Assembly: GCA_963736645.1 (NCBI GenBank)
Contig: CAVTPJ010000004.1
Location: 154,663 to 218,662, forward strand
Length of the DNA stretch: 64,000 nt
Source: an uncultured Thermoleophilia bacterium
GTDB lineage: Bacteria > Actinomycetota > Thermoleophilia > UBA2241
Direction of reading: 5' to 3'
Shown: piece by piece, positions 1-64,000 of the stretch
Layout: every line of letters begins with the position of its first letter
Position numbering within the stretch: the stretch's first letter is position 1
Position numbers and translations under genes: made by a program
The notes under the pieces: model-generated
What the model was told of the DNA's origin: nothing
Database searches by the model: none
Seen by the model: only the letters and a program-made list of their open reading frames with translations

Positions 1-361
1 GCCACGCCCGGGCAGACCGCCGCCGCACCCGACTCCGGTGCGAGCAGCGCTCAGCCGTCGTCACGAGCGTCCGCGGCGAGCCCCGGGACGTCCGCGCCGT
101 CTCCCTCGCCTTCGGGCACGCCTCGTGGCGCCCGCCTCGCCCGCGGCGGTCCCGGGACCCGCACCGGACGATACGCTTCTCGGCGTCGCGATCGAGTCGG
201 CAACGCCTTCGCCGACGGAGACGCCGCCGGCGCACGCGACGGCGTCCCCTTCGGCCCCTCCGTCCCTCTCGCCTTCGCCCTCGCCGTCGCCCTCGCCGGA
301 CGGAAGCCCGTCGCCGCAGCCCGGAGCGTCGGCCACGCCGGCACCCTCCGCCTCGCCCTGA
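1..361 (+). CDS. 3' end of a Pro/Ser/Ala-rich protein (partial, probably frameshifted)
   Basis: Low-complexity SPSPSP tail ending at TGA 359-361; the start lies outside the window. Confidence 0.45.
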   Translation, partial: PRPGRPPPHPTPVRAALSRRHERPRRAPGRPRRLPRLRARLVAPASPAAVPGPAPDDTLLGVAIESATPSPTETPPAHATASPSAPPSLSPSPSPSPSPDGSPSPQPGASATPAPSASP

Positions 362-453
362 CGCCCGCCCGGGCGGGCGGCGCCTGCAACGGACACGGCG
401 CACGCGCGGTATACGATGTGCCCGACAGATCCGAGTGACCGGGAGGTGACCAC

Positions 454-1845
454 GTGGCGCTTCAGCATCCCAAAGGACCGTACGCGCGCGCCCGGAAGGC
501 GGTTACAGACGAGGTCTTCAGCGCCGAGACCGCGCGCGTCCCGCAACACGAGCTGCCCGCGGGCGAGACGCGCGGCGAGGTCGCCTACCAGATCGTGCAC
601 GACGAGCTCATGCTGGACGGCAACGCCCGTCTCAACCTCGCCACGTTCGTCACGACGTACATGGACCCGTTCGCCGACCGGCTCATGGCGGAGACGCTCG
701 ACAAGAACATGATCGACAAGGACGAGTACCCGCAGACGGCGGCGATGGAGATGCGTTGCGTCAACATGCTGAGCCACCTCTTCCACTCTCCGGACAGTAC
801 GAAGGCGACCGGCTGCTCGACGACCGGCTCCAGCGAGGCGGCGATGCTCGGCGGTCTCGCCCTGAAGCGCAAGTGGCAGCAGCGCCGCCGCGCCGAGGGC
901 AAGCCGGCCGAGAGGCCCAACCTCGTGACCGGCATCAACGTCCAGGTCTGTTGGGACAAGTTCGCCAACTACTGGGACGTCGAGATGCGCCTGGTGCCTA
1001 TGGAGGGCGACCGCTATCACCTCTCGCCGGAGGAGGCGGTCAAGCTCTGCGACGAGAACACCATCGGGGTCGTGGTCGTGGTGGGCTCGACCTTCGACGG
1101 CAGCTACGAGGACGTCAAGAAGATGTCCGAACTCCTCGACGACCTGCAGGAGCGCACGGGCCTGGATATCCCCATCCACGTGGACGGCGCCTCCGGCGCG
1201 TTCGTCGCGCCGTTCCTCGACCCGGACCTCGAGTGGGACTTCCGCGTCTCCCGGGTGCAGTCGATCAACGCATCCGGCCACAAGTACGGTCTCGTCTATC
1301 CCGGCGTCGGCTGGGCGATCTGGCGCGACGCGGAAGCGCTGCCCGAGGACCTGATCTTCTGGGTCAACTACCTCGGTGACGAGATGCCCACCTTCGCGCT
1401 CAACTTCTCGAGGCCCGGCGCGCAGGTCGTGGCCCAGTACTACACCTTCCTCCGCCTGGGGTTCGATGGCTACCGGCGCGTGCAGGGATTCTCGCGTGAC
1501 GTGGCGGTGTACACGGCGGGGGAGATCGAGAGGATCGGCCCGTTCGAGCTGCTCACCCGCGGCGACCAGCTGCCGGTCTTCGCCTTCAAGCTCAAGGACG
1601 AGGTCACGAACTACACGGTGTTCGACGTCTCCGCGGCGCTTCGCGAACGCGGGTGGCAGGTGCCGGCGTACACCTTCCCCAAGAATCGGGAGGACCTCGC
1701 GGCGCTGCGCGTCGTCGTGCGCCGCGGCTTCACCTTCGACGTGGCCGACATGCTGCTCGCCGACCTGCGCAAGCAGGTCGGTCGGCTTGAGAAGCTGCCT
1801 GCGCCACTCGTCCCGAGAGATCAGGGCGGCGGGTTCCACCACTAG
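454..1845 (+). CDS. gadB: Glutamate decarboxylase (PLP-dependent)
   Basis: 463 aa; motifs NLATF, KNMIDKDEYP, GSSEA, HVDGASG and SINASGHKYG (PLP lysine); GGAGG RBS. Confidence 0.95.
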   Translation: MALQHPKGPYARARKAVTDEVFSAETARVPQHELPAGETRGEVAYQIVHDELMLDGNARLNLATFVTTYMDPFADRLMAETLDKNMIDKDEYPQTAAMEMRCVNMLSHLFHSPDSTKATGCSTTGSSEAAMLGGLALKRKWQQRRRAEGKPAERPNLVTGINVQVCWDKFANYWDVEMRLVPMEGDRYHLSPEEAVKLCDENTIGVVVVVGSTFDGSYEDVKKMSELLDDLQERTGLDIPIHVDGASGAFVAPFLDPDLEWDFRVSRVQSINASGHKYGLVYPGVGWAIWRDAEALPEDLIFWVNYLGDEMPTFALNFSRPGAQVVAQYYTFLRLGFDGYRRVQGFSRDVAVYTAGEIERIGPFELLTRGDQLPVFAFKLKDEVTNYTVFDVSAALRERGWQVPAYTFPKNREDLAALRVVVRRGFTFDVADMLLADLRKQVGRLEKLPAPLVPRDQGGGFHH

Positions 1846-1927
1846 CCGCGGAGAGAGGCGACGGCGGGCGATGCGGTATCATCCCGCCTGCCCGCCGTTG
1901 CCCATCCGAACAGGAGCGTCGCCCGAC

Positions 1928-2260
1928 ATGTGGACCATCCTCATCTTCATCGTCCTCGGCATGGTGGCCGGCTGGGCTGCCAGCCTGCTGATCCGCCACG
2001 ACATGCACCCCAACGACTGGCTGGCCCTGTTCATCATCGGTGTCGCCGGCTCGCTCATCGCCGGCATCGTCGTCAATCTGGCCATGGGCGAGGGACTCAA
2101 GATCCGCCCCGGCGGCCTCATCGGCTCCATCGCGGTGTCCTGCCTTCTGCTCTGGCTGTACACGCGCCGCAACAACCAGGTCCACGCGCGCCGCAAGACG
2201 ACCGCCGAAGGGAATCACCGCGAGCGCAAGGGCGGCAGGAAACACCACACCAAGCGGTAG
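1928..2260 (+). CDS. GlsB/YeaQ/YmgE (transglycosylase-associated) membrane protein
   Basis: MWTILIFIVLGMVAGWAA...GVAGSLIAG pattern, 3 TM helices, AGGAG RBS. Confidence 0.8.
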   Translation: MWTILIFIVLGMVAGWAASLLIRHDMHPNDWLALFIIGVAGSLIAGIVVNLAMGEGLKIRPGGLIGSIAVSCLLLWLYTRRNNQVHARRKTTAEGNHRERKGGRKHHTKR

Positions 2261-2299
2261 CGGAGGCCCGCGCCCATGGGGGTCCTCCATACTGGGCGC

Positions 2300-3678
2300 A
2301 TGACGCGCGTCTCGATCGTCGTCGCGAATCGCGAGCAGTTCCCGGAGCCGGCCTTCCCGGTGGGGGCGCTGTATGTCGCCGGGGCGGTCGAGGCCGCCGG
2401 CGGTCGGGCCCGCGTCTTCGACGCGGGCCTTCACCGGCGGCCCGTCGCGGCGCTGCGCGCCGACCTGACCGCCTCGCGGCCGGACGTCGTCGGCATCTCC
2501 CTGCGTAACGCCGACAACGCCGCCTGGCCCTGCACGCGCACGTACACGGACTGGTACGCGCGCGTGGTGGCCGCCGTGCGGCAGGCCGCGCCGGAGGCGC
2601 GGCTCGTCCTCGGCGGCCCTGCCTTCTCGATCTTCCCGCGGGAGCTGCGGCGGGCGCTGCTCGTCGCGGACGGCATCATGGGCGACGGTGAGGTCGCGGC
2701 GCAGCTGCTCGCGGGGGGCCGTCTGCCGGCGGGCGTCTCGGAGCTGCCCCTCGAGGACCTCGGAGGCGTGCGTCTGCCCGGCGACCTCGCCGCGGTCTTC
2801 GCGAGCGCCGGACGCTACCGCACCGCCGGCGTGCAGACCGCCCGTGGGTGCCCGCACCGCTGCATCTACTGCACCTACCCCCGTCTCGAGGGCGCGCGCC
2901 TGCGGCGGCGCCCTCCGGAGGCCGTCGCCGACGAGATGGAGCGTCTGCGCCTCGAGCTGGGCGTCACCGAGCAGTTCATCGTCGACTCCTCGTTCAACGC
3001 CGACGAGGAGCACATGGCGGCGGTCTGCGAGGAGCTCCGTCGACGGCGCGGCCGGCCCGGCGCTCGCTCTGGCGGACGTGAGCTTCTCCTGCTACCTGCA
3101 GCCGCGCGTCGGCGATCGGGACGTGTTCGGACTGCTGCGCGCCGCCGGCTGCACCTCCGTCGACCTCGGTGTCGACTCCGCCGCCGAGGCACTGCTGCCG
3201 GGCCTCGGCAAGTCCTTCACGGTGGCCGATCTGAGGCTGGCGACCTCGGCGGCGAAGGCGGCGGGTCTGGACGTGTGCCATTCGCTGCTCTTCGGCGGAC
3301 CGGGGGAGACGCCGTCGACCGTGGACGAGACGGTGCGCGTGACCGACGAACTGGCGCCGACCGCGGTCGTCGCCATGGTCGGCCTGCGGATCTACCCGGG
3401 CACGGCGCTCGCCGGTCTGGCCCGCTCCGCCGGCGTCATCGGCGAGCGGGAGCCGCTGCTCGAGCCGCGGTTCTACGCCGCCGGCCGGCTCGCCGGCGAC
3501 CCGGAGACGGCGTGGCTGCCGCGGCGGGTGCGCGACGCGGCGGCGACGCGCCGCAGCTGGTTCCTGCCCGGTGCCAGGGACTGGAGCGCGGCCTGGGGGC
3601 CTCGGCTGCTGCGACGCCTCGGCAAGCCCGGGCCGCTGTGGCGCAACTTCCCGCGGCCGCGCTGGTACCGCTACGTCG
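2300..3678 (+). CDS. Cobalamin-binding radical SAM protein (frameshift ~3050; native stop apparently lost)
   Basis: B12-binding N-terminus (GISLRNADN, LGGPAFS), QTARGCPHRCIYC (CxxxCxxC); C-terminal half continues in the 2688..4214 frame to RWYRYV. Confidence 0.85.
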
Positions 3679-3679
3679 C

Positions 3680-4690
3680 TCGTCGCCCCGGCATCGCTCG
3701 CCGCGCACGGCGCGCCCGATCTCGTGCTCACGCTCTACGACAACACGCCCGGCCACCAGGGCCCGTACGACGTGCCGTTCTGGAAGGAGTACGTCGGCGC
3801 CCACTCCGACATCTACATCGGCTGGGACAACCTCGCGTCCTCGCCGGACTCGGTGCAGCAGGACCAGACGATCACGGCCGACCAGGTCGACTACATGGGC
3901 CAGGAGTTCGACGCGCGTATCTGGGAGAGCGACGTCTTCCACTTCGGCAACTACAAGTCTCGCTCGCCGCGTCCGGATATCGACGGCAAGCGCGCGGCGA
4001 TCTTCGTCCACAACATCCGCGACGACGCCTACTGGGGCCCGTACCGCTTCTACATCGCCGGGTACTTCAGCTCCGGGCCTCAACGATCTGCTGCAGCTCA
4101 ACGCCATCTTCATCGACTCGTTCAACTGGAAGGACCGCACCGGAGTCAACACGACGACCCCGTCGCTCTCCTATCTGTACCTCCAGCTCAACGGCCCCGA
4201 CTCGGACAACATGACCGTCGACCAGGGGATCGCCTTCTACGAGTCCAACGTGAACGGCAACATGCCGCCGACGCGCAAGAACGTGCGCCGGCTCACCGTC
4301 ACGGAGCCTTGGGGCGCGTACTACCGCACGTTCGGCGGCACGCAGCCCGGCTTCACCATGAGCTTCACCGGCTCCGCCCAGGACGGCATCAAGGCCTACA
4401 GCGGTACCTACGAGTGGTACTCGGGCATGGGCAACATGCTGCAGCGCACGCTCGAGCGCACGCTCACCGGCGTCCCGGCCGGCGCCACGCTGAGCTTCCA
4501 GACCTGGTTCGACATCGAGCCGGATTGGGACTACGGCAACGTCGAGGCCTCCACCGACGGCGTCACCTGGACCAAGCTCGCACAGCTCACCACCCTCCCG
4601 GTGGGCGTCAGCAACCTGAACGGCTCGACGGCCTGGGACAGCCCCGGCGGCTTCACGGGCACGTCCGGCGGCTGGCAGCAGGCTGAGCTG
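3680..4690 (+). pseudogene. Internal fragment of an immune inhibitor A/M6-like secreted peptidase gene
   Basis: HNIRDDAYW...IAGYFSS, IDSFNWKDRTG and WFDIEPDWDYGNVEASTDG...TGTSGGW motifs; no start, no stop and no HEXXH. Confidence 0.65.
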
Positions 4691-4701
4691 CGGGCGCCGA
4701 C

Positions 4702-5475
4702 TCAGCCGTCCGCGGCGGCGACCGGCGCGCCGCCGCAGACCGGACAGGCGAGCATGCCGAGCGGCCGCTCGAGTCCGCCGGCCGCGAGCAGGACGTCGTC
4801 GCGGAACACGTCGGCGGTCGGCCGGTCGGCGAGCACACGGCCGCCGCCCATCACGATGGTCCGCTCGCACAGCTGGGCGGCGAGGTCGAGGTCGTGGGTC
4901 GCGATGATGCGCGTGTGCTCGAACCCCTCGAGCAGGCCGATCAGGCGGCGGCGCGCCTGCGGATCGAGGCCGCTCGAGGGCTCGTCCATGACGAGGATGT
5001 TCGGTTCCATGGCGAGGACGGTGGCGATGGCGACGGCCCGCTTCTCGCCGCCGGACAGGCGGTAGGGCGGCCGCTCGGCGAGGTGCCCGGCGCCGACGCG
5101 GTCGAGGGCGCGGGCGACGCGCGCCGCCACGTCCTCCGGCGAGAGCCCGAGGTTGAGCGGACCGAACCCAACGTCCTCGGCGACGGTCGGCATGAAGAGC
5201 TGGTCGTCCGGGTCCTGGAAGACCATGCCGACCGTGCGGCGGATGTCGGGCAGCGTGCTCTTCGTCACGGGGATACCGCCGATGTCGACGCTTCCGTGGG
5301 CCGGCGTGAGCAGGCCGTTCAGGTGCAGCAGCAGCGTCGACTTGCCGGCGCCGTTGGCGCCGACGACGGCGATCGCCTCACCGTGACCGGCCTCGAGGGA
5401 CACGCCGTCCAGCGCCTTGGTCCCGTCCGGGTAGGAGAAGCTGAGATCGCGGACGCTGATCGTGTGATGGCTCAT
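4702..5475 (-). CDS. cbiO: ECF transporter ATPase (Co/Ni)
   Basis: Walker A GANGAGKST, Q-loop FQDPDDQLF, signature LSGGEK, Walker B LVMDEP. Confidence 0.92.
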   Translation of the reverse strand: MSHHTISVRDLSFSYPDGTKALDGVSLEAGHGEAIAVVGANGAGKSTLLLHLNGLLTPAHGSVDIGGIPVTKSTLPDIRRTVGMVFQDPDDQLFMPTVAEDVGFGPLNLGLSPEDVAARVARALDRVGAGHLAERPPYRLSGGEKRAVAIATVLAMEPNILVMDEPSSGLDPQARRRLIGLLEGFEHTRIIATHDLDLAAQLCERTIVMGGGRVLADRPTADVFRDDVLLAAGGLERPLGMLACPVCGGAPVAAADG

Positions 5476-6284
5476 CAGGACAGTCCCGTGAGGAGACGGC
5501 CGACGGCGAGCGGCACGTCGACGAGGCGGAAGACGACGAAGGCGGCCGACCAGAGGAGCGTGAAGGCGAGGTCGGCCGCCCCGAAGCGCAGCCGCCGCGC
5601 GACGCGGATCTCGCCGTCGAACCCGCGCGACTTCATCGCCAGGTAGATGCGCTGCGCGCGGGCGAAGGCGCGCAGCAGCAGCTGCCCCAGCATCTGGCCG
5701 TAGATGCGCCAGCCCATGCCGCGGCGCCCGAAGCTGCGCAGGCGCCGCGCCTGCCCCATGCGCCCCGCCTCGTCGCCGAGCACGAAGATGTAGCGGAACA
5801 GCAGCAGGAGCTGAGTGACGAGCACATCCGGGACCTTGAGCTTCTCCAGGGCCAGACAGATGCCGGTGAAGCCCGTTGTCGCGGTGAGCACGAGGGCCGC
5901 CGCCACCGTGAGCAGAAAGCGCGCGATGATGGAGGCGAAGGAGACCCAGCCACCGGCCACGCCGACGGATCCGACGTAGGCGACGACCTCCTGGTCGAAG
6001 AGCGGATTGAAGGCGGCCATGACAAGGGCGAACGGCGACGCCATGAGCAGGAGCTTGCCCAGGAACCCGAGTGGGAGACCGCCCTCCGTCGCCAGCACGA
6101 CCGGGAAGACGGCGAACGGCAGCAGGCCGAGCAGCTCGTACTTGCCGTAGGAGACGACGCAGACGATGAAGACGGCCGTCGTGACGACCTTGGCGCGAGG
6201 ATCGACGCGATGCACCGGGGTGTCGCGCCGCGCCAAGCGGTCGAGCCGGTCGAGCGCGGTAAGGCCGGAGGCGACCGAGGACAC
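5475..6284 (-). CDS. cbiQ: ECF transporter T component (Co/Ni)
   Basis: DPRAK, LLFRYIFVL, ARRLRS and AMKSRGF motifs; overlaps the cbiO start. Confidence 0.92.
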   Translation of the reverse strand: MSSVASGLTALDRLDRLARRDTPVHRVDPRAKVVTTAVFIVCVVSYGKYELLGLLPFAVFPVVLATEGGLPLGFLGKLLLMASPFALVMAAFNPLFDQEVVAYVGSVGVAGGWVSFASIIARFLLTVAAALVLTATTGFTGICLALEKLKVPDVLVTQLLLLFRYIFVLGDEAGRMGQARRLRSFGRRGMGWRIYGQMLGQLLLRAFARAQRIYLAMKSRGFDGEIRVARRLRFGAADLAFTLLWSAAFVVFRLVDVPLAVGRLLTGLS

Positions 6285-6296
6285 GTCTCGCCGGCC

Positions 6297-6713
6297 CTAC
6301 GCGATCTCGCCCGTGGTGGTGGCCACGAACCTGCCGTGCTTGACCCCTTTGGTGCCGATGAGCGCGTCGGCGATGCGCTTGATCTCCCGCGCGACGCCGC
6401 GCAACACCACGACCTCGAGGCAGTAGACGGCGTCGAGGTGGACGTGCAGGGTCGAGACGATCTCCTCGTGGTGCGTGTGCTGGTGGTCGGTGAGCTTGTC
6501 GGCGAGGTCGTGGGAGTGGTGGTCGTACACCAGGGTGACGGTCCCCATGGCCTCGGCGTCGCCGGCGTCCCACTGGTCTTCGACGAGCGCGCCGCGGATG
6601 AGGTCGCGAAGCGCCTCCGAGCGGTTCACGTACGCCTTCTCGGCGATGAGCTCGTCGAAGCGTTCGAGCAGGCGCTCGTCGATCGAGACGCCGAAGCGGA
6701 CGAGATCGGTCAC
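6297..6713 (-). CDS. nikR: Nickel-responsive regulator
   Basis: RFGVSID...[11 protein letters not shown] ribbon-helix-helix; VYDHH, HVHLD and CLEV Ni-binding motifs. Confidence 0.95.
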
Positions 6714-6856
6714 GGCGCTCCTCCCTTCTCGCGGTCGCGGTGCGCCCCGCGACAGACGCCGGTACGGCACGTCTCGCGCCGCCGGCGGAAGAGGCGTGGC
6801 GCCACCCGCACGTTCCTTGACGCTCGCTGCAGGCAGACCTACAGTGGGAGTCCACA

Positions 6857-6883
6857 GTAGCACGAGTTTGGATTCCGTGGCAC
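6857..6883. promoter_or_regulatory. Putative NikR operator (GTGCCAC-N13-GTGCTAC on the minus strand)
   Basis: Plus strand reads GTAGCAC-N13-GTGGCAC between divergent nikR and cbiM; resembles the Geobacter/deltaproteobacterial NikR site. Confidence 0.7.
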
Positions 6884-6935
6884 CATCTCGCTCCACGTGC
6901 TCCCGGCTCCGGCTCTCCCGAAAGGACCTCGCTCC

Positions 6936-7910
6936 GTGCACATGGCCGACGCCCTGATCTCTCCCGCCGTCGGCGCAGCGATGTGGGGAGCCACGGGCGT
7001 CGTGGTCGCGTACAGCGCGCGCAAGGTGCGCGACGACCTGGACGAGAGCAAGATCCCGCTGATGGGCGTCGCCGGCGCCTTCGTCTTCGCCGCCCAGATG
7101 GTCAACTTCGCCATCCCCGGCACGGGATCGAGCGGACACCTCGGCGGCGCGCTGCTCCTCGCCATCCTGCTGGGGCCGGAGGCCGCCTTCCTCGTGATGG
7201 CGTCCATCCTGGGCGTCCAGGCGCTGTTCTTCGCCGACGGCGGGCTGCTCGCGCTCGGCTGCAACATCTTCAACCTCGGCTTCTTCCCGGCGTTCGTGGC
7301 CTACCCGCTGGTGTACCGCAGGGTCGTCGGGCACGGGCCGGACCTGCGCACCGGCCGCGTGTTCACCGGCTCACTGCTGGCAGCGGTCGTGGGGCTCCAG
7401 CTCGGCGCCCTCGCGGTGGTGCTCGAGACGACCGCCTCCGGGGTCAGCGACCTCCCCTTCTCGACGTTCCTGCTGCTCATGCAGCCGATCCACCTCTTCA
7501 TCGGCCTCGCGGAGGGGCTGGTCACGGCCGTCGTCGTGCTCTTCGTCTACCGGGCGCAGCCCGAGCTGCTCTCGCGAAGCGCCGTGAGGCGCTCGCTGCG
7601 AGGGCTGCGCCTCTGGCCGGTCGTCCTGGCGTTCGCCGTGGCGGCGCTGGTCGCGGGCGCCGGACTCGCTCGCCTGGCGTCCACGCGGCCAGACGGTCTC
7701 GAGTGGTCGATCGCCGGCGCGGAGCCCGCGGCTGCGCCGGGCCATGGCGGTGCGGCTCTCGTGACTACCTCCGGTCTGCTCGGTGCGGCGGTCGTCGCGG
7801 CCGGGGTGGTGCTCACGGGCGTCGTCCTGCATCGTCGCGCCGCGCGGCGCAGCGCGCGGGCGAGAGACAACACCCCGGCGACAGGCGTGAGCCCAGGCCC
7901 GGGCGGGTAG
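6936..7910 (+). CDS. cbiM: ECF substrate component CbiM/NikM fused to a PDGLE (NikN-like) domain
   Basis: [10 protein letters not shown] metal-binding N-terminus from GTG 6936; GSSGHLGG; C-terminal PDGLEW. Confidence 0.92.
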
Positions 7911-7920
7911 GGACAGGCGC

Positions 7921-8889
7921 ATGAAGACGTTCGTCACAGGCGGCGGGGGGTTCCTCGGCTCTGCCGTGGTCTCCCGTCTGGTCGCCCGCGGCGACGAGGT
8001 GCTGGGCCTGGCGCGGTCGGAGGCCGCGGCGGGCAGGCTGACTCGTCTCGGCGCCATCCCGCTGCGCGGCGACATCGTCGACGCGGGGCTGCTCGGTGTC
8101 GCCATGAGCGGCGCCGAGGCGGTGCTCCACATCGCCGGCGACTACCGCGTCGGCATCAAGGAGTCGGAGCACGAGACGATGTTCCGCACCAACGTGGACG
8201 GCGCCGTCACGGTGCTCGACGCCGCCGTGTCCGCATCCGTGGGACGTATCGTCTACGTCTCGACCGTGACGGTCTTCGGCAACACGCGCGGGAAGGTCGT
8301 CGACGAGACGTACGAGCGGCCCGACCGCGACTTCCTCAGCTACTACGACGCGACCAAGTACATGGGCCACCGCGTCGCCGTGGCTCGCGCGGCCGCCGGG
8401 GCGCCGCTGGTGATCGTGCAGCCCGGCGCCGTCTACGGACCCGGTGACGGCAGCGAACTCGGCGCGCAGATAGAACGGGCGGCGCGCGGCAAGCACCGGC
8501 TGCGCGCGTTCCCCGAGCTCGGCTTGACGATGAGCTACGTCGACGATGTCGCCGACGGCATGGTGCTCGCCCTGACGAAGGGTAGACCGGGCGAGTCGTA
8601 CATCCTCGGCGGAGAGGTGACACGTCTCGGCGACGTCGTCGACCGCGTCGCCGACCTCACCGGCAACAAGAGGGCGCGCGTGAAGGTGCCGTCGCCGGCG
8701 ATCAGGCTCGTGGAGCCGTTCGGACCCCTCGCCGGCCGGTGGACCGGCGCCGGCCCGAACCTGCATGAGGTCGTGCGCGCCAGCAAGGGCGTCACCTACT
8801 GGGCCACGAGCGCCAAGGCGGAGCGGGAGCTCGGGTACGCCCCGCGGAGCCTTGACGAGGGGCTTCGCGACCTTCTCGCCGCGCGCTGA
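7921..8889 (+). CDS. NAD-dependent epimerase/dehydratase (extended SDR)
   Basis: TGGGGFLG and YDATK (YxxxK). Confidence 0.9.
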   Translation: MKTFVTGGGGFLGSAVVSRLVARGDEVLGLARSEAAAGRLTRLGAIPLRGDIVDAGLLGVAMSGAEAVLHIAGDYRVGIKESEHETMFRTNVDGAVTVLDAAVSASVGRIVYVSTVTVFGNTRGKVVDETYERPDRDFLSYYDATKYMGHRVAVARAAAGAPLVIVQPGAVYGPGDGSELGAQIERAARGKHRLRAFPELGLTMSYVDDVADGMVLALTKGRPGESYILGGEVTRLGDVVDRVADLTGNKRARVKVPSPAIRLVEPFGPLAGRWTGAGPNLHEVVRASKGVTYWATSAKAERELGYAPRSLDEGLRDLLAAR

Positions 8890-8933
8890 GTGCGCGAGGG
8901 CGGGGCCGGCTGCGCGGCCCGCCCGGCCGCTGC

Positions 8934-9641
8934 CTATCTCGTGAAGTACTCGACGAGCGCCTGCTGCTCGTCCGTCGGGACCGTCGCCCCTCGCTGGATC
9001 ATGTCGTCGATCAGTGCCTGGGCCTCGGCGGCGTCGGCAGCGCGGAAGCCGAGCGCTCTGTCCGCAGGATGACAGCTGCCGCAGCGGGCCGCGATGATCG
9101 CCGTCGCGTCCGTCGTCGAACCCGGGGCTGATGGTGAGGCCGAGGGCACCGGTTCGGGGGTGCCGCCCGAAGCAGCGCGGTTGGCGGCCAGCGAGGCCTC
9201 GTAGCCGGCGACGAGCGTCTGCTTCTCGGCGTCCGTCAGCTTGGCGTCGGGATGGATCAGGGTGTACTGCACCGGCGGCATCTCGCCGTCGATGGCCTCT
9301 CTCAGCTCGGCCACCGACGGCACGCCGGCCCACTCGGAGAAGTTGAAGGCCGCGCGGGCGCCGTCGACATCGTTCTGCACGAGCCAGGACATCGGAGCGA
9401 TGTTGGTGGCCCACCACCACTCCGTCTGGTTGCTGTGGCAGTCGTAGCATGAGGTCTTCGCGATCGTCTCGGCCTTGGGGTCGGTCCACTTGAACGGATT
9501 GGTGGCCGGAGGGTTCGAATGGCTGGCGCGCCCGTAGGGCACGAACTGGATGAGGATGAAGACGACGACGGCGCCGCCGATCGCCCAGAGCAGGATCTGC
9601 TTCCAGGAGCGCCCGCGGCGCCCGGTGGTACCGGCCATCAC
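8934..9641 (-). CDS. Haem-binding domain protein with a second c-type cytochrome domain
   Basis: N-terminal TM; SCYDCHSN...FNFSEW...MPP (Haem_bd) plus a second CGSCH. Confidence 0.8.
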   Translation of the reverse strand: MMAGTTGRRGRSWKQILLWAIGGAVVVFILIQFVPYGRASHSNPPATNPFKWTDPKAETIAKTSCYDCHSNQTEWWWATNIAPMSWLVQNDVDGARAAFNFSEWAGVPSVAELREAIDGEMPPVQYTLIHPDAKLTDAEKQTLVAGYEASLAANRAASGGTPEPVPSASPSAPGSTTDATAIIAARCGSCHPADRALGFRAADAAEAQALIDDMIQRGATVPTDEQQALVEYFTR

Positions 9642-9833
9642 TCTCCCTTTGGGTCGCTGACCATCTGGAGCATACTACTCCTGAAAGCCCGCGCCGCAGC
9701 GTTGCCGCCGCCCCATGGGGTCGTCGCGGGCAGGCCGTCGCGGGCAGGCCGCTTCGGGCTCTATCGGGGCGGGTCGGGTAGGCTCACGGCAGGATGACTC
9801 GGAGGTCGGACGCGCGAGTATGGAGGTCGTGAG

Positions 9834-10523
9834 GTGAGCACGGTGGAGCGCCGTTTCGCCGATGCGCTCACGAAGGCGCGCGCGGACTGGGCCGCCGCGG
9901 ACGCGGCGGCCCGCGCCACGCGCGCCGGCTGCGAGCGCAGTGACGACGGCGTGCTCGTGCCGCTGCTCGGCCGGCCGCACCTGGTGACGCACCCGGGCGG
10001 CGAGGTGACGCCGGCGGAGAGCGGACTCGTCGGGGCGGACCGTCCCGAAGCGGCCACGCCGCCCGCGCACGCGGCCGTCGCCATCCTCGTGCTGCACTAC
10101 CTGCTGACCGCGGACGGCACGCCGGCTTCCGGGACCTGGGCCGCGTACCGCGACTTGCCGGACGGTCTCTTCTACGCGGCGTCGTTCGCCCGCAGGGCGG
10201 AGGAGCCGCTTGCGCGGGCGTTCGCCGGACCGGCGTCGCCGGACTCCCGACCCGCCGGTCTCGACGCCTTTCGCGAGGCCGCGCGGCGGGTGGGCGGCCA
10301 AGCGCTGACGCTGGGCGACGCGTCGTTCCGGTTCGCCGCCCTGCCGCGGCTGGATGTCGCCGTGCTGGTCTGGGCCGGTGACGATGAGGAGCCGGGCGAG
10401 GCCCGCGTGCTGTTCGACGCGAGCGCGGGCCACTACCTCCCGGCCGAGGACCTCGCCGGTCTCGGCGGCCAGCTCGCGCGCCGGCTGGTGGAGGCAGCCC
10501 GCGCCCCTGGCGGCAGCGGCTGA
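9834..10523 (+). CDS. DUF3786-family protein
   Basis: ILVLHYLL, YRDLPDGLFY, LPR...VWAGDDEEPGEARVLFD...LPAED pattern. Confidence 0.8.
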   Translation: MSTVERRFADALTKARADWAAADAAARATRAGCERSDDGVLVPLLGRPHLVTHPGGEVTPAESGLVGADRPEAATPPAHAAVAILVLHYLLTADGTPASGTWAAYRDLPDGLFYAASFARRAEEPLARAFAGPASPDSRPAGLDAFREAARRVGGQALTLGDASFRFAALPRLDVAVLVWAGDDEEPGEARVLFDASAGHYLPAEDLAGLGGQLARRLVEAARAPGGSG

Positions 10524-10548
10524 GCCTCGCTGCGGGTGGGCGAGCCGC

Positions 10549-10812
10549 TCACCGGCGCGGGAACGAGGCGGCCGACCAGCCGACGGCCAGCACGGCGACG
10601 ACGGCCATGCGCACGCCGAACGACCAGTCCGTCTGCCACACCCACAGGCCGACCATCCAGGGTAGGAAGAGGATCCAGACGAGGACCTGCAGCGGCCACC
10701 ACAGGTCGCCCACCCACCGCCACGCCTCGTTGAGCGTGTCCGGAGAGACGAAGGCGAGGGCGATGAAGGCGCCCCACAGGCCGACCATGAGGATGAAGAA
10801 GAGCCGCTTCAC
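10549..10812 (-). CDS. Small Trp-rich membrane protein
   Basis: 87 aa, hydrophobic, LFLPWMVGLWVWQTDW. Confidence 0.65.
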   Translation of the reverse strand: MKRLFFILMVGLWGAFIALAFVSPDTLNEAWRWVGDLWWPLQVLVWILFLPWMVGLWVWQTDWSFGVRMAVVAVLAVGWSAASFPRR

Positions 10813-10896
10813 AGGGCAAGCATACCGCGTGGGTCGGGACCGACGGGTCCCGAGGTCGGTCCGTGAGCGCGCCCTCCGGACTCGTGCGCCCGGCGG

Positions 10897-11841
10897 TCAG
10901 TCCGTGACGGGCCGCACGTCGGGCTCCTCGCCGGCCGCGGCCGTGCCGCGGCGGCCGGCGAGGAGCCCGTGGGCCGCGAGCACGGCGAGCGCGGTGATGA
11001 TGAGGATCATGCCGATGCCCTCCACGAGCGTCGGCACCTCCCCCAGCTGGATCCACGCGGCGACGACGCCGACCACGGGGATCGAGAGCGTCCCCAGCCC
11101 GGCGGCGCCGGCCGGGAGCGCGTGCAGCGCGAACAGCCAGAGAAACCAGGCGACGGCATTGGCGAGCACGACCGTGTAGGCGAGCCCCCAGGCGAACCCG
11201 AAGGTCCACTCAGGTGGACCGCTGTACATCAGGGCAGCGAGAACGATGAGCGGGACGGAGCCGAAGAGCATCTGCCATGTCGTGAGAGAGAGGACGTCGA
11301 CGGTGTGCCGGCGCTGCATGAGCTTGACGACCAAGGCGGCCGCCGCCCAGCAGAGGCCGCCGAGAACGGTGAGCAGCCCGCTCATGGCGCTCTCGAACGC
11401 CCACGGCCTCACCACGAGGATGAGCCCGGCGAACGCCAGACCGACGGCGAGCCACTGCACGCCGCGGAGGCGCTCGCCGAGGAAGATCCAGGCGAGCAGC
11501 AGCAGCCAGAACGGCATCGTGTAGGTGAGCACCGAGACCTTCCCTGCGCCGGCGTCGTGCAGCGCCGTGATGACGAGGCCGACGAACAGCGTGGTCTGCA
11601 GCAGGCCGATGAGCATCGTCCAGCCGAGCGGCGGCGGACGCAGCGGCTTTCGCAGCACGATCATGACAAGGAAGAGGCAGGCGGCGCTGAGGGGCACGCG
11701 CAGCGCCGCGAAGGTCATCGCGTCGGAGAACTCCAGAGCCACCTTGGTCGCGATCCAGCCATAGCCCCAGACCGGCCCCAGGATGACGAGCGCGAGGATG
11801 CCGAGGTCGCGCGTGCGGGTGGGGTTGCCTGCGTCGCTCAC
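10897..11841 (-). CDS. DMT/EamA family transporter
   Basis: About 10 TM helices; WG..W, YTMPFW, FLGERL and LGEVP motifs. Confidence 0.9.
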   Translation of the reverse strand: MSDAGNPTRTRDLGILALVILGPVWGYGWIATKVALEFSDAMTFAALRVPLSAACLFLVMIVLRKPLRPPPLGWTMLIGLLQTTLFVGLVITALHDAGAGKVSVLTYTMPFWLLLLAWIFLGERLRGVQWLAVGLAFAGLILVVRPWAFESAMSGLLTVLGGLCWAAAALVVKLMQRRHTVDVLSLTTWQMLFGSVPLIVLAALMYSGPPEWTFGFAWGLAYTVVLANAVAWFLWLFALHALPAGAAGLGTLSIPVVGVVAAWIQLGEVPTLVEGIGMILIITALAVLAAHGLLAGRRGTAAAGEEPDVRPVTD

Positions 11842-12197
11842 GGGCGCTCTCCGTCAAGGCGCGCGAGCTCATCGCCGACGTCGCGCGCCAGCGCCGGGAG
11901 TTCGTTGCGGGCGATGTCCCACACCGTGGCCGGCGCGAGCGCATCGTACTCGTGAGCGATCACGTTGCGGAAGTCGATCGCGCCGCGGCAGGCGGCCACC
12001 CGTGCGGTGAGCCCGGGGTCGATGCGCAGAGCTCGTGAGAGCGCTTCGCCGAGGATCTCGAACTGGCGCTCCACGGCCGATCGCAGCATGAGGTCGTCGC
12101 GGTAGTCGCGCAGGGTGCGGCCGGCGATGAAGCTCGTGATGGCGCCGGCCGCGGTCACCACGTCGTAGAGCTGCACGCGTACGTCACGCGGCCGCAA
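11838..12197 (-). CDS. HepT-like (DUF86) HEPN ribonuclease toxin
   Basis: SAVERQFEILGEA and FRNVIAHEY (Rx4HxY). Confidence 0.88.
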   Translation of the reverse strand: MRPRDVRVQLYDVVTAAGAITSFIAGRTLRDYRDDLMLRSAVERQFEILGEALSRALRIDPGLTARVAACRGAIDFRNVIAHEYDALAPATVWDIARNELPALARDVGDELARLDGERP

Positions 12198-12816
12198 CCA
12201 GCGTCACCCCCGTCCGCTCTATCTCGGCGCGCAGGTAGGGGTTGTCGACCGCGTCGTCCTCGATGAGGTCGACGGGCATCCCGCTGGCGAGCTCCAGCGC
12301 GCGGCGCAGCGCGAAGTAGCGCGCCGCCCGGCCCCTGGACGGGCCGCCGAGGCGCACGACGATATCGAGGTCGCGCGGCGCTCTGCGACCGCCGGCGAGC
12401 GCGGCGGAGCCGAAGACGATGGCGCGGCGCGCACCGGCCTCGCGGAGCACGGCGAGCACGGCGGGGAGTCGCGGCCGCAGGACGGCGTGGACCTGCGGTC
12501 CGGGCTCATCCGGGTTCGCCGCCCATACTGGCACGCCTGGCGGCGCGGCGCCGGCGGCATCCGCGGCGAGCAACGCTCGCAGCGGCGCGAGCAGCTCGTG
12601 CTCGTCGACGACGCGGAGCAGACGCCGGCCTTCGGCCGTGTGCTCCGACTCGACGAGCCCGAGCCCCACGAGCCGCTCGACCTCGCGCTGCACGCCGGAC
12701 GCGCCGCCGCCCACCAGCCGGATCAGCTCGCGGAGGTGGTACTCCCGGCGCGGATCTGCCAGCAGGATGGCGAGCACTCGCGCCCGTGTCTCTGAGCCCA
12801 GCAGTGTGGCCAGCAT
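12184..12816 (-). CDS. wHTH fused to a minimal nucleotidyltransferase (MntA-like antitoxin)
   Basis: N-terminal HTH (YHLRELIR...VQREVERL); C-terminal FGS...DLD and NPYL; overlaps the HEPN gene. Confidence 0.8.
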   Translation of the reverse strand: MLATLLGSETRARVLAILLADPRREYHLRELIRLVGGGASGVQREVERLVGLGLVESEHTAEGRRLLRVVDEHELLAPLRALLAADAAGAAPPGVPVWAANPDEPGPQVHAVLRPRLPAVLAVLREAGARRAIVFGSAALAGGRRAPRDLDIVVRLGGPSRGRAARYFALRRALELASGMPVDLIEDDAVDNPYLRAEIERTGVTLVAAA

Positions 12817-13011
12817 TGTGAACCTCAAACGGGTACAGATGTACAGTAGTTAGGTACGCAAGGATACGCGTGATGGCCTTCTCTCGCAAGGCGCCTGGCT
12901 CTACGCTCGCTGTGGGCCGCGACAGGACTCCGTTGCTCACGACGTTCGCGAAGAAGCGGGAGATCGCGGAAGTCGGCCGGAGGGAGGCCCGGGACGGGAA
13001 CGGCTCTCGGA

Positions 13012-13491
13012 TCAGGCTGTCTTGGCGGCCGCCACCGGGACCGGGGTGGTCTCGGCGAACAGCTTCAGGTTGTCCATGCTGTCTTCGAAATCGCGGCGGA
13101 CCCGCTTCTCGAGGAAGACGCGGTCCGCGACCTTGCCCAGGATGCTCCCGGGGATCGTGTAGTCGAAGGTGGTCTTGACGTCGGTCCCCGTGTCCGACGG
13201 CCCGTGGTGGCAACAGAGCTCGCCGGACATGGATCCCTCGAACTGCCAGCGCCAGTCGGTGCTGCCGTCCGGGTTGTGGCGCTCCTCGATGGTCCGGTCC
13301 ACGATGCGCAGCTTCATGCCCATCATCAACTGGGTGAACTCCGCCTTGGTCCCGGGGCTTCCGTCGCCGAACACCCGCTCGGGGTCACTCATCCCCACCC
13401 AGAACGTGGGCCAGTTGCGCGGGTCCTTGACGATCTCGTCGAACCTGTCGACGGTCACGTCGACGTGGAACTCTTGCAGGAGATGAGCCAT
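13012..13491 (-). CDS. SRPBCC/polyketide cyclase family protein
   Basis: DPRNWPTFW...YTIPGSILGKVAD...NLK; GGAGG RBS. Confidence 0.8.
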   Translation of the reverse strand: MAHLLQEFHVDVTVDRFDEIVKDPRNWPTFWVGMSDPERVFGDGSPGTKAEFTQLMMGMKLRIVDRTIEERHNPDGSTDWRWQFEGSMSGELCCHHGPSDTGTDVKTTFDYTIPGSILGKVADRVFLEKRVRRDFEDSMDNLKLFAETTPVPVAAAKTA

Positions 13492-13693
13492 AGGGCACCT
13501 CCTCCCTCGGTCTCTCTCACGCAGGGTCGCTCAGGGGCTCCCGGGCCTCCTGCCTGAGAGCGTTCCCCCGCGGCGACCGGCGACACCGTTGCGTGATCGC
13601 CGCGCGCGGTTCTGACGCGAGGCGGGTACAAGCCACCCGAAGCCGCACGCGTGCGGCTTCGGGTCTGATGCTGCGAGACGAAAGGCGAACGAC

Positions 13694-13969
13694 ATGATCG
13701 GCGCACTCATCCTCGGACTGGTGGCCGGCGCCATCGCCCGGCTGCTCATCAAGAACGACGCCATGGAGCGCATGGGTGGCGTCCTCTCCTGGCTGCTCAC
13801 GCTCGTCCTCGGCCTCGTCGGCGCCTGGATCGGCTGGTGGATCTTCACCGCGCTGCTCGGCATCGGCGACGAGAACAAGTTCGACCTGGGCGGCATCATC
13901 GGCGCGATCGTCGGCGCGGTCATCCTGCTGGGGATCGTGACGTGGATCGCCAACCGCACGAGGAAGTAG
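13694..13969 (+). CDS. GlsB/YeaQ/YmgE stress membrane protein
   Basis: LGLVAGAIARLL...LGLVGAWIG...GAIVGAVILL. Confidence 0.85.
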   Translation: MIGALILGLVAGAIARLLIKNDAMERMGGVLSWLLTLVLGLVGAWIGWWIFTALLGIGDENKFDLGGIIGAIVGAVILLGIVTWIANRTRK

Positions 13970-14057
13970 AAGGCAGACGCCGGCCGCGCCCGCCGGCAAA
14001 CGCTTGTTCTTGACGGTTGATTCCTATATAGGTTTCTTTTGCAGAAAGGAGGTGACG

Positions 14058-14519
14058 ATGGTCGTCGCCCAAGCCGAGGTGCAGCGCCGGGTCGACTCGC
14101 TCTCCCGTGCGCTGCGGGAGTCCGGGCTCCGTCTGACCCACCAGCGCCTCGAGGTGGTGCGCGAGGTCGCCCAGACCGACGAGCACCCCGACGTGGAGAC
14201 CATCTACCGGGCGGTGCGCGCGCGCGTGCCCACGATCTCGCTGGACACCGTGTACCGCACCCTGACGGTGCTCGGCAGGCTCGGCCTGGTCAAGCGTGTC
14301 ACCGCGACGCCGGGCCCGATGCGCTACGACGCCAACACGGCGCACCATCACCACTTCGTCTGCACCCGCTGCGGGCTGGTCCGCGACGTCGACGACGAGG
14401 GGTTGGACGCGGTGCGGGCGCCGCACAGCACCGCGTCCCTCGGCAGCGTCGAGTCGATCGAGGTCCAGCTGCGGGGAGTCTGTATCGACTGCCGCAAGAA
14501 GGAGCGTGACCATGACTGA
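14058..14519 (+). CDS. perR: Fur-family peroxide regulator (PerR-like)
   Basis: [25 protein letters not shown] and CIDC; overlaps the catalase start. Confidence 0.85.
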
Positions 14520-15976
14520 AGAGAAGCACGACAGGCTCACCACCAACTTCGGGGCGCCGGTCCCGAACAACCAGGATTCGCTGACCGCCGGCAAGCGCGG
14601 GCCGATGCTGCTGCAGGACGTCTGGTACCTGGAGAAGCTCGCCAACTTCGACCGCGAGGTGATCCCCGAGCGCCGGATGCACGCCAAGGGCTCCGGCGCG
14701 TTCGGCACCTTCACCGCCACCCACGACATCACCAACTACACCAGAGCCAAGGTCTTCGAGCTGGGCAAGACGACGGACCTCTTCGTGCGCTTCAGCACCG
14801 TGGCCGGCGAGCGCGGAGCCGCGGACGCCGAGCGCGACATCCGCGGCTTCGCCGTCAAGATGTACACGGACGAGGGCAACTGGGACCTCGTCGGCAACAA
14901 CACGCCCGTCTTCTTCTTCCGCGACCCGCTCAAGTTCCCGGACCTGAACCACGCCGTGAAGCGCGACCCGCGCACCAATCTGCGCAGCGCGCAGAACAAC
15001 TGGGACTTCTGGACCCTGCTCCCCGAGGCGCTCCACCAGATCACCATCACGATGAGCGACCGCGGCATCCCGCTGAGCTACCGGCACATGCACGGCTTCG
15101 GCAGCCACACCTACAGCCTCGTCAACGCCGCCGGCGAGCGCACCTGGGTCAAGTTCCACTGGGTCTGCCAGCAGGGCGTCAAGAACCTCACCGACGAAGA
15201 GGCGGCGGAGCTCGTCGGCAAGGACCGCGAGAGTCACCAGCGCGACCTCTACGAGGCGATCGAGAACCGCGAGTTCCCGCGCTGGAAGCTCTTCGTCCAG
15301 CTCATGCCCGAGGCCGACGCGGCCACCTACACGTTCCACCCGTTCGACCTCACCAAGGTGTGGCTCAAGGGCGACTACCCGCTGCACGAGGTGGGCGTGA
15401 TGGAGCTGAACAGGAACCCGGAGAACTACTTCGCCGACGTGGAGCAGGCGGCGTTCAACCCCGCCACCATCGTGCCGGGCATCGGGTTCTCGCCCGACCG
15501 CATGCTGCAGGGGCGGCTGTTCAGCTACGGCGACGCGCAGCGGTACCGCCTGGGCGTGAACCACCACCTGATCCCGGTGAACGCAGGCGCGCTGCCCCGT
15601 GCACGGGTTCAGCCGCGACGGCGTCATGCGCGTGGACGGCAACTACGGTTCCACGCCGCACTACGAGCCCAACAGCAACGGCACGTGGCAGGAGCAGCCG
15701 CAGTATGCGGAGCCGCCGTTGGCGCTCGACGGCGCCGCCGACCGCTACGACTACCGCGCGGACGACGACGACTACTACACGCAGCCGGGCCTGCTCTTCG
15801 GCCTGATGACCGCCGCCCAACGCGAGGCGCTCTTCGGCAACACCGCCCGCGCCATGGGCGACGCCGCGGAAGAGGTCAAGATCCGCCACATCGCCAACTG
15901 CCTCAGGGCCGACCCGGCCTACGGTGAGGGCGTTGCCGCTGCGCTGGGGATCCCCATGAGCAAGGTGGGTGCCTGA
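14512..15976 (+). CDS. katA: Monofunctional small-subunit haem catalase (one frameshift ~15590)
   Basis: [23 protein letters not shown] and [12 protein letters not shown]; C-terminus in the 15599..15976 frame. Confidence 0.93.
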
Positions 15977-16184
15977 GGGCGAGACGGAGGGAGACATCTC
16001 CTTCCTCCTTCGGCGTCGGCGGCGCCGCACTCCGGCACGCTGCCGGTCACGCGTTCCTCTTCGCGGGCAGGTCGCGCTGCGACACGTCGATGCCCATATC
16101 CTGAGCACGCGCACGATCGCCTGAGGAGACCGGTCTCGCCGAGAAGGCGGTCACGATCATGCCGAGCCCGGAGGAGGCAGCCGA

Positions 16185-17126
16185 GTGGGTCCTGAAGCAG
16201 AACCGAGCCGCCCGCCGGTGGTCGCGATGATCGGGATGGCGACGGTGGACTACCTGTACGTCCTCGACGACTATCCGGAGGCGGACTCGGTGACCCGGGC
16301 GCTCGACCATCAGATAGCGGTCGGGGGGCTGGCCGGTCGGAGCGCGATCGCCGCGAGGCGACTGGGGAGCACGACCAGGCTTCTGGCCACGTGCGGGACC
16401 GGCGAGCACGCGCAGGTCCTGAGGACGGAGCTGGAGGCCGAGGGAGTGGAGTGCACATGGGTCTCCTCCGACCAGCCGTCGCAGCACTCGGCGGTCCTCC
16501 TCGCGCGGGGAGACGCGACCCGGACGATCATCTGGCTGCCACAGCCGATGGCGGATGCGCGCCTGATCGAGCGCCTGCCGGAGTTCCTTGAAGGCGCCGA
16601 TGTCGCTCTGCTGGACGCGACCGACGAGACACTGGCGAGGGCGGCGCTCGACGAGTGCGAGGAGCGAGGGATCACCACCGTGATCGACACCGGGTCCGGG
16701 CGGCCGTGGACACGAGGGCTGCTGGGCCGTGTCGATCACGTGATCGCGCCCGAGACGTACGTGCTGAACGAGACAGGGCACTCCGCCGAACAGGCCACCG
16801 CCGAGCTCTGGGGCGACTGCTGCCGCGCGGTGTTCGGGGTGACCCAGGGGCCGAGGGGTGGGGTCTTCACGACGGGGAGAGAGCTCGAGCGCGTCAGGCG
16901 ATGGGAGGCTGCCCCGGTCGCCGCGATGGATTCCTGCGGAGCCGGCGACACCTTCCACGGCGCGTACGCCTGGGCATTGGCGAGAGGACTGTCGCCCGCC
17001 GAGGGTTTCGAGATCGCCGCCTGGTCTGCCGGGCTGAAGGTCTCCCAGCTCGGCAACAAGGGCATTCCGACACTGGCTCAGCTGGAGGACGCACGCTCGT
17101 CGGCCGGCGTGGGCAGGCCGGTGTGA
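16185..17126 (+). CDS. PfkB family carbohydrate kinase
   Basis: GG motif, VTQGPRG and DSCGAGDTFHGA. Confidence 0.88.
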   Translation: MGPEAEPSRPPVVAMIGMATVDYLYVLDDYPEADSVTRALDHQIAVGGLAGRSAIAARRLGSTTRLLATCGTGEHAQVLRTELEAEGVECTWVSSDQPSQHSAVLLARGDATRTIIWLPQPMADARLIERLPEFLEGADVALLDATDETLARAALDECEERGITTVIDTGSGRPWTRGLLGRVDHVIAPETYVLNETGHSAEQATAELWGDCCRAVFGVTQGPRGGVFTTGRELERVRRWEAAPVAAMDSCGAGDTFHGAYAWALARGLSPAEGFEIAAWSAGLKVSQLGNKGIPTLAQLEDARSSAGVGRPV

Positions 17127-17241
17127 CCGCGCGCGTCGTGCCGGCCTCCTTCGTGGGCCGGTAGCTCCGTCGAGGTCGACGCGAGGCCTCCCCGGGCATA
17201 GCCTTCGCCTCAGATCGGAGAGAGGAGTCAGGCGATGTCCA

Positions 17242-17646
17242 TTGACGATTCAGCCCAGGAGGTCACCTCGGCGACCAGCGACGTGTGGAGCGCTCACGTC
17301 CCCGCTGCCGGGAACGCCGGAGGGATTCACGGTCCGTACCACGTATCCGACGAACCCCGACGGGGTCGAGGTGATGCTCGAGCGCTGGCAGGCGGGCACC
17401 GAAGAGCCGCCTCACTCACACCCCGGCGACGACATGACGGTCGTCGTGGAGGGGAAGATGTCGGTCCAGTTCTACCGCAGGGAGGCGCGCACGCTGGTCC
17501 CCGACGGCGACAGGATCTACCTCGACAAGGGCGATGTGGGCTACATCCGCGCCGGCCGGGTCCACGACGCCACCTACATCGAAGCCTGCCGGCTCGTGTA
17601 CGTGCACAACGGAGCCTTCGCCTTCCATCCCGCGGACGCCGACTGA
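17242..17646 (+). CDS. Cupin domain protein
   Basis: PHSHPGD...VVEG and GRVHD cupin motifs; start uncertain (ATG 17235 is out of frame). Confidence 0.75.
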   Translation: MTIQPRRSPRRPATCGALTSPLPGTPEGFTVRTTYPTNPDGVEVMLERWQAGTEEPPHSHPGDDMTVVVEGKMSVQFYRREARTLVPDGDRIYLDKGDVGYIRAGRVHDATYIEACRLVYVHNGAFAFHPADAD

Positions 17647-17761
17647 CGGGAGACGAGACGGGGTGCCCGCATGACGACCACTGACGTGGGACAGCCCGAT
17701 GCCCGCGCCCACCGAGAGAACAGCCCAGCCGCCCAGTCAAGGCAGGAAGGCGAGGACGACG

Positions 17762-18325
17762 ATGGCACGAGCAAAGGACCTGAAGCCTGACCAGCGCGAG
17801 GAGGTGCTGAGCGTACTGGAAGCCCGTTTCGAGGAGAACGCGCAGCGTCATCCGGGCCTCGACTGGGCCGGGGTGCGCGCCCGACTGGAACGGGATCCCG
17901 GCAAGCTGTGGTCGCTCCACGAGATGGAGCACACCGGCGGCGAGCCGGACGTCATAGGTCAGGATCAGGAGACCGGCGAGTTCCTCTTCGTCGATTGCTC
18001 CGCCGAAAGTCCGAGCGGCCGGCGAAGCCTCTGCTACGACGGCGACGCGCTGGCGTCGCGGAAGCAGGCGAAGCCCAGATCGAGCGCGCTGGACATGGCG
18101 CGAGCCATGGACGTCGAGCTGTTGACGGAGGAGCAGTACCGCGGGCTGCAGCAGTCGGGAGCGTTCGATCTGAAGACGTCCAGCTGGGTCGTGACCCCGG
18201 CGAGCATCAGGAAGCTCGGCGGCGCGGTCTTCTGTGACCGCCGCTACGATACGGTCTTCACCTATCACAACGGGGCGGAGTCCTACTACGCCGCCCGGGG
18301 ATTCCGGAGTCTGCTCAGGGTCTGA
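17762..18325 (+). CDS. DUF4256 family protein
   Basis: LEARFEEN..RH, MEHTGGEPD, SLCYD, KTSSW and YHNGAESYYAARGFR. Confidence 0.88.
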   Translation: MARAKDLKPDQREEVLSVLEARFEENAQRHPGLDWAGVRARLERDPGKLWSLHEMEHTGGEPDVIGQDQETGEFLFVDCSAESPSGRRSLCYDGDALASRKQAKPRSSALDMARAMDVELLTEEQYRGLQQSGAFDLKTSSWVVTPASIRKLGGAVFCDRRYDTVFTYHNGAESYYAARGFRSLLRV

Positions 18326-18468
18326 GTCCGCGAGTACGCGGTGTGTGCTTGGCGGCTGGGTACAATACCCCTTCTCCGAACGAGCGAGAGAGCTGCGACG
18401 GGCGGGAATACTCTGCCTGAGCGGCTCATCCATCTCATGTCGCAGTGGGAGCCGAAGGGGTGATCGCC

Positions 18469-19182
18469 ATGAGCGCGACACGCACGCTCAGAGCAGGGCG
18501 GCGCACGATCCTCGCGGGGGACGGCGGTCTGCTGACGGCCGGAGCGCTCGCGGCGGCCGCGGGACTGGTCGTCGCGCTCGGGTCCGTGCTGCACGCCCCG
18601 ACCGTGGGAGCCGGAGTCCTCGGCCTCGTGGTCGTCGCCGGCGCGCCGCTTGCCGCATGGCATCTGCACGGGCGCCGCGTCGACGAGTCGTCCACCGCCG
18701 GAGCCGTCCTCGGCGATATCGCCGGCTTCGCCTCGCTGTGGGTCGTGTTGCCCGTCGGGGGGCTGCTCGGCCACGCGGTGGCAGACATCGTGTCGCTCGC
18801 CGGGGGGTCCATGTCGTGGGGCCAGGGAGCAGGCGCGGTGGGGATCGCTGCCGCGGCGCTCTTCCTCGCCGCGGCCGTCTGGCTGGACGTCGGAGCGGTG
18901 CGGGACCTCGTGCGGGCGCGCGAGCACGTGGGGCTCGACGTGGCCCGGCTGGCCGCGACGGCGGCCTACGCCGCGTACGTCGTGGGCGTCATCGCCCTGG
19001 TGACGCTGAAGCCGGGGTCGCCGCAGGACCAGGGGAACGCCGGGATGGGGACCGTCCTCTCCCTGGTGATGCCGGTCGTCTTCGGGGCGGCCGCGGTCAC
19101 GGGCGCCGACCTGATGGTCCGGCGCGACCACAAGAGACCGCGTGGCCGTCTCGTCTCGCCGCGAATCACCTCATTCCGGTGA
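18469..19182 (+). CDS. Hypothetical multi-pass membrane protein
   Basis: Long hydrophobic ORF with GC-typical codon use. Confidence 0.6.
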   Translation: MSATRTLRAGRRTILAGDGGLLTAGALAAAAGLVVALGSVLHAPTVGAGVLGLVVVAGAPLAAWHLHGRRVDESSTAGAVLGDIAGFASLWVVLPVGGLLGHAVADIVSLAGGSMSWGQGAGAVGIAAAALFLAAAVWLDVGAVRDLVRAREHVGLDVARLAATAAYAAYVVGVIALVTLKPGSPQDQGNAGMGTVLSLVMPVVFGAAAVTGADLMVRRDHKRPRGRLVSPRITSFR

Positions 19183-19211
19183 AGACGCGGGGGCATCCCC
19201 TCGCCCACACT
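19164..19211 (+). promoter_or_regulatory. Motif copy 1: TCACC-N7-GGTGAAGAC followed by -10-like CACACT
   Basis: aatcacctcattccggtgaagac, then cacact 19 nt later, upstream of ORF 19298. Confidence 0.6.
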
Positions 19212-19297
19212 GAGACGGTCGAAGAGGCCGCGCTGAGGGTCGCATACGAGAACCACGGCCTTCGGCACGAGGCAACGTCGGTGGAAGGGGGCGCAGC

Positions 19298-19696
19298 ATG
19301 TCGGATGCAGCGACCGAGCAGCTGGCCGAGGGACGTGTCAGGGAGCTCGTCGGGCAGTACCACGACACCTATGAACGGAGAGACAAGCGGGCCGTTGCGG
19401 ACCTCTTCGCTGGGGACGCCGTCATCTCCCTGGCCCCGGGCACGTCCAGGGGCAGGGAGGGGATCAGACGGGTGATCGATTGGGACTGGAAGGCCACGCC
19501 CACCATCCGCTTCCGGCCCATGGGCATCGACATACTCGTCAGCGGCAACGTGGCCGTGTGCGAGGTCATGGTCGAGGCGTCCTACGCCGGCGTGCGCTAC
19601 GAGTATCCGAACAAGCCGACGCCGGCTCCGCTCGGCTCCCTGGAGCGCGACGACGGATGTGCCTGCGCACGTGACTCGCCGGCCCAGAGCACTTGA
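19298..19696 (+). CDS. NTF2/SnoaL-like protein, probably C-terminally truncated
   Basis: LFAGDAV...GREGIR...SGNVA pattern; loses the fold pattern after YEYP. Confidence 0.55.
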   Translation: MSDAATEQLAEGRVRELVGQYHDTYERRDKRAVADLFAGDAVISLAPGTSRGREGIRRVIDWDWKATPTIRFRPMGIDILVSGNVAVCEVMVEASYAGVRYEYPNKPTPAPLGSLERDDGCACARDSPAQST

Positions 19697-19799
19697 ACTT
19701 GCCGCCGCCAAGGCGTAGATGATCAGAGTACGACGCCCCTGAGAGCGTAACGCCGCGCAGGCTTTGGAGTGCGTGGCCGACGTGGGGAGGAGCAGGGCC

Positions 19800-20711
19800 A
19801 TGACGTCCGCACTTCGGTCTGGACCATCCGCGGCCGCGTCCGTGGTCGCGCTGATCGTTGTCATCGCGGCGACCGCCATCGCCGCCTGCGGCGGTGTAGG
19901 CACGGCCTCATCCAGTTCACCACCAAACGCTGACGCGTCACTGCAGGTGGCCTCGCCGCCGGCAGCAACGACGTCTGCGTCGGCGCCCTCGGCGGCCACG
20001 ACGCCCACCGCACCGCGCTCCGGCGTGCAGCTCGACTGGGAGGGCAACGCCCAGGTCGAGCTCACCTCGGACGGCGCTCCTCGGGTGCTCATCGACGTCC
20101 AGGGACCAGCCAGTCTGGCGTGGCCCCCGACGGCGGACGATATCCTCCTCACCACACACGAGCATCCGGACCACCTCTCGAACGACCTCGTCAAGCAGCT
20201 TCCCAGGCACCCAGCTCTTCGCCCAGGAGGGCCACATCGAGAGGCCGGGCGTCCGCATCCGGGCGTCGCAGCGGCGCACACGGAGGGCGATCCGCTCCTG
20301 CCGAAGGGCGGCACTGACTACATCTATGTGATCGACATGGGCGGGCTGCGCATCGCCCATCTCGGAGACATCGGTCAACCCGCCCTGACGCCCGGGCAGG
20401 CGAAGGCTCTGGGCCGCGTGGACGTTGCGATCACCCAGTTCGACAACGCTCAGTTCAGCGACGTCGATGTGAAGAACAGAAAGGCCTTCAAGCTGATGCA
20501 GCAGCTCAAACCCCGGCTGATCGTCCAGACGCACTCGAGTCTCCCGGCAGTGAAGTACGCCGCGACATTATGGCCGGTACTCTTCTCGAAGCGCACCGGG
20601 GTCATCCTGACACCGGATAGGCTGCCGAAGAAGACGAGTCTCCTCCTCCTCGGCGAGGAGGGCGCGTACTACGTCGAGAGCGGCGTCCACGCGCGCAGAG
20701 TCGACTGGTAG
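19800..20711 (+). CDS. MBL-fold metallo-hydrolase lipoprotein
   Basis: Lipobox IAAC, THEHPDH and IAHLGDIG; a short segment looks frameshifted. Confidence 0.75.
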   Translation: MTSALRSGPSAAASVVALIVVIAATAIAACGGVGTASSSSPPNADASLQVASPPAATTSASAPSAATTPTAPRSGVQLDWEGNAQVELTSDGAPRVLIDVQGPASLAWPPTADDILLTTHEHPDHLSNDLVKQLPRHPALRPGGPHREAGRPHPGVAAAHTEGDPLLPKGGTDYIYVIDMGGLRIAHLGDIGQPALTPGQAKALGRVDVAITQFDNAQFSDVDVKNRKAFKLMQQLKPRLIVQTHSSLPAVKYAATLWPVLFSKRTGVILTPDRLPKKTSLLLLGEEGAYYVESGVHARRVDW

Positions 20712-20865
20712 GCGGCGGCGCTGTCTGTAGATGCGCGCGCGAGCGCCTGCTGAGGCGACGCGTCGCGCGCGGCTCACACAGGCAACGGCACACACGTAAT
20801 CGCGGGGCCCCTTGCGGACACTACTGAATAGAGGGCAGCGCGAGCACTGTGAGCACGGAGGGGCA

Positions 20866-21414
20866 ATGAGTCAGGACGGGCAGGCACGAGAGGCTCGTTT
20901 CACCAGCCTCTACGAAGCCCACTACTCCGCCGTGCGCGCCTACGCGTGGCGGCGCGAGCCCGACACGGCCGACGACGTGGTGGCCGAGACGTTCATGCTC
21001 GCCTGGCAGCGCCTCGAGCGCCTGCCGGCGGAACCCCTTCCTTGGCTGATCGGCATCGCTCGCAACGTGCGTCTCAACCAGGAGCGCGGCGAGCGCCGGC
21101 GCCGGGACCGCGAGCTGCGGTCCGCCCAGGCTGACCGTGACGACGCCCCCTCGTTCATGGAAGGGCTGGAGGCGCGCTCCTCGCTCACCGCCGCATTCCG
21201 CCGCCTGTCCGAGCGCGACCGCGAGGTCCTGCTGCTGGCGGCCTGGGAGCGCCTCGACCGGGCCGGCCTGGCTACGGCTCTGGGCTGCTCCAGGACGGCC
21301 GCCGGCGTGCGGCTGCATCGGGCGAGGAGGCGGCTCGCGGACGCGTTGTCGCTGGTCGAGGCGGAGAGCGACGGCATCTCCGTTCCCCATGGAGGTGTTC
21401 TCGATGGCAACTGA
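20866..21414 (+). CDS. ECF sigma-70 factor
   Basis: ADDVVAETF..AW, PWLIGIARN (region 2); LSERDREVLLL...RLHRARRRL (region 4). Confidence 0.92.
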   Translation: MSQDGQAREARFTSLYEAHYSAVRAYAWRREPDTADDVVAETFMLAWQRLERLPAEPLPWLIGIARNVRLNQERGERRRRDRELRSAQADRDDAPSFMEGLEARSSLTAAFRRLSERDREVLLLAAWERLDRAGLATALGCSRTAAGVRLHRARRRLADALSLVEAESDGISVPHGGVLDGN

Positions 21415-22681
21415 CGTCCTCAAGCGCTTGCGCGCCGTAGATCCGGCGGCGGCCATGCCCGAACCCGACGCTGACGAGCGCGAGCGCCTGCGCCGCACGA
21501 TCGTCGCCACCCCCCTCGAGCCGCACGCCGTGCCCTGGTGGCGACGCCTCCGAGGCCGCACGCTCGCCGTACTCGTCGCCGGTGCAGTGCTTCTCGGCGG
21601 CGGGGCGGTCTATGCGGGTGGCTACGTCGCGAACGCGCCCTCACAGGGCGAACTGGAGTGGAAGTTCAAAACGGGCGGCATGGTTGGAGATGTTGCGGCC
21701 TCGGCGGCCGTCTCGGATGGGGTGGTCTACGTCGGCAGCTTTGACAGCCATCTCTACGCGGTCGACGCCCAGAGCGGGCAGGAAAGATGGAGGTTCAAGA
21801 CGGGCACAGGGCATCTGGGCGGCTTGGTCTACGCCCCGGCCGTCTCCGACGGCGGGGTCTATGTCGCCGGCACCGACAGCTATCTCTACGCGGTCGACGC
21901 CCGGAGCGGGCAGGAGAGGTGGCACTTCGACCTCGGCGGTCTGATTCGTTCCAAGCCGGCCGTCTCGGATGGGGTGGTCTACGTCGGTACCGATGACGGC
22001 CTCCACGCCCTGGACGCCCAGACCGGGCAGGAAGAGTGGACGTTCGCGACCTTCGGTGAAGGCTGGGCCCTGGCCGTCTCGGATGGGGTGGTCTACGTCG
22101 GTACTGATGCCAACTATCTCTACGCGGTCGACATCCAGAGCGGGCGGGAGAAGTGGGAGTTCGAGTCCGGCGGTCGGATTCTGTCGACCCCGGCCGTCTC
22201 GGACGGGGTTGTCTACATCGGCACCGATGACGGCTATCTCCACGCCCTGGACGCCCAGAGCGGGCAGGAACGATGGAAGTCCAAGACGGGGGACTTCAGC
22301 TCACCCCCAGCGATCTCCGATGGGGTGGTCTACGTCGCCAACTATGAAGACTATGACCGCGGTCACGGCTGGGACGGCTATCTCCACGCCCTCGACGCCC
22401 AGAGCGGGCAGGAGAAGTGGGTGTTCCGGGCGGACGAGGCGCTCGCCGACCCCGGCGGCAGCGACCATGACGGCGTCGGGCACTGGTTCGGCCCCCCGGC
22501 GATCGCCGGCGGGGTGGTCTACTTCAGCTGCAATGACGGCTATCTCCACGGGCTCGACGCTCAGAGCGGGCAGGAGAAGTGGAAGTTCGAGACCGGGGTC
22601 CCGGAGGAGTCCCCCCTGGCCATCTCGGGCGGGGTCGTGTACGTCGGCAGTATGGACGGCTACGTCTACGCAGTGAAGTAG
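21404..22681 (+). CDS. Putative anti-sigma: cytoplasmic N-terminus, TM and PQQ/BamB-like beta-propeller
   Basis: Overlaps the sigma stop; about 8 repeats of PAVSDGVVYVG..DG.L.ALDAQSGQE.W. Confidence 0.82.
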   Translation: MATDVLKRLRAVDPAAAMPEPDADERERLRRTIVATPLEPHAVPWWRRLRGRTLAVLVAGAVLLGGGAVYAGGYVANAPSQGELEWKFKTGGMVGDVAASAAVSDGVVYVGSFDSHLYAVDAQSGQERWRFKTGTGHLGGLVYAPAVSDGGVYVAGTDSYLYAVDARSGQERWHFDLGGLIRSKPAVSDGVVYVGTDDGLHALDAQTGQEEWTFATFGEGWALAVSDGVVYVGTDANYLYAVDIQSGREKWEFESGGRILSTPAVSDGVVYIGTDDGYLHALDAQSGQERWKSKTGDFSSPPAISDGVVYVANYEDYDRGHGWDGYLHALDAQSGQEKWVFRADEALADPGGSDHDGVGHWFGPPAIAGGVVYFSCNDGYLHGLDAQSGQEKWKFETGVPEESPLAISGGVVYVGSMDGYVYAVK

Positions 22682-22797
22682 ATCCGGCTGGCCGGGCACT
22701 CGGCAGACGGCGTCGCCGGCCGCTGCCGACCGGCGGCCGGCAGAAGGCCCGCCATCCTTGAGGGCGGCGGGCCAGGCCACAGGAAGAGGGGCAGGTC

Positions 22798-23760
22798 ATG
22801 GAGAGGCCAGGAGGATTCTGGGGACGGGCATCTGCCGCGTCTGCGCTGACGCTTGTCGTCGTCGTTGCGGCGTTCGCGCTCGTCGCCTGCGGCGCAAGCA
22901 GCACGCCGGCGAGCACGTCGTCGTCGGCTTCACCGACCGCGACGGCGACGCAGGCGGCTTCCGCCACGCCCGTTCACCTTGCGGGCAGCGACTCGGTCGA
23001 GGCCACGCAGGAGGTGGTCGACGCCTTCGGGGCCGGGGTCGCCACGCTGAGCGGCGCCCGGTTCGCGCCGCTCTACGCGGACGACGTGGTCTTCGACGAC
23101 TTCGCCTTCGGCATGCACGGCGAGGGCAAGGCCGTCGTCCTCAAGGAGCTCCGGCGGAGCCTCCGCGGCGCCGACGGGGCACGCGTCCTTGCCGGCTACG
23201 CCGATCGCGGCTGGGGCGTGCTCGAGCACCGCTGGGATTTCCACACAGTGTGGATCCAGTCGATCACGGTCCTCGAGATCCGTGACGGCAAGATCGTGAC
23301 CGAGTCGTGGTACTACCAGGACCCGGTCAATCTCCCCGACGGCAAGCCGCTCGAGCCCAAACCACTCACGTCAAGGCTGGCGCCCGCAGACACGGCTGCG
23401 GTGGCGGAAGCCGTGGCGCTCAAGTACGCGGCGGCGCTGCAGGCCAAGGACGCCGCCGCCGTTGCCGCCCTGAGCGCGCCGAAGATCGCCTTCATGGACA
23501 CCGCCTACAGCGCCGCCGGCACGCGCCGGGGTCAGGTGCAGGCGCAGTATGCCAGGATCTTCAAGGGGCCGGCCGACCTGGCCTTCACGGACCTCCGCTA
23601 TGCCGTCGGTCCCGGCTGGGCGACCCTCATCTGGGTCGCCGACTCCCCGTCTTGGGCGTCGTCGAGCGGGTCCGGCGCGACCATGCTCGAGATTCGCGAC
23701 GGCAAGATCCGCCGCGAGACGCTCTACTACAACGCCAACAGCATGCCGTTCCGGCTCTGA
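22798..23760 (+). CDS. Lipoprotein with tandem NTF2/SnoaL-like domains
   Basis: Lipobox LVAC; LYADDVVFDD; LEIRDGKI occurs twice. Confidence 0.78.
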   Translation: MERPGGFWGRASAASALTLVVVVAAFALVACGASSTPASTSSSASPTATATQAASATPVHLAGSDSVEATQEVVDAFGAGVATLSGARFAPLYADDVVFDDFAFGMHGEGKAVVLKELRRSLRGADGARVLAGYADRGWGVLEHRWDFHTVWIQSITVLEIRDGKIVTESWYYQDPVNLPDGKPLEPKPLTSRLAPADTAAVAEAVALKYAAALQAKDAAAVAALSAPKIAFMDTAYSAAGTRRGQVQAQYARIFKGPADLAFTDLRYAVGPGWATLIWVADSPSWASSSGSGATMLEIRDGKIRRETLYYNANSMPFRL

Positions 23761-23787
23761 CTCAAGGGCCTAAGGGAAGGGGAAGTC

Positions 23788-24707
23788 ATGAAGAGGCCAG
23801 GGGGCTGCGGATAGTGCGCCTGTGTCGCCCTCGCGCTCCTCGCGATCGCCGGCGTAGTCGCCCTGGCCGCCTGCGGCGGCTCGAGCACCGCGGCGTCCAC
23901 GTCGCCGAGCGCGACGGCCACGCCGCAGGTCGCCGCCGCCCCCGAGCGCCTCGTCGGCAGCGACTCGGTCGCCGTCACCCAGAAGGCGGTCGACGCCTAC
24001 GCCGCCGCCTGGGACGCGCGTAGCGTCGCCCAGCTCGGCCGAGTCTGCGCGCGCGACGTCGTCTTCGACGCCACGCCACTGGGGCGCACGTAGATGGCCG
24101 GGAGGCGTTTCTCGAGCTCGTGGGAGGGGTCTTCGGCATGACCACAAGCACGCGCGCACTCGCAGGCCACGCCGGCTGCGGCTGGGGGGTGTTCGAGTTG
24201 CGCCAGGACGTCGCAGAGGGGTCGATGCAGATCCTGCAGGCCATCGAGACCCGCAGCGGCATGATCGTGAGCCTTGCGAACTACTACCAGCCCATCGAAA
24301 GCCAGTTGAGCCCGCTGCGAGCTGCGAATCCTCTCAGGTCGGCGCCGGGACCGGCGGACACGCCGGAGGCCGCGGAGGCCGTGGCGCTTGGGTACGCGGC
24401 GGCGCTCCAGGCGAAAGACGCCGCCGCAATCCTCGTCCTTGGCGCCCCCTCGAGCGAGTTCCGCGACACCGCCGGCCTTGACGCGCCCCCAGCCAGCGAG
24501 CTGGACCACTACGCCAACATCTTCAAGAAACCGGCCGACTTGGCCTTCACGAACCTTGGCTATGCCTTCGGCCGCGGCTGGGCGGCCGTCATCTGGACCG
24601 CCTTCTCGGCTGGATCTGGCGGCGACGGCGTGACCATGTTGGAGATCCGCAACGGCAAGATCTGCCGCGAGACGCTCTACTACAACAGCGACAAGACGCC
24701 CTTCTGA
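23788..24707 (+). pseudogene. Tandem paralogue of the SnoaL-like lipoprotein with an in-frame TAG (23812-14) and a frameshift ~24070
   Basis: MKRPGGCG*CACVALALL...LAAC; C-terminal half closely similar to 22798..23760 (YAAALQAKDAAA, ETLYYN). Confidence 0.7.
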
Positions 24708-24967
24708 TCTGGCGGCAAGGCCGGCGCCCATGGGCGGGCGCCACCTGCGGTGGGCTGGCCGCGGTCGAGGTGACCTTCCAGCACGACAGAGCGCGCCACA
24801 CAGGCCCGCTGCCTGGGGATCCCGCCGAGTCTTCGGCGTGCTCCGATGAGGGAACACATAGGATGCAGAGCGCGAGCCCGGTCGTCGCCGCGCAGATCAG
24901 GGTCGCCGCTACAGAGATCGGCGGCTGCTGGCGAACAGGCCGGCAACACGCACTCGGCGGGACGATC

Positions 24968-27862
24968 ATGAGCCCGGTGCCGAGCAGAGGCGCGTCCGAA
25001 GAGGGTGACACCCGACGTCCGCGTCGCCGTGTGGTGAGGCGACGCTTGGCCGTCGCGGCGGCCGTCGCGGCCGTCGTCGTCATCCTGGCCGTCATCATCG
25101 CCCACCTCTACGTCGACTGGCTCTGGTTCGGCGAGGTCGGCCTGCGCACGGTCTTCTGGAGGCGCCTGATCATCGGCGCCGTCACCGCCGCGGGCTTCGG
25201 TGCCGTGTTCTTCACTGTCGTCTACGGTAACCTCGTGATCGCGCGCCGGCTGGCGCCGAAGTACCGCCCGGTCGAGGGCGTCGACGTTATCGAGGCCGTG
25301 CACGAGACGGCGTTGCGCTGGGTGGGGCGCGTCGGACTTGTCGCAGCCCTTCTCGGCGCGTTCATCGCCGCCCGTTCGGCGGCGGGGTCGTGGCTGGTGT
25401 TCGCGCGCGCGCTGGAGGGTGTGTCGTTCGGCGTCCGCGACCCCATCTTCCACCACGACCTGTCGTTCTACGTGTTCCGGCTGCCGGCGTGGGAGTACGC
25501 CTACGGGTTCCTCTTCGCCTCGCTGATCGTCGCCTTGGTCGTGTCGGTCGCCGCCCACTTCGCGGTGGGCGCTATCGAGGTCAAGGAACGGTCGTCGCCA
25601 CGTCCCCAGATGGCGCCGGAGCAGTGGGCGCGCCTGCCGCCGCAGGCGCGCGCCGCCGATCAGCTCTCGCGCGTCGGCGGGTTGCGCATCGAGGAAGGGG
25701 CCGCCATCCACCTGTCCGCGCTGATGGCGGCCCTGTTCATCCTCGGTGGCATCGGCTATCTGTTCCGGGCGTGGAACCTGCTCTACTCGACGGCGGGCGT
25801 CGTGTACGGGGTCGGGTACACGGACCTCCACGTGCGCCTGCCCATGACCCGCGTTCTCATGGTCCTGGTCTTCGTGCTCGCCGCCGCGCTCGTCTACAAC
25901 GCGGCGCGCCGCCGCCACCCGTGGTGGCCGGCGGCGGCGTTCGGCGTCTGGCTGGTCTCGCTCATCGTGCTGCTCGGCATCGTCCCCGCCGTGTTCCAGG
26001 CGCTCATCGTCAACCCCAACGAGCTCGCGAAGGAGAAGCCGTACATCGCGCACAACATCGCCGCCACCCGCCGGGCGTACGACCTCACGGCGATCTCCGA
26101 GACCCCCTACTCGCTCAAGGGCGACCTCACGTCGGCGGCGCTCGAAGTCAACAAGGTGACGCTGCGCAACATCCGCCTGTGGGACCCGCAGGTGCTGTTG
26201 CGCAGCTACGGGCAGCTGCAAGAGCTGCGGCCCTACTACTCGTTCACCACGGTGAGCGTGGATCGCTATCCGGTGAACGGGGTGTACACGCAGACGATGC
26301 TCGCGCCGCGCGAGCTCCACGTTGCCGGCTTGCCACAGAACGCGCAGACGTGGGTCAACCAGCACATCACGTATACGCACGGCTACGGCGTCGCCGTCTC
26401 GGCCGTGAACCAGGTGTCGTCCGGCGGCGCGCCCGACTTCCTGGTACAGGACGTCCCCCCCGTGTCGTCGGCGCCGTCGCTCGCCATCACGCAGCCCCAG
26501 ATCTACTACGGCCTGCTCGGCACGGACTACGTGCTGGTCAAGACCAAGTACCAGACGTTCGACTACCCGGGGCCGAGCCGTAACGTCTACGCGCCGTACA
26601 CCGGCGACGGCGGCATCCCGATCGGCTCCCTGCTGAACAGGCTCGCCTTCACCCTTCGCTTCGGCGACATCCGCTTCCTCACGACCACGGCGATCACCAG
26701 TCGTAGCAGGGTGATCATCCTCAACAACATCAGGGCGCGCCTCGGAGCGGCCGCGCCCTTCCTGAAGCTCGACGCCAACCCCTACATGGTCGTGGCCGGC
26801 GGCAGGCTGTACTGGATCGCCGACACCTACACCACCACGGACCGCATCCCGTACTCGCAGCCCGACGGAGGGCTCAACTACATCCGCAACTCGGTCAAGG
26901 TGGTGATCGACGCCTACAGCGGCTCGATGCGCTTCTACGTCTTCGACCCGCAGGATCCGCTCATCCGGACCTACGAGCGTCTGTTCCCCGGAGTCTTCGT
27001 CCCGGCCGCACAGATGCCGGACGAGCTGCGCCAGCACGTGCGCTACCCGGAGGACTTCTTCAAGATCCAGGCGCAGCAGTTCGCCACCTATCACGTCACT
27101 GACGTGTCCCTGCTCTACAACAAGGGCGATCAGTGGGAGATCCCCGGCAACCTCGCGATCTCGGGCACCGCCCCCCAGAGCGCCTACTACATGGTCATGC
27201 GGCTGCCGGGGCAGACCCGTGAGGAGTTCGTGCTGATCCTTCCTTACGTCCCCAACGGCCGCGCCAACATGATCGCCTGGCTCGGCGCGCAGTCGGACAT
27301 CCCGAACTACGGCCGGGCCGTGAGCTTCGAGTTCCCGGCGAGCCTCAACGTCTACGGCCCCGCCCAGGTGGAGGCCGCCATCAATCAGGACCCGGTGATC
27401 TCCGCGCAGCGGACCCTGTGGGGCCAGCAGGGCTCGCACGTCATCTTCGGCAACCTCCTCACGGTGCCGATCCAGAACTCGCTGCTGTACGTCCAGCCGC
27501 TGTACCTGCAGTCAGCGACCACCGCGCTGCCGCAGTTCCAGCGGGTGATCGTGTTCTATCGCTCGCCGTCCGCGACGCCCGACCTGCCCAGCGGGCAGCA
27601 GCAGAGCGTGGTGATGGCGCAGACGCTGGGCGAGGCCCTGGCACTGATCTTCGGCGGTGCGCCGCCGCCGGGGACGCAACCGGGCGTCAAGCCGGGCGCC
27701 GGGCCCCAAGTGACGACCGCCGCCACCGCCGCGCTCATCGCGAAGGCGAACGCGCAGTACGCGGCGGCGCAGGCGGCGCTGCGACGCGGCGACCTCGCCG
27801 CCTTCGGGCGGCAGATCCAGGCGCTGGGCAGGACGCTGGCCAGACTCAAGACCGCGCCGTGA
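24968..27862 (+). CDS. UPF0182 family membrane protein
   Basis: DWLWFGEVG, DPIF..DLSFYVF.LP, IVNPNE, NIRLWD, YTHGYG, NYIRNSVK, HVRYP. Confidence 0.93.
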   Translation: MSPVPSRGASEEGDTRRPRRRVVRRRLAVAAAVAAVVVILAVIIAHLYVDWLWFGEVGLRTVFWRRLIIGAVTAAGFGAVFFTVVYGNLVIARRLAPKYRPVEGVDVIEAVHETALRWVGRVGLVAALLGAFIAARSAAGSWLVFARALEGVSFGVRDPIFHHDLSFYVFRLPAWEYAYGFLFASLIVALVVSVAAHFAVGAIEVKERSSPRPQMAPEQWARLPPQARAADQLSRVGGLRIEEGAAIHLSALMAALFILGGIGYLFRAWNLLYSTAGVVYGVGYTDLHVRLPMTRVLMVLVFVLAAALVYNAARRRHPWWPAAAFGVWLVSLIVLLGIVPAVFQALIVNPNELAKEKPYIAHNIAATRRAYDLTAISETPYSLKGDLTSAALEVNKVTLRNIRLWDPQVLLRSYGQLQELRPYYSFTTVSVDRYPVNGVYTQTMLAPRELHVAGLPQNAQTWVNQHITYTHGYGVAVSAVNQVSSGGAPDFLVQDVPPVSSAPSLAITQPQIYYGLLGTDYVLVKTKYQTFDYPGPSRNVYAPYTGDGGIPIGSLLNRLAFTLRFGDIRFLTTTAITSRSRVIILNNIRARLGAAAPFLKLDANPYMVVAGGRLYWIADTYTTTDRIPYSQPDGGLNYIRNSVKVVIDAYSGSMRFYVFDPQDPLIRTYERLFPGVFVPAAQMPDELRQHVRYPEDFFKIQAQQFATYHVTDVSLLYNKGDQWEIPGNLAISGTAPQSAYYMVMRLPGQTREEFVLILPYVPNGRANMIAWLGAQSDIPNYGRAVSFEFPASLNVYGPAQVEAAINQDPVISAQRTLWGQQGSHVIFGNLLTVPIQNSLLYVQPLYLQSATTALPQFQRVIVFYRSPSATPDLPSGQQQSVVMAQTLGEALALIFGGAPPPGTQPGVKPGAGPQVTTAATAALIAKANAQYAAAQAALRRGDLAAFGRQIQALGRTLARLKTAP

Positions 27863-27888
27863 GCACATCGCGGTCGTTTCTACCAGAT

Positions 27889-27933
27889 TCACCGGATTCC
27901 GGTGAAGACACCGCCCCCTGGGCCCTCCACACT
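27889..27933 (+). promoter_or_regulatory. Motif copy 2: TCACC-N7-GGTGAAGAC followed by CACACT
   Basis: tcaccggattccggtgaagac, then cacact 18 nt later, upstream of 27987. Confidence 0.6.
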
Positions 27934-27986
27934 GATGCTGGGGGAGGCGCCGAAGCGCCGCCGGCACGACGTGGAAGGACGAGGCC

Positions 27987-28619
27987 ATGAGACGGTCACA
28001 TCGGACAGGGCCCATCCGGGCTGCGACGCTCGCGGGGCTCGTCCTCGCTGCCGTGTGGCTCGCCGCCTGTGGCGGTTCGGACGCCGCGCCCGCCGACCTG
28101 CCGACGCGGACCACCCCCGTGGCCGCCTACGCGCTTTCTTCGCAGGAGTCCGTGCCCGAAAGCAAATACGAGAGGGAGGCCAACGGCTTCGAGTTCGTAC
28201 CCTGGGTCGATATCGAGGTCACCGCCCTGGGATACTACGACGAAGGCGGCGACGGACTGGTCAACGAGCACACGGTGGGCATCTTCGAGAAGTCGAACCG
28301 GCAGCTCGTCGGCGATGCCGTCACGATCGACGGCGGCAGCGCGCTGGAGGGCGCCTTCCGCTACGAGCGGATCACTCCCGTGGTGCTGAAGGGCGGCACA
28401 TCCTACGTGGTAGCGGGGAGCACGGGCGCCCCCTACGACATCCAGGCCGGGGGCACCGACGCCGCCTGGGCGCCCGAGGTGCGGTACGTCACGTACTGCT
28501 ACGTCCCTGGGGAGTTCGCGTTTCCGTGGCGGACGAAGGCGATCCATCTTGTGAACGCCTTCACCGCCAACTTCACGTTCCGCACGCCCGCGAGCCCCGC
28601 ACCGGCAGCGACGCCGTAG
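27987..28619 (+). CDS. Lipoprotein with a DUF4082-like beta-sandwich domain
   Basis: Lipobox LAAC; GFEF...VTALGYYD...H.VGIF...FRY..ITPVVL..G.SYVV. Confidence 0.65.
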   Translation: MRRSHRTGPIRAATLAGLVLAAVWLAACGGSDAAPADLPTRTTPVAAYALSSQESVPESKYEREANGFEFVPWVDIEVTALGYYDEGGDGLVNEHTVGIFEKSNRQLVGDAVTIDGGSALEGAFRYERITPVVLKGGTSYVVAGSTGAPYDIQAGGTDAAWAPEVRYVTYCYVPGEFAFPWRTKAIHLVNAFTANFTFRTPASPAPAATP

Positions 28620-28761
28620 GTGGTCGCGATGTGCGACGTCCGCTGCGCCTGGTCCGCGGTCGCGCGCTCCACCCTGTGTGCTGCCAGTCTCACGGAGCGC
28701 TTCGAGGCGAAGGCACTCCTAGCGCGGCCGACCGGGCGGGGCGTCCGGGGGAGGACGGTGG

Positions 28762-28801
28762 GGGCAAGGACCGGCGGCCGGAGGGCCGCCGGTCCTTGCC
28801 C
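28762..28801. terminator. Perfect 18-bp stem hairpin between convergent genes
   Basis: gggcaaggaccggcggcc-ggag-ggccgccggtccttgccc, just past the M6 protease stop. Confidence 0.7.
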
Positions 28802-28838
28802 GGCGCTGGTCAGGCGGGTGCGCCCGCCTCGCGTGGAT

Positions 28839-30506
28839 TCATTGTCTGGACTTCGCGGATGCCGTGGTCTTCCACGGCCGGAACGACAGGGTCGCCGAGA
28901 CGTTGGCGCCGGTCTCCTTGATGTCGCTGGCCGTCACGCCCGAGTAGCCGTACTTCGGCAGATTGCCGAGCCAGAAGTAGTAGCTGCTCGTGTTGGGCCG
29001 GGTCGTGTTGCCGAGCCTGGTCACGTTGTACCAGCCCGGGTAGAGGTCGCCCGGGTCACCCAGGTTCCATCCGTGCTCCAGGTCCCAGGGGTCGTCGGCC
29101 TGCACCACCGAGATCGCGTAGTGCCTCGCGCCGTTGGGCGCCTTGCGCCAGCCCTCGGAGCGGAACTCCTTCCAGTTCTCGGCCTCGTTGGGGAGCCAGT
29201 AGTCGAGCGTGAACACGCAGTCGTCCACGTGGTAGACGGTCATCCCGTGCACCGGCGCCGCGACCACGTTGCCGCCGGCGTCGAGATAGTAGGCCTGGAG
29301 CCCCTGGTCGAAGCCGATGTTCTGCCGGTTCTCGAACAGGAAGTACTCCTTGCCGCCCGGAGCCCGGCACCACCATCTTGTAGGCGACGGCATCCGTCTC
29401 GGCCGGCTTCAGGGTGACCGAGCTCGTCGACGTCACGGTCTTGGGAGTGATGACGCCCAGCCGGTACTTGCTCCAGGCGTCGAGCATCGACGGGGAGTCG
29501 CCGGCGAAGATCCAGTCGGGGGAGGACTGGTTCCAGCTGCCTCCGGCCATCAGGCTGAACATGCCGGTCCCCTCGGATTCGTAGCCGTAGTCGTACTGGT
29601 CCGGCAGGCCGAGGACGTGGCCGTACTCGTGCGCGTACACGCCGACGGTCGGCGGGAACGGCCCGAAGGCGTCACCGGTGAACCCCGTGAGGTCGCCGCC
29701 GACCTCCGGCATCATCGCGTAGCTGTAGACCGTGACGCCGTCGATCGTGTAGCCCTCGCCGGCGTCGGCCCCCGAATCAGCTGTGCGACCAGATGACGCC
29801 CGGGTCGCCGCTCCACTCGGCGCCGGTGCCGGCGTGCACGATGAACAGGTTCGGGACCACGCCGTCGACGGCGTACTGGCTGAAGTCGACGCCTTGCGCG
29901 TCGGCGGCGTTGATGGCGTCGACCGCGAGGCCCGGGCGTTCTCGGGATACGGTCCGAAGCCGTAGTCGTGGATCCCGTCGCCCCGGCAGTAGTAGGAGTA
30001 CGGCTTGCCGACGTTCAGCCAGCCTGTCGCGGTCGGCATGTCCGGCGTGACGACGTCGATCTTGCCGAACGAAGCCTCCTTGAAGTAGTTGACGAGCGTC
30101 CGGTCGGTCGGATGGCCGGATAGGCCGCGTACTCCGGCGGGTCGTAGGTCGTGCCGAACAGCATGTCGTCGAAGTACGACAGGTCGAGCCGCTGCGCCGG
30201 CCCGCCCGGGGGCTCGTCGCTGAAGTCGACGAACAGGACGAGGACCCTCTGCTGCGCAGGCGTGGTGAGCGCCGGCACGAGGTCGCCCTTGGGGTTGAAC
30301 TTCCTTCCCTGGTTCACGCCGGTCGGCAGCGTGTCTTTCAGGGTCTTGCCCTGCGCCTTGAGCGCAGCCAAGGCGTGCGGGTTGATCGGCACGATCTCGA
30401 GGCCGGCGCGCGGCGCCGTGGGCGGCGATCCGGGCCCACGCACCGCCACGGCGAGCATGACCGCCGCCGCGATCACGAGCGCGGCGGCAAGAACACGGGT
30501 TCTCAT
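28839..30506 (-). CDS. M6 family (immune inhibitor A-like) secreted metalloprotease, several frameshifts
   Basis: Signal peptide; VLFVDFSD, AHEYGHVLGLPDQYD, SLMAGGSW, EYFLFENRQ..GFD. Confidence 0.85.
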
Positions 30507-30531
30507 GGTGTCCCCTTCCTCCTTCTGCGGC

Positions 30532-30642
30532 TCATCCCGGATGCCCGCCGGATGAGTCGCCGGTTACTACGGTCATGGAGACGAGCAGCAGGGCGACGGC
30601 GAGGACGACCGGGATGGCGTTGGTCCTCTTCGCGGTTCTCAC
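30532..30642 (-). other. Short ORF encoding only a signal-peptide-like stretch (gene remnant)
   Basis: GGAGG RBS followed by VRTAKRTNAIPVVLAVALLLVSMTVVTG..., then a stop just before the M6 gene. Confidence 0.4.
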
Positions 30643-30657
30643 CTCCCTCCGACCCCC

Positions 30658-30705
30658 ACTGTAGGCGCGGGTGAGCGGCGTTGTCTTCACCGGAATCGGG
30701 TGATT
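30658..30705 (-). promoter_or_regulatory. Motif copy 3: TCACC-N7-GGTGAAGAC followed by TACAGT
   Basis: Minus strand aatcacccgattccggtgaagac, then tacagt 19 nt later. Confidence 0.6.
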
Positions 30706-30927
30706 CCGGGGCCGGTGAGCGTCGGCAGTGAGGAGCTCCGCTGCGTCCCCCTCGTGTGCCGCCGGCTCAGGCGGGAGGGCGCCGCGCTTGCGCGCCTCGC
30801 CCGAGCCCGGACCTCCCCCCAAGACGCGAGAGACGAACCGACGGACGGATCGCGTTTTGCGACGATGAAGAATCCGCGGCTCGCATGGCGCGCGGTCGGA
30901 CCGAGCGCATTCGGGAATAGAGATGCC

Positions 30928-31641
30928 GTGAGCACACGTCCCCGCCGGTTGCGCATGCCCGCGCGAGCCCTCGTATGGCCGGCCGCGCTGATCGCGCTCG
31001 CCTTGATGGTCGTCCTGCCCGGCGCATGCCCCGCCGCAGCACACGTGCCCGGCCTCGAGCCCGGGTCCGGCGACGGTCCCGTCTCCATCGGCGGCCCCGA
31101 GGTCTCCCGTGCGACGTACGGCTACCTGGCGCCCGGAGACCCCTACGACGAGTATCGGTTCACCGTCCCCGAGCAGGTGACTCGAGCCGTAGGGATCATC
31201 GTGCCCGCCTACCCTGAACACACCGACTTCCGCCCCGGACTCGTGATCACCGCCGAAGAGCGAGACCGGCTCGAGATCCTGGACGGGGCCACGGCGCCGC
31301 GTCAACGGGAGTTCGAGCCCTTCTCGCTGACCTACTTCTGGCACGGCGGCGAGCGGGAGGTGACGTTCGAGCCCGGCGTCCTCTACACGCTGCGCGTTCA
31401 GCCGGGCCCGGGTTCGCAGTCCGGTCGCTACGTCGTCGTCTTCGCCGGGCCGGAGCAGTTCAAGGCGAGGGATATCGCCGATACGCTCTGGCAGCTCCCT
31501 CTGATCTGGTTCGGCGCCTACGGCGGTGCGCCGTTTCGGTGGAACTGGCTTGCGCTCATCCCCCTTGGGTTGACCGCGGCGGTGGTCGCCGCGGTCGCCG
31601 TGGCCGCATGGCGCAGGCTGTCGCGCAAGCGGAACGGATAG
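30928..31641 (+). CDS. Hypothetical exported protein with a C-terminal membrane anchor
   Basis: Signal peptide AAAH, PEVSRATYGYL, EPFSLTYFW, C-terminal TM and basic tail; start uncertain. Confidence 0.65.
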   Translation: MSTRPRRLRMPARALVWPAALIALALMVVLPGACPAAAHVPGLEPGSGDGPVSIGGPEVSRATYGYLAPGDPYDEYRFTVPEQVTRAVGIIVPAYPEHTDFRPGLVITAEERDRLEILDGATAPRQREFEPFSLTYFWHGGEREVTFEPGVLYTLRVQPGPGSQSGRYVVVFAGPEQFKARDIADTLWQLPLIWFGAYGGAPFRWNWLALIPLGLTAAVVAAVAVAAWRRLSRKRNG

Positions 31642-31681
31642 GTCGCTCTCCGGCCCCAAAGGCTCGGAGGGTCGTCGCCGC

Positions 31682-31706
31682 GAACCTCCCACCGCACACG
31701 AGCGTC
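31682..31706 (+). promoter_or_regulatory. ECF-sigma-type promoter GAAC-N17-CGTC
   Basis: The -35/-10 boxes are conserved in both repeat copies while the spacer differs. Confidence 0.55.
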
Positions 31707-31772
31707 CCACGAGCAGGGGCACAGACGGCGCAGCCGCATTCCGGCGCGCTCACACTGCGAAGGGGGAACGTC

Positions 31773-32507
31773 ATGGCACTCACGAACAGGTACGCGGCCG
31801 CCGCACTGCTCGCGGCTCTCGCGCTGGCGCTCGTTGCGCTCGCCGGCTGCGGGGAGACCGCCACCACCACGGCAGGCGGCACCGCCGCCGTCAACACCGT
31901 GACCGCATCCGGCGCCGGCACCGCCCAGGCCGTGCCGGACACGGCCGAGATGTCCTTCGGCGTCACCACGACGTCGTCCAACGCCAAGACGGCACTGGAC
32001 GACGCCTCCAAGGTCGCCGAGCAGATCGCCTCCGCGGTCAAGAAGCAGGGCATCGCCGACGAGGACATCCAGACGCAGGACGTCAGCGTCTACCCGCAGA
32101 CCGTCGACCAGGACGGCAAGCAGGTCATCACCGGCTACCAGGCGTCGCTGAGCGTGCGCGTCAAGGTGCGCGACATCGCCAAGCTCGGCGAGGTCATCTC
32201 GGCCGCGAACGCCGCCGGCGCCAACAGCATCAGCGGCCCCACGTTCACCATCGACGACCCGGCGCCCGCCCGCGCCGAGGCGATCGACGAGGCCGTGGCC
32301 GACGCCCGCAAGAGCGCCGAGGCGATGGCCGAGGCCGCCGGCAAGAGCGTCGGAGAGGTGCTGAGCATGAGCTCGAGCGACGTGGGCATGGTCGCCGAAG
32401 CGATGTACGGCCAGGCCGACATGGCCGGGGCGGCCAGGGACGTGCCCATCGAGCCGGGTCAGCTCGACATCACCGCGAACGTGGTCGTGGTCTTCGAGCT
32501 CAAGTAG
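31773..32507 (+). CDS. SIMPL domain (DUF541/YggE) lipoprotein
   Basis: Lipobox LAGC; VPDTAEMSFGV, DIQT, GAN.ISGPTF, PIEPG. Confidence 0.9.
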   Translation: MALTNRYAAAALLAALALALVALAGCGETATTTAGGTAAVNTVTASGAGTAQAVPDTAEMSFGVTTTSSNAKTALDDASKVAEQIASAVKKQGIADEDIQTQDVSVYPQTVDQDGKQVITGYQASLSVRVKVRDIAKLGEVISAANAAGANSISGPTFTIDDPAPARAEAIDEAVADARKSAEAMAEAAGKSVGEVLSMSSSDVGMVAEAMYGQADMAGAARDVPIEPGQLDITANVVVVFELK

Positions 32508-32523
32508 CTCAGCTCGATCGCAC

Positions 32524-34005
32524 TCACCCGGGACTGCTCTGGACGCCTGCAGCCCGGTCCGCGCGAGTGAGGATGGCGTCGAGCTCGGCGGAGACGTCGG
32601 ACGGCAGGTCGCAGTCGTCATCCTCGGCGAGCAACGCCAGCGCTTCGTCGCGCGCGCGCCGCGCCAGGTCCACTCTCCCCGCGGCGTCCCACGCCTCGTA
32701 TACCCCGCGGTCGAAGAGCCGGGGGGCCGACATGGCTCTCATGCCGAGCAGTGTGCTTTCGCGGGACATGAATTCCCCGGACCAGCCGACGTCCTGGATG
32801 TCCCCGAGCAGCAGCGTGTCCTCTTCGACAGGGATCCCCTCCAGGACGTGGCGGATCATGCGCGCGATCTCGTCGTCCACGACCAGCTGACCCAGATCGA
32901 ACGTGACGCCCGACTCGACCATGCCCGCTCCGTAGATCTGGTTGGCGCCTGCCAACGCAGTCATCACTCCGGTGAGCGTCTTCTCGTGACCGGCCTGGGC
33001 GTCACACGTCTTGGAATCCGACTACAACCCGGCGACGAGGCTGGGCAGGTTGTATCGGCGCGCCAGTTGCGCGACACCGGCGTTGAGCATGGAGCACTCG
33101 GGCGACCCGACGGGGCACGTACCGACCCGCAGGTCCATGCCGGTGCTCGAGCTCGAAGCGCGGAACGGCGACCCTCGCTCCACCGACTGGACGAGGACGA
33201 GGGTCGCCAGGACCTCCACGTTGTGGGTCACCAGCGCGCCGGCCAGCGTGACCGGCGCCGAGGCGCCGGCCATGACCATGGAGCAGGCGCCGAACGGGAT
33301 GCCGTTCCGCGCCGCCGTGATGGCGACCTCGGTCAGCTCGCGAGGCAGCCGCAGTGGGCTGACAGGGCAGCCACCGAACTCGATGATCGGGCGCTCGCGA
33401 AGACGGTCTCGCCCGCCGACGATGGTCGCGGCCATGTCGATGCTCGCCTCGCACTCGAACGCGTTGGTCGCGCCCGCGACGATGTGCTTGCTCGTGCCGC
33501 GGAAGGCGGCGCGCAAGCCGTGCAGGGAGGCGGTGGGCCCGGGGGCGTCGGACGCGGTCACGGCGACCATGTAGGAGTCGATCGTCCCGAGGCGGTCGGA
33601 CAGGCGCGCGGTGTCCTCCACATCCTGCGTGGTCGCCGGCCGGCGCTCCCCGCTGCGCGCGTCGATCATGAAGAGGCCCTCGCAGAAGTTGGTGAACGTC
33701 ACCCGGTCGCCGCCGAGGAGCACGTCGCGGCCGGGGTCCCGGCCGCACTGGAGCCACTCGGCGGGCGCCGAGCCGATCGCCGCATCCACGACGCCGGGCG
33801 CGATGCGGACGGACCGCGCGTCCCTGTCCACCGCGCACCCGGCGTCCGCGAACACGTCGAGGGCCTCGCGGTCCTCGACCCAGACCCCGGTCTCCTCCAG
33901 TACCTTCAGCGTCGCCTCGTGGAGGTCGTCCAGGTCCCGCTCGCTCAGCACGCTGAGGCGGACCTGAGCGCTGCCGGTCCGCCTGCCGTCACGCACGTCG
34001 TCCAT
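32524..34005 (-). CDS. mttB: Trimethylamine:corrinoid methyltransferase, pyrrolysine-containing (in-frame TAG 33022-24, codon 328)
   Basis: ATG 34005 with GAGGAG RBS; reads YNLPSLVAGL*SDSKTCDAQAGHEKTLTG...ALAGANQIYGAGM in one frame; 493 aa with readthrough; TGA stop. Confidence 0.92.
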
Positions 34006-34016
34006 CCCCGCTCCTC

Positions 34017-35413
34017 TCAGATCCTCGCGTTGGTGCGGAACCGGCTCGACGCAGTTCACGGGGATGCCCAGCACCTCGGCGATGCGGAACTTCGCCTCCA
34101 TCGCGCTCGGCTGCTCGGGGTAGAGCGCCGCTCCCCCGTAGCAGATGCGTCCGAGCCCCAGCTCGCCTCTCACCTCGTGCATCGTCGGAGCGTCCGACAG
34201 GTCCGACGGGCTGACGCCCAGCTTGCCGGCCACGTAGCGCTTCGCTTCAGGGAGCCTCATGCCCCGGGTCATCTGCATGCGAGCCACCAGATCTCCGGCG
34301 GCTCGCATCCCGCCCATGCCCGCGGCGTTGGCGTGCGTCGCGCTCATCCCGAGCGGATCGCCGGCGCCCACCTACAAGCCGTCCACCTTCAGGATGTCGA
34401 CGCAGGCCCGGGCGGCGCGCGAGACCGCGTCGACCGGCGCCCGGACGGCCATCGGCACGCCGCCCACGCCCATCCCGACGTTCATGTGGACGGGAATCTG
34501 CGACTCCTCGCAGCACGGCTTGCACAGCGTCAGCGTGCGGGCCAGGTTCCAGGGCAGCGACTTCGTCGAGTTGACGTTGACGGCGGGCCCGAACACGGTG
34601 GCGCCCGCCGCGGCGGCCAGCTTGACCTGCTGGTGCGGCCAGAGGCCGGCGAGCCGCACGCCCTGCCACTCCAGCTCGCCGTGCATGCCGAGGACCATCT
34701 CGCTCGCCATGCCCATCTCGATGCCCATGTCCGGGCAGCGGTCGCGGATCGCGCGGGTGGCGTTGAGCGCGGCCAGCAGGTCTGCGTCGCCGGCCGCGCC
34801 CGACGTGTCCAGGTCGATCGCCGTCGGCTCCCGCCTCCCACACGCCCTCGGCCACGAAGGCGATGTCGTGCGCGGCCATCTCCGCGGCCTCTTCCTGCGC
34901 GGCGCGCGCCTCGGCGATGCGCCCCAGGGGCAGCAGCTCCGACCAGTTCGCGACCGGGCCGTCCGGCCGGGAGTACCGCCCCAGGTCCGGCATGGCGCCG
35001 TACTGCACCGGCACCGTGAGCGCCTGCTGCGCGTTCTTGAGCGTCTGTCGCTCGAACGGCAGGACGGTCTTCACCGCCTTGAACGAGTAGTCCATGTGGT
35101 ACAGCTCGACGATGTCGGCGCCCAGGTACTGCTCGAACGCCAGCAGGTCGCCCTGACGGCCGGCGACGAGCTGGCCGCCGGTGCCGTCGATGCTGAGCAC
35201 CACCTCCGACCCCAGGTCGACGCTGCTGAACCTGGCCCGTGAGGCGCAGATGTCGAGCAGGTGCTCCGCCTCATCGTCGGTCAGCGCCGGGACGTGAGAG
35301 CGCTTCACCGCCGCGCCGACGCCGGCCTCGATGTCCGCCCGCATCTCGCTCCGGGTCTGCATGAGGAGCGACCCGTCTCCGAGCCGTGTCGGGATCCGCT
35401 CTTCCGTCGTCAT
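34017..35413 (-). CDS. mtbB: Dimethylamine:corrinoid methyltransferase, pyrrolysine-containing (in-frame TAG 34372-74; two +1 indels)
   Basis: IPTRLGDG, DYSFKAVK, YGAMPDLG, DTSGAAGDAD, HMNVGMGVGGVPM and KVDGL*VGAGDPLGM...GMGGMRAAGDLVARMQ; about 464 aa after correction. Confidence 0.9.
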
Positions 35414-35429
35414 GTGACGCCTCCTCCGC

Positions 35430-36906
35430 TCAGCCGCGGCGGGCGCGGTCCAGGGCGCGCGCCACGACGTCGTCGACCGCCGCCTGGACGCTCGCCGGCA
35501 GCGGCTCCGGCCGGTGGGTCGCCAGCAGCTCGTCCACGCGCTCGGCGGCCATCGCCGTGGCGTCCTTGCCGCCGCGCCCGCTGCCAGTCCTCGTAGGTGC
35601 TGCGGTCGAAGATGGCGGGCTGGAACCTGTCGCGCGCGTGCACGCGCGTGTGCTTGTGCTTCAGGAACAGCCCGCCGGGCCCGACCTCGTCGATCACGTC
35701 GAGCCCGAGCGCCTCGTCGCTCAGGTCCACCGGCGCGACGAACGCCTTGATCCACCCGACGATGTCGTCGCCGAGGACCACCTGCGTGAGCGAGCCGGTG
35801 AACGCGGACTCGATGAAGCCGATGTTGTGGTTGATGTGCCCGCCGATGACGGCGTCGGCCATGAGGGTGAGGGCCGTCTCGGCCGCCGCCTGCTGGTCGG
35901 GCAGCTTGCTGTCGGTCACGCCGCCGAGCGTCCACAGCGGCAGCCCGTACCAGTGCAGCAGCGACGAGTAGACGCCGCGGTGGTCCGGCCAGGCGAAGAC
36001 GTCGACCATGGTGCGCATGTCCATGGCCTCGCCGGCCCAGCCGATGGCGATGTACGGAGCGCCCTCGCGCTTGAGCTGGGCCATCACGAGGCCCGCAAGC
36101 ACGCCAGCGTTGACGACCACCGTCGAGCCGGCGACGGTCATCGGCGCTACGGTGCCGGCCGTGGAGACGGGGCTGTAGATGCACGGCAGGCCCTTGCCTG
36201 CGAGGTCGAGGAGCGTCCGGACGGCCTCGCGGTTGTGCACGAGCGGGAACAGCGTGTTCTTGTAGCAGGCCACGAACGGCCGCTCGCGCAGCTGTCGCTC
36301 GCCGCCGGCCACGGCCTCGGCCATGGCGACCGCGTCGCCGTTGGCGGTCTCGTCACCCATCGTGATGTACACGATGGGCTTGGTGGTGTTGGCGAGCATC
36401 GTCGCCATCTGGTAGCGGTCGGCGATGCTCGCCTCGACGTCGCTCGGCGTGAACAGCGACATCGCGAAGTCGATGTTGTCGCACGCGTCCGTCACCGTGG
36501 TCGCCTCGACGCAGTCCTGCAGTACGGCCCGGCGACGCTCGCGCGTGCGGTGGTCGTAGCAGTACATGCAGTCGCTGCCGGTGCCGTAGTAGGTCCGGCG
36601 GCCGGACAGCACGAGGCGCGGCTCGCCGTGTCTGTCGTACAGGGTCACCTCGCGCGGCGCGCTCGCGAGCGCGCGCTCCACCATCTCCGCGCCGATGCGT
36701 ACGCGCGTGCCGTCCACCTCGGCGCCGGCGGCCGCCAGGAGCTTCAGCGCCTCCGGCTCGTCGACGATGAGGCCGGTCCTCTCGAGGACCTGCAACGTCG
36801 CCTCGTGCAGCCGCTCGCACTGCGCGCCTGTCAGACGGGTGAAGAAGCTCCCGATGCCCAGTCCCTGGGCCTTGTCTGTGTGATCGGTCGTCGCGGCTTG
36901 GCGCAT
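35430..36906 (-). CDS. Non-pyrrolysine MttB-superfamily methyltransferase (C-terminal frameshift ~35580)
   Basis: LHEATLQVLERTG, GTVAPMTVAG, LGGVTDSKLPDQQAAAE (Val at the Pyl position), EVGPGGLFL..HT. Confidence 0.88.
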
Positions 36907-37017
36907 GGTCCACCTCCGGTCGCGGTTTGGGTCGCGCGGCGACTATGCACAAGACCGCTCAGGACGCAAGTACTTGCCGCGGCGCGCCGGCCGGCGCGGG
37001 CGGTCGTGGCCTGCCGC

Positions 37018-37899
37018 TCAGCTCCGCCTGATCTCCGCGACGCACCAGTCCAGGGCGGAGAGGAACGCGCGCATGCTCGCGGGGTCGTCCAGGAGACGCA
37101 GGGGGAGGCCGGGGTACTTGTCGAGGACCCCGGCCGGGAGGTCGAAGCGCGGGACCTCGTTGAAGCGGTCCAGCAGCTCCGCCCGCTTCGCCTCGGTAGC
37201 GAACGCGGGGGTCTTGCCGAGGGCCTGGAAGCGGAGGCAGAACAGGCCGTCCGTCCACACGCTGACGACGCTGTGCTCGATGCCGGACCGGAGAATGCCG
37301 GCCATGAAGGACCCGACCTGCTTGCCGTGTCCCCAGTACAGGTGCGGCAGGGACGACCAGCCCCACTCGAGGAGCTGCCGGGCCGGGCCGGCCGCCGCCG
37401 GGTTGTGCTTGGCGAGCGCGGCGAAGAAGGAGTGCTCGTTCCAGTCGCCCCGGTGCGGCACGGGGATCGACCGGCCGACGAAGGGGCCGAGCGCCTCAGC
37501 CAGGCCGTTGAGATTGGCCGCCAGCCACGCGAACAGATCCGGCCAGTCCGCTCGCCGTCCGAGGTCGGCCGGCCGGCGCACCTCGATCTCGTGCATCCGC
37601 TCGCTCACCACGCGCCAGGCGAGCGGCCGCCCGAACGCCGTGTCGATCTCCCCCCGGTGGTCGGCGAGGAGGGCGTAGACGGTCCTCGCCGTCAGGTCGT
37701 CGATCGCGAACTGCGAGCCGATCTCCCCGTCCCGGGTGCGGACCATCGAGAAGAGCCGGCCGCAGTTGAGCCGTGCGTCATGGTGCATCCAGGTCTCGGA
37801 CGACGCGCGTCCGCAGGTGATAGCGCTCCGGTCCGCCATGAACTGCATGAACTCGCGCCAGAACTCGAGCCGCAACCGCGGACCGCCGCCTTGCGACAT
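37018..37899 (-). CDS. DUF4268-like domain protein with a second unknown domain
   Basis: LRLEFW...EIDTAFGRPLAW...WPDLFAWL; AGGAGGAG RBS. Confidence 0.6.
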   Translation of the reverse strand: MSQGGGPRLRLEFWREFMQFMADRSAITCGRASSETWMHHDARLNCGRLFSMVRTRDGEIGSQFAIDDLTARTVYALLADHRGEIDTAFGRPLAWRVVSERMHEIEVRRPADLGRRADWPDLFAWLAANLNGLAEALGPFVGRSIPVPHRGDWNEHSFFAALAKHNPAAAGPARQLLEWGWSSLPHLYWGHGKQVGSFMAGILRSGIEHSVVSVWTDGLFCLRFQALGKTPAFATEAKRAELLDRFNEVPRFDLPAGVLDKYPGLPLRLLDDPASMRAFLSALDWCVAEIRRS

Positions 37900-37933
37900 G
37901 GTGCTCCTCCTTGCGCGCCCTCGAGCCCTCGGG

Positions 37934-39319
37934 CTACGGCTGCACGCGCTGCGCGAAGGCCTTCCAGCCGTCGCCGGCGTGCTCGGTGCCGACGGCGAAG
38001 ATGCCGTTACCCGGCTGGACGAGCATGGCCCGGAACTGGTCGGGGCCGGTCGCGGCCCGTCGCAGCGCCAGATCTTGTCCATCCGGAAGGTCGCACCGGG
38101 GAGGTCGATCGAGGGGATGCGCGCCACCAGCGCGTTGCCCTCGGTGCCCGCGGCGTTGGTGTACCACTCCCCGGCGAGGTAGAGGCTGCCGTCCGGGTCG
38201 ACGGCCACGTCGTTGAAGACGATGGGGTAGGCGGCGGGGCTGTAGTCGGCCCAGTACATGCCCGACGCGGCCAGGTCGGAGCCGTCGGCCTTGAGCAGGT
38301 CGACCCAGGCGGTCGTGAGCGGAGCGCCGCCGAGGCTCGTCTGGAACGTGCCCACGAGCACCACTCGCCCCTTGGCGTCCACCGTCATGGCGTCGACCGT
38401 GCTGACGTGGCCGCCCGGCGTCCACGCGTAGATCCGCTTGCCGGTCAGGCTGTACTTCACCGCGACCGGCCACTCGTGCCACTTGTACAGGTCGCCGCCC
38501 ACGTACACGGCCGAGCCCTTGACCTTGATGAAGTGGCCGGAGTAGCTGATGCCGAGCCCGCTGACCGTCCGCTGCCAGACGCGCTTGCCGTAGGCGTCGA
38601 CCTTGACGGTCACCATGGTCCCGACGCCCACATTGCCGCCGGTCTGCCCGGTGACGTAGGCGTTGCCCTTCGCGTCGGCGGCGACGGCCTCGAACGAGTC
38701 GTACTTCGAGGTCGTCATGACGTACTTCCACTTGAGCTTGCCCGCCGTCGTGTACTTGAGCAGGACGGCGTCGTCGTAGCCGGCGTCCTTGCCGGCCCTG
38801 CCGGCGACGTAGACGGTGCCCGTCGGCGTCACGGTGAGGCCGGAGGGGAAGTCGGCGAGGTGCGCCGGGCCGTCCCAGCTCTTCTGCCACAGGACGGCCC
38901 CCGCGGGGCTGTACTTGACGAGGTAGATGTCGCCGGCGCTCGTCTTGTCGGTACCGACCACGTAGAGGTTCTTCGCCTTGTCGGTGGCGACGAGCATGGC
39001 CGACGCACCGGCGCCGTCGGGCCCGGTGCGCGTGTCGGTCCACTCGGTGGAGCCCTCGGTGTCGGCGCCGCAGTCGACGCGGTTGACGACCCACTGACGA
39101 CCACGTCGCCGGCCGTGTAGAACGAGAAGCCGGGGCCGGCGGTCACGGCGCGGAAGGCGGCGGCCCGCCGGCCGGCACGTACGGGTACGACCAGGCCCAC
39201 TCGCCTTCGGGCGGCATGGCGGCTTGCGCGGCAGGAGCCGAGGCGAGCAGCCCGGCCGAGCAGAGCAGCCCGGTCGCGACGAGCACGCCTACCAGAGTAG
39301 TCAGGGACAGACGGCGCAT
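37934..39319 (-). CDS. Secreted beta-propeller repeat protein (SBBP-like), frameshifted
   Basis: Signal peptide; repeats D..GN.YVTG...T.KY...G...W. Confidence 0.7.
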
Positions 39320-39467
39320 CACGGACCTCCATCGACTCGACGACCGGGACGGACTCCCGGACTCATGACGCGTAAGCTCGGCCCCATACTAGCCCGATAA
39401 GCCGGACAATGAAGCTCTCTTCAGAGTCAAGACCCCGTCCCGCCGGCACACGAGCTGCAGGTCGGCT

Positions 39468-40553
39468 TCAGCCGCCGCCGGTCAGCTTGAAGTAGTCCTT
39501 GGCGGCCTTGCTGATCGTCTTCGACTTGCGGTCCCTCTCGGCGCGAAGACGTCCGTCCGCCTTGGCCGCCGCCTCCTGCGCCTCGGCCAGCAGCTTCTGG
39601 TAGCTGGCCAGACGCTCCGGCTGCAGCGCTCCCGACTCGGCGGCGGCCCGGACCGCGCAGCCGGGCTCGTGGTCGTGCGTGCAGTCGCGGAAGCGGCATG
39701 ACTCGGCGAGCAGCTCGATGTCCGCGAAGACCGAGGCGATCCCGTCCTCCGACCCCGTCAGGCCGAGCGACCGCAGCCCGGGAGTGTCGATGAGCACGCC
39801 GCCGCGCGGCATCGGGATGAGCTCGCGGGCGACCGTCGTGTGGCGCCCGCGCCCGTCGCCCTCCCGCACGTCGTGCGTCGCCTGTCGCTGCTCGCCGAGA
39901 AGCCCGTTGATGAGGGTGGACTTGCCGGCGCCCGAGGGGCCGACCAGGACCGCGGTGCGATGACCCGTGATGTAGGCGAGGAGCAGCTCGGCGCTCTCGC
40001 CGGCCAGCGCGTTGGTGACGAGCACGTCCACGCCGAGCGCGACCGACTCGGTCGCCTGTCGCGCCGCCTCCGGGTCGGCGGAGAGGTCCGCCTTGGTGAG
40101 CACCACGACCGGGACGGCCCCCGAGTCCCACGCCAGGGAGAGCTCGCGCTCGATGCGGCGGAGGTTGGGCGGATCGGCGATCGGATGGACCACGAACACG
40201 GTGTCGATGTTGGCGGCCAGGACCTGGACGTCCGCGGCCTTGCCCGGGTCGCCGCGCGTGATGGCGCTCGCGCGTTCGAGCACCGCCTCGATGAGCGCGA
40301 CTTCGAGGTCGTCGTCCGCCGTGACGGCCACCCAGTCGCCGGTGGCCGGCATGTCGGCGGGTCCGCGAGCCGCCTTCGAGAGACGCGCGGAGGGCTGCGC
40401 GCGGACGATGCCCTCGGGCGTGGCGACCAGCGCGCTGCCGCGGTCGCTGCGGACCACGCGCGCGGGCGTCAGACCCTGCCCGGCGAAGGGCTCGAAGAGC
40501 GCCTGCCAGTGCGGGGAGTAGCCGAGCGCTTGAAGGGCGGTGATGTCGGCCAA
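39468..40553 (-). CDS. rsgA: Ribosome small subunit-dependent GTPase A
   Basis: QVLAANID, LTKADL, GPSGAGKSTLIN, GRHTT, DTPGLR and CRFRDCTHDHEPGC. Confidence 0.95.
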   Translation of the reverse strand: MADITALQALGYSPHWQALFEPFAGQGLTPARVVRSDRGSALVATPEGIVRAQPSARLSKAARGPADMPATGDWVAVTADDDLEVALIEAVLERASAITRGDPGKAADVQVLAANIDTVFVVHPIADPPNLRRIERELSLAWDSGAVPVVVLTKADLSADPEAARQATESVALGVDVLVTNALAGESAELLLAYITGHRTAVLVGPSGAGKSTLINGLLGEQRQATHDVREGDGRGRHTTVARELIPMPRGGVLIDTPGLRSLGLTGSEDGIASVFADIELLAESCRFRDCTHDHEPGCAVRAAAESGALQPERLASYQKLLAEAQEAAAKADGRLRAERDRKSKTISKAAKDYFKLTGGG

Positions 40554-40684
40554 GCTCAGTTCCCGTCTCCACGCGGTGGGAGTCCTCTTGGGACCATAGC
40601 ATCCACGCGCGCCGTCGCGGGACTGTCTGAGGGGCTCAGGCGGGTTCGCAGGCAGCTTGCGCTCGACGCAGTACGACGCGCGGA

Positions 40685-41510
40685 TCGCCGCGAACCTCTG
40701 TCTGCGCACGAGCGTCCTACGGGCAGGGGCACGGACGGCGCAGCCGCTTGCGGCGCGCTCACACTTCAAAGGGGGAACGTCATGGCACTCAGGACCAGGT
40801 ACGCCACCGCCGCACTGCTCGCGGCTCTCTCGCTGGCGCTCGTCGCGCTCGCCGGCTGCGGGCGACACCACCAACGTCACGGCGGCCGCCGCCGCCAACA
40901 CCGTGACCGCCTCCGGCGCCGGCACCGCTCAGGCCGTGCCGGACACGGCCGAGATGTCCTTCGGCGTCACCACGACGTCGCCCAACGCCAAGTCGGCTCT
41001 CGACGAGGCCTCCAAGGGCGCCGAGCAGATCGCCTCCGCGGTCAAGAAGCAGGGCATCGCCGACGAGGACATCCAGACGCAGGACGTCAGCGTCTACCCG
41101 CAGACCGCCGACCAGGACGGCAAGCAGGTCATCACCGGCTACCAGGCGTCGCTCAGCGTGCGGGTCAAGGTGCGCGACATCGCCAAGCTCGGCGAGGTCA
41201 TCTCGGCCGCCAACGCCGCCGGCGCCAACAACATCAGCGGCCCCACGTTCACCATCGACGATCCGGCGCCCGCCCGCGCCGAGGCGATCGACGAGGCCGT
41301 GGCCGACGCCCGCAAGAGCGCCGAGGCGATGGCCGAGGCCGCCGGCAAGAGCGTCGGAGACGTGCTGAGCATGAGCTCGAGCGACGCGGGCGCGGTCCCC
41401 ATGGCCTACGGCACGGCCGACGCGGCCGGGGCGGCCAAGTCGGTGCCCATCGAGCCGGGTCAGCTCGACATCACCGCGAACGTGGTCGTGGTCTTCGAGC
41501 TCAAGTAGCT
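40685..41510 (+). repeat. Direct repeat copy B (ECF-type promoter, leader and SIMPL gene)
   Basis: Highly similar to 31675..32509; GAAC-N17-CGTC at 40692-40716. Confidence 0.92.
40782..41508 (+). CDS. SIMPL domain lipoprotein, second copy (frameshift ~40862)
   Basis: Protein nearly identical to 31773..32507. Confidence 0.88.
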
Positions 41511-41631
41511 TCAGGGTGCGCGCCGTGCATGATTGTCGGCCGGACGGGAGAGAAACCCGTGTCTAGGGGTAGCGCGCGCGCGCTGGCGGTCTGAGGCACC
41601 GGGTGTGGAGCCCGGCCGCCTCGCTCAGCGC

Positions 41632-44600
41632 ATGAGATGAGAGGCAGCTCAGACGGGGGACAGCAGAGACTCTCCAGGCGCTCATCGACGCCGATGACCA
41701 GCCGGTGTTCGCAGTGGATCGCGAGCTGCGCTACACGGCCTTCAACCGGGCCCACGCCGCGGTCATGCGCGCCCTCTATGGCGCGGAGATCGCGGTGGGA
41801 GGCCGCCTGACCGACTACCAGTCGGTCGCCGCCGACCGCCAGACCGCCACGACGAACCTCACGCGGGCGCTGGCCGGCGAGCTGGTGACCGGGAGCGCGT
41901 TCACGGGCGAGGGCCCGCAGCAGCGCTTCTTCGAGGTGGTACACGCAGCCCCAGCGGGACGACGCCGGTCAGATCGTCGGCGTGCTGGTGCGTGCCCGCG
42001 ACATCACCGAGCGCCGGCACACCGAGGAGCAGCTCGGCGAGAGCCGCGCGCTGCCAGCTCGGTCATCGAGGAGCTCGAGGCCATCCTCGACGCGACCGCC
42101 GACGGCATCCTCGCCGTGGATCAGGGCCGTCGCGTGATCCTGACCAACCGGCGCTTCGCCGAGTTGTGGCGCATCCCGGATGAGCTCGTGCAGGCGGGCG
42201 ATGAGACCGCCCTGCTCCACTACGTGGCCGATCAGCTGGCGCGGCCGGAGGAGTTCCTCGGCAAGGTCGAGGAGCTCATGCGCAGCGACGCGACCGTGTT
42301 CGACACCCTCGTCTTCAAGGACGGGCGCGTCTTCGAGCGGCACTCCGCGCCCATCATGAGGGGCTCGAGTCGACCGGCCGTGTCTGGTCCTTCAGCGACA
42401 TGACCGCCTCGGAGACCGCGAGGACGGAGCTCCAGGAGCGGGAGCGCACCCTCAGCGCGCTGCTCGGCAACCTGCCCGGCATGGTCTACCGCTGCGCCAA
42501 CGACCCCTCCTGGACCATGGAGGTGGTCAGCGCCGGGTGTGAGGACGTCACCGGATACCCGCCCGAGGCCCTCATCGGCAATGCCGTGGTCGCGTACGGC
42601 GACCTTGTCCATCCCGAGGACTCGGCGGCGGTGTGGGACAGCATCCAGGCGGCGATCGCACGAGGCGAGCCGTGGACGATCACCTATCGCATCACGACCG
42701 CGGCCGGCGAGGTGAGGTGGGTGTGGGAGCGCGGCAGCGCTCTCGTCGACGGACGACGGCGCCACCATCCTGGAGGGCTTCATCCAGGACATGACGGCGA
42801 CGAAGCTTGCCGAAGAGGAGTTGCGCGACCGGGAGGCGCGGCTGCAGGCGCGGACGGAGGAGCTGGATGTGCTGCTGAGCGTGAGCCGCGCCCTCGCCTC
42901 GAGCATCGACTACGACGAGGTGCTCGCTCATGCGGCACGCGCGGCGGCGGAGGCCTTGGGCTGCCCGCGCTGCGACATCTGGGAGTACGTGCCGGGCGAC
43001 GAGGTGCTCGTGTGCCGGCACCTGTGGGAGCGTGAGCCGCTCCCGGGTCTCGCGGAGGCGACGGTGGGGAGCGTCTACGAGGTGGCGCAGCACACCGGCG
43101 GGGTCGACGCCCTGCGCCGGAGAGAGCTCGTGCTCGACCAGCGGTCCGACCCGGAGCTCTCTGAGCTCGACCGGCGAGATGATGGACGCCTGGGGCGAGA
43201 AGACCTGGCTCACCGTGCCGCTGGTCTCCAAGCGAGGACTGCTCGGGGTGATGACGCTGAGCGAGACCGAGCGCGAGCGCCGGTTCACGGAGCAGGAGCG
43301 GCGGCTCGTCGCCGCGATCGCGGAGCAGGCGGGGGTCGCCCTGGAGAACGCCCTGCTGGTGCGCGAGCAGGAGACGCATGTGCGCTGGCTGGGGGCGCTG
43401 GTCGCCGCCAGCCGCGAGGCCGCGTCGCGGCTCGAGATGGACGAGCTGCTGGCGGACATCGCGCGCTACGCCGCCGAGTCGGTGGGCGCGCCCCTCGCGT
43501 ACATCTACGAGCTGGACACGGAGCGGGACGTGCTCATCACGAGGTCGCGGTTCGGCTCGCCCGGGGCGGGGAGGGACGAGCCGCCGGGGTTCGAGTCCGC
43601 CGTTGCGGACTCACCGGGTGACCGCGAGATCCTCGCCGGCGACCGGGTCGTCGTGGAGACGATGTCCGACCCCCGCCTGCCCGGCGAGTACCGGCGTCTC
43701 ATGGAGGAGTGGGGAGAGAAGACGCTCGTCAACGTGCCCTTCCGCTACGGAGGAGAACCCTTCGGCATGCTGGTGCTCATCGAGACGGTCGCGGAGCGCG
43801 GGTTCAGCGCCGACGAGCTCGACTACCTGCGGGCCTTCGGCGAGCAGGCGGCCGTGGCCATCCACAACGCACGGCTGTATGAGGAGGCACGTGCGGCGCG
43901 GCACGACCTCGCCGCCCTCAATGTCGAGCTCGAGCAGCGCGTGGAGGAGCGCACCGGGGAGCTGCGCGCCGCGATGGAGGAGCTGGAGGCGTTCGCCTAC
44001 TCGGTCTCGCACGACCTGCGCGCGCCCCTGCGCGCCATCGACGGCTTCAGCCACATCCTGCTCGAAGAAGAGGGCGACGCACTCAGCCCGACCGGCCACG
44101 AGTACCTCGCCCGCGTGCGAGCGTCTGCACAGCGCATGGGAGAGCTCATCGACGCCCTGCTCAGTCTGTCTCGCCTCGGGCGGAGCCGGATCGACCTCGC
44201 TCCGGTCGATCTGAGCGCCCTCGCCGAGAAGGTGCTGGCCAGGCTCGCCGAGCAGGACCCGGCGCGTCGCGTGGCCTACGCGGTCGAACCCGGGTGTACC
44301 GCGGTCAGCGACGCCAGCCTGCTGGAGGCGGTGCTCACGCAACCTCCTCGGGAACGCCTGGAAGTTCACCAAGGGGCGCGCCGAGGCGCACATCGAGTTC
44401 GGTCGTCAGGCCGGCGACGGCGAGACCGTCTACTTCGTGCGCGACGACGGCGCCGGCTTCGACCCGGCCTACGCGGACAAGCTCTTCCAGCCGTTCCAGC
44501 GTCTGCACACCGACGAGCAGTTCTCCGGCACCGGCATCGGCCTGGCCACGGTGCGGCGCATCGTCGGGCGCCTGGGAGGGCGCTGCTGGGCCGAGGGGAC

Positions 44601-44652
44601 ACCGGGCGCGGGGGCGACGTTCTTCTTCACGCTGCCGACGCATTCACCCTGA
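41632..44652 (+). CDS. PAS/PAS/PAS/GAF/GAF sensor histidine kinase (multiple frameshifts)
   Basis: PAS motifs (ATADGILAVD, NLPGMVYRC...VHPED), GAF segments, FAYSVSHDLRAPLR, DDGAGFD and GTGIGL. Confidence 0.85.
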
Positions 44653-44673
44653 TCTGCTCCTCGAGGAGGCGCG

Positions 44674-45498
44674 GTGGACTCGGGCACTCTGGTGCTCATC
44701 GGCTGGGCCTTCATGGCGGTCATGATGAGCGTCCTCTGGCTCGTCCAGAGGGCGAAGGGAGCCGCCGGCGTGGTCGACGTCGGCTGGACCGCCGGGCTCG
44801 GCATCCTCGCCGTCTTCTACGCCGTGTTCGCCGGCGGCGACCCGGCGCAGCGTCTGCTGGTGGCCGTCCTCGTCGGCATCTGGTCGACGCGCCTGGCGCT
44901 GCACGTCTACCTCGACCGCATCCGCGGCAAGGAGGAGGAAGGCCGCTACCAGGCGCTGCGCGCGAAGTGGGGAGCGCAGGCGCAGGTGCGGCTGTTCGTC
45001 TTCTTCCAGGTGCAGGGGTTCGGCGCCGCCGTCATGTCGCTTCCCTTCCTCGTCGTGGCGAGGAACGACGCCGGGCTGGGCGCGTGGTCGTGGATCGCGG
45101 TCGCCGTCTGGGCGGTCGCGGTGGTCGGCGAGGCGACCGCCGACAGGCAGCTCGCCGCCTTTCGCGCCGACCCGTCGACCAGGGGGACCGTCTGTGAGAC
45201 GGGGCTGTGGCGCTACTCGCGGCATCCGAACTACTTCTTCGAGTGGCTGCACTGGTGGACGTACGTGATCGCGGCGATCGGCGCGCCCGGGTGGTGGATG
45301 ACGCTGATCAGCCCGGCGATCATCAGCTTCTTCCTCTTGCGCGTCACCGGCATCCCGGCGACCGAGCGGCAGGCGCTCAAGAGTCGGGGCGACGCTTACC
45401 GCGAGTACCAGCGCACGACGAGCGCGTTCGTGCCCTGGTTTCGGCGCTCCGCTCGACCCACCGCCGGCACCGGCCGGCCCCGAGGATCGAAGGGCTGA
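44674..45498 (+). CDS. DUF1295 (steroid 5-alpha reductase-like) membrane protein
   Basis: GEATADRQL..F, GLWRYSRHPNYFFEW, YQRTTSAFVPW. Confidence 0.9.
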   Translation: MDSGTLVLIGWAFMAVMMSVLWLVQRAKGAAGVVDVGWTAGLGILAVFYAVFAGGDPAQRLLVAVLVGIWSTRLALHVYLDRIRGKEEEGRYQALRAKWGAQAQVRLFVFFQVQGFGAAVMSLPFLVVARNDAGLGAWSWIAVAVWAVAVVGEATADRQLAAFRADPSTRGTVCETGLWRYSRHPNYFFEWLHWWTYVIAAIGAPGWWMTLISPAIISFFLLRVTGIPATERQALKSRGDAYREYQRTTSAFVPWFRRSARPTAGTGRPRGSKG

Positions 45499-45608
45499 TT
45501 CGGGTCCTCCTGGTCTTCATGTCGGCTGCAGCAACCATTCCGCAACCGGAATCCCCGGTCCTCAGAGGGACGCGACGGGTCTCCCCGGGCTCCCGAGGTA
45601 TACTGATT

Positions 45609-45659
45609 CCCCTCGTGGGCCGCTAGCTCAGCTGGGAGAGCGCCCGCCTTTGCATGCGG
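45609..45659 (+). repeat. Duplicated 5' half of tRNA-Ala (pseudo-tRNA or att-like site)
   Basis: 36 bp (45609-45644) identical to 47335-47370, then a degenerate anticodon arm; no T-arm or CCA; TATACT at 45599-45604. Confidence 0.85.
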
Positions 45660-45868
45660 CATCGTGCCCCACACTCCTCGTGCAGGTGTCCGGAGGAGAT
45701 TCAGAGGCGGCGGATGAAGAAGCGTGTGCAATGCGGCAAATCCGGCACCGTGATCGCGAACGAAGCGCACCTGTGTGTGCTGCAGCCGCCGTCAGGAGGC
45801 CGAGCCCGCCACCGCCAAGCGGTCGTGCCGCTGAGAGGCCGGATGACTTAGAGCGAGGAGCGAGTGCC

Positions 45869-47031
45869 GTGACACCGCGAGCGGGGAGCCGCAGATACGG
45901 CACCGACCTCGACAGCATCTTCGCTCCTTGGCGGCTGGGGCCACTCCAGGTCCCCATCGCCTCGTGCGCAGCGCCACCGAGGAGGGTCTTTCGACCGGAG
46001 ACGGCGCACCCACCCAGCGGCTGATCGACCTCACCACCGTCCATGGCCGTGGGCGGCGTCGGCCTGATCGTGGCCGGCAGCGCGTTCTCTGCCGCGAGGG
46101 CCGGGCGCGCAACCAATGTCACCGGGATCGACATGATGCGCTGATCGAGCCGCTGGGCCGGATGTGCGATGCGGTCCACGCCGCCGGCGGCCTGCTTGCG
46201 GCGCAGCTTTTGCACAGCGGGTCCACGCTCCGACCTGTGATGGTGGCCGAGAAGGAAGGGCGGTACGGGCCGTCGGCCGAACCGGTCGATCCGGTGTGCG
46301 GAGCCCCGGTTCGGGCGCTGACGACGCCGCAGATCGCGGACGTCGTGGGATCTACGCTCGCGCGGCGTCGAGGGCCCGCAGGGCCGGCTTCGACGCCGTG
46401 CAGATCACGCCGCGCACGGCTACTTGATCGACCAGTTCCTGAACCCCGCCCGGAACCGGCGCGAGGACGCCTACGGCGGCTCGCTCCAGCGCCGGGCGCG
46501 CCTTCTGTACGAGGTCTACGAAGCGGTGCGCGCCGCCGTCGGCCCCGACTTCCCCGTGTTCGTCAAGATGAGCGCCCACGACGGCTACGCCGGCGGCACG
46601 CTGCCGCGGCAGGCCGTGCAGGTCGCGGCAGAGCTCGACCGACTGGGCATCGACGCCATCGAGGTCAGCGCCGGCACGCCCGAGGGGGCCGCGCTGGGCG
46701 GCTGGGACCACATGATGCCGGCGCCCATCCCCGAGGGCAGGTTCTTCGACTACGCGCTCAGCATCAAACGCAACGTCCGCTGCCCGGTGACTCGGTTGAA
46801 GGCTGGCCCGCCACCTCTGTGGATTCGGCGGGGGCGCTGGAGCGCATCGATGCCGTCTCACTGTGCCGCCCCTTCATCCGCGAGCCCCGCCTGGCGGCCC
46901 GCTGGCGAGACGGCGACCTGACACCCGCGACCTGCATCTCGTGCAACAAGTGCTTGGACCTCATCGTCGACCGCGGCCTGGGCTGCATCTTCCACAAGCG
47001 TGCGAGACGCCGGGCAGTCCCTGACGCGTGA
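45869..47031 (+). CDS. NADH:flavin oxidoreductase / Old Yellow Enzyme family (several frameshifts)
   Basis: [56 protein letters not shown]. Confidence 0.8.
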
Positions 47032-47342
47032 CGACGCAATCCCGGCTCGGGCACGCCGTCTGAGGCGGCCAAAGAAGCAGTAGGCGGCGGCAGATCGCGC
47101 TCCGGGAGGCCGTCAACGATTTGGCAGCCGCGGCGACCACAAGGAGTCCTCGCCCCGTCACCGCTCGCGCTCGACTGGAACAGCGTGCGTGGCTAGCGGC
47201 GGCCCCACCCCATAGCCGGCGACGCCGCGCATGTCGAAGGCGGGCAGAAGATGGAAGGCCATTCGGGACCGCAACCTTCTCGCAACCCTGAGCCGTCCTG
47301 ACGGCCTCTCCCGGCCACCTCAGCTATACTTGTCCCCCTCGT

Positions 47343-47418
47343 GGGCCGCTAGCTCAGCTGGGAGAGCGCCGCCCTTGCACGGCGGAGGTCAGGGGTTCGA
47401 GCCCCCTGCGGTCCACCA
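47343..47418 (+). tRNA. tRNA-Ala (anticodon UGC)
   Basis: 76-nt cloverleaf GGGCCGC...GCGGTCC-ACCA; anticodon arm CCGCC-CTTGCAC-GGCGG; GTTCGA T-loop; TATACT -10 at 47325-30. Confidence 0.97.
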
Positions 47419-47565
47419 TTCGATGACCGCGAAGTCGGCATCGCCGGGACCACCTACACGCGGACCGAGAGCATCCTGCGTGACCACGTGAGCGAGGATC
47501 TTGGGCGCGTGCCGCTCTCGCGCTTCACGCCGAAGGTCGCCGTATCCGCCGCCAGTCAACGGTTA

Positions 47566-49198
47566 TCACCGTGCCGCCGCCGGCTCGGTGACGATGTCGA
47601 ACTGCGCGCCGGCCTCCGATGCGCGCTCGCGCATCGACCTCAGGCCCATGTGGGTGGGGTCGAAGTCCGAGGGCTCGAAGCCGCAGCCGTCGTCGCCGAC
47701 GATCAGGCGGACCGCGTCCGCCTCTGCACTGAGGTCCACCCAGGCCTTCGACGCCCGAGCATGGCGCGTGATGTTGCTGAGGGCCTCCTGAGTGATGCGG
47801 TAGACGGGTACGTGCAGGGTGCGCGGCAGCTGGCCATCACCATGGATCGTGAGCCGGACATCGATGCTGGCACGGCCCTCCGCTGCTTCGACCAGATGCC
47901 GGAACAGCTGACCGATGGGCACCTCCTCCAGAGGCTCGCCGCGCAATTCGAGCAGCAGTGTCCGCATCTGCGCCAGGGCGCCGCGGCTCAAGCGGCGCAC
48001 CTCCTCAGCGGCCTGAGTGGTCCCGCTGGAGGGCGAGTCATCGGCAAATGTCAGCGCCTCGGCCTTCAGGGCGGCGGCGAAGAGCGACTGCGTCACCGAG
48101 TCGTGGAGGTCGCGCGCGAGGCGCGCCCGCTCCTGCTGCGCCGCGCGCTCCGCCTCGTTCTCCCTCAGGGCCTGCTCGGCCTGCTTTCGCTCCGTGATGT
48201 CGTGGACCATGCCGATGGAGCGCACGATCTGCCCGGCGTCGTCGCGGATGTGCTCGCAGCGCTCCAGGACGGTGCGTATCTCGCCGGTCCTTGCGCACGA
48301 CCCGGTGCTCGATCTCGTAGGTGTCGCGGTCGTCGGCCAGTGAGTCACCGTAGGCTGCGTCCACGGCCGCTCGGTCGTCGGGGTGGATGTGCTCGAGAAA
48401 CGCCTCGTAGGTGGCGCCGAACTCCTGGGGCTGGAGTCCGAAGATGCGGTAGACCTCGTCGGACCAGCTCAGGTGACCGGTCTGCGAGGTCCAGCTGCCA
48501 GCTGCCGAGATGGGCCATCGCCTGTGCTCGGCTGAGCCCCTTCTGGGTCTCTCGCAGGGACGCCGTCAGCTGGTCCCGTTCGCCGAGCAGCCGAGCCAGC
48601 TTGACGTTGCTGTAGCCGAGCTGCGAGAGCGTGTCTGCCAGCTGAAGGAAGAAGGCCATGCCGCGATCGACCGTCTCACGGCTCAGGCGCGGGACGCGGT
48701 CCAGGGCAGCGAGGTACGCCTCTCGTCGAAACCGTATCTCTGCGCCTGTGCGCGGAACAGCTCGCGGTCGACGGCTTCGTCCTCGAAGAAGAACTGGCCC
48801 GAGAAGATGTTGCCGAGCACCTTGCCGCCGACCACGATCGGGGTGGCGATGTCCCACATGTTGTTCTTGCAGCGGTAGAGGCGGTACTCGCCCTGCGGCA
48901 AGGCCGGCCGAGAGCTGCGTGTCGCTCTCAAGACAGTTGGCGGCCGTCTCCGGTGCTGACGGTGGAAGGTGGTGCATATCTCCTGCCAGCCGACCCCCAC
49001 CAGCACGCGGCCGTGGCGGTCGATGATGCTCATCGGGATGTGGGCCAGCTGATGGAAGTCGTCCATCAGTCGCTGCAGGTCCTCGGACTCGATCAGGTCG
49101 TCCAGCTCGATGCCATCGAACTCGCTCTCCGGGTCGAGCCGGCTCAGCGGGGTCTGGTCGGAGTTCGCGGGCCGGTCACCCGGCGATGCGTCGGACAT
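47566..49198 (-). CDS. PocR-domain + PAS + HisKA_3 sensor histidine kinase (frameshifted)
   Basis: LQRLMDDF...GWQEICT.FHR...YRCKNNMWDIATPI (PocR); RLARDLHDSVTQ; QEALSNITRHA; DDGCGF. Confidence 0.82.
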
Positions 49199-49269
49199 CG
49201 TTCTCCTGGTCATTGGCCGGTGCAAGGCAGCTCCGGCATGCAGCCGCATGATGCCACAACTCGTGCGTA

Positions 49270-49989
49270 TCAGGAGAGGTGGCGGCGCGCGCGGAACGCG
49301 AGCGCCAGCAGCAGCCCCGTGACCGTCAGCGTCAGCCAGGTGATGGAGATGGCCGCGACCTCGAAGCGGTACTCGATGCCGAGGCCGAAGTACCACGACA
49401 GGCCGACGAAGGCCGTGACGAGAAGCACCGCGGAGACCCCGTACACCCACCGCGCGGCGCGCTCCAGGCGGGTCCCATCCAGTGACAGCGCGAGGAACGC
49501 GAACGAGAGGCCCAGCACCAGGAAGCCGAGCTCCTCGAGTGCGATGAACACGCCGTGCGGGTTGTACTGGGAGATGATGGCGAGCCCGTCCGCCTCACCG
49601 AGCCGGAGCGCGGGCTGCACGGTGCGGAGCTGGATGAAGTAGTCGAGGGCGATGATCGCGAAGGACGCGGTCGCCAGGGACAGGCCGATCGTGCCGAACA
49701 CCCGGCGGCCCTCCGCCGCGCGCTCGCGGAGGCAGGCGGCCAGCACGAGGTACGCCAGCATCATCAACAGCGCGAGGTACATCCACACGAAGTCGCGCGG
49801 CACGTAGCGCGCGGCGGCGGCGTAGGGATACTCGAGCGCGCTGCCGGGCGCCGCGAAGGGGCCGGTACGCGGCGGCGTGGTCACCGCCACGGCGAAGGAC
49901 ACGGCGGCGAGGAGTGCCGTCAGCGCCGCGGCCCAGAACCCGGCGCGTTCCGCGGTGCTCACCCGCTCGTCGAGTGCCGGCCGGCCCAT
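49270..49989 (-). CDS. Hypothetical multi-pass membrane protein
   Basis: About 7 TM helices, DYFIQL...SQYNPHGVFIALEELG; translationally coupled to the SRPBCC gene. Confidence 0.7.
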   Translation of the reverse strand: MGRPALDERVSTAERAGFWAAALTALLAAVSFAVAVTTPPRTGPFAAPGSALEYPYAAAARYVPRDFVWMYLALLMMLAYLVLAACLRERAAEGRRVFGTIGLSLATASFAIIALDYFIQLRTVQPALRLGEADGLAIISQYNPHGVFIALEELGFLVLGLSFAFLALSLDGTRLERAARWVYGVSAVLLVTAFVGLSWYFGLGIEYRFEVAAISITWLTLTVTGLLLALAFRARRHLS

Positions 49990-50426
49990 CACGGTCTCCT
50001 CTCCAGGACGCGCTTGAGCTCGGCCCAGATCCTGCGCTCCTGACGGCGGCCCATCCACGCGACCAGCGGCGAGAACAGACGGAGCGCGCCGCCGGGAGCG
50101 ACGTCCCACGTCCAGTGCAGCAACGTCGCCTCTCCCTGCGGCTCGAAGGCCAGCTCTCCGTCGACGGCGACGCCGGCGAACGAGGAGTGGGAGCCGAGGC
50201 GAGCCGGTCGCGCATACGTGGTGAGCTCGAGGTCCATGGGCAGTGTCCGCCGGCCCGACTTCATCACCGCCCGGAACCGTGTGCCGCTGCCGATCGGTCC
50301 GTCGGAGACCTTCTCGACCGAGAGCATCTGCGGGTTGTAGGCGGGTTCGTTGCGTTCGTCGCAGACGAAGTCGAAGACCTCCTCCGCCGGACGGTCGATG
50401 ACGAGCTCACCGGTGATGCGTGCCAT
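49989..50426 (-). CDS. SRPBCC family protein
   Basis: IDRPAEEVFDFV.DERNEP.YNP...GPIGSGTRF. Confidence 0.85.
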   Translation of the reverse strand: MARITGELVIDRPAEEVFDFVCDERNEPAYNPQMLSVEKVSDGPIGSGTRFRAVMKSGRRTLPMDLELTTYARPARLGSHSSFAGVAVDGELAFEPQGEATLLHWTWDVAPGGALRLFSPLVAWMGRRQERRIWAELKRVLERRP

Positions 50427-50457
50427 CCATGTCCTCCGATCTCCGTCCGGGCTCTGA

Positions 50458-50516
50458 AGTCAACACCGTTGACTCAGCTTAGTCCACAGCGTTGACACTT
50501 GTCAACAGTGTGGACT
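50458..50516. promoter_or_regulatory. Three 17-bp palindromic TetR operators
   Basis: AGTCAACACCGTTGACT (50458), AGTCCACAGCGTTGACA (50481) and TGTCAACAGTGTGGACT (50500) between divergent genes. Confidence 0.8.
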
Positions 50517-50548
50517 AGGGTGTGTGCGACGACGAGGAAAGGCGACCG

Positions 50549-51202
50549 ATGGCCCACGAGAATCGCGCGCGTGGACGACTGAGCCGGGAGGTGCTGGTCG
50601 CGACGGCCCTTGAGATCGCCGACCGCGAAGGGCTGGAGGCGTTGTCGATGCGTCGTCTCGGGGCCGAGCTGGGCGTCGACGCGACGGCGGCGTACCGGCA
50701 CCTGCTGGGCAAGAAGGATCTGCTCGCCGGCGTCGTGGAGGCCGTGCTCGCCGGCGCCGACGTCGAGACCGATCCGTCGGCGCCGTGGCAGGAGCAGTTC
50801 CGCGATGTGGCGCGCGCGTACCGGGCTGCTCTGCTGGCCCATAGCCCGGCGGTCGCGCGCCTCGCGGCGACGCTGCCGATCAACTCACTCGAGTCGCTCC
50901 GCGTCATCGAGCACGCCGTCGCGATCCTCGTCCAGGCCGACGTTCCGCTGCGCGACGCCGCGACCGCAGTGCAGGCCGTCGGTCAGCTCACGACCGGCTC
51001 GGTGCTGCTCGAGGCCTTCTGGCGCGAGCATGCGGCGGCGGGCGGAGAGATCTACCTCTACCCGCCGATGCTCCCGCACTCCGACCTGCCGGCCATGAGC
51101 GAGGCAGCCGTCGCGGGCGCCTTCCTCTCGCCCGAGGAGGTCTTCGAGTTCGGCCTTGAGGCGGTGATCCATAAGCTGCAGGACGCAGCCGGAGCGCGCT
51201 GA
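50549..51202 (+). CDS. TetR/AcrR family regulator
   Basis: LSRE..VATAL.IADREGLEALSMRRLGAELGV...Y..KKDL; C-terminal FEFGLE. Confidence 0.92.
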   Translation: MAHENRARGRLSREVLVATALEIADREGLEALSMRRLGAELGVDATAAYRHLLGKKDLLAGVVEAVLAGADVETDPSAPWQEQFRDVARAYRAALLAHSPAVARLAATLPINSLESLRVIEHAVAILVQADVPLRDAATAVQAVGQLTTGSVLLEAFWREHAAAGGEIYLYPPMLPHSDLPAMSEAAVAGAFLSPEEVFEFGLEAVIHKLQDAAGAR

Positions 51203-51289
51203 TCCCGCCGGGTCCGACGGTGATCCTTGAACGTGCCTCTCCGAGCACGCACCGATGACAAAAGGCACACATGAGTGTATTCTGGTGCC

Positions 51290-51583
51290 ATGAAGCCGTT
51301 CCACTGGAACTCCGACAAGAACGAGTCGCTGTCGGCAGATCGGGGAATCTCGTTCGAGATCGTCGTGGTGGCGATCGGAGCGGGCGGGTTGCTCGACATC
51401 CTGGCGCATCCCAACCAGAGGCAGTACCCGCGCCAGCGCATCCTCGTGGTGACCGTGGACGACTACGTGTACCTGGTGCCGTTCGTGGAAGAAGACGACT
51501 ACCTGTTCCTCAAGACGATCATCCCCAGTCGCAAAGCGACCCGGGAGTACCTGCAGAGAGGTGAGGCAGATGCCGAAGATTGA
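51290..51583 (+). CDS. BrnT-like toxin
   Basis: WNSDKNE.L..RGISFE...YLVPFV...FLKTIIPSRKAT. Confidence 0.82.
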   Translation: MKPFHWNSDKNESLSADRGISFEIVVVAIGAGGLLDILAHPNQRQYPRQRILVVTVDDYVYLVPFVEEDDYLFLKTIIPSRKATREYLQRGEADAED

Positions 51584-51872
51584 CCCCTACGAAGAGGAAG
51601 TCCTCGGCGCCTTTGAGAAGGGCGCGCTGAAGTCGGTCGCGACCAAGGCAGAGCTTGCGCGCATCAAGTCGGTGGCTCGCGCCACGGCCATCAAGGACCG
51701 GCGCGTGAACATCCGTTTGTCGTCCGGCGATCTGAGCGACATCCAGGCGCGGGCGCTCGAGGAGGGCGTACCGTACCAGACGCTGATCGCGAGTGTGCTG
51801 CACAAGTACGTGACGGGCCGACTTGCCGATCGCCCGCGCGCGACCGGACGCAAGAAGGCCGCCGCCGGCTGA
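51570..51872 (+). CDS. Cognate ribbon-helix-helix antitoxin
   Basis: KDRRVNIRLS..DL...EGVPYQTLIASVLHKY; overlaps the toxin. Confidence 0.82.
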   Translation: MPKIDPYEEEVLGAFEKGALKSVATKAELARIKSVARATAIKDRRVNIRLSSGDLSDIQARALEEGVPYQTLIASVLHKYVTGRLADRPRATGRKKAAAG

Positions 51873-51879
51873 TCCTGGG

Positions 51880-52864
51880 CTACGCGTCGGCCGGCGCCAG
51901 CCCCATCGCTGTGTCGGCGTGAAGCGCCTGCCGGGCACGGGCCGTCAGCTGGGCGGGACCCTCTGGATCTGGAAGAGGCGCCAGAGACCTCCAGCGCGCG
52001 CGGCGGCCTCGGCGCTGGTCTGCACTTCGACACCGCGCTCCCACACGAGCCCGATGAGGCGGCGGCGAAGGCGCGCGTGGATGATGAGCCAGCGTGACCG
52101 TCAGCGTCCCACCGCACCTCGATCCTCTTGCCGAGTGCAGTCGTGACGACGCGGCCGGCCGTGGCGATCCGGGGGTCCGGCAGCTCGTGGCGAGCGTTGA
52201 TCGCGAGGATGCTGCAGTCGAGCATGCCCGGGCCAGGTCGTACCGGCTGCGGGACGCAACTCCTGAAGAGGCCCGCCCCGGCCAGCTTCGCGGCGCGTCA
52301 GGAGGGTCGCAGCGGAACCGTTGGGTGCGACGAAGGAGAGGCCGCTGAGCATGACCACGCGCTCGCCCGGACGCCGACGGCATTGTGCACGTACCCTGCC
52401 GCGTCCGCTCGGGCGCCGCTCGTGGCCCCGAGCCCGTGTCGACCGACTCTGCTACGAACGGCATCTTCAGCTGGCCGTCGAGCATGATTGTCCGCTGGTC
52501 CAGCCAACGCACCGCCCAGTTGTTGAGCCAGTCGGCTTCGTGCAGGGTGTACGTCCGCGCCTTGCTGCCGGCCGGCTCCAGGTACACGTCGGTGGACCCG
52601 CCAAGCGCGCCCTCGTCGTTGCTGTCGATGACCAGGGCCCACTTCCCGTCGGGCGATAGCTTGGTGCGCTGAGTGTGCACGGCGAACGAGCCGACCAGGC
52701 GGAGGGCCTTTGTGCCGAGCACGACGCCGATGACTCCAAGTGCGCCAAGTCCGATCACCACGATCAGGATGACGACCAGCAGAGTCAGGCGGCCGCGGCG
52801 CGCCGGCTCGACGGCGGCGCCGTCGTCTTCCCAGCCGCCCTTCAAGTCGGCTCGCAGCCGTCAT
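51880..52864 (-). CDS. Membrane-anchored protein with a DUF5412-like domain; 3' part degraded
   Basis: TM followed by SPDGKW...EGALGG...VRWLDQRTIMLDG. Confidence 0.45.
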
Positions 52865-53893
52865 GGTCGGTCCGCTGGGCCGATGTCCGCCCCGGCCGGC
52901 TCGCTGTCCCAGTGCTCGCCAGTGGGCGCAATGTCTTCCGCAACCAGGCCGGCCGCGTTGGTAGCCTTCACCTGTCCGTCCGCAGAGATCGGCGTCAGTC
53001 CGCGTCCAGCACCACCAGCTTCCACTCGTCCCAGCTTCGCCAGAAGAGGATGAGTCTGCCGTCCGGTGACCAGCGGGGCTTCGTGTCGTCCACGTCGGGG
53101 CCCACCGTGAGCTGTCGCCGGCCGCTCCCGTCGGGGTGGATCACGAAGAGGTATCGCGGCCCGTTGAAGTCGTCGCCGAGCGGCGAGCAGTAGACGATCC
53201 ACCGCCCGTCGGGGGACCAGTCAGGGTAGGTCGCGCTGGTGTGGTGATACGCGCGGCTGACACCCTCGGTGATCTGCCTCGATCCGGGTGCCGTCCGCGC
53301 GCATGACGACCAGTTCGCTGTCGCCGTGGTTGTCGTAGGACTCGCAGACGATGCGCTTCCCGTCGGGGGACCAAGCCGGGAAGCGCAGCCGGCGCGAAGA
53401 TGGGGTGACTCGGTGCATCCTGCCGCCGTGGGAGCTCACGGTGAACAGGGTCTCTCGGGCGCGCACCCGGAGCGGTGAACAGGATCGTCCCGCCGTCGGG
53501 CGACCACACCGGCCCGTAGGCCTCCGACGCCCACGGGCGTCAGGCGTTGCGCGGCGCCGCCGTCGGTAGCCGACGATGTAGACCGCGGTGTCGTCCCCGT
53601 CCTGCCGCCAGCCGGTGAAGGCGACCTGCCCGCCGTCGGGCGAGAACGCGGGGAACTCGGCGACGTCGACGCCGGGGGTCGCGAGGCCTTGCCGGTCGCC
53701 CCCGGCGGCGGTCGTCTTCTCGAGCGACCTCGATCCAGTGCACCGGTCCGTCGACCGCCTTGGTGACGCTGAGGACCACTGGGTAGGCCGCCGCGCCCTC
53801 GATTGTGGCGGTGTCAGCAGTTCGCTGCTCAAGCGCGCAGCCTGACAGCGCAACGACGGACAGCATGAAGAGGATGACAACGAAACGCTGGAT
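52861..53893 (-). pseudogene. TolB/PD40-repeat lipoprotein, heavily frameshifted
   Basis: LSGC lipobox; PAFSPDG, WSPDGG, PAWSPDGK repeats across frames. Confidence 0.65.
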
Positions 53894-54180
53894 GGCCCCT
53901 CCGACGCTTCGGTGGACAGCCGCGATGATAGCCGCCCGCCTCTCCGGCGGCGCCTGACGGATGTAAGGCTATCGCTATGCACCCCCTGCCCCGCCGCCGG
54001 CGCTGCGTCCAGGTGCACGTGCGCTGCTTCCGGCGCCACGGGTACCGCATCGTCGGGCACCACAACGGCACTTACGTCTATCTGGGCAAGATGCAGCCGC
54101 ACAGAAGGCCGCGCCCGGGGTCGGAGGCAATGCCGGGCTCTTGGACTACCTGCCCGAGCCCTCTCGCCGTTCCCTGAGCG

Positions 54181-55176
54181 TCACTCGACCACGATGACGA
54201 TGTTGCCCACCTTCTGCTCCGAGTCGGCGTACCGGTGGGCGTCCGCCGTCTGCTCGAGGGGGTACCGCCGGTCGATGACGGGCCGGAGCTCGCCGGCCTC
54301 GATGAGCTCCGTCACGGCGCGCAGGTGTTCGTCTGCGACGGCGCCGGAGCTGAAGACCAGCTTCTTGTCGCTGGTCAGTGAGGCCCAGAGCCCGCGGATG
54401 AGCTGGGCCGTGTGGGGGTTGGCCACCACGTAGCGTCCGCCGGGACGGAGCAGGCGGGCGATGCGGCGGAACGGCGCCTTGCCGACGACGTCGAAGACGA
54501 TGTCGAAGTCCCCGGCGTCGTCCCAGAAGTCCCCCGCCGTGTAGTCGATGACCTGGCCGGCGCCCAGCTCGCGGAGCATCTCGAGCTTGCCGCCACTGTC
54601 GACGGCGACCACCTCGGCGCCGGCATGTCTGGCCAGCTGGACCGCGTAGGTGCCGAAGCTGCCGCCGGCGCCGACGATGAGGACCCGCTGGCCGGCGGCG
54701 ATGCCGGCCTTGCGGAGGAACCGGAGAGCCTCCATGGCGCCGTAAGGGACGGCGGCGGCCTCGTCGTAGCTCAAGGTCGCCGGCAGGGGCGCCAGGACGC
54801 TCCCGACGCGGCGCCCGCCGGCGCACACGAACTCGGCGTAGGCGCCGAGGGCCATGCCCGTCGTGCCGTAGACGCGGTCTCCCGGCGCGAAGGAGGTCGT
54901 CCCGTCGCCGACGGCCTCGACCTCGCCGGCGAACTCCTGGCCGAGGATGCGCTTGCGCGGCCTGAAGACGCCGAACGCGAGGCGGATCGGGAGCCAGACC
55001 CACGCCGGGAACTCGAACTTGCGGATCTCGCAGTCCGCGCGGGAGGCGGTCGTGGCGTGGACGCGGACGAGTACTTCGCCGGCCCCGGGACGTGGCGTCT
55101 CGACCTCTTCGAGCCGGAGGACTTCCGGGCCGCCGTATGCCGTGCAGACGATCGCCTTCATGACGGCGCCGTCCAC
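54181..55176 (-). CDS. NAD(P)-dependent MDR-family oxidoreductase (quinone reductase-like)
   Basis: MKAIV..YGGPEVL, GQEFAGEVEAVG, GAGGSFG, VIDRRYPLEQ. Confidence 0.9.
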   Translation of the reverse strand: MDGAVMKAIVCTAYGGPEVLRLEEVETPRPGAGEVLVRVHATTASRADCEIRKFEFPAWVWLPIRLAFGVFRPRKRILGQEFAGEVEAVGDGTTSFAPGDRVYGTTGMALGAYAEFVCAGGRRVGSVLAPLPATLSYDEAAAVPYGAMEALRFLRKAGIAAGQRVLIVGAGGSFGTYAVQLARHAGAEVVAVDSGGKLEMLRELGAGQVIDYTAGDFWDDAGDFDIVFDVVGKAPFRRIARLLRPGGRYVVANPHTAQLIRGLWASLTSDKKLVFSSGAVADEHLRAVTELIEAGELRPVIDRRYPLEQTADAHRYADSEQKVGNIVIVVE

Positions 55177-55224
55177 CTACGCGCCGTTGCCGGAGTAGCT
55201 GTCGTAGGCGATGAGTCCCTTCAC
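55177..55224 (-). other. 15-codon flavodoxin-like N-terminal mini-ORF ending in TAG, in frame with the MDR gene
   Basis: GGGAGG RBS, GTG-KGLIAYDSYSGNGA-TAG-GTG GAC...ATG AAG. Confidence 0.55.
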
Positions 55225-55528
55225 GTGCGCCTCCCGTGTCGTCCCGTCGGGCCTGCACCAGACTACCTCGAACCCACGGCGGCCTGAACGGAGGTACTGC
55301 CCCGGGAGGAGCTGCGGCGCACCGTGGAGGCGGCGCGCGCTGGGGCAAGTCCCCCGGGCGGGATGTGTCCGGCGCGTCCGCGGCGCTGGCGGCCTACCTG
55401 CGCACGATCGGCTCCGAGTGGTGGCGGAGGCAGGCAGGGTGTTCAAGATACCGACGACCCAGGCTTGAGGTGACGTACAATGCGGGCGCCAGAGCGTGCG
55501 GCTCTCAGGACGAAGTGGGAGGTGCGAC

Positions 55529-55828
55529 GTGAGCCTGCAGATCGATGTCGACGCACAGGGATTGGCCGCCTTCTGCCGGCGCAGCGGCATCCGCCGGCTC
55601 TCGTTCTTCGGCTCGGTGCTGCGTGAGGACTTCGGTCCCGGGAGCGATATTGACGTGCTGGTCGAATTCGCTCCCGATGCCGGGGTCGGCCTCTTCGAGT
55701 TCGTCGATCTGCAGCGCGAGTTGGGCGAGCTCCTCGGACGCGAGGTCGACCTGCACACGCCGGCCAGCCTCAGCCACTTCTTCCGCAAGGACGTCGTCGA
55801 TTCCGCCGAGGTGGCATATGCCGCATAG
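55529..55828 (+). CDS. Minimal nucleotidyltransferase (MntA-like antitoxin)
   Basis: FFGSVLREDFGPGSDIDVLVEF...LLGREVDL. Confidence 0.9.
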   Translation: MSLQIDVDAQGLAAFCRRSGIRRLSFFGSVLREDFGPGSDIDVLVEFAPDAGVGLFEFVDLQRELGELLGREVDLHTPASLSHFFRKDVVDSAEVAYAA

Positions 55829-56168
55829 GCGCGACAGCGTCTTCATCGCGCAGATGGTCGAAGCCGCCGAAGCCGCGCTTGAGTTCAGCACGGGCACACA
55901 GCCGAGAGCTTCGCCTGCTGATCGGCTGGTCGGCTACGCAGTGATACGCGCGATCCAGCTGATCGGCCAGGCGGCGCGGAGTGTCTCAGCGGAGATGCAG
56001 GCGGCACATCCGGAGATTCCTTGGCGCGAGATGATTGGGATGCGCAACGTCGTCGTGCACGACTACGCCGACGTCGACCTGACGCTTGTCTGGAAGACCG
56101 TGCGCGAGGACTTGCCGGGCCTTGTCGAGCGGCTGAATGTGATTCTCGAAGAGGGCAGCGACGCCTGA
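55818..56168 (+). CDS. HepT-like (DUF86) toxin
   Basis: IPWREMIGMRNVVVHDY..VD...VW; overlaps the MNT gene. Confidence 0.85.
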   Translation: MPHRRDSVFIAQMVEAAEAALEFSTGTQPRASPADRLVGYAVIRAIQLIGQAARSVSAEMQAAHPEIPWREMIGMRNVVVHDYADVDLTLVWKTVREDLPGLVERLNVILEEGSDA

Positions 56169-56270
56169 ACCCCTGCGTGGGTCTGTTCGCGGACTCAAGG
56201 AGCCCCACCCGCACGAGGGACTTGACAGCCCGTGGCTCGTCCGTGGCCGCGCAGGCCTCACGCCATTTGC

Positions 56271-58560
56271 CTACTGGTCGACGCTCTCCAGCCCCATGGC
56301 CTCCTCCAGCGCTCGCCTCACCAGCGCCTGGAGGATCTGTCTCTTGTAGCGGTTGCGCCGGAGCGGGCTGGCGTTCCTGCACGGCCGCCGCGGCCGCTTC
56401 GCGGCAGAGGGAGAGGCTGGGCTCCTGCCCGACCAGGCAGCGCTCCGCCTCGATGAGGCGCAGCGGCATCGGCGCGACGGCGCCGGCGCACAGGCGGGCC
56501 GCGACGATGCGCGTCTCGTCCATCTCCAGCTGCACGGCGAGGTTCACGATGGGGAAGTCGATGGACTTGCGCTCCCTGAACTTCTTGAACGCGCCCCTGG
56601 CTGAGCCGGTGGGGAGTGGGACGCGTACTCGCAGCAGGATCTCGTCCGGCTCGAGGACGGTGGAGCCGCCCTGCGCTGCCGCGAACAGCTGCTCGGCGTC
56701 GAGGGTCCGCGCCGTGGTCTCGACGCGTCGCTCCGAGGGCGATCGAGGGCGGGCGCCAGGTCGGACGGGGAGACCGCGATGCAGCTGCAGTCGAGGCAGC
56801 GCCTGGCCTCCTCGAGTACGTCGTCCCGGCGGGACGTGCGGCCGGGGCTCTCGTCGTCGACGGCGAGCAGGGCGGCCGGCTGCTGCGCCGGGCGCTCGCG
56901 GGCCGGAGCGCTCCGCGCCGTCTTCGGCGGAGAGCAGCCGCGCGACGGAGTCGGCCGCGCTGCGCCCGGAGGCGATCGCCTCGACGATCGTCGCCGGGCC
57001 GGTCGCGGCGTCGCCGCACACGACGGTGGGATGGGGCGAGGCCGCCGAGCCACAGGAGCGGTCGACCCGCTGGCCGACGGCCATGACGACCTTGCCGGCG
57101 GGCACGAAGTCACGCTCCGACTCGTCGAGCGTCGGGCAGAAGGCGCCGTGCTCGTCGATCACGCTCGTGCAGCGCACCAGGTCGACGCCGGTCACGGCGC
57201 CCGACTCGATCCGGACGGCGCGCGGCCCCCACTGCTCCCGCAGCCGCACGCCGGCCTCGAGCGCCTCGGCGATCTCCTCCTCGAAGGCCGGCATCTCAGC
57301 GCGCGACTCGAGGCAGGCCATCGTCACAGAGGTCGCGCCGCGCGCGAGCGCGGTCATCGCGGCGTCTACGGCGACGTTGCCGCCGCCCACGACGAGCACC
57401 TCGCCGGCCTCGCGCCAGTCGGGCGCGAGCGCCGCGTGGCGCAGGTAGTCGAGGCCGGAGACGGTCGCGTTCTCGCCCTCGACGCCGATGCGCGGAGACT
57501 CCCAGGCGCCGCAGGCGACGACGACGGCGTCGTGCCCGGCCTGCAGCTCGTCGAGCGAGACCGCACCGCCGACGTCGACGCCGCAGCGGAACTCGACGCC
57601 CAGCTGCTCGAAGAGCCCGATGACGTCACCGACCACCTCGGGCGCCAGCCGGAAGGGCGGGATGCCGAGCGCGAGCATGCCGCCGGCGCGCTCCTCGCGC
57701 TCGAAGACGGTCACGGCGTGGCCGCGCCGACGGAGGAAGTACGCGGCCGAGAGGCCGGCCGGCCCCGAGCCCACCACGGCCACGTGCTTGCCGGTCGCCG
57801 GCGGCGCGGAGCCGAGGAACACCTCGGGGTGGGCCAGCGCGTAGTCGCCGACCTCGCGCTCGAGGCTGCGGATCGAGAGGGCCTCGTCGAGGCCGCAGCG
57901 GTTGCAGCCCTGCTCGCACGCGTGCGGGCAGACGCGGCCGGTGATCGCCGGCAGCGGGTTCTCGCGGAGCAGCAGACGGGCGGCCTCCTCCATGTCGAGC
58001 CGCCGCAGCGCCTCCAGGTAGATCGGGATGCCGTTGTGGTTGGGGCAGGCGACGACGCACGGCGGGTCGACCACCCGCGCCGAGCCGAAGATGGAGTGGT
58101 AGCGGTTGTCGCCGACGGCCGCGGCGCAGAGCTCGCCGCCCTTGCGGTGGCAGTGGAAGGTGTCGTCGGGGTAGCGGTAGTACCAGCAGCGCGTCTCCTG
58201 GCAGAGGTTGCCCCCGACGGTGCCCATCTCGCGCAGTTGCGGTGAGGCGACGGCGCGCGCAGCCTCTGCAAGCAGCGGCAGGCGCGCGTTGACGAAGTCG
58301 TCTCGCGCCAGGTCGGCGAGGCGGGTGAGCGCGCCGATCACCACCTCGCCGTCGGCCTCGCTGATGCCGTCGAGGCCGGGGATGGTCTTCAGGTCGACGA
58401 GGAGCACCTCGTCGTCGTGGCCGTGGACGCCGGCCTTGAGGGCGCCGTAGATGTCGGTGCCGCCGGCCAGGAGGCGCGCTCTGCCGGAGCCGGCCCGCAG
58501 GAGCTCCTCGGCCTCCGCCACGCCGGCGGCCGCGCGGTAGTCGATCCGCACCTCGCTCAT
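56271..58560 (-). CDS. XDH-family FAD subunit with an inserted GltD/PreT-like [4Fe-4S]+FAD/NAD(P) module (frameshifts near 3' end)
   Basis: LAGGTD, SPQLREMGTVGGNLCQETRCWYYR; insert PPCVVACP...GRVCPHACE..C, GSGPAG, GGGNVAVD; then PSDLAPAL, RKSIDF. Confidence 0.85.
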
Positions 58561-60970
58561 GGCTGCGCCTCCGGTTCCCGGCGAGATCGGGCGACCCAGC
58601 GCCTCCAGGACCTTCTCGGGGGTGATGGGCAGCTCGCTGAGGCGCACGCCGAGGGCGTTGTGCACCGCGTTGGCGATCGCGCCCGGCGCCGCTGTGACCG
58701 CCGACTCACCCAGGCCGCTCGCCGGGTGGTTGCCGGCGCCCTGCCACACCTCGAGCGCCACCGGCTCGACCGGCGGCGCGTCCGCCAGCGTCGCCATGCG
58801 GTAGTCGACCCAGTTGAAGTTGAGGGGCAGGCCGGTCCGTTCGTCGTAGACGATCTGCTCGAGGAGCGCCTCGCTGGCCGCCATGGTCACGCCGCCGACG
58901 AGCTGTCCGTCGGCGCCGGCCCGGTACATGACCTTGCCGCAATCGGTCGCCTGCACGAGCTGGACGACCTCCACGGCCCCGGTCTCGGTGTCGACCTCCA
59001 CCTCGGCGAAGCACGCGGTGAAGGGGCAGCCCGTGACCTGCGCGGGAGGGAGGTCCTCGACCTCGACCACGATGGAGCCGAGGTCGGACTGCTGCAGCAG
59101 GATGCCGGCCAGCGGGCGGCCGTCGTCCGGGCCGCCGCCCCAGAAGACCCGCCCGCGCGCGCACGTCGACCTCGTCCTCCGGCGCCTCGAGGAGGCGCGC
59201 GAGGTGCGCCACCAGCTTCGCGCTTGAGCTCCTCGGCGGCCTTCGGCATCAGCTCGGCCTGCAGGTACGAGACGGCGCTGTCGGTCTGCACCATGTCCTT
59301 CAGGCCGCGGTCGGTGTCGGTGTGGGCGAGGTAGGTGATGTCGGCGGCGCCGACGCCCAGGAAGGCGAGCGCGTCGGCGCAGGCGAACACGGTGCAGCTG
59401 CTCGAGCCGGTCCCCGTCTCGGCGGTGGGGGCGTCGAGCACCACCGACCCGTCCGGGTTGAGCGTCAGGCGGACCTGCACGCGGCCGCGCGGGATCTCCT
59501 GCCAGGCCGCGTGCCAGGTGTTGTGGACCGACATGCCGAGGCCGCGCCGCTTGCGGTCCGGCGCCGGCCCGGCCGCCGGCTCGGCCGCCGGTCCGCCGGC
59601 GCCGCGCGGCGCCGGTCCCAGCCGATCCTGCCGGCGCCCTCGCGCAGCACGGCCGCCAGGCTCTCGTCGGGCCGGGAGACCCACGGGTTGCCCATGTTCT
59701 TGAGGGCGACCTCGACGGGGTCCAGGTCGAGGCGCTCGGCGACCTCGTCGAGCAGCCGTCCCCAGGCCAGGTTGAGCTCGTTGTTGCCGATGCCACGCTT
59801 GACGCCGCCGGGGATCGTGTTGGTGTAGACGCAGTAGGCCTCCATGCGCAGGTTGGGGATGGGCGCCAGCGAGAGCTCGGCGACCTCGCGCGGCACCTCG
59901 TCGGCGGCGCCCATCGTGTCGTCGGCGTAGGCGCCGGCCCGGCTGTACGCCTTGGTGTGCAGCGCGAGGATCGTGCCGTCGGCACGCGCCCCCGCGCGCA
60001 CCCGGTAGAGGACCGGCGAGCGCGTGTCGTGGAAGTCCTGGCGCCGGTCCATCCGGTACAGCACCGGGCGGCCGCCGCAGCGCCTGGCGAGCAGCGCGGT
60101 GAACACCAGGAAGGGCTGGTCCGCCTCGTTGCCGCGCCCGAAGCTGCCGCCGATGTACGGGTTCATCACGCGCACCTTGTTCAGCGGCATCTCCAGCATG
60201 TTGGCCAGCGACATGCGCGGCTGGTCGGCGGCGTAGTAGCTCGTCCAGCAGGTCAGGCGGTCCCCGTCCCACTGCATCATGCAGCCGCGCGTCTCGAGGC
60301 AGCCGTGGTCGGGGTTGTGGTACGAGGTCTCGAACTCCACCTGCACGTCGGACTCGGCGAACCCCTGCTCCACGTCACCCCGCTCGAGGAACGTCGGCCC
60401 GGTGAGCGGCGGCGGCGGCGGGAAGGTGTTGCCGTCCGGGTTGATCTCGGGGTGCACCAGCGGGGCGCCGGGCTCCATGGCCTCCCACAGGTCCAGCACG
60501 AACGGCCTCTCCTCCCACTCGACGTCGAGCGCCGCGAGCGCCGCGTCGGCCGCCTCTTTGGTCTCGGCGGCGACGACCACGCCGACCTCGTCGCCGGCCC
60601 AGTGCGCCGTGTCGCCCAGCACCCGGCGGTCGCGGTAGGAGGGCCAGGACATGCGCTCGTAGGACGCGGTGTAGAAGGGCGTCCAGCTGGCGTTGGTCGG
60701 CTTGAGCCCCCGCACCTCGTCGTCGTCGCAGGTCAGCACGGCGACGACCCCGGGCATGGCCTCGGCGCGGCTCGTGTCCAGGCTGACGATGCGGGCGGCG
60801 GGATACGGACTGCGCAGGCAGCTGGCGTACAGCAGGCCCTGCGCGCGCATGCCGACGGCGAGGTCGGCCAGGTAGTCGGCGCGGCCGCCGGCCTTCTCCA
60901 GGGCGTCGATGCGCGGTGAGTACGAGCCGACGAACGGGGCGGCGCCGGCGGCCGGGTCGCTCTCGTCCAC
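58557..60970 (-). CDS. Xanthine dehydrogenase-family molybdopterin-binding subunit (frameshifted)
   Basis: LRSPYPAARI, IGGSFG, ETGTG, AEVEVDTETG, GQLVGG, GLGESAV. Confidence 0.88.
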
Positions 60971-60973
60971 GGC

Positions 60974-61602
60974 CTAGACCTCCGCCTCGGGCGCGGCAGG
61001 CGCGGCGTCGGCGGCGGGTCGCTGGCCTGCTCGCCGGCCATCCGCCCCGCCCTCACGACGGCCTCGACGATCCCCGGGTAGCAGCCGCAGCGGCAGATGT
61101 TGCCGGCCATGCCCTCCACCACCTGCTCGCGGGTCGGCTGCGGCGTGCGCAGCAGCAGCGCCTTGGCCGTCATCACCATGCCGGGGGTGCAGAACCCGCA
61201 CTGCAGCGCCGTGCCGTGCCCCGGCTGCGCCTGGGTCGCGAAGGCGACGATCAGGGGATCGTCCTCGCCCAGTCCCTCGACGGTGAGCACGGAGCAGCCG
61301 TCGGCCTCGGCGGCCAGGGTCATGCAGCTGAGCACCGGCCGCCCGTCCAGGACGACGGTGCAGGCGCCGCAGGCGCCCTGGTCGCAGGCCACCTTGACCC
61401 CGGTGAGCCCGAGGCGCTCGCGGAGGACGGTGGCCAGGGAGTCGCCGGCCGCGTAGTCGCGCCCGGCGACGAGCTCGTGGTCGCGGCCGTTCACGCGCAG
61501 GCGCGTGACACCGTGACGGCGCGCGCCGTGGAACGGCTCACCGACCACGCGCGCTGCGCCGGCCTCAGCTCGGTCCTCATCTCCACTCACGGACTGTGCC
61601 AC
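60974..61602 (-). CDS. XDH-family 2x[2Fe-2S] subunit
   Basis: TGVKVACDQGACGACTV...SC, QCGFCTPG, GNICRCGCY; start uncertain, tail frameshifted. Confidence 0.9.
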
Positions 61603-61712
61603 CTCCCTCGACGACCGCCTTCATCATCTCGGTATCGTATCAATGCTCCTGGCGGGTGACGGGGCAGGTGCGGCCGGCGGTCGCGTCGCATCGCGGACGC
61701 CGCTCGCGCTGT

Positions 61713-62642
61713 TCAGGAGTGACGGTCGGCGTTCGAGAACGAACCGGAGGCCCACGCCGCCGGGAGTCCGTCGAGAGTCGCTGCAGGGTCGTCCAGGCAT
61801 CCGGGCCCGACTCCACCTGTGACAGGCGCACGCCGACCTGCTCGAAGTCGCCGTGCAGGTCGCGCAGGATCGCCGATGCCTCGACCGTCCGCACTCTCGC
61901 CGTCAGCCGGTCTGCTCGCGCGTGCGCCCGTGACGAGGCCCTCGAGCACGCGGAAGATGCTGCTCCACCGCGGCCAGGACTCTGGCAGGCCGCCCGGCAG
62001 GGAGGTGAGCCACTCGACGTCGGCCAGTCCGAACAGTCGCTGGTTTCGCAGTGTCTCCACTCGAAGCAGCCCGGCTACCCGCAAGGCGTCCATGGCCTCC
62101 GCGACGTTCCTCTTGGTGTAGCCCGCGTCGGTCGCGACGTCGGCCGCCGAGAGGCGCGCCGACGGATCGGCCAGGAAGGCTCGCGTAGACCTCGTCGCGT
62201 GCACTCACGCCGAACAGGGCGCGCAAGCGCAGCACCACGAGCGATGGAGCTGTGAAGTCGGCGACGGCTGAGCGCTGCGTGCGCGCGTAGGGACGGGCTT
62301 GTGTCGCGCGGGCCGGTGGCTCGGCCAGCGCAGGTTCGCGTGGGCGTTCACCGTCGCCGCCAGGCCGGCGAGGGTGGCCCGCACCTCCGGCGTCTGGGTC
62401 GACAGGAGGTTGCGCAGCCTCGCCGCCGAGACGTAACGGCCGTACGCGATGCACCAGTCGGTCGCCTCGTCGCGCAGCCTAGGGTCCGCGTCGCCGAGGA
62501 ATGCGGTGAACAGGATGAGCCGCTCGGGGTCGATGGCGTGGGAGGTGTGGTTGCGCTGCCATCCCGAGACGCCCATCTCCGCCCAGAGGCTCCACGCGAG
62601 GGCGGTCGCGGCGCCTGTGAGGCGCTCGCTAGAGGTCGGCAT
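61713..62642 (-). CDS. Hypothetical protein with a C-terminal HTH (frameshift ~62200); partner of the nucleotidyltransferase
   Basis: LAWSLWAEMGVSG...DPE.L...DPRLRDEATDW; LRLRALFGV; ADVA.DAGYTKRNV..AMDAL. Confidence 0.6.
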
Positions 62643-63213
62643 CGTCGCGCCTCCACACCCAGGTCCCGGAGCGTCCCCAGGAGCATATCTCGGTAGCCCT
62701 CCGAGGGATCCTGGCGTGCGGCTCGGATCCAGCCGCGGACAGAGCTCACCCGGGTCGGGTCCAGCCGTCGCAGGTCCGCGGCGTGCTTGCTCCGGCTGTC
62801 CTGCTCACCGCCGCGTAGAGCTTGAGAGCAGATCTGGGTCGAGACGCCCAGCCACCTGAAGAGTCAGCCCTCTGTAGGATCTGCGCTGCACGCGCTGCTC
62901 GAACCCTTCGGGGAGGCCGAAAAGCGGAGAAGCTCGTGGGCCCCGGGTTGAGCCAGTCGTCCGAGAGTCCCAATGCCCGTCCGACGTTCGTGATCGCCTC
63001 TTTGAGGGGGAGAGGAAGAGGTCGGCCGTGATGTACGTGCCATTCTCGACGAGGGCGAGCGCGTCGAGGTCCTTCGTGGGGGCGCTCGACCAGCCCCAGC
63101 AGCATGAGCGCGCGGCCGCCGACCGCAACGATCTTGTACGTCAGGCCACGAGCTGCGGGCTCCCCCAGGGTCGCCAGCGCCGCCCAGAAGTCGGCTGTCG
63201 ATGTCCATGTCAT
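62629..63213 (-). CDS. DUF6036-like nucleotidyltransferase (frameshifted)
   Basis: VAVGG.ALMLLG...R.TKDLD, DWLNPGP, GLPEGFEQR, LKLYAA across frames. Confidence 0.65.
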
Positions 63214-63248
63214 GTATGTTACATTCTCGATTCGAGAATGCAACATAC
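63214..63248. promoter_or_regulatory. 35-bp AT-rich inverted repeat abutting the start codon (putative operator)
   Basis: gtatgttacattctcga-t-tcgagaatgcaacatac, one mismatch in 17-bp arms. Confidence 0.75.
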
Positions 63249-63299
63249 TCAGTCGTTCATCTGGAGTTCGAGCGGCCAGCGGCTCGCCTTTTCGTCGGC

Positions 63300-64000
63300 G
63301 TTACGTCTCGAGGCCGCCGGACTCGGCGAAGCGCCACTCCGCCTCGACCACCGTCCCCTTGCCCGGCGCGCTTGTCACCGCGAGCTGCCCTCCGGAGTCA
63401 CCGACGCGCTCGCGCATGGTCTTCAGTCCGAAGTGGCCGGGTCGACCGAGGCGAGGTCGAAGCCGCAGCCGTCGTCGCCGACCTGCAGGCGGGTCTGCGA
63501 GGCTTCACTGTCGAGCCGCACCCAGGCGTTCGAGGCCTTCGCGTGGCGGATGACGTCGTTGAGCGCCTCCTGGGTGATCCGGTACACGGCCTCGTGCACC
63601 TTCGGGGGAGGTGGGGACTCACCGTTCAGCGTCAGGGTCACCTCCACGCGGGCGCGGCTCTCCGCCGCCTCGACCCGTTCCGCAGCAACTGCGGCAGGGG
63701 CACGGCCTCGACTGGGTCGCCGCGCAGCTCGAGCAGCAGCGTGCGCATCTCGGCGAGAGCGCCGCGATTGAGCCGGCGCACGTCCTCTGCGGCGGCCACG
63801 CTCGCCGCGTCGCCGCGGCATGGCGAGCGCCTCCGCCTTGAGGGTGGCCGCGAAGAGCGCCTGCGTGACCGAGTCGTGGAGGTCGCGCGCGAGGCGCGCG
63901 CGCTCCTGCTGCGCCGCGCGCTCCGCCTCGCTCTCCCGCAGGACCTGCTCGGCGTGCTTGCGCTCGGTGATGTCGCGGAGGATGACGAAGGTGCGCGTCG
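63300..64000 (-). CDS. 3' part of a PAS/HisKA_3 histidine kinase (partial, frameshifted)
   Basis: ERAAQQERARLARDLHDSVTQ, YRITQEALN..RHA, DDGCGFD; end approximate. Confidence 0.8.

What the first reader, a model, noticed from the sequence alone, without database searches (positions are those of the whole stretch)
32524..36906. Pyrrolysine-encoding methylamine methyltransferase operon (non-Pyl MttB, mtbB-Pyl, mttB-Pyl) in a very high-GC bacterium
Seen: two adjacent genes each carry one in-frame TAG with homology continuing in the same frame (KVDGL*VGAGDPLGM at 34372-74; VAGL*SDSKTCDAQAGHEKT at 33022-24). The ORF track splits both genes there. All three cluster genes end in TGA once the indels are corrected. 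Established: Methanosarcina MtbB and MttB have UAG-encoded pyrrolysine in these contexts (DGIOIGVGDP; AGSOSDAK..D.QAGHEKT). Bacterial Pyl is best known from Firmicutes and Deltaproteobacteria. Inference: this organism uses an expanded genetic code to demethylate TMA and DMA. If it is an actinobacterium, as the neighbouring genes suggest, that would be an unusual host. Two TAGs at the catalytic position are very unlikely to be sequencing errors.
Basis: partly seen in the sequence, partly recalled or inferred. Interest (0 to 1): 0.93.

Follow-up and report, generated by a model that had tools for sequence, protein, structure and literature searches.

The report
Pyrrolysine methylamine methyltransferase operon, actinobacterium
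This is a genuine three-gene methylamine methyltransferase operon in which two genes use the stop codon TAG to encode the rare amino acid pyrrolysine, in a high-GC soil or sediment actinobacterium whose whole family carries the trait.

Summary
Observation confirmed. On the minus strand, 36906 to 32524, lie a TAG-free MttB-superfamily gene, mtbB with an in-frame TAG (34372-74) and mttB with an in-frame TAG (33022-24). The mttB TAG aligns with the pyrrolysine residue of the solved Methanosarcina barkeri MttB. The mtbB TAG shares one alignment column with the TAG of all 10 MtbB paralogs in this genome.

Another contig carries pylB, pylC, pylD, a tRNA-Pyl (CUA), pylSn and pylSc, all above NCBIfam cut-offs. 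Close relatives are labelled Thermoleophilia (Actinomycetota). PylSc is over cut-off in 80 of 89 species genomes of the same family.

The operon has three single-base insertions that break the first gene and mtbB. An orthologous operon in a same-genus genome is intact, and metagenome contigs lack the extra bases. Frameshift calls cluster over the last 100 kb of this contig in unrelated genes. I read them as assembly errors (about 80%).

TAG still ends about 18% of genes and RF1 is present, so decoding is ambiguous, as in other Pyl bacteria.

Pyl-encoding mttB and mtbB in Actinobacteriota bins are already in print (2022, 2023). This is a new member of a known kind. The 10 deeply diverged Pyl-MtbB paralogs per genome are the most interesting lead.

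The parts
35430..36906 (-). First gene: MttB-superfamily methyltransferase without pyrrolysine. At the Pyl position it reads GGVTDSK. Its substrate is unknown. As assembled, its frame is broken near the C-terminus.
   Evidence: PF06253 MTTB scores 245.8 bits. TIGR02369 scores 312.6 bits, below the 525 cut-off; the intact ortholog scores 362.1. The ATG is at 36906 and the true stop TGA at 35432-35430 in the shifted frame.
35577..35586 (-). One extra base in the first gene (+1 frameshift). The reading ...STYEDWQRA continues in the next frame as GGKDATAMAAERVDELL...
   Evidence: The DNA alignment to the orthologous operon L080 puts a 1-base gap at window position 35583. Metagenome contigs lack one base at 35577 (X3 1 contig, X5 1) or at 35583 (X2 2, X3 2). 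My frame model calls a shift at 35586.
34017..35413 (-). mtbB, a dimethylamine:corrinoid methyltransferase homolog with one in-frame TAG. As assembled it is broken by two single-base insertions, and its open frame runs on into mttB.
   Evidence: TIGR02368 scores 107.8 bits (N-terminal piece) and 296.1 bits (C-terminal piece). The intact ortholog in L080 scores 424.1, above the 369.1 cut-off. PF09505 matches are split at C4:189482/189483. GGAGGAG lies at 35427-35421 and the ATG at 35413. The true stop TGA is at 34019-34017.
34372..34374 (-). In-frame TAG of mtbB, the predicted pyrrolysine codon, in the context VDGL-O-VGAGDP.
   Evidence: It shares an alignment column with the TAG of all 10 paralogs. 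Close homologs of 344-346 aa end exactly there.
34819..34821 (-). One extra G in mtbB (+1 frameshift). Relatives read GADAIDLDTSG or GADGIDLDTSG across this point.
   Evidence: The alignment to L080 has a 1-base gap at 34819. Contigs lack one base at 34821 in X2 (2 contigs), X3 (5) and X5 (1).
34043..34044 (-). One extra C near the end of mtbB (+1 frameshift). The expected C-terminus is ...VNCVE-RFRTNARI-stop.
   Evidence: The ortholog ends ...VNCVERFRTHARI. The alignment to L080 has a 1-base gap at 34044. Contigs lack one base at 34043 in X1 (1 contig) and X3 (3).
32524..34005 (-). mttB, a trimethylamine:corrinoid methyltransferase with one in-frame TAG. It is intact and ends in TGA.
   Evidence: TIGR02369 scores 584.3 bits, above the 525 cut-off. 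The match to M. barkeri MttB 7xcl_A has E 4.9e-91 over residues 4-474. GAGGAG lies at 34016-34011 and the ATG at 34005.
33022..33024 (-). In-frame TAG of mttB, the predicted pyrrolysine codon, in the context VAGL-O-SDSKTCDAQAGHEKT.
   Evidence: It aligns with the X (pyrrolysine) in YVAGSXSDAKVPDDQAGHEKT of 7xcl_A. Five other MttB genes of the genome carry a TAG in the same motif. Loose-end consensus sequences of diverged environmental homologs keep CTA at this codon (table 7).

Best explanation
The window holds a real operon of three corrinoid-dependent methyltransferase genes from a Thermoleophilia-class actinobacterium. The genes are a TAG-free MttB-superfamily member of unknown substrate, mtbB and mttB. 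In mtbB and mttB a UAG codon is read as pyrrolysine. That reading uses a dedicated tRNA(CUA) charged by a split PylSn/PylSc synthetase. Pyrrolysine itself is made from lysine by PylB, PylC and PylD. All of these are encoded on another contig of the same genome. The Pyl enzymes would pass methyl groups from trimethylamine and dimethylamine to corrinoid proteins, which RACo/RamA-type activases keep reduced. The methyl groups would then go to a pterin carrier and into a Wood-Ljungdahl-type pathway. UAG is not reassigned genome-wide: it stays a common stop codon and RF1 is present, so decoding is ambiguous, as in other Pyl bacteria. The three frameshifts in the operon are most likely consensus errors of a poorly resolved stretch of this assembly, not biology.

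Shown: the gene content, the TAG positions, the pyl genes and the lineage-wide distribution. Inferred: the substrates, the methyl sink, actual Pyl insertion, and that the indels are artefacts.
For: Pyl machinery in the own genome (C8, locus L007):
- PylSc 326-327 bits (cut-off 178).
- PylB 448 bits (cut-off 348).
- PylC 329 bits (cut-off 248).
- PylD 206 bits (cut-off 150).
- PylSn 126.8 bits (cut-off 51).
- ARAGORN tRNA-Pyl with anticodon CUA at L007:9751-9823.
- The tRNA folds with one base between the acceptor and D stems, a 5-nt D loop, a long anticodon stem and a 2-nt variable region.

TAG positions:
- The mttB TAG aligns with the Pyl residue of 7xcl_A.
- All 10 of 10 MtbB paralogs have their TAG in one alignment column.
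- Six MttB genes carry a TAG in the AG[LA]-O-xDSK motif.

Family scores: mttB 584.3 bits (cut-off 525); the mtbB ortholog 424.1 bits (cut-off 369.1).

Lineage:
- PylSc is over cut-off in 80 of 89 genomes of the family.
- MtbB is found in 86 of 89.
- All Actinomycetota-labelled PylSc rows form one clade, SH-aLRT 94.

Indels read as artefacts:
- The orthologous operon in G030 (L080, 91.9% DNA identity) has three intact genes that end in TGA, with TAGs at the same codons and no frameshift.
- Metagenome contigs lack the extra bases.
- My frame model.1 shifts per 10 kb of coding sequence genome-wide. It on contig C4, 55 of them in C4:150-250 kb, and 31 in this window.
- The shifts split Pfam domains of unrelated genes. 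For example, Radical_SAM positions 2-51 and 80-164 lie on either side of window 3038.

Ambiguous decoding: a crude count of stops gives TGA 2096, TAG 492 (18.5%) and TAA 77. RF1 scores 484.8 bits (cut-off 423).

Downstream parts in the genome: 11 matches to corrinoid-protein models (about 10 genes, two over cut-off), 2 RACo, pterin-binding proteins and CdhC/acetyl-CoA synthase.
Against: - No raw reads of the source sample were available. The best holder among public runs had 0.25 of the sampled words. The TAGs and the indels are therefore checked only against relatives and an ortholog.
- Three insertions within 1.6 kb is dense even for this contig.
- The other nine MtbB paralogs are unbroken, so real decay of a redundant copy cannot be excluded.
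- No RNA or protein evidence exists for this genome.
- No solved or named MtbB with an annotated Pyl was available to align. The MtbB column rests on the family model, on paralogs and on truncated homologs.
- The genome is a bin, 85% complete with 3.9% contamination.
- My frameshift model is home-made. It has a background of 0.73 calls per 10 kb on control loci.
- It missed one of the three operon shifts, the one at 34043.
Confidence: 0.85

Rival explanations
1. The organism does use pyrrolysine, but this copy of the operon is a decaying pseudogene. On this reading the three frameshifts are real mutations in a redundant paralog set.
For: There are three +1 insertions within 1.6 kb. Nine other MtbB genes and five other Pyl-MttB genes are unbroken and could cover the function. 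Genome-wide frameshift calls are near the background rate, 1.1 against 0.73 per 10 kb.
Against: - The shifts are part of a 100-kb stretch with 55 calls that hit unrelated genes.
- Similar clusters sit at other contig ends.
- There is no other sign of decay. The genes have no in-frame TGA or TAA. The pieces are 92-94% identical in protein to the intact ortholog.
- mttB still scores 584 bits.
Confidence: 0.11
2. The TAGs are ordinary stop codons, so the genes are truncated or split and no pyrrolysine is inserted.
For: TAG is a common stop in this genome, about 18% of gene ends, and RF1 is present. No expression or peptide data exist.
Against: - The genome has a complete pylTSnScBCD set.
- The TAG sits at the catalytic Pyl column.
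- The same column holds a TAG in 10 of 10 paralogs that are only 43-67% identical to each other, and in all 150 listed family matches.
- Conserved sequence continues in frame after the TAG, with no start signal.
Confidence: 0.02
3. Binning artefact: the pyl cluster and the methyltransferase genes come from different organisms.
For: The genome is a bin with 3.9% estimated contamination. The pyl cluster is on a different contig from the window.
Against: Contig C8 carries both the pyl cluster and a Pyl-type mttB/mtbB pair at C8:449482-453222. G+C is about 70% throughout. Eighty of 89 related genomes also carry PylSc.
Confidence: 0.02

Closest known systems
Methanosarcina barkeri MttB (PDB 7XCL; Li et al. 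2023, PMC9842639, seen in a search listing only) and the MttB/MttC system
   Same: It belongs to the same family, scoring over the cut-off of the TIGR02369 equivalog model. The Pyl codon sits in the same AG-x-O-SD-x-K...QAGHEKT motif.
   Different: The host is bacterial. No corrinoid protein gene lies next to the operon in the window. The methyl acceptor is presumably a pterin and a Wood-Ljungdahl pathway rather than coenzyme M (inference).
Bacterial Pyl systems of Bacillota and Deltaproteobacteria, such as Acetohalobium, Desulfitobacterium and Bilophila (names recalled; distribution from Guo et al. 2022, PMC9630628, passages read)
   Same: pylSn and pylSc are split, pylBCD is clustered with pylT, and TAG is retained as a normal stop codon.
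   Different: The host is an actinobacterium with 70% G+C. Its PylSc is only 52-59% identical to those of Dehalococcoidales, Bacillota and Deltaproteobacteria and forms its own clade. It has far more Pyl genes per genome: 10 MtbB plus 6 MttB.
Actinobacteriota bins from Stordalen Mire reported to express Pyl-encoding mttB and mtbB (Ellenbogen et al. 2023, PMC10805028, passages read)
   Same: The phylum, the two Pyl gene types and the wetland or soil setting all match. The paper names genus RBG-16-64-13. That this genus is a Thermoleophilia lineage is my recollection, not a call.
   Different: I could not establish whether this genome belongs to that genus. In the passages read, the paper identified Pyl genes by truncation. 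Those passages did not describe the pyl machinery, the paralog radiation or the family-wide distribution. The supplements could not be seen.
Archaeal Genetic Code 34, in which all TAG codons are pyrrolysine (Kivenson et al., bioRxiv 10.1101/2024.09.30.615893, passages read)
   Same: It uses the same Pyl machinery.
   Different: Here TAG ends about 18% of genes and RF1 is present. In none of the 10 other read-through candidates tested did a Pfam match over its gathering score span the TAG; one weak MFS_1 match below threshold did. There is no genome-wide reassignment.

Membership tests
Pyl-dependent trimethylamine methyltransferase MttB (TIGR02369) | Score over the curated equivalog cut-off | tested here: met
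   584.3 bits against a cut-off of 525, over residues 16-483
Pyl-dependent trimethylamine methyltransferase MttB (TIGR02369) | In-frame UAG at the pyrrolysine position of the characterised enzyme | tested here: met
   The TAG aligns with X in YVAGSXSDAKVPDDQAGHEKT of 7xcl_A
Pyl-dependent trimethylamine methyltransferase MttB (TIGR02369) | Methyl transfer from trimethylamine to a cognate corrinoid protein | not testable with these tools
   Corrinoid proteins are present in the genome, but none lies next to the operon in the window
Pyl-dependent dimethylamine methyltransferase MtbB (TIGR02368 / PF09505) | Score over the curated equivalog cut-off | tested here: inconclusive
   The window gene is split. 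Its pieces score 296.1 and 107.8 bits, each below 369.1. The intact ortholog in L080 scores 424.1
Pyl-dependent dimethylamine methyltransferase MtbB (TIGR02368 / PF09505) | Single in-frame UAG at the conserved column | tested here: met
   All 10 paralogs share the column. Homologs of 344-346 aa end there. All 150 listed family matches hold one TAG. No experimentally characterised MtbB sequence was available to align
Pyl-dependent dimethylamine methyltransferase MtbB (TIGR02368 / PF09505) | One unbroken reading frame | tested here: not met
   The assembly has two single-base insertions, at 34819-21 and 34043-44. I judge them probable assembly errors
Bacterial-type pyrrolysine insertion system | tRNA-Pyl with a CUA anticodon | tested here: met
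   ARAGORN finds it at L007:9751-9823.
Bacterial-type pyrrolysine insertion system | PylRS as separate pylSn and pylSc genes | tested here: met
   PylSc scores 327 bits (cut-off 178). PylSn scores 126.8 bits (cut-off 51) in a 113-aa open frame
Bacterial-type pyrrolysine insertion system | pylB, pylC and pylD biosynthesis genes | tested here: met
   They score 448, 329 and 206 bits, all over their cut-offs, and lie next to one another
Bacterial-type pyrrolysine insertion system | Pyrrolysine actually inserted at UAG | not testable with these tools
   No RNA holder was listed and no proteome is available
Genome-wide TAG-to-Pyl reassignment (Code 34 type) | TAG no longer used as a stop, and many TAGs inside conserved genes | tested here: not met
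   TAG accounts for 492 of 2665 counted stops. RF1 is present. In 0 of 10 extra candidates does a Pfam match over its gathering score span the TAG; one MFS_1 match (28.8 bits, gathering score 33.4) runs across it
Non-Pyl MttB superfamily (first gene of the operon) | PF06253 match without a TAG at the Pyl position, and below the TMA-specific cut-off | tested here: met
   PF06253 scores 245.8 bits. The Pyl position reads GGVTDSK. TIGR02369 scores 312.6 bits, below 525

The most novel reading that the evidence does not exclude
This Thermoleophilia family may hold the largest bacterial sets of pyrrolysine proteins known. This genome has about 16 Pyl genes, including 10 MtbB paralogs that are only 43-67% identical to each other and all keep the Pyl codon. 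The family has 618 MtbB matches in 89 genomes, from 0 to 14 per genome. Such an old, retained radiation suggests that many of these 'dimethylamine' methyltransferases act on other, still unknown amine substrates. It also suggests that high-GC soil and wetland actinobacteria are major anaerobic consumers of methylated amines, which are methane precursors.
Probability: 0.35. Interest if true: 0.7.

Novelty: new member of a known kind. Interest (0 to 1): 0.45.

Why it matters
The finding confirms natural genetic-code expansion in a high-GC actinobacterial lineage. It also shows that the trait is family-wide rather than a one-off transfer.

These bacteria would compete with methylotrophic methanogens for trimethylamine and dimethylamine in soils, wetlands and sediments.

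There is a practical consequence. Standard gene callers truncate every one of these genes at the TAG: most database homologs are fragments of 344-346 aa. Their abundance and diversity are therefore under-counted.

The split PylSn/PylSc pair and tRNA from a 70% G+C host, and the diverged MtbB paralogs, are candidate material for enzymology and for genetic-code-expansion tools.

Tried and rejected
- Source reads. The look-up of sequencing runs listed no run holding more than 0.25 of the sampled words, and no RNA holder was listed. Raw-read support for the TAGs and the indels in the source sample could not be tested. Contigs of four runs (X1, X2, X3, X5) were laid instead.
- More Pyl proteins. 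My frame model read through 63 TAGs. Sixteen of these are the MtbB and MttB genes. Of the other 47, most show a start codon just after the TAG. I picked 14 unclear ones by eye, fetched them and scanned 10 with Pfam. In none does a match over its gathering score span the TAG. One weak MFS_1 match (28.8 bits, below its 33.4 gathering score) runs across it. Four (L101-L104) were fetched but not scanned. I rejected additional Pyl proteins for lack of support.
- Programmed +1 frameshifting. Rejected, because the three sites are absent from the ortholog and from environmental contigs.
- Genome-wide TAG reassignment. Rejected.
- Literature. Searches were pyrrolysine+Thermoleophilia (one irrelevant paper), pyrrolysine+Actinobacteria+pylS+distribution, pyrrolysine+GTDB+pylB, pyrrolysine+Actinomycetota, Thermoleophilia+Wood-Ljungdahl+methyltransferase+trimethylamine, mtbB/mttB/Actinobacteria/pyrrolysine and RBG-16-64-13+Thermoleophilia. 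None returned a paper describing the pyl machinery or the MtbB radiation of Thermoleophilia. Supplements are closed and might hold such data.


Full report
**What is in the window.** The window has about 70% G+C throughout. On the minus strand between 36906 and 32524, three frames read with TAG=O (coordinates) give three genes.

- The first gene starts at ATG 36906. It is an MttB-superfamily protein that reads GGVTDSK where Pyl enzymes have the TAG.
- mtbB starts at ATG 35413 and has a TAG at 34374-34372 (KVDGL-O-VGAGDPLGM).
- mttB starts at ATG 34005 and has a TAG at 33024-33022 (VAGL-O-SDSKTCDAQAGHEKT). It ends in TGA at 32526-32524.

The plain ORF list is split at both TAGs.

**Frameshifts.** As assembled, the first gene changes frame near 35580. 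mtbB changes frame near 34820 and again near 34043, so its open frame runs straight on into mttB. The local sequence shows what the undisturbed genes look like:

- ...RARRG-TGA (35432-35430), then GGAGGAG, then the mtbB ATG.
- ...RFRTNARI-TGA (34019-34017), then GAGGAG, then the mttB ATG.

Several lines of evidence place and explain the three shifts.

- Close database homologs (P0002, 98% identical over the part the search aligned, and P0004) read GADAIDLDTSG straight through the 34820 site.
- A same-genus genome, G030, holds the orthologous operon (L080, 91.9% DNA identity over 4448 aligned bases). It has three unbroken genes of 500, 466 and 494 codons that all end in TGA, with TAGs at the same two codons and no frameshift call.
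- The DNA alignment shows that the window has exactly one extra base at about 35583, 34819 and 34044. It also has a 2-base intergenic difference and some noise at the 3' end.
- Logan contigs of four metagenome runs, laid at 85% likeness or more, lack one base at three places:
  - 34043: X1 1 contig, X3 3.
  - 34821: X2 2, X3 5, X5 1.
  - 35577 or 35583: X3 1 and X5 1, or X2 2 and X3 2.

**Are the shifts real?** I trained a codon-score Viterbi model on 960 long ORFs of the genome. It allows frame changes at a penalty.

| Sequence set | Frameshift calls | Coding sequence | Calls per 10 kb |
|---|---|---|---|
| 17 relatives' loci with NODE or k141-type contig names | 8 | 110 kb | 0.73 |
| 31 relatives' loci with contig_N-type names | 83 | 328 kb | 2.53 |
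| Own genome | 311 | 2.82 Mb | 1.1 |
| Contig C4 | 65 | about 211 kb | 3.09 |

- On contig C4, 55 of the 65 calls fall in C4:150-250 kb, which holds the window. The window alone has 31 calls.
- Other clusters lie at C2:0-20 kb (15 calls), C9:60-80 kb (18 calls) and several contig ends.
- Pfam confirms that the calls split domains in unrelated genes. Radical_SAM positions 2-51 and 80-164 lie on either side of window 3038. The domains of a xanthine-dehydrogenase-type gene are spread over several pieces.
- The other nine MtbB genes are unbroken.
- The model called two of the three operon shifts (34831, 35586). It missed the one at 34043, because there the wrong frame runs open into mttB.

I therefore read the three insertions as local consensus errors, at about 80%. 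True decay of this one copy remains possible.

**Are the TAGs at the Pyl column?**

- mttB matches the solved M. barkeri MttB (7xcl_A, E 4.9e-91). The X in YVAGSXSDAKVPDDQAGHEKT aligns with the window's TAG. The related entry 7xcm has K at that position.
- mttB passes the NCBIfam equivalog cut-off, 584.3 against 525.
- For mtbB, most database homologs are 344-346 aa and cover 55-56% of the query. In the three fetched (P0002, P0004, P0007) the sequence ends in ...KVDGL, exactly at the TAG.
- The genome holds 10 MtbB genes. All have one TAG in the motif DG[LY]-O-[VI]GxGD, in the same alignment column, although they are only 43-67% identical to each other.
- Six MttB genes have the TAG in AG[LA]-O-xDSK...Q.GHEKT. 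Two of the six, C5:4996 and C12:3450, look like one region assembled twice.
- The first gene scores 312.6 bits on the TMA model (its ortholog 362.1), below the 525 cut-off. It is a non-Pyl superfamily member of unknown substrate.

**Pyl machinery.** Contig C8 (L007) carries, in order, pylB (448 bits), pylC (329), pylD (206), tRNA-Pyl(CUA), pylSn (126.8), a corrinoid protein (226.6) and, on the other strand, pylSc (326). All are over their curated cut-offs. The tRNA folds into a cloverleaf with one base between the acceptor and D stems, a 5-nt D loop, a long anticodon stem and a very short variable region. I recall these as tRNA-Pyl hallmarks. C8 also carries a Pyl mttB/mtbB pair, which argues against a binning artefact.

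**How TAG is used.**

- Among model segments of 60 codons or more, the stops are TGA 2096 (78.6%), TAG 492 (18.5%) and TAA 77 (2.9%); 280 ends were not at a stop.
- RF1 is present, at 484.8 bits against a cut-off of 423.
- Of the 47 other TAGs that the model read through, I chose 14 and scanned 10. In none does a Pfam match over its gathering score span the TAG. One weak MFS_1 match, below threshold, runs across it.

TAG therefore remains a stop codon, and Pyl insertion appears limited to the methyltransferases, as in other Pyl bacteria.

**Pathway context (inferred).** The window itself has no corrinoid or activase gene next to the operon. Its neighbours are SIMPL/DUF541, DUF4268 and RsgA. 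Elsewhere the genome has:

- 11 matches to the Pyl-type corrinoid model, about 10 genes, two of them over cut-off.
- Two RACo/RamA-type activases.
- Pterin-binding proteins.
- A CdhC/acetyl-CoA synthase at C9:190717, near a RACo and a pterin-binding gene.
- About 44 MttB-superfamily genes in all.
- One MtmB-like gene without a TAG.

This fits an anaerobic methylotroph that feeds methyl groups into a Wood-Ljungdahl-type pathway.

**Who is it, and how widespread is the trait?**

- PylSc relatives at 66-90% identity in named records are almost all labelled Thermoleophilia, Actinomycetes or Actinomycetota bins. The next group, at 52-59%, is Dehalococcoidales, Bacillota and Deltaproteobacteria.
- I built a quick PylSc tree from 56 of the 63 loci plus the own genome. 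I left out L051, L052, L059, L069, L076, L077 and L078, whose matches were partial, split or weak. All Actinomycetota-labelled rows fall in one clade (SH-aLRT 94). Two rows with other labels, L029 and L047, sit inside it.
- In the same family, PylSc is over cut-off in 80 of 89 species genomes and matched in all 11 genera.
- In a sample of 401 genomes of the class it matched in 83: family f1 73 of 79, f4 9 of 61, and the ten other families 0 of 260.
- MtbB is in 86 of 89 family genomes, from 0 to 14 per genome, with 618 matches in all. All 150 listed matches carry one TAG.
- Two small same-genus genomes, G023 and G024 (1.7-1.8 Mb, 98% complete), lack both PylSc and MtbB.

**Comparison with the literature.**

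- Guo et al. 2022 (PMC9630628, passages read) count 81 bacterial PylRS genomes. Most are Firmicutes, 14 are Deltaproteobacteria, two are Actinobacteria and one is a spirochaete.
- Ellenbogen et al. [quoted passage not shown]
- The preprint on archaeal Code 34 (10.1101/2024.09.30.615893, passages read) says that in bacteria Pyl is reported only in a few methyltransferases and one serine dehydratase, with TAG otherwise a stop.
- My searches found no paper describing the pyl gene set, the family-wide distribution or the MtbB radiation in Thermoleophilia. Supplements were closed.

**Verdict.** The kind of system is known and has already been noted in this phylum, so this is a new member of a known kind. 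The frameshifts are most likely assembly errors. The most interesting lead is the old, lineage-wide radiation of Pyl-MtbB paralogs.

Noticed in passing
G000:C4:150000-250000 (includes the whole window); also C2:0-20000 and C9:60000-80000: Frameshift calls of my frame model are strongly clustered. On C4, 55 of 65 calls fall in its last 100 kb. There are 15 in C2:0-20 kb and 18 in C9:60-80 kb, against 1.1 per 10 kb genome-wide. These look like stretches of poor consensus in the assembly. Gene calls there will be fragmented.
   Followed up: partly
G000:C6:27900-46700 and G000:C5:1500-22600: These are methylamine islands. C6 holds five Pyl-MtbB genes, three MttB-family genes (one with a TAG) and a corrinoid protein within 19 kb. 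The start of C5 holds about nine MttB-family genes, one MtbB, a corrinoid protein and a RACo activase.
   Followed up: partly
G000:C2:411531-412892: An MtmB-family (PF05369) match of 225 bits covers model positions 1-450 with no internal stop. It appears to be a non-Pyl monomethylamine-methyltransferase homolog. It lies beside a corrinoid protein (C2:412963) and an MttB-family gene (C2:413717).
   Followed up: no
G000:C12 (24.7 kb) versus the start of G000:C5: C12 seems to repeat the first part of C5 in inverted order. A Pyl-MttB match scores 309.8 bits in both. Neighbouring MttB and corrinoid matches are near-equal too. This is either one region assembled twice or a strain variant.
   Followed up: no
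G000:C9:184000-191200: CdhC/acetyl-CoA synthase (217.9 bits), a RACo activase (331.4 bits) and a pterin-binding protein (68.9 bits) lie close together. This hints at a Wood-Ljungdahl carbonyl branch in an actinobacterium.
   Followed up: partly
Genomes G023 and G024 (same genus): Two near-complete (98%) genomes of only 1.7-1.8 Mb, in 1-2 contigs, lack both PylSc and MtbB. Their relatives of 2.4-4.5 Mb have both. This may be loss of the trait together with genome reduction.
   Followed up: no
Proteins P0003, P0006 and P0008: Some full-length MtbB homologs in the protein collection carry W or Q at the Pyl column. These could be real non-Pyl variants or translations made under another code.
   Followed up: no
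window 40858-41505 (+) and 31767-32504 (+): Two SIMPL/DUF541 genes (185.7 and 182.7 bits) flank the region on either side of the operon and its neighbours.
   Followed up: no
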